DNA from: an uncultured virus (IMG/VR IMGVR_UViG_3300020180_000002)
Lineage: Duplodnaviria; Heunggongvirae; Uroviricota; Caudoviricetes
Strand: one strand, 5' to 3'
DNA length: 20,000 nt
IMG/VR virus record: IMGVR_UViG_3300020180_000002
This document shows positions 1 through 20,000 of this stretch, piece by piece. The stretch's first letter is position 1. Every line of letters begins with the position of its first letter. The notes beneath the pieces are model-generated. The model saw only the letters and a list, made by a program, of their open reading frames with translations, did no database searches and was not told the origin of the DNA. Position numbers and translations under genes: made by a program.

Positions 1-146
1 AATGAATATACTTTGTAAAGAAATAGGTTGTCATTAAACTGTACCAAGTATCTTCGTACACACCTATGACCCCCTTTAATATATAAATATAGGGTGTGTG
101 TGTATATGCAACAGCTTATGATAGATTCATATGGGTGGATTAATTT

Positions 147-350
147 ATGAAAAATAACATACCTAATGGGTTCACTGAACTACTTAATTCATTTGATCCT
201 ACTAATTTAAATAAATTACCTGCAGCTGAATTAATTAAAGTATTCAGTCTACTTAAAGATTCTCAACAAGTATTGAGTGAACTATCTCAATATAGTAATT
301 TAAACGCACACATTTCCCCTATAATCAATAGATACAAAGAATGGAAGTAA
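147..350 (+). CDS. hypothetical protein (67 aa)
   Basis: ORF track; overlaps the next ORF; no recognisable motif. Confidence 0.5.
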   Translation: MKNNIPNGFTELLNSFDPTNLNKLPAAELIKVFSLLKDSQQVLSELSQYSNLNAHISPIINRYKEWK

Positions 351-544
351 TAATGCAAACAATACTATTAGCTTTAACTGGCAGCCTTCTAGGAGGTTTA
401 ACATTATCTTTAACTGTATACTTGCTATACCGTCATGAACAAGCTAAGTATAAACAAAAGATAGCTGATGCTTTAAAGCAGACTAAAGATATGTATTATG
501 AAAAGTTAACAGATAGAGCTAATTCATTAGGTAAAATGAATTGA
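341..544 (+). CDS. small membrane-anchored hypothetical protein
   Basis: N-terminal hydrophobic stretch (ILLALTGSLLGGLTLSLTVYLLY) followed by a basic helical tail; true start may be ATG 353. Confidence 0.55.
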   Translation: MEVIMQTILLALTGSLLGGLTLSLTVYLLYRHEQAKYKQKIADALKQTKDMYYEKLTDRANSLGKMN

Positions 545-659
545 CATTACTCACTGATAACTTTCAGTATCAATATTTAATATATGAAGATTATAGAAGA
601 ATAGTATTATATAAACTTCTTATTATGCCTAATACTTGGACTTATAATGTATAATTTAC

Positions 660-688
660 TTGACAGCTAAGCAAATAAAGTATATTCT
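660..688 (+). promoter_or_regulatory. sigma70-type promoter
   Basis: TTGACA (660-665), 17-nt spacer, TATTCT (683-688). Confidence 0.6.
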
Positions 689-694
689 ATAGAA

Positions 695-789
695 GAACGA
701 ACGTATCTTACCTTTCACTCAGTACTCACTAACTCCTTTCTTAGTTAGTGAGTGGACCCCGTTAGTTTTTACAGCTAACGGGGTTTTTT
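695..789 (+). ncRNA. candidate ~95-nt small RNA with anti-Shine-Dalgarno-like loop
   Basis: Lies between the promoter and a terminator with no ORF; perfect 11-bp stem 724-734/743-753 with loop CCUUUCUU. Confidence 0.5.
756..789 (+). terminator. Rho-independent terminator
   Basis: ACCCCGTTAG (756-765)/CTAACGGGGT (775-784) stem followed by T-tract. Confidence 0.85.
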
Positions 790-847
790 ATTATTAAGTA
801 TCATATGGATTTACCTTTTAAATTACTTATAGTTGAACATCTTAAAT

Positions 848-1009
848 AATACTAATTATTATAGTTAACAGTTAACAGTATACAGAATACTAATACTAAT
901 TATTATAGTTAACTGTTAGCTAGTATACAGTATACAGTATACAGAATACTAATACTAATTATTATAGTTAACTGTTAGCTAGTATACAGTATACAGTATA
1001 CAGAATACT
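848..1009. repeat. tandem repeat: two identical 59-bp units (892-950, 951-1009) plus a 44-bp variant (848-891), with internal AGTATAC heptamers
   Basis: Direct comparison of the units in the sequence. Confidence 0.9.
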
Positions 1010-1020
1010 AGCTAACAGAA

Positions 1021-1392
1021 CACAGCGAGACCTCATGGTCAAATCCCATTTGAGCAAATTATTACTGGTTAAACCGCTGATAGATACCTTGTATACTACT
1101 TGTAGCTAAGTCTTAACAACTAGGAAGCTAGGAAGTTCTATATTTGACCTTTGAGCTAGGCATTGAGAACCAAGACTCCGGACCTACTATGTCCTATATC
1201 TAAATATCTATTTTATGATCTAATAAGCTGTTCACTGACTAAGCGTGTCTCGTAAATGTTCAACCAATTTCAAATACTCAGTCAACTCTACACTTTGGCT
1301 ATCATCGCCGTTTTCTTTTACGTCTAAACTCCAATTGCGATATAAAAGACGTTTATTTCTAATACGATAAAACATATATGTTTAGCCGTATT
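1021..1392 (-). ncRNA. candidate structured non-coding RNA (~370 nt) with two long-range pseudoknots
   Basis: Several complementary segments; their A-C mismatches on + become G-U pairs on -; upstream minus-strand promoter; no ORF. Confidence 0.5.
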
Positions 1393-1398
1393 ACTAAT

Positions 1399-1427
1399 AT
1401 GTTACAATAGAACCTATTAATTGTCAA
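1399..1427 (-). promoter_or_regulatory. minus-strand sigma70-type promoter
   Basis: TTGACA (complement of 1422-1427), 17 nt, TAACAT (complement of 1399-1404); start site would be ~1392. Confidence 0.5.
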
Positions 1428-1434
1428 CTAGTAT

Positions 1435-1524
1435 TTATAATATATTGATTTAATTAGCCTTTAATAACATTATAATAACATTATAATATATTGATTTAAT
1501 TAGCCTTTAATAACATTATAATAA
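1435..1524. repeat. 44-bp AT-rich direct repeat x2 (1435-1478, 1481-1524)
   Basis: TTATAATATATTGATTTAATTAGCCTTTAATAACATTATAATAA occurs twice with period 46. Confidence 0.85.
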
Positions 1525-1722
1525 TTATAAATAAATAGTAAGAATTATAATAAGTATTATATAAAGAGTATTAGTTTAGGTTAGCACCTTCAACTTAAAA
1601 CACATATTTGAGTGATCATCCTACTAAGAACCTTTATATTAAAATAAGCTTATTCCACACACTACCATGGAGCAGCTTGCCCCTTTAGTTAACTTAATTG
1701 AAACCACCAAGGAGATAATTCA

Positions 1723-1968
1723 ATGTCTGAACAACCTGTTATTTATAACGAACAAGAACAAAAACAACTTCAACAACTAGATGCTCAAGTACAAGGATTT
1801 GCTAATTTTAAAAATGCTACCCTTCGTTCACTACACTCTGGCCAAGACGCTAAAATAGTTGCAGATTTAGTACAATTCTTACATGAAATTGGCTCACAAG
1901 CTGTTAAACAAGCTGAGACAATTAAAGCCGCTGCCGAAGCTAGAGCTAACGCTCCTAAAGCTGAATAA
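1723..1968 (+). CDS. hypothetical helical protein (81 aa)
   Basis: Strong SD AAGGAG upstream of ATG. Confidence 0.75.
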   Translation: MSEQPVIYNEQEQKQLQQLDAQVQGFANFKNATLRSLHSGQDAKIVADLVQFLHEIGSQAVKQAETIKAAAEARANAPKAE

Positions 1969-2013
1969 TAAATTCATTTTTCCCTCTGTTGTTAATAGAA
2001 AGAAAATAAACTT

Positions 2014-2259
2014 ATGGTATTTAAACCAAAACAAAAAGCAGCTAAACCGGAAACAATTAAAGAAGAAACTATTAAGTCTGATTCTCCTATCCATAAAGCT
2101 TTTTATATTGAAAAAGAAAACGGCTCATGGAATCTAGTAATAGCTGATATTCAAGACGATAAGATTATTAGTAAAAAAGTTAAAGTATGTGATAACAAAG
2201 CTTTGTCGTTAGAAAACTTTAAGATACGGTTTGCGGAAACTTATTACTTTGGTCAATAA
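2014..2259 (+). CDS. hypothetical protein (81 aa)
   Basis: ORF in operon context, stop adjacent to the next ATG. Confidence 0.7.
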   Translation: MVFKPKQKAAKPETIKEETIKSDSPIHKAFYIEKENGSWNLVIADIQDDKIISKKVKVCDNKALSLENFKIRFAETYYFGQ

Positions 2260-2260
2260 T

Positions 2261-2611
2261 ATGATTCATAAACTAAAAGAAATTGAATTAAAAAAACAAC
2301 TACTAAAAATAGGTAGATTCTTTCGTGTAGTAGATGAATCAGAACCTGTACTTTCTATTACTAATACTGCTGTACTTGTAGTGTTAGCTAAAGTAACATT
2401 CTCTGCAGAACCTAGTATTGCAGAAATGGGCGGTCTCTTGATAACATTAGCACTCTATTACGGTAAGAAAAGAATTAATAAAGATAAATCTAAATTAAGT
2501 GATGAAAATAAAAAAGCTATTGAAGACGTGACAGCCAAAGTTCAACAAATAGCTGATAAGACATCAGGACTTGCAGCTTCGATTGGTCTACGTAATCCAT
2601 TACAGAAATAA
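2261..2611 (+). CDS. membrane protein with two hydrophobic segments and a coiled-coil tail (possibly holin-like)
   Basis: ATG 2261 directly after the upstream stop is more likely than TTG 2231; hydrophobic segments LSITNTAVLVVLAKV and MGGLLITLALYY. Confidence 0.6.
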   Translation: MIHKLKEIELKKQLLKIGRFFRVVDESEPVLSITNTAVLVVLAKVTFSAEPSIAEMGGLLITLALYYGKKRINKDKSKLSDENKKAIEDVTAKVQQIADKTSGLAASIGLRNPLQK

Positions 2612-2614
2612 TAT

Positions 2615-2857
2615 ATGACCGAAGAAACTAAAAGTAAGATTGAAACTATACTCATTAGTAGCGTTAATCGTTTATATTCTAAAGAAGAATCAATCGGACT
2701 GGAATATGAAGATTTCAAGGTTTTAGAAATTATTTTTAAAATAGTTAAAGATCATTCAGATACCACCTCTCCTATTTCAACACAAGCCCCTTCTTCAACA
2801 GAAGACATTGTAGAATTATTAAAATCTGTAAGGGGATTTACCCCACGTGGAGAATAA
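2615..2857 (+). CDS. hypothetical protein, candidate terminase small subunit
   Basis: Directly upstream of and overlapping the terminase large subunit; function inferred from position only. Confidence 0.45.
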   Translation: MTEETKSKIETILISSVNRLYSKEESIGLEYEDFKVLEIIFKIVKDHSDTTSPISTQAPSSTEDIVELLKSVRGFTPRGE

Positions 2858-4328
2858 ACCTACTGTAGACCAGGCCGCCGCTGCTGAAAAACTATGGAGA
2901 CTAGGTTTAGTTTCATGGAAATTTCATAATGCCCAATTAGATATCTATCAGGCTATAAATAAATCCACTGCATCTACATTTGTTATAAATGTTGCCAGAC
3001 AGTCAGGAAAATCTTATATGCTTTCCGGGTATGCAATTGAATTTGCTTTACAACACCCCGGTGCTAAAATATGTTTTCTAGCTCCTACAGCAAAAGCAAT
3101 TAAAAAAATTGTTTTACCTCGTATAAAAGAAATTCTTTCCGATTGTCCAAGAGATCTTCTTCCATCATATAAAGTAAATGATCAAGTATATAAATTTAAA
3201 AATGGATCAGAAGTACACCTAGCCGGAACGGACGCAGAACGTGCAGAAAACCTCAGAGGACAAGTATTTCATTTAGTTATATGCGATGAAGCTGGGTTTA
3301 TGAATAAACTAGATTACGTTGTATCTAGTATTCTTAGGCCATTAACAGCCACTGTATCGGGAAAAATTATTCTTTCATCAACTCCTCCAGTTTCACCTTC
3401 TCATCCATTTAAAAAAATATTTGTAGAACAGGCCATCAAAACTGGAAATTATATTAAAAAAACAGTACATGATAATCCTTTAATTTCTGATAAAATTAAA
3501 CAACAATACATGCAAGAATCTGGTGGAGAAGACAGCGTAGCCTGGAGAAGAGAATATTTAGCTGAATTTATTATTGATGAAAATGAAGCAGTTATTCCAG
3601 AAGCTAATGAAAAGAAAGTTGAAAGTCTTATTAAAAAAGTTATACCTAACGGGCATAACATATCAGGTGAACATGAAATAATGGAACCTATGTTCTATGA
3701 TGCATATACGGTAGCTGACCTTGGATATACGGATAACACAGGTATTCTATTTGGATACTGGGATTTCAACCGTGCTACATTAGTTATACAAGATGAAGCT
3801 CTTTTTAACAAACCTAATACACAAACAATTTCTAATATAATTGTTCAAAAAGAAGGCGCCCTATGGGGCCAAAAAAAGCCATATCTTAGGTTTTGTGATG
3901 GAGACCCAATTACTATTAGTGATTTAAATTCAGCCCATCAATTGGCTTTTAGTCAAACTCGTAATGATGAATTAGAAGCTTCAGTTAACTCTGTACGTCT
4001 TTTTATACAAGATAATAAAATTAATATAGATCCAAGGTGTACAAATCTAATTCTTCAATTAAAATCAGCCATCTGGGATAGCAGTCGTAGAAAATTCGCT
4101 AGATCAGGAGATCATGGTCATTTTGACTTAATTGCTGCATTGATATACATGGTTCGTAATATCCGTAGAGCACGCAACCCTAACCCAACTGGATACGGAA
4201 CTAGTATTGATAATATGTACCTTCCTCCTGATAATTTTGTTGCAAAAGATAATAGTAACTTACAAAAATTAGTATCAGAGCCAATGAAAAAATATTTCCC
4301 AGGACATTCAGGAAATGATAAGGGTTAA
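2847..4328 (+). CDS. terL: terminase large subunit
   Basis: Walker A VARQSGKS, Walker B LVICDEAG, motif III SSTP, RNase H-like nuclease acidic residues (VADLGYTD, HFDLIAAL); GTG start. Confidence 0.95.
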   Translation: MENKPTVDQAAAAEKLWRLGLVSWKFHNAQLDIYQAINKSTASTFVINVARQSGKSYMLSGYAIEFALQHPGAKICFLAPTAKAIKKIVLPRIKEILSDCPRDLLPSYKVNDQVYKFKNGSEVHLAGTDAERAENLRGQVFHLVICDEAGFMNKLDYVVSSILRPLTATVSGKIILSSTPPVSPSHPFKKIFVEQAIKTGNYIKKTVHDNPLISDKIKQQYMQESGGEDSVAWRREYLAEFIIDENEAVIPEANEKKVESLIKKVIPNGHNISGEHEIMEPMFYDAYTVADLGYTDNTGILFGYWDFNRATLVIQDEALFNKPNTQTISNIIVQKEGALWGQKKPYLRFCDGDPITISDLNSAHQLAFSQTRNDELEASVNSVRLFIQDNKINIDPRCTNLILQLKSAIWDSSRRKFARSGDHGHFDLIAALIYMVRNIRRARNPNPTGYGTSIDNMYLPPDNFVAKDNSNLQKLVSEPMKKYFPGHSGNDKG

Positions 4329-4369
4329 TAAGTAAATTATACCAGTTTTAATCTATAAAGGACGTTTAA

Positions 4370-6379
4370 ATGTCAAATAATTATAATGAATATTTCGCCT
4401 CCCTCCCAGGGCCAGAAATTGCAGCTGAATTAGAAAAACGTCATGACACGTGGTATAACAACATTGGCGCCAGTGGTGTTTATCGTAAGATGCGTAAATC
4501 TTATGCAGCTTATTATGGATACAATACAACAGGCGCTGGACACACTGCATCTGAACAAGTAAAAGCCGGAGAACAAGGCGAACTTACTCTTATAAAAGCT
4601 AATCATTTTCGTAACTTAATTCAACATCTTCTTGTTATGACAACTTCTAGCCGTCCATCTATGGATGCACGTGCTATTAATACTGATTATAGATCTATAG
4701 CTCAAACTGTTCTTGCAAATGGAATTCTCGATTATTACATGAGAGAAAAACGTCTAGAACGTTATTTGAAACAAGCTACTGAATATGCCCTAGTATTTGG
4801 AGAAGGGTATATTCGTTTAGAATGGGATACATCTGAAGGTGATGAATATACAGTGGATCCAGAATCTAATAAAATTACATATACTGGTGATATAAAATAT
4901 ACTATTTTAAATCCACTAGATGTAATTAAAGATGTATTTAAAACAGATGACAATGATAACCAATGGTTGATTGTACGTCATTATAAAAATAGATTCGAAT
5001 TGGCCGCTAAATACCCTGAACTTAAAGATGAAATATTAGCCGCTAAAACAAAAGATGAACTAGATATTAATTTTAATTCTAGATTTATCGTAAGTGGTGA
5101 TTTTCGTTCAGATTTAATCCCTGTATATGAATTTTACCATGAAAAGTCAGATGCCCTACCAAATGGACGTCAAGTTGTTTATGTAAATAAAGAAACGATT
5201 CTTTTTGATGGACCCCTTCCATATAAGCATATCCCTGTGTACAGAATCGCCCCAGGTGAGTACATGGGCACCCCAAATGGATATACTGTCGCTTTTGACC
5301 TAATTGCTCTACAAGAGACATTAGACGGCCTTTATTCGGTAGTGGTAACAAATCAATCTACCTTCGGTGTTCAAAATCTACTTTTACCCCAAGGTCATAA
5401 TATTTCATATAGTTCATTACCAGGCGGCCTTAATGTTATTGAATATGACGCTTCGGTTGGTAAACCAGAGGCCCTTAATTTAACAAAAACTCCACCTGAA
5501 ATCTTTAGTTTTATTGATAAAATTGAATCAGTAATGGAAACTATATCCGGCGTTAACTCTGTATCTAGAGGTAACCCAGAAGCTAATTTACGATCAGGTA
5601 ATGCACTTGCTCTTATTCAATCAATGGCGATCCAATTTAACTCTGGATTACAACAGTCATATGCTCAACTTCTTGAAGATGTGGGCACCGCCACTCTTAC
5701 CACATTAAGAGACTTTGCTGCTACCCCTAGAGTTGCAATGATTGTAGGTAAAAATAATAGATCGTTTATGAAAGAATTTACTGGCAATGATCTTGATAAG
5801 ATCAATCGAGTAGTTGTAGATATGGGTAACCCTTTATCTCGTACAACAGCTGGTAAATTAGAAATGGCCAGTAATCTTTTACAACAAGGCATTATTAAAA
5901 ATGCACAAGATTATATCATGGTAATGAAAACTGGTAATCTTGATATGATGTTAGAAGGCGACGTAAGTGAACTTTCTAATATTAAATCTGAAAATGAAAG
6001 ATTATCAGAAGGTAAACAAGTTATTGTAATTGTAACTGATGAACATGTTACTCATATTAAAGAACATAAATCAGTAATTGCTTCTCCAGATGCAAGAGAA
6101 AATCCAGAAGTAGTTAAAGCTGTATTAGATCATATTCAACAACATATTGAGCAACTAAAAACTGCAGACCCTAACCTTTTAAATATACTAGGTCAGCCTT
6201 CATTAGCCCAACCTCAAGGTGCACCTATGCCTGAAGGCGCTCCAGCTCCCGGAGGTCCCTCATCAGGTGCTGCCCCTATGGACCCTAATAATGCAGCCCC
6301 CCAAGAACCTGGAATGCCAGGATTACCAAAAGATCCTATTACTAATCAACCGCCTAATATACCAGGAGTAAACTCTTAA
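4370..6379 (+). CDS. portal protein
   Basis: 669 aa directly after terL, SD AAGGA; portal-like segments (YALVFGEGYIRLEWD, METISGVNSVSRG); Pro-rich C-terminal tail. Confidence 0.88.
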   Translation: MSNNYNEYFASLPGPEIAAELEKRHDTWYNNIGASGVYRKMRKSYAAYYGYNTTGAGHTASEQVKAGEQGELTLIKANHFRNLIQHLLVMTTSSRPSMDARAINTDYRSIAQTVLANGILDYYMREKRLERYLKQATEYALVFGEGYIRLEWDTSEGDEYTVDPESNKITYTGDIKYTILNPLDVIKDVFKTDDNDNQWLIVRHYKNRFELAAKYPELKDEILAAKTKDELDINFNSRFIVSGDFRSDLIPVYEFYHEKSDALPNGRQVVYVNKETILFDGPLPYKHIPVYRIAPGEYMGTPNGYTVAFDLIALQETLDGLYSVVVTNQSTFGVQNLLLPQGHNISYSSLPGGLNVIEYDASVGKPEALNLTKTPPEIFSFIDKIESVMETISGVNSVSRGNPEANLRSGNALALIQSMAIQFNSGLQQSYAQLLEDVGTATLTTLRDFAATPRVAMIVGKNNRSFMKEFTGNDLDKINRVVVDMGNPLSRTTAGKLEMASNLLQQGIIKNAQDYIMVMKTGNLDMMLEGDVSELSNIKSENERLSEGKQVIVIVTDEHVTHIKEHKSVIASPDARENPEVVKAVLDHIQQHIEQLKTADPNLLNILGQPSLAQPQGAPMPEGAPAPGGPSSGAAPMDPNNAAPQEPGMPGLPKDPITNQPPNIPGVNS

Positions 6380-6447
6380 TAGTTGTTACCAAATATAATA
6401 TTTAGTAATAATTTAAACTTTAACGGATTATAAAAAAGTAAAAATAT

Positions 6448-6801
6448 ATGTCTTTTGAATCTAAACCTACAGAAATATTACTAGCTTCTGATGTTAATAA
6501 CATGGGAAGTACAGTATTTTGTTTACCAGGTAATATTACAAATGTATCTGGTTATTGTATACAAGCTATTTGGTCCGATGGAAGTCCGGTAGGGATCATG
6601 TCATTACAAGCATGTATTGATAGTACTAGTGATAATTGGTCAGATATTCCTAATAGTAGTTTACCAGTTCCAACTGTAGCAGGTGAAACTAATAATATTT
6701 TTAATGTAAGTAAACATGCTTACTATAATTTTGTAAGATTAAAGTATACCAGAACCAGTGGAAATGGTATTTTAGTAGTTTACATGGTATCAAAGAGTTA
6801 A
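6448..6801 (+). CDS. hypothetical beta-rich virion-associated protein
   Basis: ORF in structural cluster; beta-strand-like pattern (YNFVRLKYTRTSGNG). Confidence 0.6.
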   Translation: MSFESKPTEILLASDVNNMGSTVFCLPGNITNVSGYCIQAIWSDGSPVGIMSLQACIDSTSDNWSDIPNSSLPVPTVAGETNNIFNVSKHAYYNFVRLKYTRTSGNGILVVYMVSKS

Positions 6802-6802
6802 T

Positions 6803-7165
6803 ATGGCATATATTGATATTAATGATACAACCGGCGCTGGCGGGGGAGATGCAACCGCTGCTAATCAACTAGTTGAAATAGCTTTACTTACTAGTATAAA
6901 TAGTAAAGACCCCCCCCTTGGGCAAGCGACAATGGCTAATTCTAAGCCAGTTGTTATTGCTTCAGATCAGTCACCCATTGATATAAAAGTAATTGGAAGT
7001 TTAGTTCCAGAACATTATGATAAAATTGATTTAAGTTATATTGTCTCTGGATTTGGTATAGGTCAAATTGGAGTTGTAGTTTATAAATTATCAGCTACAA
7101 CTATTGCAACTCTTACCTTAACATATAATGCAAGCAGTCAAGTAATAAGTATTGTGAGATCATAA
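6803..7165 (+). CDS. hypothetical virion/tail-associated protein
   Basis: Tightly coupled ORF; Gly/Ala/Thr-rich. Confidence 0.6.
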   Translation: MAYIDINDTTGAGGGDATAANQLVEIALLTSINSKDPPLGQATMANSKPVVIASDQSPIDIKVIGSLVPEHYDKIDLSYIVSGFGIGQIGVVVYKLSATTIATLTLTYNASSQVISIVRS

Positions 7166-7365
7166 TGGCAGCTACTCCACAAATAGTTTTTAATCCATTC
7201 ACTGGAACCTTTGATTATATAGGATCAAATACAGATGGATTTAGTTGGTATAATATACCAGTTGGAGGTACAGTAACTATTGATAATAATAGAGAAATGG
7301 TTACAACTTCGCCTCAAACAGTTTTAGGTACTTTAACTATATTAGGTAGGAATACGGTGCTTTAA
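7165..7365 (+). CDS. small hypothetical virion protein
   Basis: TAATG translational coupling at both ends. Confidence 0.65.
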   Translation: MAATPQIVFNPFTGTFDYIGSNTDGFSWYNIPVGGTVTIDNNREMVTTSPQTVLGTLTILGRNTVL

Positions 7366-8921
7366 TGAGTGAAATTAGATTAAAAGAAGATACAGCACCA
7401 GGTACGCCTCCTGCCGGATTAGTTTCAATTTATGTTAAAACAGACGGTAAACTTTATATTAAAGATGACGCTGGAGTTGAAACTCCGGTAGGTTCTGTAG
7501 AATCAGTAAATGGTTATACAGGTATAGTTGTACTTACTAAAGCTGACATTGGGCTCGGAAATGCAGACAATACTTCTGATGTAAACAAACCAGTATCTAC
7601 TGCACAGGCTGCTGCAGATTCAGCAGTACAGGCATTTTCAATCCAACGAGCTAATCATACAGGTACTCAATTAGCTTCAACAATTTCAGACTTTAATACA
7701 ACAGCAAGAGGACTTCTTTCAGGAACGGCTCCAGTTAATTATAATTCAGGTTCTGGCGCTATATCAATTCCTAAAGCCGATAGCGTAACTGATGGATATT
7801 TAAGTGCCGCAGACTTTGTTATTTTTAGTAGTTCAGCTGGTGGAGATGTAGCTGGACCAGTCAGTTCAACAGATAACGCTATTGCTAGATTCGATTTAAC
7901 AACTGGTAAATTAATACAAAATTCTGTAGTAACTGTCGATGACACTGGAATATTAGCAGGTGCTAGTATTTCTGCTTCTAGTAATACTTTAACTAATATA
8001 GCTAATACTTCAATATCAGCTTCAGCAGCTATTGACTATTCTAAACTTTCATTATCAGCTTCAATTGTTAATGCCGATATTAATGCTTCAGCAGCTATTG
8101 CTTACAGTAAGTTAGCTTTATCTAACTCAATTGTTAATGCAGACATTAATGCATCAGCCGCAATTGCTTATAGTAAGTTAAATCTATCAGCATCTATTGT
8201 TAATGCAGACATTAATGCATCAGCAGCTATTGCTTATAGTAAGTTAAATCTATCAGCATCTATTGTTAATGCTGATGTTAGTGCTTCAGCAGCTATTGAC
8301 TATTCTAAACTTTCATTATCAGCTTCAATTGTTAATGCCGATATTAATGCTTCAGCAGCTATTGCAGGAAGTAAAATTAATCCAGATTTTGGTGCTCAGA
8401 ATATAGTTACAACAGGTTCAGGTACATTTAGCGGAACATTTGATTTAGCTCAAATAGCCACTCCTTCTAATCCCACTGCAAGTCGAAATAGAATTTACCC
8501 TAAATCAGACGGTAATTTCTATAAACTAAACTCTTCTGGAACAGAAGTAAATATAGCAACCGGACTACGTACTATAGGATTAACTATTGACGGAGGCGGA
8601 TCTGCTATTACTACAGGAGTTAAAGGCTACATAGAGGTTCCTTATACGGGAACTATTACGGGCTGGACTATTTTAGGCGATGTATCAGGATCTATGGTAG
8701 TTGATGTATGGAAAGATACTTATGCTAACTATCCTCCTACTGTAGCAGATACTATTGCAGGAACTGAAAAACCTACAATCAGTGCAGCTTTAACAGGACA
8801 AGACTTAAGTCTATCAACCTGGACTACATCGGTTACCGCAGGAGACATCATTGGCTTTAATGTAGACAGCTGCAGTACTATAACAAGAGCAACTCTAGTA
8901 ATAAGGATATTACCATCGTAA
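7365..8921 (+). CDS. tail fibre-like protein with five 22-aa repeats
   Basis: Fibre-type segments (SVNGYTGIVVLTKADIGLGNADNTSD, RANHTGTQLASTISDF, GPVSSTDNAIARFD) and repeats ASAAIxYSKLxLSASIVNADI. Confidence 0.75.
   Translation: MSEIRLKEDTAPGTPPAGLVSIYVKTDGKLYIKDDAGVETPVGSVESVNGYTGIVVLTKADIGLGNADNTSDVNKPVSTAQAAADSAVQAFSIQRANHTGTQLASTISDFNTTARGLLSGTAPVNYNSGSGAISIPKADSVTDGYLSAADFVIFSSSAGGDVAGPVSSTDNAIARFDLTTGKLIQNSVVTVDDTGILAGASISASSNTLTNIANTSISASAAIDYSKLSLSASIVNADINASAAIAYSKLALSNSIVNADINASAAIAYSKLNLSASIVNADINASAAIAYSKLNLSASIVNADVSASAAIDYSKLSLSASIVNADINASAAIAGSKINPDFGAQNIVTTGSGTFSGTFDLAQIATPSNPTASRNRIYPKSDGNFYKLNSSGTEVNIATGLRTIGLTIDGGGSAITTGVKGYIEVPYTGTITGWTILGDVSGSMVVDVWKDTYANYPPTVADTIAGTEKPTISAALTGQDLSLSTWTTSVTAGDIIGFNVDSCSTITRATLVIRILPS
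8019..8364 (+). repeat. five 66-bp coding tandem repeats (22 aa)
   Basis: Units start at 8019, 8085, 8151, 8217, 8283; units 1 and 5 are identical in nucleotide sequence. Confidence 0.9.
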
Positions 8922-9277
8922 TGATTATAATATTTGAAAATCAAGAATACGTTGCATGTGACACACTGTCCTCTAAAGATTTTACAGGCAGGGATCTCAC
9001 ATTAAGTAATCTAATTACAGACATAACTATTTACGGAACATGCTTTTCTCAAGAGAAACCAGATTCAATAGTTTTTCCTGAAGGATCTAGTAATATTACC
9101 TTCATTAACTGTAACCTAGATAACTGCATACTGCCTGCTAATAGTATCATTTTAGGTAGACAGCCAATTAGATTTAAAGTGCAGGAAGATGGCCTTGATT
9201 GGGAAATCGATATAAATAATAATCCAATAAGATGTTTATTTAATGTAATTCCAGCCGTAATAGAACAGGAGAATTAA
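8921..9277 (+). CDS. hypothetical protein with short beta-solenoid-like motifs
   Basis: TAATG coupling; KDFTGRDLT, NITFINCNLDN motifs. Confidence 0.6.
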   Translation: MIIIFENQEYVACDTLSSKDFTGRDLTLSNLITDITIYGTCFSQEKPDSIVFPEGSSNITFINCNLDNCILPANSIILGRQPIRFKVQEDGLDWEIDINNNPIRCLFNVIPAVIEQEN

Positions 9278-9281
9278 TAAC

Positions 9282-10862
9282 ATGCCAGCTTCAGCAAATA
9301 CAGTATGGGAATGCCGATCAACAGCAACCGCAGGTAATGTAAACGGAGGCGGATTTGTTACAGGCGCTAGTGGAACTGACTACAGTCAGCAAAATGCTGC
9401 ACAATACGCATTAACTGGAATAGCTAGTGTTGGTTCTGGAAATACTTTCTTAACAGCTTCAGCAGCAGCTGATATGGTTGGAAATTTTGCTAAAGCAGTA
9501 TCTGGAACTAATTTTACAGTTGGATGGTTTGAGATAACCTCAGTTTCTGCTGGAGTTTCAGTAACATGTGCAACAAATGCAGCAGCAGTTTCTATATGCA
9601 CTGGCGTTGGAGCTTCCGGCGTTATTAACATAGGCGGCTCTCTTTCTTTAGGATCTACTTTTGATGATGATGTATTTGAAGAATTTATAGGAGGTAATAC
9701 TTGCTGGGTAAGATCAGGAAACTACACACTAGGTGAGTCTATACAAATTGCTTCTGCAAGTGCTACTGGAACTGATCCTATCTTCGTTAAGGGGTACACT
9801 TCGACTAGAGGAGATAACCCTATTGTTAGTGGAACATCACAACCAGTAATCGCAATGGGAGCTTTTTCCATAACTTTACCAACTTTCTGGAATATTAATT
9901 ATATATCGTTTACTACAACAGCCGCTATTGGAATAAATATGGGTACAGCAACTACCTTGTTTCAGGTTAAATGCTTAAATACCTCCACAACGTCAGGAAG
10001 AACAGCTATCCAAGTTGGTCTTAGAAGTCTACTATCGTCGTGTGAAGTTGTCTGCCAAAACGGCACCGCAGTATTAACCTCGAATCTAGGACAAACAATA
10101 ACAGGATGTTACATACACGATTCTGCTACTGGAATTTCTATTGTATTCAATAGTACATTTGTTACTGACTGTGTAGTGGGAAGCTGCTCCTCAATTGGCA
10201 TAAGTCTAGGATCAAATTCTGCAGGAAATAATAGGATATTTAATACTACTATCAATGGGTCTTCTTTAAAACTCTCAACTGGAATAAATATGCCTGCAGC
10301 TGCTAGTCCAAATAATTCGTTTACTAATGTAACCATCAGCAGATGTGCCGTTGGAATATCTAAAACATCCCCAACACAAAATTCTAATCTTGATTTTAAT
10401 GTAAACTTTTTTGACAATACCGCTGATACCAGCAACTATACTAAGAGCAATACAGCACTAGCACTCAACCCTAATTTTGTTGATATTCTAGATCTTACTG
10501 GGACAATAGGAACATCAACAGGATCAGTTTTAACTGATACAGCAGCTGATTTTTCTTTGGTTGAAGATAATGTAGATTACCTAAGAGTAGTAAGTGGAAC
10601 AGGTGTAACGACTGGAATCTATTTAATTACATCACATACCGCCACAACACTGACTGTAAATAATGCACTTGGAACGTCATCTGCAGGAAATATTGTCTAC
10701 GTTGTGCCTACCGGACACAACTATGCAATAGGTCTAAATCTAAGAGGAAAAGGAACCCCGTCTACTTTCGGCAGTGACACGATAAACTATGCATATATTG
10801 GCGGAGTTTCAGTTAATACAAATATAAGCGCTGCCGGAGGAGCTTTTACATTTTTAGGATAA
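9282..10862 (+). CDS. tailspike-like protein with right-handed beta-helix region
   Basis: Repeating Asn/Gly/Ile/Cys strands (ITGCYIHDSATGISI, VTDCVVGSCSSIGISL, NNSFTNVTISRCAVGI); SD AGGAG. Confidence 0.65.
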   Translation: MPASANTVWECRSTATAGNVNGGGFVTGASGTDYSQQNAAQYALTGIASVGSGNTFLTASAAADMVGNFAKAVSGTNFTVGWFEITSVSAGVSVTCATNAAAVSICTGVGASGVINIGGSLSLGSTFDDDVFEEFIGGNTCWVRSGNYTLGESIQIASASATGTDPIFVKGYTSTRGDNPIVSGTSQPVIAMGAFSITLPTFWNINYISFTTTAAIGINMGTATTLFQVKCLNTSTTSGRTAIQVGLRSLLSSCEVVCQNGTAVLTSNLGQTITGCYIHDSATGISIVFNSTFVTDCVVGSCSSIGISLGSNSAGNNRIFNTTINGSSLKLSTGINMPAAASPNNSFTNVTISRCAVGISKTSPTQNSNLDFNVNFFDNTADTSNYTKSNTALALNPNFVDILDLTGTIGTSTGSVLTDTAADFSLVEDNVDYLRVVSGTGVTTGIYLITSHTATTLTVNNALGTSSAGNIVYVVPTGHNYAIGLNLRGKGTPSTFGSDTINYAYIGGVSVNTNISAAGGAFTFLG

Positions 10863-11092
10863 TAAATTATGGCAGGCGATTCACCTTATAAAACATTTAT
10901 AGATCTCTACAGCAATATCCTTAGTAAATATCCCAACGTTTACCTTTCCAATAACTTATACACAAAGGGCATATGATCAGGATTTAGCTAATAGTATAGA
11001 CGTTTAATAAGTATTTTATAAGTTCTACCTTCAATAATGAAGATGGACAACTAATAACTATCTCATAAAGAGACGTAAAAAAGGAAAATAAT

Positions 11093-12052
11093 ATGTCAGA
11101 TAATGCACCTTCTATTTCTAGTACACCAGCGCCAGCCGCAGTCGATTCTTCTAATTCAGATGTAACTTTAGCAGCTCCACATGAAGCAACAGAAGTTGCA
11201 GAAGCTGGAAATGAAATTGCTGAACAAGTTAGTCCTACAGAAGTTAAACAACCTACAGAGACTGAACTTAAAGCTGCTATCAAAAAATGGATGCTTAAAT
11301 CTCAAGGTAAAACACGAGAAGTAACATCAGAAGCTGAACTTGTACGTTTAGCTCAATTAGGCCTTGGTGCCCATGAAAAGTTTGAACAAGCTTCAACCAC
11401 TCGTAAAAAAGCTGAAGCTATTTTAGAACTTCTTCAAAAAGATCCATCTAAAGCTTTAAAATCCCTCGGTCATGATGTACGTAAAATGGCTGAAGAATAT
11501 CTTATGGCAGAAGCTCAAAAACAAATGATGACTCCTGAAGAACTCCAAAAATCTGAAATCATGGAAGAAATTAATCGTTTAAAAGCTGAAAAAGATCAGA
11601 TGCTTGCAGAACAAAGAGAAGAACGAATTACTAAACTTCAAGCTAAATATGAAACTGATATTCAAGATCAAATCATTAAAGCTATTGATCAATATAAACT
11701 TCCTAAAAATCCAAAAACAGTAGCAAGAATCGCTGATTACATGGCATCTGCTCTTCAAAATGGATATGAAGCTTCGCCCTTGGATGTAGCTCCTAGAGTT
11801 AGAACTGATTTAGAAGAAGAACATAAATCACTTTATAATAACTATGGAGTTGAAGATCTTATTAAACTTTTAGGTGAAAATAAACTTAAAGAAATTCGCC
11901 AATATGAAGTAAATAAGGTTAAAGCTAAGGCCCCAGCATCTCCAGTTAAAACAGATGCAGTTGCAACCCAATCTAGAGAAGATTCAAATAAACCTAAAAA
12001 AGGTTTAAGCATGGACGACTTCCAAAAAGAAATGGATAAGTATTTGAAATAA
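11093..12052 (+). CDS. capsid scaffolding protein
   Basis: Acidic low-complexity N-terminus, charged helical body, position upstream of the capsid gene, SD AAGGA. Confidence 0.75.
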   Translation: MSDNAPSISSTPAPAAVDSSNSDVTLAAPHEATEVAEAGNEIAEQVSPTEVKQPTETELKAAIKKWMLKSQGKTREVTSEAELVRLAQLGLGAHEKFEQASTTRKKAEAILELLQKDPSKALKSLGHDVRKMAEEYLMAEAQKQMMTPEELQKSEIMEEINRLKAEKDQMLAEQREERITKLQAKYETDIQDQIIKAIDQYKLPKNPKTVARIADYMASALQNGYEASPLDVAPRVRTDLEEEHKSLYNNYGVEDLIKLLGENKLKEIRQYEVNKVKAKAPASPVKTDAVATQSREDSNKPKKGLSMDDFQKEMDKYLK

Positions 12053-12080
12053 TTATATAACTCTCCTTTATATTAATTAG

Positions 12081-12114
12081 AAGGCGGTATACTAAACTAT
12101 ACCGCCTTTTTTTT
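12081..12114 (+). terminator. Rho-independent terminator after scaffold gene
   Basis: AAGGCGGTATA/TATACCGCCTT 11-bp stem plus T-tract. Confidence 0.85.
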
Positions 12115-12115
12115 A

Positions 12116-12144
12116 TTGACAAATGTATTTATATATGTTATTTT
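12116..12144 (+). promoter_or_regulatory. sigma70-type promoter for the cytochrome c gene
   Basis: TTGACA (12116-12121), 17 nt, TGn-TATTTT (12139-12144). Confidence 0.55.
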
Positions 12145-12182
12145 AATGAAATGAATAAATTATCTAAAAAGAAAAAACAATA

Positions 12183-12488
12183 ATGTTTAAATATTTATCT
12201 TTACTTGTATTCATATCAGCCTGCTCAGGCCCACAAGGGGAATCCACCCCTTATACAAGAGGTAAAGCTGTTTATAATTCCGAATGCACATCATGTCATA
12301 ATACTAATCCAGATCTAGATGGAAGCGTAGGGCCAGCCCTTAGAGGAAGCTCATACGCTTTAATCTATAATAAATTGATATTAGGCACGTATCCAGAAGG
12401 ATATACCCCAAAGCGTAATAGCAATTTAATGCCTAAATTCACAGGGTTATATCCAGATACCCCTGATTTATATTTCTACTTAAAATAA
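12183..12488 (+). CDS. lipoprotein mono-haem c-type cytochrome
   Basis: Signal peptide with lipobox ISA-C; RGKAVY..ECTSCH (CxxCH); GPAL motif; candidate distal Met in LMPKF. Confidence 0.88.
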   Translation: MFKYLSLLVFISACSGPQGESTPYTRGKAVYNSECTSCHNTNPDLDGSVGPALRGSSYALIYNKLILGTYPEGYTPKRNSNLMPKFTGLYPDTPDLYFYLK

Positions 12489-12704
12489 ATTTATATTTAA
12501 TAAGTATATTGTACCTAGAAATAGGTATATCGAACTTATTCTCTAGCTAATAAGGATGTTTAATAGACTACCCTCTAAAAGCTAACCTGAGAATGATACT
12601 TCAAAATAACAAAAATCATTGTAATTTAAGTTTGTGTTGAATCCAAACATTCAGCGAATTTAAAGCAATAAATATAAAATATTTTGAAAAGGAAAATATA
12701 AAAT

Positions 12705-15700
12705 ATGTCAACTCCAAATACAGTCAGTACACTGAACGGCCTTTTTAAATAATTTCTTGAATAGGTGAGGTTTAACCCCTCCTTGACATATATCATAGCG
12801 TATGATATAATGATCAAGAAAAGTATGTGAATTGCTGGAACTCCTGAAATACAGGACAATCAGCAGCCAAGCTGTAGAAATACAGAAGGTTCAGAGACTA
12901 GACATAAAAATTATCCAGATCGCTTAGCGAGTAGGAGATAAAGATGCTTAATAAAGATAAACGAAGTATGATATTAATGCTTATTTTAGGAGATGGAAAT
13001 TTCCATAAAAGAGGCAAAGATAGTTATACTAGCTTAAATATAGATCACGGCACGTCACAGGCTGACTACCAATCATGGAAAGCTCAATTAATTTCTAATA
13101 TTTTTAATAAAGAAATTAAAATGCGACAAGGCCACAAAGGTAAAAGTATCCAAGTTCAATTTACAAATAATGTATTTAGAGCATGGCACAAGTTTACCTA
13201 TCCTGCAAACAAAAAGGATATAGCTAGAATACTTCCATTTATTCGACATCCAGAACTTGCATTTGCCGTATGGCTCATGGATGATGGATATGTTGAACCA
13301 AGTATTTCTAAACTAGCAGATGGTTCTAAAAAGAACTATGGAGCTAGATTTAGATTATTTACTTGTGATCAATCAAATGAAACTCAAGAAATCGTTATCA
13401 AATGGTTAAAAACTAATTTTGATATAGATTCTAAGATTCATTTAGTTAATAGAAAAAAGGATAATAAAACTTATCCATTTATTAAGTTTAATCAAGCCGA
13501 TAGTTTAAAAATATGGGCAAAGATTAGAGAATTTATATTGCAATTTAAAAGTATGCAATATAAATTTAGATATATAGAAGATCTTTATCAATTTAAAATG
13601 TCACAGTGCATACCTAATAGTTAATTCTATTAGATGATATAGTCCATGCCCCTAGTAATAGAGGGAAATATACTAGTAATATTAACTAGTTAAACAGAAG
13701 GAAGTTTACGCTGACAAAATTGAAAATCTGATTCCAGATGGCGTTAAGTTACTAAAATTAGTACCTTATATCGAAGCTGCCAAAGAAATCGGTCGAAAAT
13801 AGTTGATTTTTATATTTAATTTCTTAAAGCTTGTAATTATACTAATTTACAACCACTTTAAGCAAAAGAAAATATAAGAAAATCAAACAAACTGCCGATT
13901 AAAAATTGCGATGTATCGGTGAAGGCTAATTCCTCTGATGAAGGATATGCTAATACCGAGGGCGAAAATAGTGTAATAGCTATGAAGTCCGTAACGCGTA
14001 GGTAATGAAACTCGAAAGAGAATATAAGTACCCAAGAGCCCGCAACACTAGAAATAGTGAAAATGTACGCTGAACTTACGGGAAACTGTAAGAAGTAGAG
14101 GATAAAAAGCCTTTACGATAACATAATTGAATTTGTATCATCAACCCGTAAAGTGTGCGGCCTAATATAACTTATAAGTTATAAGGAAAAATTAAATCTA
14201 ATTGACTTGGAGTTCCTAAAAGAGTATAATGACTCAATAGGATAACAAGGCGGAATAAGTGAAAAAACTTGCACAAGATATACCTCTTAGTAAATTAATA
14301 TCAGATTATTTAGAATTAAATAGCTGTTATAAGGTAGCTAAAAGAAATAATACAAGTGCAACGGCAGTAAAACGGCTTTTAAAAGAAGCCAGAGTGTTAA
14401 GGACTCAAAGTGAAGCTGCTTCTATAAGAAATAAAGAAAACACTGGGATATATGAAAAACTACATACCCCAGAAGTAGCAAAAAAAATAAGTTCATCTAG
14501 AAAAGGTCAACCATCTGCGTTTAAAGGTAAGAAACATACCGAAGAAAATAAACGAAAGATTGGAGAACGATCAAAACAGATGACAGGTGAAAGAAATCCT
14601 AACTATAAAGACGGTAAATATATAAGACGTCCTAGAGATTTTAAAATCCATGAATTTGCTCCTGTTAGAAATAGGACATTTCATAGAGATAACTTTACCT
14701 GCCATTACTGTAAAAAAGTAGGTGGACATTTACATGCACATCATAGATTACCATACTGGGTTAAACCAGAGGCTTTTTTAGATATAGATAATTTAGTAAC
14801 AGTTTGTTCTAAATGTCATTTTCAAAAAGCCCATAATGGTAGCTGGCATAGGTTTAATAAGAACCTAGTGTCAGATGCTCTTCTTATAAAATACTCACTT
14901 AACCGTGAACGACTAAATGATTTAACTCCAGATTAAATACCTGGAGATGCGATAGTCTGACCTTCCAATATAAATAAAATGGAAGAGAGAAACCCGAAGC
15001 GGTTTCTCCGCTCTAGAAATAGAGTAGTAACAAAGAAAGTGACAACTTTCACATGAACAAGGTGTAACGTACGCTGCTGCAGACTCAGGTGCTTTTTCTC
15101 TTGAAAACGCCGTAGCTGCTATCTTCAAAGACGCTCAATTAAACGGATCGCAAATGCTTATTCGTTCACAAATGAGCTATGAAGCTGCTGCACGTGCATC
15201 TAATGATAAAAAAGCTTTCGTAAAAGCTACTTCTCTCATGGTTCAAAACATGGTTAACTCAATGGCTAAACGCCTTGAAATTAGCTGTCTTTATGGACGA
15301 ACAAATATTGGTAAAATTTCAGCAACTTCAGGTACTGTAGGTACTAGAGTGTATACACTAGCTACTGCTAGCTGGGCTTCTGGTATCTGGGCTGGTTCTG
15401 AAAACATGCCTTTGGATGCAACTTCTCTTGCTGTTCCTACAGCATCTGGTGATAAGCTTAACGCGAATGCTCAAATTGTTGTAACTTCTGTAGACCTTAC
15501 TGCTCGTACAGTTTCGGTTTCCGGAAATGCAACCGATTTAACCGCAGTTGATGGTGCTATCGTCGCTGGTGCATTTTTCATTCCACGTGGATCGTTGTTA
15601 AACGACGTATTCGGCTTGGATCGAATTATCACTAACACTGGTACACTTTACAATATCGACGCCTCTGTATACGCTCTCTGGAAAGGGAACGTTTATAGTG

Positions 15701-16161
15701 CAGCTTCTGCAGCTCTTAGTTTCCAAAAGATTCTTGCTGCTGTTGCACTTCCTGTAGAACGCGGTCTTGATCAAGATGTAGTATGTATGCTTTCTCCTAA
15801 GACCTGGGCTAACATTAGTTCAGATCAAGCTGCTCTTCGTATGTATGATGACAGCTATAAGACAAGCAAACTTGAAAACGGCGCTTCTGAATATTGCTTT
15901 CACGGACAAAATGGTAAAATTGACATCGTCAGTTCTATCTATATCAAAGAAGGCGAAGGTTTCGTATTTCCTCCTAAACGATTGAAACGAATTGGCGCTA
16001 TGAACATCAGCTTCAAAATGCCAGGTCGCCAACAACAAGAAGATTTCTTCTTGGAACTTACAAGCTCTGCTGGGTATGAGCTCCGCGCCTATACTGATCA
16101 AACTTTATTTAGCGACTCTCCGGCTAGATTAGTTAAGATCAACAACATCGTTAATACGTAA
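12705..16161 (+). CDS. major capsid protein, spliced: join(12705..12746,13698..13793,14130..14149,15042..16161), 425 aa
   Basis: SD AAGGA plus ATG 12705; the four exons join in frame (1278 nt): MSTPNTVSTLNGLF|KEVYADKIENLIPDGVKLLKLVPYIEAAKEIG|NLYHQPV|QLSHEQGVTY..., continuing into the 15154 ORF; position after scaffold and capsid-like C-terminus. Confidence 0.88.
12783..12811 (+). promoter_or_regulatory. consensus sigma70 promoter within intron 1
   Basis: TTGACA, 17 nt, TGn-TATAAT. Confidence 0.75.
12944..13624 (+). CDS. LAGLIDADG homing endonuclease (two-motif type), intron-encoded
   Basis: Motifs LMLILGDGNF and FAVWLMDDGY; SD AGGAG. Confidence 0.88.
   Translation: MLNKDKRSMILMLILGDGNFHKRGKDSYTSLNIDHGTSQADYQSWKAQLISNIFNKEIKMRQGHKGKSIQVQFTNNVFRAWHKFTYPANKKDIARILPFIRHPELAFAVWLMDDGYVEPSISKLADGSKKNYGARFRLFTCDQSNETQEIVIKWLKTNFDIDSKIHLVNRKKDNKTYPFIKFNQADSLKIWAKIREFILQFKSMQYKFRYIEDLYQFKMSQCIPNS
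13794..14129 (+). mobile_element. group I intron 2 (336 nt, ORF-less, IA-like with P7.1/P7.2 insertion)
   Basis: Exon AAUCGGU pairs with guide GCCGAUU (13894-13900); P3 UUGCG (13906-13910)/CGCAA (14041-14045); P7 GCGUA (13996-14000)/UACGC (14066-14070); P8 CACUA-GAAA-UAGUG; terminal G14129. Confidence 0.9.
14202..14230 (+). promoter_or_regulatory. sigma70 promoter within intron 3
   Basis: TTGACT, 17 nt, TATAAT, ending 28 nt upstream of the HNH GTG start. Confidence 0.7.
14259..14936 (+). CDS. NUMOD3-HNH homing endonuclease, intron-encoded
   Basis: NUMOD3-like KGKKHTEENKRKIGE; HNH/zinc motif RDNFTCHYC..LHAHH..NLVTVCSKCH. Confidence 0.88.
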   Translation: MKKLAQDIPLSKLISDYLELNSCYKVAKRNNTSATAVKRLLKEARVLRTQSEAASIRNKENTGIYEKLHTPEVAKKISSSRKGQPSAFKGKKHTEENKRKIGERSKQMTGERNPNYKDGKYIRRPRDFKIHEFAPVRNRTFHRDNFTCHYCKKVGGHLHAHHRLPYWVKPEAFLDIDNLVTVCSKCHFQKAHNGSWHRFNKNLVSDALLIKYSLNRERLNDLTPD

Positions 16162-16185
16162 TTTAATTACGTTTTAAACATGTTT

Positions 16186-16216
16186 AAAGGGAACTAGTTA
16201 AACTAGTTCCCTTTTT
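16186..16216 (+). terminator. Rho-independent terminator after capsid gene
   Basis: AAAGGGAACTAGT/ACTAGTTCCCTTT inverted repeat plus T-tract. Confidence 0.85.
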
Positions 16217-16252
16217 AATATTTAAAACAATAGAGGTTAATTAGTATACCAC

Positions 16253-16281
16253 TTGACAAACACCCCAGGATATGTTATACT
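16253..16281 (+). promoter_or_regulatory. sigma70 promoter of GIY-YIG gene (probably leaderless transcript)
   Basis: TTGACA, 17 nt, TGn-TATACT; ATG begins 7 nt after the -10 box; no SD. Confidence 0.7.
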
Positions 16282-16287
16282 AAAAAT

Positions 16288-17118
16288 ATGAACTACGGAA
16301 TGATCTATAAAGTAACGAATAAAATTAATGGTAAAATTTACATAGGTCAAACTACAACCAAGCTTAAACGACGATGGAATATGCATAAAAGTGCATCCAG
16401 AAATAATAGAAGCAATTCTGCTCTACATTCATCCATATCAAAATATGGCCACATAAATTTTATCATTGAACCCATCTGTAGTTGCTTTAGTGAAGAAGAA
16501 CTTAATTTAAAAGAAATCTATTTTATTGATACTTTAAATTCTTTAGTTCCAAATGGTTATAATCTAAAATCAGGGGGCAATGCTGGTAAATGGTGTAAAC
16601 AAGCTATTGATGATATTAGTAAAGTTAGAAAACAGTTGGTTGCTCAACCAGAGCATAAAGCAAAAATCACCAAATATTTATTAGATTATAGAGCGTCCAT
16701 CGGTGAAGCAGCAAGTAAACAGCAATCTTCTCTATCAACTAGGGAATACTGGTCAACCCCTGGGAATAAGCTTAAAAAGGCTGACACAGAAAGTGCTAGA
16801 TGGAAAGAGTTAACAGATGAGCAAAAGACAACTCGTCTGTCTGGGTTTCGAGAATACTGGACAGAGGATAAGCTTAAAGAACATTCAGACAAAATGAAAG
16901 CCTTAAAGAGCTGGGAAAAATCCGGCTGTCTGTTAAAGGCACAAGCTGCTACCAGTAAGGCTGTTCGAGTAATTGAAATTTCTACACAAATAGAGCAAGT
17001 ATACAGCAGTAGGGCCAAGTGTACTAAAGCTCTTATGATAACCGCAAAAACTCTTATCGAGATTCTTAATGGCAGTAGATCTAACGAATACAAGGGTTAT
17101 CGTTTTATTCCTATGTAA
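16288..17118 (+). CDS. free-standing GIY-YIG homing endonuclease
   Basis: GMIYKVTNKINGKIYIGQT, RRW..H, ELNLKEIYFI, PNGYN; C-terminal NUMOD1/HTH-like segment. Confidence 0.9.
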   Translation: MNYGMIYKVTNKINGKIYIGQTTTKLKRRWNMHKSASRNNRSNSALHSSISKYGHINFIIEPICSCFSEEELNLKEIYFIDTLNSLVPNGYNLKSGGNAGKWCKQAIDDISKVRKQLVAQPEHKAKITKYLLDYRASIGEAASKQQSSLSTREYWSTPGNKLKKADTESARWKELTDEQKTTRLSGFREYWTEDKLKEHSDKMKALKSWEKSGCLLKAQAATSKAVRVIEISTQIEQVYSSRAKCTKALMITAKTLIEILNGSRSNEYKGYRFIPM

Positions 17119-17380
17119 TCACCCCCTTGGTTGTCAACCCCTTGGTGCTAATTAATAACAATTTTGCCATTTCGGGTTTAACTAGTTCCCTTTTTTATTG
17201 TGTAAATTATTAAATCTTCCTCACTACCAAAATGGGTATATTCAACCCTTTAAGAAATTCCTTTTATATTAATAACTTAATAAGTATAATATAAATAATT
17301 ACTTAACTTGTACTTCTCTACATGGTGTATAGATGTTGTAGCCTTACAGTCCTGTTTAAGTATATAAGGAAATCAATAAC

Positions 17381-17452
17381 ATGTCTAGAAGTCGTCTAGT
17401 TTTAACAGCAGCTACTCTTGACTCAGATACTATTATTCCTCCAGCGGCTTAA
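17381..17452 (+). pseudogene. 23-codon ORF with SD, probable truncated gene remnant
   Basis: AAGGA then MSRSRLVLTAATLDSDTIIPPAA*. Confidence 0.3.
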
Positions 17453-17512
17453 GCAAAAACCTATTGACCCCTGGAATACTTTTAAATATGCCAGGGTACA
17501 GGAAGATCATAA

Positions 17513-17668
17513 ATGGCAGATCCACTAAATGTAAATGGCGTCATATATCAATATCCAGAGTTAACTGACAAAGAACGGGGACCATATAGTACAAACTGGA
17601 CTGTTGCAATTACTAATTGTACTCTGCAAAAATCTGGCGGCTTATTTTCATTAACAGGAGATATTTAA
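17513..17668 (+). pseudogene. 51-aa truncated paralogue of the N-terminus of the downstream tail protein
   Basis: MADPLNVNGVIYQYP..RGPYSTNWTVAITNCTLQKSGGLFSLTGDI aligns without gaps to MSIPLTIAGITYNYP..WGPDATNWASAITQNTLKKTGGLFTLTADV. Confidence 0.7.
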
Positions 17669-19368
17669 TGTCGATTCCTTTAACAATAGCTGGTATAACA
17701 TATAACTACCCAACTACTTCTTCAGAAGGTTGGGGACCAGATGCAACAAATTGGGCATCTGCTATAACTCAAAATACCCTCAAAAAAACCGGAGGATTGT
17801 TTACTTTAACTGCCGATGTTGATTTTGGTGCAGTTTATGGTATTAAATCACTTTATTATAAAACTAGATCAAGTAATATATCTAGTGCAGGTCAAATAAG
17901 ATTAGCTAATACTGATCTTATTTCATTTAGAAATTCAACTAATTCTGGTAACTTAGCATTTGGCGCAGGGTCTATTGATGCAGTTCCATCATGGAATAGC
18001 ATAGATTTAGTTAATTTAAGCACAGCTCAAACTATTTCAAATAAAACTTTTACAGGGTCTACCTTTACAGGTGGAACTTTTAATAGTCCAACTATTAACA
18101 CCCCCACAGTAAATGGCGGTACATTTAGTTCACCAAGTATATCAAATGGTACTTTCAGTGGAACAAGTAGTTTTACTAATTTAAGTATTACAGGTAATAC
18201 AACAATAGGTGATAACCCTGCTGATACATTAACAATAAATGCCACAACTAGCTTTCTAGCTCAATCATTATTCCCAAATGGAACATTAGGTGCGCCTTCT
18301 ATAGCATTTACAAGTGAACCAAGCCTTGGTATATATACAGCGGGCAGTAATTTATTAAGTGTTGCAGTAGCTGGAGCAAATGTTTGGAATTTTTCTGCTA
18401 CATACAATGAATCTATATTACCTCTTAGATTAGTTAATGGCACCGCCGCGTTACCTGCATTATCATTTAGATCAGATTCTACAACTGGTATATATCTATC
18501 TGGCGGTACAGGAATTGGTTTCTCAATAAGTACAACTCAAGTTGGTGATATATCTTCAGCAGGTGCATGGACGTTTGGTGCCACAGCCGGTACAGCAATA
18601 CATACTGCAAATGGTTATTTTACACCTACTATAGCTTTTAGAGCACCAAATGGTTCAGCATCAGTTCCATCATATTCATTTACAAATCAAACCGGCCAAG
18701 GGATGTATCTTAATAGTAATACAGATCTTACCTTTAACTTTGCTGGAACAGATAATAAATTATCTGGAAATACAGCAATATCTGCTATTTTAGAGTTACA
18801 ATTAAGGGCCTCTTCTGGAAGAGGTCCATATTTTTCAATAGTTGAAAATGCCGTTGCTAATCGATGGGCAATAGGTTCAGACGCAGGTAGCGCAACACTT
18901 AACTTTCGACAAGCTACCCCAACTGGAACTGTAACTGGAAGTGTTAATTCTAACGGACTTTGGACACTTGGTGTATCAGGTGGATCTCAAACTCATCAAA
19001 TAAATTCTAATGCAATTGCGTATGTAAGTTCTGCATCATTAACTAGAACTGAAGATTCTTGTACACAAAGTGCATTAACTGATAATACAACCGATGGCAT
19101 TGTTTTTTCATATACAGCGGCTTCAAATAATTCAATAATCGTTGAATACGGTATAAAACGTGGAAGCAATTATGAAACTGGATCTGTATTAATGGTAACA
19201 GACGGAACTACAGTACAAATGACCTCATTCGGTACGGTAGATATCGGAGACGTAGGTACTACATTAAATGCCGATATAAATAGCGGAAATATAAGACTTT
19301 TATATACCACCACAAGTACAGGCACATCAGGAACTATTAGATATAACGTAAGACGATGGGCGTTATAA
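17668..19368 (+). CDS. tail fibre-like structural protein (566 aa)
   Basis: ATG 17668 with SD AGGAG (17656-17660); repeated NGTxxxPSxxF..G.Y fibre motifs; Thr/Ser/Gly-rich. Confidence 0.75.
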   Translation: MSIPLTIAGITYNYPTTSSEGWGPDATNWASAITQNTLKKTGGLFTLTADVDFGAVYGIKSLYYKTRSSNISSAGQIRLANTDLISFRNSTNSGNLAFGAGSIDAVPSWNSIDLVNLSTAQTISNKTFTGSTFTGGTFNSPTINTPTVNGGTFSSPSISNGTFSGTSSFTNLSITGNTTIGDNPADTLTINATTSFLAQSLFPNGTLGAPSIAFTSEPSLGIYTAGSNLLSVAVAGANVWNFSATYNESILPLRLVNGTAALPALSFRSDSTTGIYLSGGTGIGFSISTTQVGDISSAGAWTFGATAGTAIHTANGYFTPTIAFRAPNGSASVPSYSFTNQTGQGMYLNSNTDLTFNFAGTDNKLSGNTAISAILELQLRASSGRGPYFSIVENAVANRWAIGSDAGSATLNFRQATPTGTVTGSVNSNGLWTLGVSGGSQTHQINSNAIAYVSSASLTRTEDSCTQSALTDNTTDGIVFSYTAASNNSIIVEYGIKRGSNYETGSVLMVTDGTTVQMTSFGTVDIGDVGTTLNADINSGNIRLLYTTTSTGTSGTIRYNVRRWAL

Positions 19369-19369
19369 T

Positions 19370-19459
19370 ATGGAAAATTTATATAACGTTGAATTAAGCT
19401 ACACCACAGGTGCAGGTACATTCAACATGGATGCAGATATTAAACGATTTAGAAGCTAA
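19370..19459 (+). pseudogene. 29-aa ORF resembling the C-terminus of the preceding protein
   Basis: NVELSYTTGAGTFNMDADIKRFRS versus NIRLLYTTTSTGTSGTIRYNVRRWAL. Confidence 0.4.
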
Positions 19460-19471
19460 TAAGTAGCTTAT

Positions 19472-19503
19472 AGGGTCCACTTTAATTAGTGGGCCCTCTT
19501 TTT
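19472..19503 (+). terminator. hairpin / likely terminator
   Basis: AGGGTCCACT/AGTGGGCCCT stem followed by T-rich tract. Confidence 0.7.
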
Positions 19504-19537
19504 CTTTAATGATTGTTTGGATTTAAAGGAGTCTAAC

Positions 19538-20000
19538 TTGTCACTTAATTTTTTTCGTATTTCAAAAGGTGTTAATCTTGTTCCACAAGCAAGTGCACCA
19601 AGTTCACCAGTAAATGGTGATTTTTACTATGATAGCACATTATTGAATTTTAGATTTTATGTAAATGGATCATGGACTATATTTCCACTCACAAATGATA
19701 TCGTAGTTGGTCCAGTCAGTTCAACAGATAACGCTATTGCTAGATTCGATTTAACAACCGGTAAGCTCATTCAAAATTCTGTAGTAACTGTCGATGACAC
19801 TGGAATATTAGCAGGTGCTAGTATTTCTGCTTCTAGTAATACTTTAACTAATATAGCTAATACTTCAATATCAGCTTCAGCAGCTATTGCAGGAAGTAAA
19901 ATTAATCCAGATTTTGGTGCTCAGAATATAGTTACAACAGGTTCAGGTACATTTAGCGGAACATTTGATTTAGCTCAAATAGCCACTCCTTCTAATCCCA
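19538..20000 (+). CDS. tail fibre-like protein, runs off the window end (absent from ORF track)
   Basis: SD AAGGAG plus TTG start; MSLNFFRISKGVNLVPQASAPSSPVNGDFYYD..., open to 20000; shares a module with gene 7365-8921. Confidence 0.8.
   Translation, partial: MSLNFFRISKGVNLVPQASAPSSPVNGDFYYDSTLLNFRFYVNGSWTIFPLTNDIVVGPVSSTDNAIARFDLTTGKLIQNSVVTVDDTGILAGASISASSNTLTNIANTSISASAAIAGSKINPDFGAQNIVTTGSGTFSGTFDLAQIATPSNP
19712..20000 (+). repeat. near-identical copy of 7857-8034 fused to 8349-8475
   Basis: Base-by-base comparison; only five substitutions seen, all synonymous and in one short patch. Confidence 0.9.

What the first reader, a model, noticed from the sequence alone, without database searches (positions are those of the whole stretch)
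12705..16161. Major capsid gene split by three group I introns within its first 53 codons
Seen: three U|...G bounded introns (951, 336, 892 nt), each with P1 containing the U-G pair, P10, P3 and P7. Removing them restores a 425-aa frame, whereas unspliced RNA stops at codon 16. Established: phage group I introns are best known in nucleotide-metabolism and replication genes; multi-intron genes are known but uncommon. Inference: the most abundant virion protein depends on three splicing events, which could act as a timing or GTP/Mg-sensitive gate. Standard gene callers would truncate the protein to 335 aa.
Basis: partly seen in the sequence, partly recalled or inferred. Interest (0 to 1): 0.85.

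Follow-up and report, generated by a model that had tools for sequence, protein, structure and literature searches.

The report
Phage capsid gene with three introns

Summary
Removing 12747-13697 (951 nt), 13794-14129 (336 nt) and 14150-15041 (892 nt) leaves a 1278-nt frame. That frame is colinear, without gaps, with the intronless 1278-nt capsid gene of a related phage (L010) and with 425-aa homologues that read straight across all three joins.

All three inserts follow a U and end in G.
- Intron 1 matches Rfam RF00028 when its endonuclease ORF is cut away: 43.1 bits for the 5' half and 15.7 bits for the 3' end. A relative scores 81.2 bits.
- Intron 2 gets no RF00028 match. It belongs to a large phage intron family whose group I core (P3-P9, P3/P7 pseudoknot, extra P7.1) covaries strongly: 33 of 51 pairs have compensatory changes.
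- Intron 3 has a covarying P3-P8 core. A relative scores 21 bits against RF00028.

Introns 1 and 3 carry LAGLIDADG and HNH endonuclease genes. Intron 2 has no ORF.

In this phage clade, 14 of 53 capsid loci are interrupted in the same N-terminal region.

No RNA data exist, so splicing is inferred. The proposed "timing/GTP gate" has no support. This is a new member of a known kind.

The parts
12705..12746 (+). Exon 1 of the major capsid gene (14 codons, MSTPNTVSTLNGLF), ends in U
   Evidence: colinear with the intronless L010 gene and 425-aa homologues
12747..13697 (+). Intron 1, group I, 951 nt, terminal G at 13697
   Evidence: RF00028 43.1 bits (12785-12912, 3'-truncated) and 15.7 bits (13615-13665, 5'-truncated). 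Relative intron in L061 scores 81.2 bits.
12753..12765 (+). Intron 1 candidate internal guide. UUUCUU (P10, pairs with the first 6 nt of exon 2) is followed by GAAUAGG (P1, pairs with the last 7 nt of exon 1, U.G at the splice site, one U.U mismatch). An alternative guide, GAAAAG, lies at 12818-12823.
   Evidence: read from sequence, coordinates; not resolved between the two
12824..12906 (+). Intron 1 core 5' part: P3 UAUGU 12824-28, P4 box 12830-40, P4' box 12858-68, P7 5' strand GACUA 12896-12900, P3' ACAUA 12902-06
   Evidence: alignment to RF00028; coordinates
12944..13624 (+). LAGLIDADG homing endonuclease gene (226 aa) lying between P3' and J8/7, i.e. in the P8 loop of intron 1
   Evidence: PF03161 LAGLIDADG_2, 74.8 bits, E 1e-20
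13633..13645 (+). Intron 1 J8/7 plus P7 3' strand (UAGUC 13640-44)
   Evidence: alignment to RF00028 positions 202-253
13698..13793 (+). Exon 2 (32 codons, KEVY...KEIG), ends in U
13794..14129 (+). Intron 2, 336 nt, no ORF, terminal G. Belongs to a group I family with a P7.1 insertion. About 100 nt of AT-rich hairpin sit in the P1 loop.
13894..13900 (+). Intron 2 internal guide GCCGAUU. It pairs with the last 7 nt of exon 2 (AAUCGGU, U.G at the splice site) and lies 5 nt before P3, as in family members.
   Evidence: sequence; family comparison; coordinates
13906..14129 (+). Intron 2 ribozyme core: P3 13906-10 with 14041-45, P4 13916-20, P7 GCGUA 13996-14000 with UACGC 14066-70, then P7.1, P8, P9, P9.1
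   Evidence: 97.6% of cells paired, 33 of 51 pairs with compensatory changes, 0 of 500 shuffles as high
14130..14149 (+). Exon 3, a 20-nt micro-exon (NLYHQP plus 2 nt of V), ends in U
14150..15041 (+). Intron 3, group I, 892 nt, terminal G. Guide UGU|GCGG at 14154-60, P3 14192-98 with 14919-25, P4 CUUG/CAAG, P6 closing the ORF, P7 14911-15 with 14953-57, P8 14926-31 with 14941-46, then three 3' hairpins.
   Evidence: Uninterrupted relative L058 hits RF00028 at 21.0 bits, E 0.0017.
14259..14936 (+). HNH + NUMOD3 homing endonuclease gene (225 aa, GTG start). It starts in the P6 loop and runs through P6', P7, P3' into P8.
   Evidence: PF01844 26.1 bits, PF07460 29.9 bits; phrog HNH endonuclease; 84% identical to the L011 intron ORF
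15042..16161 (+). Exon 4 (372 codons plus stop)
   Evidence: The full-length homologue P0005 matches phrog_14242 major head protein, E 1.3e-12.
16186..16214 (+). Terminator-like hairpin after the capsid gene
16288..17118 (+). Free-standing GIY-YIG homing endonuclease gene just downstream (context)

Best explanation
The major head (capsid) protein gene of an environmental tailed phage (close relatives have genomes of about 85 kb) is interrupted within its first 53 codons by three group I introns from three different ribozyme lineages. The late transcript must lose all three by the usual guanosine-initiated, two-step transesterification. In each intron an internal guide pairs with the U-ending 5' exon, and each intron ends in G. 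Only then are the four exons (42, 96, 20 and 1120 nt) joined into the 425-codon frame. Introns 1 and 3 are mobile: they carry a LAGLIDADG and an HNH/NUMOD3 homing endonuclease gene in peripheral loops. These enzymes presumably cut intronless capsid alleles of co-infecting relatives, so that repair copies the intron in. Intron 2 has no ORF. Because it lies 96 nt and 20 nt from its neighbours, it is most likely carried along by co-conversion, or it once had a GIY-YIG gene as its relative in L011 still does. Shown here: the insertions, their exact limits, the ribozyme cores and the endonuclease domains. Inferred: splicing, homing, hitch-hiking.
For: Colinearity:
- The spliced DNA aligns to the intronless L010 gene without gaps.
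- 425-aa homologues read across all joins.

Boundaries: all three have U(-1) and a terminal G.

Intron 1:
- RF00028 scores 43.1 bits, E 3.4e-10, over model positions 1-162, and 15.7 bits, E 0.025, over positions 202-253, once the ORF is cut away.
- Its relative in L061 scores 81.2 bits, over the cut-off.

Intron 2:
- blastn relatives occur in 67 phage records, lying in split terminase, capsid and tape-measure genes.
- A 20-mer of its core is found in more than 111 viral contigs.
- RNAalifold independently predicted P3, P4, P5, P6, P7.1, P8, P9 and P9.1.
- With P7 added, 97.6% of cells pair, 33 of 51 pairs have compensatory changes, and slid controls pair at 33-45%.

Intron 3:
- In 7 of 7 family members the 7-bp P3 is fully complementary, with changes at 4 of 7 positions. 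P4 and P6 each covary in one member, every P8 region contains complementary arms, and P7 is constant.
- L058 scores 21.0 bits, E 0.0017, against RF00028.

Endonucleases.

Mobility:
- 14 of 53 capsid loci are interrupted at roughly eight or more different N-terminal positions.
- All 12 intron ORFs tested in relatives are GIY-YIG (10) or HNH (2).
- L010 lacks all three introns.
- L011 lacks intron 1, shares intron 3, and has an intron-2-type element 7 nt downstream.
Against: - No RNA evidence: no RNA run holds this sequence, so neither splicing nor its efficiency is shown.
- Whole-window Rfam scans found no group I intron.
- Intron 2 has no RF00028 match even at E<=10 when scanned alone.
- The 3' part of intron 3 has none either.
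- All RF00028 scores on the window itself are below the 50-bit gathering score.
- Intron 3's P1 is only 4 bp. P10 is weak for intron 3 and not found for intron 2.
- Intron 1's guide sequence is ambiguous between two sites.
- Endonuclease activity and target sites are untested.
Confidence: 0.9

Rival explanations
1. The three introns have been co-opted as a regulatory gate: capsid synthesis is timed or made dependent on GTP/Mg2+ or translation state through three obligatory splicing events.
For: Only circumstantial. Capsid protein cannot be made without all three splicings. The 20-nt micro-exon could allow exon skipping, as reported for Twort Orf142 (PMC10136302, passages read).
Against: Close relatives make the same protein with no intron (L010, and 425-aa homologues) or with other introns at other sites. 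The introns are therefore dispensable and polymorphic, as expected of selfish elements. Two of them carry homing endonucleases. No sensor element was seen.
Confidence: 0.06
2. The interrupted gene is a dead or defective allele, or an assembly chimera, that is not spliced into a working capsid mRNA.
For: No transcript data. All RF00028 scores on the window are below the gathering score.
Against: The spliced frame is intact and 87-89% identical to the full-length 425-aa homologues listed first with no indel. The ribozyme cores are conserved with compensatory changes. The same arrangement occurs in G002, G001, L012 and L014 and in contigs of other runs that bridge the exon-intron borders. No second capsid gene was seen in the window.
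Confidence: 0.03
3. The inserts are another kind of intervening element: group II introns, inteins, or a translational bypass.
For: None beyond the lack of Rfam gathering-level matches.
Against: The inserts carry stops in the exon frame, which excludes inteins. No reverse transcriptase or maturase ORF is present, and the only group II model match was a weak one in a relative (15.2 bits against a 49-bit cut-off). The pairing scheme is P3/P7 pseudoknot with P4-P6 and P8, which is that of group I. Inserts of 336-951 nt are, from my own knowledge, far longer than any known translational bypass.
Confidence: 0.01

Closest known systems
Staphylococcus phage Twort Orf142: three group I introns in one gene, with a 23-nt exon between introns 2 and 3 and exon skipping (PMC10136302, introduction passages read, citing Landthaler & Shub 1999, which I did not read)
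   Same: Three group I introns in one phage gene, and a very short internal exon (23 nt there, 20 nt here, 13 nt in relative L011).
   Different: The gene here is the major capsid gene. The three introns belong to three different ribozyme lineages, and two carry homing endonuclease genes. Exon skipping was not examined.
Mycobacteriophage LittleE (Cluster J) capsid-gene intron (PMC3706429, abstract and passages read). The same paper cites a capsid-gene intron in lactococcal phage Tuc2009.
   Same: A major capsid gene is interrupted by an endonuclease-bearing intron bounded by U and G. There the authors showed splicing by RT-PCR and by N-terminal protein sequencing across the join.
   Different: That gene has one intron of about 820 bp with the HNH gene on the opposite strand, and the authors left its type unclear. 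Here there are three introns with assignable group I cores, but no experimental splicing data.
Intron-2-type elements in other phages: split terminase of Staphylococcus phage S-CoN_Ph1, split capsid gene of bajarodcaudo virus 1 (annotated 'intron associated endonuclease'), and upstream of the tape-measure gene of Arcanobacterium phage TPWB06
   Same: The ribozyme core is the same (73-95% identical over 66-213 nt) and ends exactly at the downstream exon. All sit in structural or packaging genes.
   Different: Hosts and genes differ. Most relatives carry an endonuclease ORF. The window's copy has none and instead has a roughly 100-nt hairpin in the P1 loop.
Bacillus thuringiensis nrdF group IA intron, whose ORF starts in the P6a loop and spans P7 and the R element; P7.1/P7.2 are drawn as additional pairings (PMC2248736, passages read)
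   Same: The endonuclease ORF runs from a P6 loop into core sequence, as in intron 3. Intron 2 has extra P7.x pairing.
   Different: The endonuclease family (GIY-YIG there), the host gene and the organism all differ.
PhiPA3 intron endonuclease gp210, which interferes with a co-infecting phage (PMC11620839, abstract only)
   Same: An intron-borne homing endonuclease in an essential phage gene, with a possible role in phage-phage competition.
   Different: That role is experimentally shown there. Here it is only a possibility.

Membership tests
Group I intron | 5' exon ends in U that forms a U.G pair with an internal guide sequence (P1) | tested here: met
   Intron 1: CCUUUUU with GAAUAGG (one mismatch), or CUUUUU with GAAAAG. 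Intron 2: AAUCGGU with GCCGAUU, 7 bp, at the family-typical place before P3. Intron 3: CCGU with GCGG, only 4 bp.
Group I intron | Intron ends in G (omega G) | tested here: met
   13697, 14129 and 15041 are G, and the boundaries are fixed by alignment to the intronless gene.
Group I intron | Conserved core: P3-P4-P5-P6, P7, P3', P8, P7' with a P3/P7 pseudoknot, supported by covariation | tested here: met
   Intron 1: RF00028 alignments. Intron 2: 51 pairs, 97.6% paired, 33 with compensatory changes. Intron 3: P3 complementary in 7 of 7 members with 4 of 7 positions covarying, complementary arms in every P8 region, and P4 and P6 each covarying in one member.
Group I intron | Score at or above the Rfam RF00028 gathering cut-off (50 bits) | tested here: not met
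   Whole-window scans gave no match. Intron 1 halves score 43.1 and 15.7 bits. Intron 2 has none at E<=10. Intron 3's 3' part has none. Relatives: L061 81.2 bits (over the cut-off) and L058 21.0 bits. The model works in this library (95.2 bits on another phage intron; 2 of 14 control genomes over the cut-off).
Group I intron | Guanosine-binding site in P7 and GTP-dependent self-splicing | not testable with these tools
   P7 helices contain G-C pairs, but the binding pocket and catalysis need an experiment.
Group I intron | Ligated exons in RNA | not testable with these tools
   No RNA data could be examined.
Subgroup IA (P7.1/P7.2-bearing group I introns) | Extra pairing(s) inserted after the P7 5' strand and before P3' | tested here: inconclusive
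   Intron 2 has a covarying stem (alignment columns 129-133 with 183-187; 4 of 5 pairs covary) exactly there. That P7.1/P7.2 are class-defining peripheral elements comes from PMC3984707 (passage read). The exact placement rule and the IA1/IA2 split are recalled, and no subgroup models were available.
LAGLIDADG homing endonuclease | Pfam PF03161 above its cut-off | tested here: met
   74.8 bits against a 25-bit cut-off, residues 8-187.
HNH homing endonuclease with NUMOD3 | Pfam PF01844 and PF07460 above their cut-offs | tested here: met
   26.1 against 21.4 bits and 29.9 against 20.4 bits. PHROG HNH endonuclease families also match.
Phage major capsid (head) protein | Profile match over the whole length and position in the head-gene module | tested here: met
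   The full-length homologue P0005 matches phrog_14242 major head protein, E 1.3e-12, residues 4-405. PF17236 (which I recall as the SU10 major capsid family) is precomputed for 2 of the 120 listed relatives. Terminase and portal genes lie upstream. Pfam found nothing on the 335-aa ORF itself, there was no PDB sequence match, and the fold was not modelled.

The most novel reading that the evidence does not exclude
The first ~90 codons of this capsid family are a shared homing hotspot. At least three ribozyme lineages and three endonuclease families (LAGLIDADG, HNH, GIY-YIG) pile up there, and tightly packed introns separated by 13-96 nt move as one co-converted cassette. This would keep an ORF-less intron alive and would serve the phage as a weapon against intronless co-infecting relatives. 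In addition, the intron-2 lineage is a very widespread group I clade in phage structural genes that the current Rfam model cannot see, so phage capsid, terminase and tail genes are systematically mis-annotated as fragments.
Probability: 0.25. Interest if true: 0.6.

Novelty: new member of a known kind. Interest (0 to 1): 0.38.

Why it matters
This is a well-resolved natural example of a multi-intron phage structural gene. Three unrelated group I ribozymes, two with different homing endonucleases, are packed into 158 nt of coding sequence and leave a 20-nt micro-exon.

In practice, gene callers report a 335-aa fragment instead of the 425-aa capsid protein, and many database relatives are truncated in the same way. 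Rfam's group I model misses two of the three introns outright. One of those belongs to a family present in more than 111 viral contigs and 67 phage records.

The clade offers intron-plus and intron-minus alleles at several neighbouring sites. That is good material for studying homing, co-conversion and intron-mediated phage competition.

Tried and rejected
**Rfam scans**
- Gathering scan of the whole window: nothing.
- E<=10 scans of 12500-16400 and of intron 2 alone: only chance-level miRNA/snoRNA matches, no group I.
- The same on four phage loci holding intron-2-type cores: nothing.
- RF00028 through the genome search on G002: nothing.
- Intron 3's 3' part alone: no RF00028 match.

**Other searches**
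- blastn of intron 3's 3' part against phages: no match.
- tblastn of exon 4 against the phage collection: one distant record only, 25.7% identity.
- PDB sequence search with the full-length homologue: no hit.
- The window's own assembly is not held, so I worked from handles G001 and G002.
- Earlier findings of this scan: none for this genome.
- tRNA scan of the window: none.

**Sequencing runs**
- No RNA holder is listed, so expression and splicing could not be examined.
- I laid contigs of four DNA runs to look for intron-minus alleles. No contig joins across any intron.
- The single joint reported (15033 to 15115, 24 letters on the short side, depth 2.2, one run) is too weak to use.
- Uncovered bins reflect low depth.

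**Weak comparisons and scans**
- Intron 3 is 83.0% identical between the window and L011, against 76.4% for exon 4. The difference is too small to tell lateral transfer from constraint.
- The promoter scan total (15) is not above shuffles (15.6). Only the placement of the three best sites is suggestive.

**Not done**
- I considered a covariance model of the intron-2 family but did not build it. The model length would probably exceed the calibration limit, and blastn plus covariation already settle homology.
- I did not model the capsid fold.
Full report
**What is there.** The window is part of a tailed-phage head module. It has a large terminase (2847-4328), a P22/SU10-type portal (4370-6379) and further structural ORFs. 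The flagged region starts with an ATG at 12705. Read straight on, the frame stops at codon 16. The only long ORF nearby is 15154-16161, 335 aa.

Exon 4, translated from 15043, finds hundreds of relatives (777 at E <= 0.001 among the 8000 candidates scored). Many of the closest are 425-427 aa long. The sequences of these full-length relatives begin MSTPNTVTTLNGLF KEVYADKIENLIPDGVKLLKLVPYIEAAKEIG NLYHQPV QLSHE.... That is the translation of 12705-12746, 13698-13793, 14130-14149 and 15042 onward, in that order.

At the DNA level the four pieces sum to 1278 nt. They align base for base, without any gap, to the uninterrupted 1278-nt gene of locus L010, which comes from an 84.9-kb viral contig. The limits can slide by 0 to +2 nt (intron 1), 0 nt (intron 2) and 0 to +1 nt (intron 3).

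The protein is a major head protein. The full-length homologue P0005 matches phrog_14242 over residues 4-405 at E 1.3e-12. PF17236, which I recall as the SU10 major capsid family, is precomputed for 2 of the 120 listed relatives. Pfam found nothing on the 335-aa ORF itself, and there is no PDB sequence match.

**The arrangement is real DNA.** It is identical in virus record G002 and 99% identical in contig C14 of genome G001. It recurs in loci L012 and L014. Metagenome contigs from other runs bridge the borders with no differences. One covers 13409-14170, which spans the intron 1/exon 2/intron 2/exon 3/intron 3 borders. Another covers 14894-16191.

**Are they group I introns?** Rfam gave nothing on the whole window or on the 3.9-kb region. 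The model itself works in this library. It scores 95.2 bits on another intron of a Staphylococcus phage and passes the cut-off in 2 of 14 control genomes. The three inserts therefore had to be examined one by one.

*Intron 1* (12747-13697)
- It carries a 226-aa LAGLIDADG endonuclease gene (12944-13624; PF03161, 74.8 bits) between P3' and J8/7.
- When the scan stops at the ORF, the 5' part (12785-12912) matches RF00028 positions 1-162 at 43.1 bits, E 3.4e-10.
- The 3' end (13615-13665) matches positions 202-253 at 15.7 bits, E 0.025.
- A related intron in the capsid gene of L061 is 77% identical over the core. It scores 81.2 bits over the whole model.
- The internal guide is ambiguous. UUUCUU|GAAUAGG (12753-12765) gives a contiguous 6-bp P10 and a 7-position P1 with one mismatch. 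GAAAAG (12818-12823) gives a perfect 6-bp P1 but lies directly against P3. I favour the first and leave it open.

*Intron 2* (13794-14129)
- It has no ORF and no RF00028 match even when scanned alone at E<=10.
- Its last 70-215 nt are 73-95% identical to pieces of 67 phage records from hosts as different as Staphylococcus, Clostridium, Streptococcus, Arcanobacterium and Flavobacterium.
- In the annotated examples those pieces end exactly where a downstream exon begins: a split terminase, a split capsid gene and a tape-measure gene. Two of the three examples also have a homing-endonuclease ORF beside them.
- I aligned 23 non-identical members (23 chosen from the 26 that my motif anchors caught, plus the window and L011; near-duplicates were dropped).
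- RNAalifold predicted P3, P4, P5, P6, a stem just after P7, P8 and two 3' hairpins. Of the 46 predicted pairs, 32 carry compensatory changes.
- Adding the pseudoknotted P7 gives 51 pairs. Of all cells, 97.6% form standard pairs and 33 pairs have changes on both sides. No shuffle of 500 is as high on any measure. Sliding the partners by 1-3 columns drops pairing to 33-45%.
- The order P3, P4-P6, P7, extra stem (P7.1), P3', P8, P7', P9, P9.1 is a group I core with the kind of peripheral insertion used to define class IA. PMC3984707 (passage read) names P7.1/P7.2 as class-defining peripheral elements. The placement rule is my recollection.
- In the window, the guide GCCGAUU (13894-13900) pairs with the last seven bases of exon 2, with U.G at the splice site. 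It sits five bases before P3, where relatives have theirs.
- The unusual feature is a roughly 100-nt AT-rich hairpin in the P1 loop. I found no convincing P10.

*Intron 3* (14150-15041)
- It carries a 225-aa HNH + NUMOD3 endonuclease gene (14259-14936). The gene starts in the P6 loop and runs through P6', P7 and P3' into P8. ORFs that extend into core sequence are described for bacterial group I introns (PMC3984707 and PMC2248736, passages read).
- Its 3' part alone gave no RF00028 match and no blastn match in the phage collection.
- Six other capsid-gene introns of related phages share its core boxes.
- In 7 of 7 the 7-bp P3 is fully complementary, with changes at 4 of 7 positions. P4 changes CUUG/CAAG to CUUA/UAAG in one. 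P6 covaries in one. P7 is constant. Every P8 region contains complementary arms, read by eye from the printed sequences.
- The uninterrupted relative L058, scanned alone, matches RF00028 end to end at 21.0 bits, E 0.0017, with the boxes mapped as I had assigned them.
- The window's P1 is short (CCGU with GCGG) and P10 is 3 bp.

**Context and mechanism.** Among 53 capsid loci of this family in viral contigs, 14 are interrupted in the N-terminal region. Three of these are the window type. Four loci that my script also printed had only spurious or slightly short matches and are not counted.

Insertion points, judged from tblastn segment ends, lie near codons 14/15, 46/47, 47-51, 50/51, 53, 54/55, 60/61 and 73-88. 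All 12 intron ORFs tested in relatives are GIY-YIG (10) or HNH (2) endonucleases.

The closest relatives differ in intron content:
- L010 has none of the three introns.
- L011 lacks intron 1.
- L011 shares intron 3 at the same site. The ribozyme plus ORF is 83.0% identical and the endonuclease 84%.
- L011 has an intron-2-type element inserted 7 nt further downstream, with a 184-aa GIY-YIG gene. This leaves a 13-nt micro-exon.

This presence/absence pattern, the endonucleases, and the targeting of the highly conserved NLYHQPV stretch are what is expected of homing introns. The ORF-less intron 2 lies 96 and 20 nt from endonuclease-bearing neighbours. Hitch-hiking by co-conversion is therefore the simplest way to explain its persistence; this is inference.

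The three best sigma-70-like sites of the region each lie just upstream of an endonuclease gene: 12783-12811 (12 of 12 matches), 14202-14230 (11 of 12) and 16253-16281 (11 of 12). The third precedes the free-standing GIY-YIG gene at 16288. The total number of sites (15) is not above shuffles (15.6), so this is only suggestive.

**What is not shown.** No RNA data could be examined, so splicing, its order and its efficiency are inferred. The support is the intact 425-codon product, the conserved ribozyme cores and precedent. Relatives make the same protein without these introns.

**Comparison with what is known.**
- Phage group I introns with homing endonucleases are classical (T4 td, nrdB, nrdD; PMC1865063, abstract seen in a search listing).
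- Capsid-gene introns have been shown to splice in mycobacteriophage LittleE and are cited for lactococcal phage Tuc2009 (PMC3706429, abstract and passages read).
- Three group I introns in one phage gene, with a 23-nt exon and exon skipping, are known from Twort Orf142 (PMC10136302, passages read; the original 1999 paper was not read).

My two paper searches on the topic were 'group I intron' + 'major capsid protein' + 'homing endonuclease' + 'phage' and 'three group I introns' + 'bacteriophage'. Among the 33 papers listed (25 of 45 hits, and 8 of 8), none is, by its title or abstract start, about a capsid gene with three introns. That is a limited search of an incomplete library. I file this as a new member of a known kind.

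**Verdict.** The group I interpretation is supported for all three introns: strongest for intron 1 by model, for intron 2 by covariation, and adequate for intron 3. The regulatory reading is unsupported.

The points of modest interest are:
- the density of introns (three lineages in 158 coding nt, with a 20-nt micro-exon);
- the intron hotspot across the clade;
- the blindness of RF00028 to the very widespread intron-2 family.

Noticed in passing
window 12183-12488 (+): A 101-aa ORF directly upstream of the capsid gene has a CXXCH haem-binding motif (CTSCH) and a lipoprotein-like signal ending in a Cys. It gives weak cytochrome c Pfam matches (PF13442 27.8 bits, PF00034 25.7 bits). A small c-type cytochrome in a phage head module is odd.
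   Followed up: partly
window 16288-17118 (+), with promoter-like site 16253-16281: A free-standing GIY-YIG homing endonuclease gene (276 aa) lies immediately after the capsid gene's terminator. It may target a neighbouring gene of related phages.
   Followed up: partly
L011 1174-3100: A related phage has an intron-2-type ribozyme with a GIY-YIG gene inserted 7 nt downstream of the window's intron 2 site. Intron 3 sits at the same site as in the window. This leaves a 13-nt micro-exon between the two introns.
   Followed up: yes
L066-L17x (viral contigs), L001-L004: The intron-2-type ribozyme family is very widespread in phages. An exact 20-mer occurs in more than 111 viral contigs, and blastn finds 67 phage records. 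RF00028 did not detect it in any of the six copies I scanned: the window, L001-L004 and the terminase intron of S-CoN_Ph1. Many deposited annotations show the host gene as two fragments.
   Followed up: partly
window 12783-12811 and 14202-14230: Near-consensus sigma-70-type promoters lie inside introns 1 and 3, upstream of their endonuclease genes. The one in intron 3 overlaps the P4/P5 ribozyme strands and is conserved in L011 and L015.
   Followed up: partly
window 7365-8921 (+): A 518-aa ORF between the portal and capsid genes matches tail-fibre, minor-tail and virion-structural PHROGs, which is an unusual place for such a gene.
   Followed up: no
G001 contig C14, bases 1-2906: A 2.5-Mb, 97%-complete genome bin holds a contig 99% identical to the window from inside intron 1 onward. 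This could be a hint to the host or a binning artefact. I did not pursue it.
   Followed up: no
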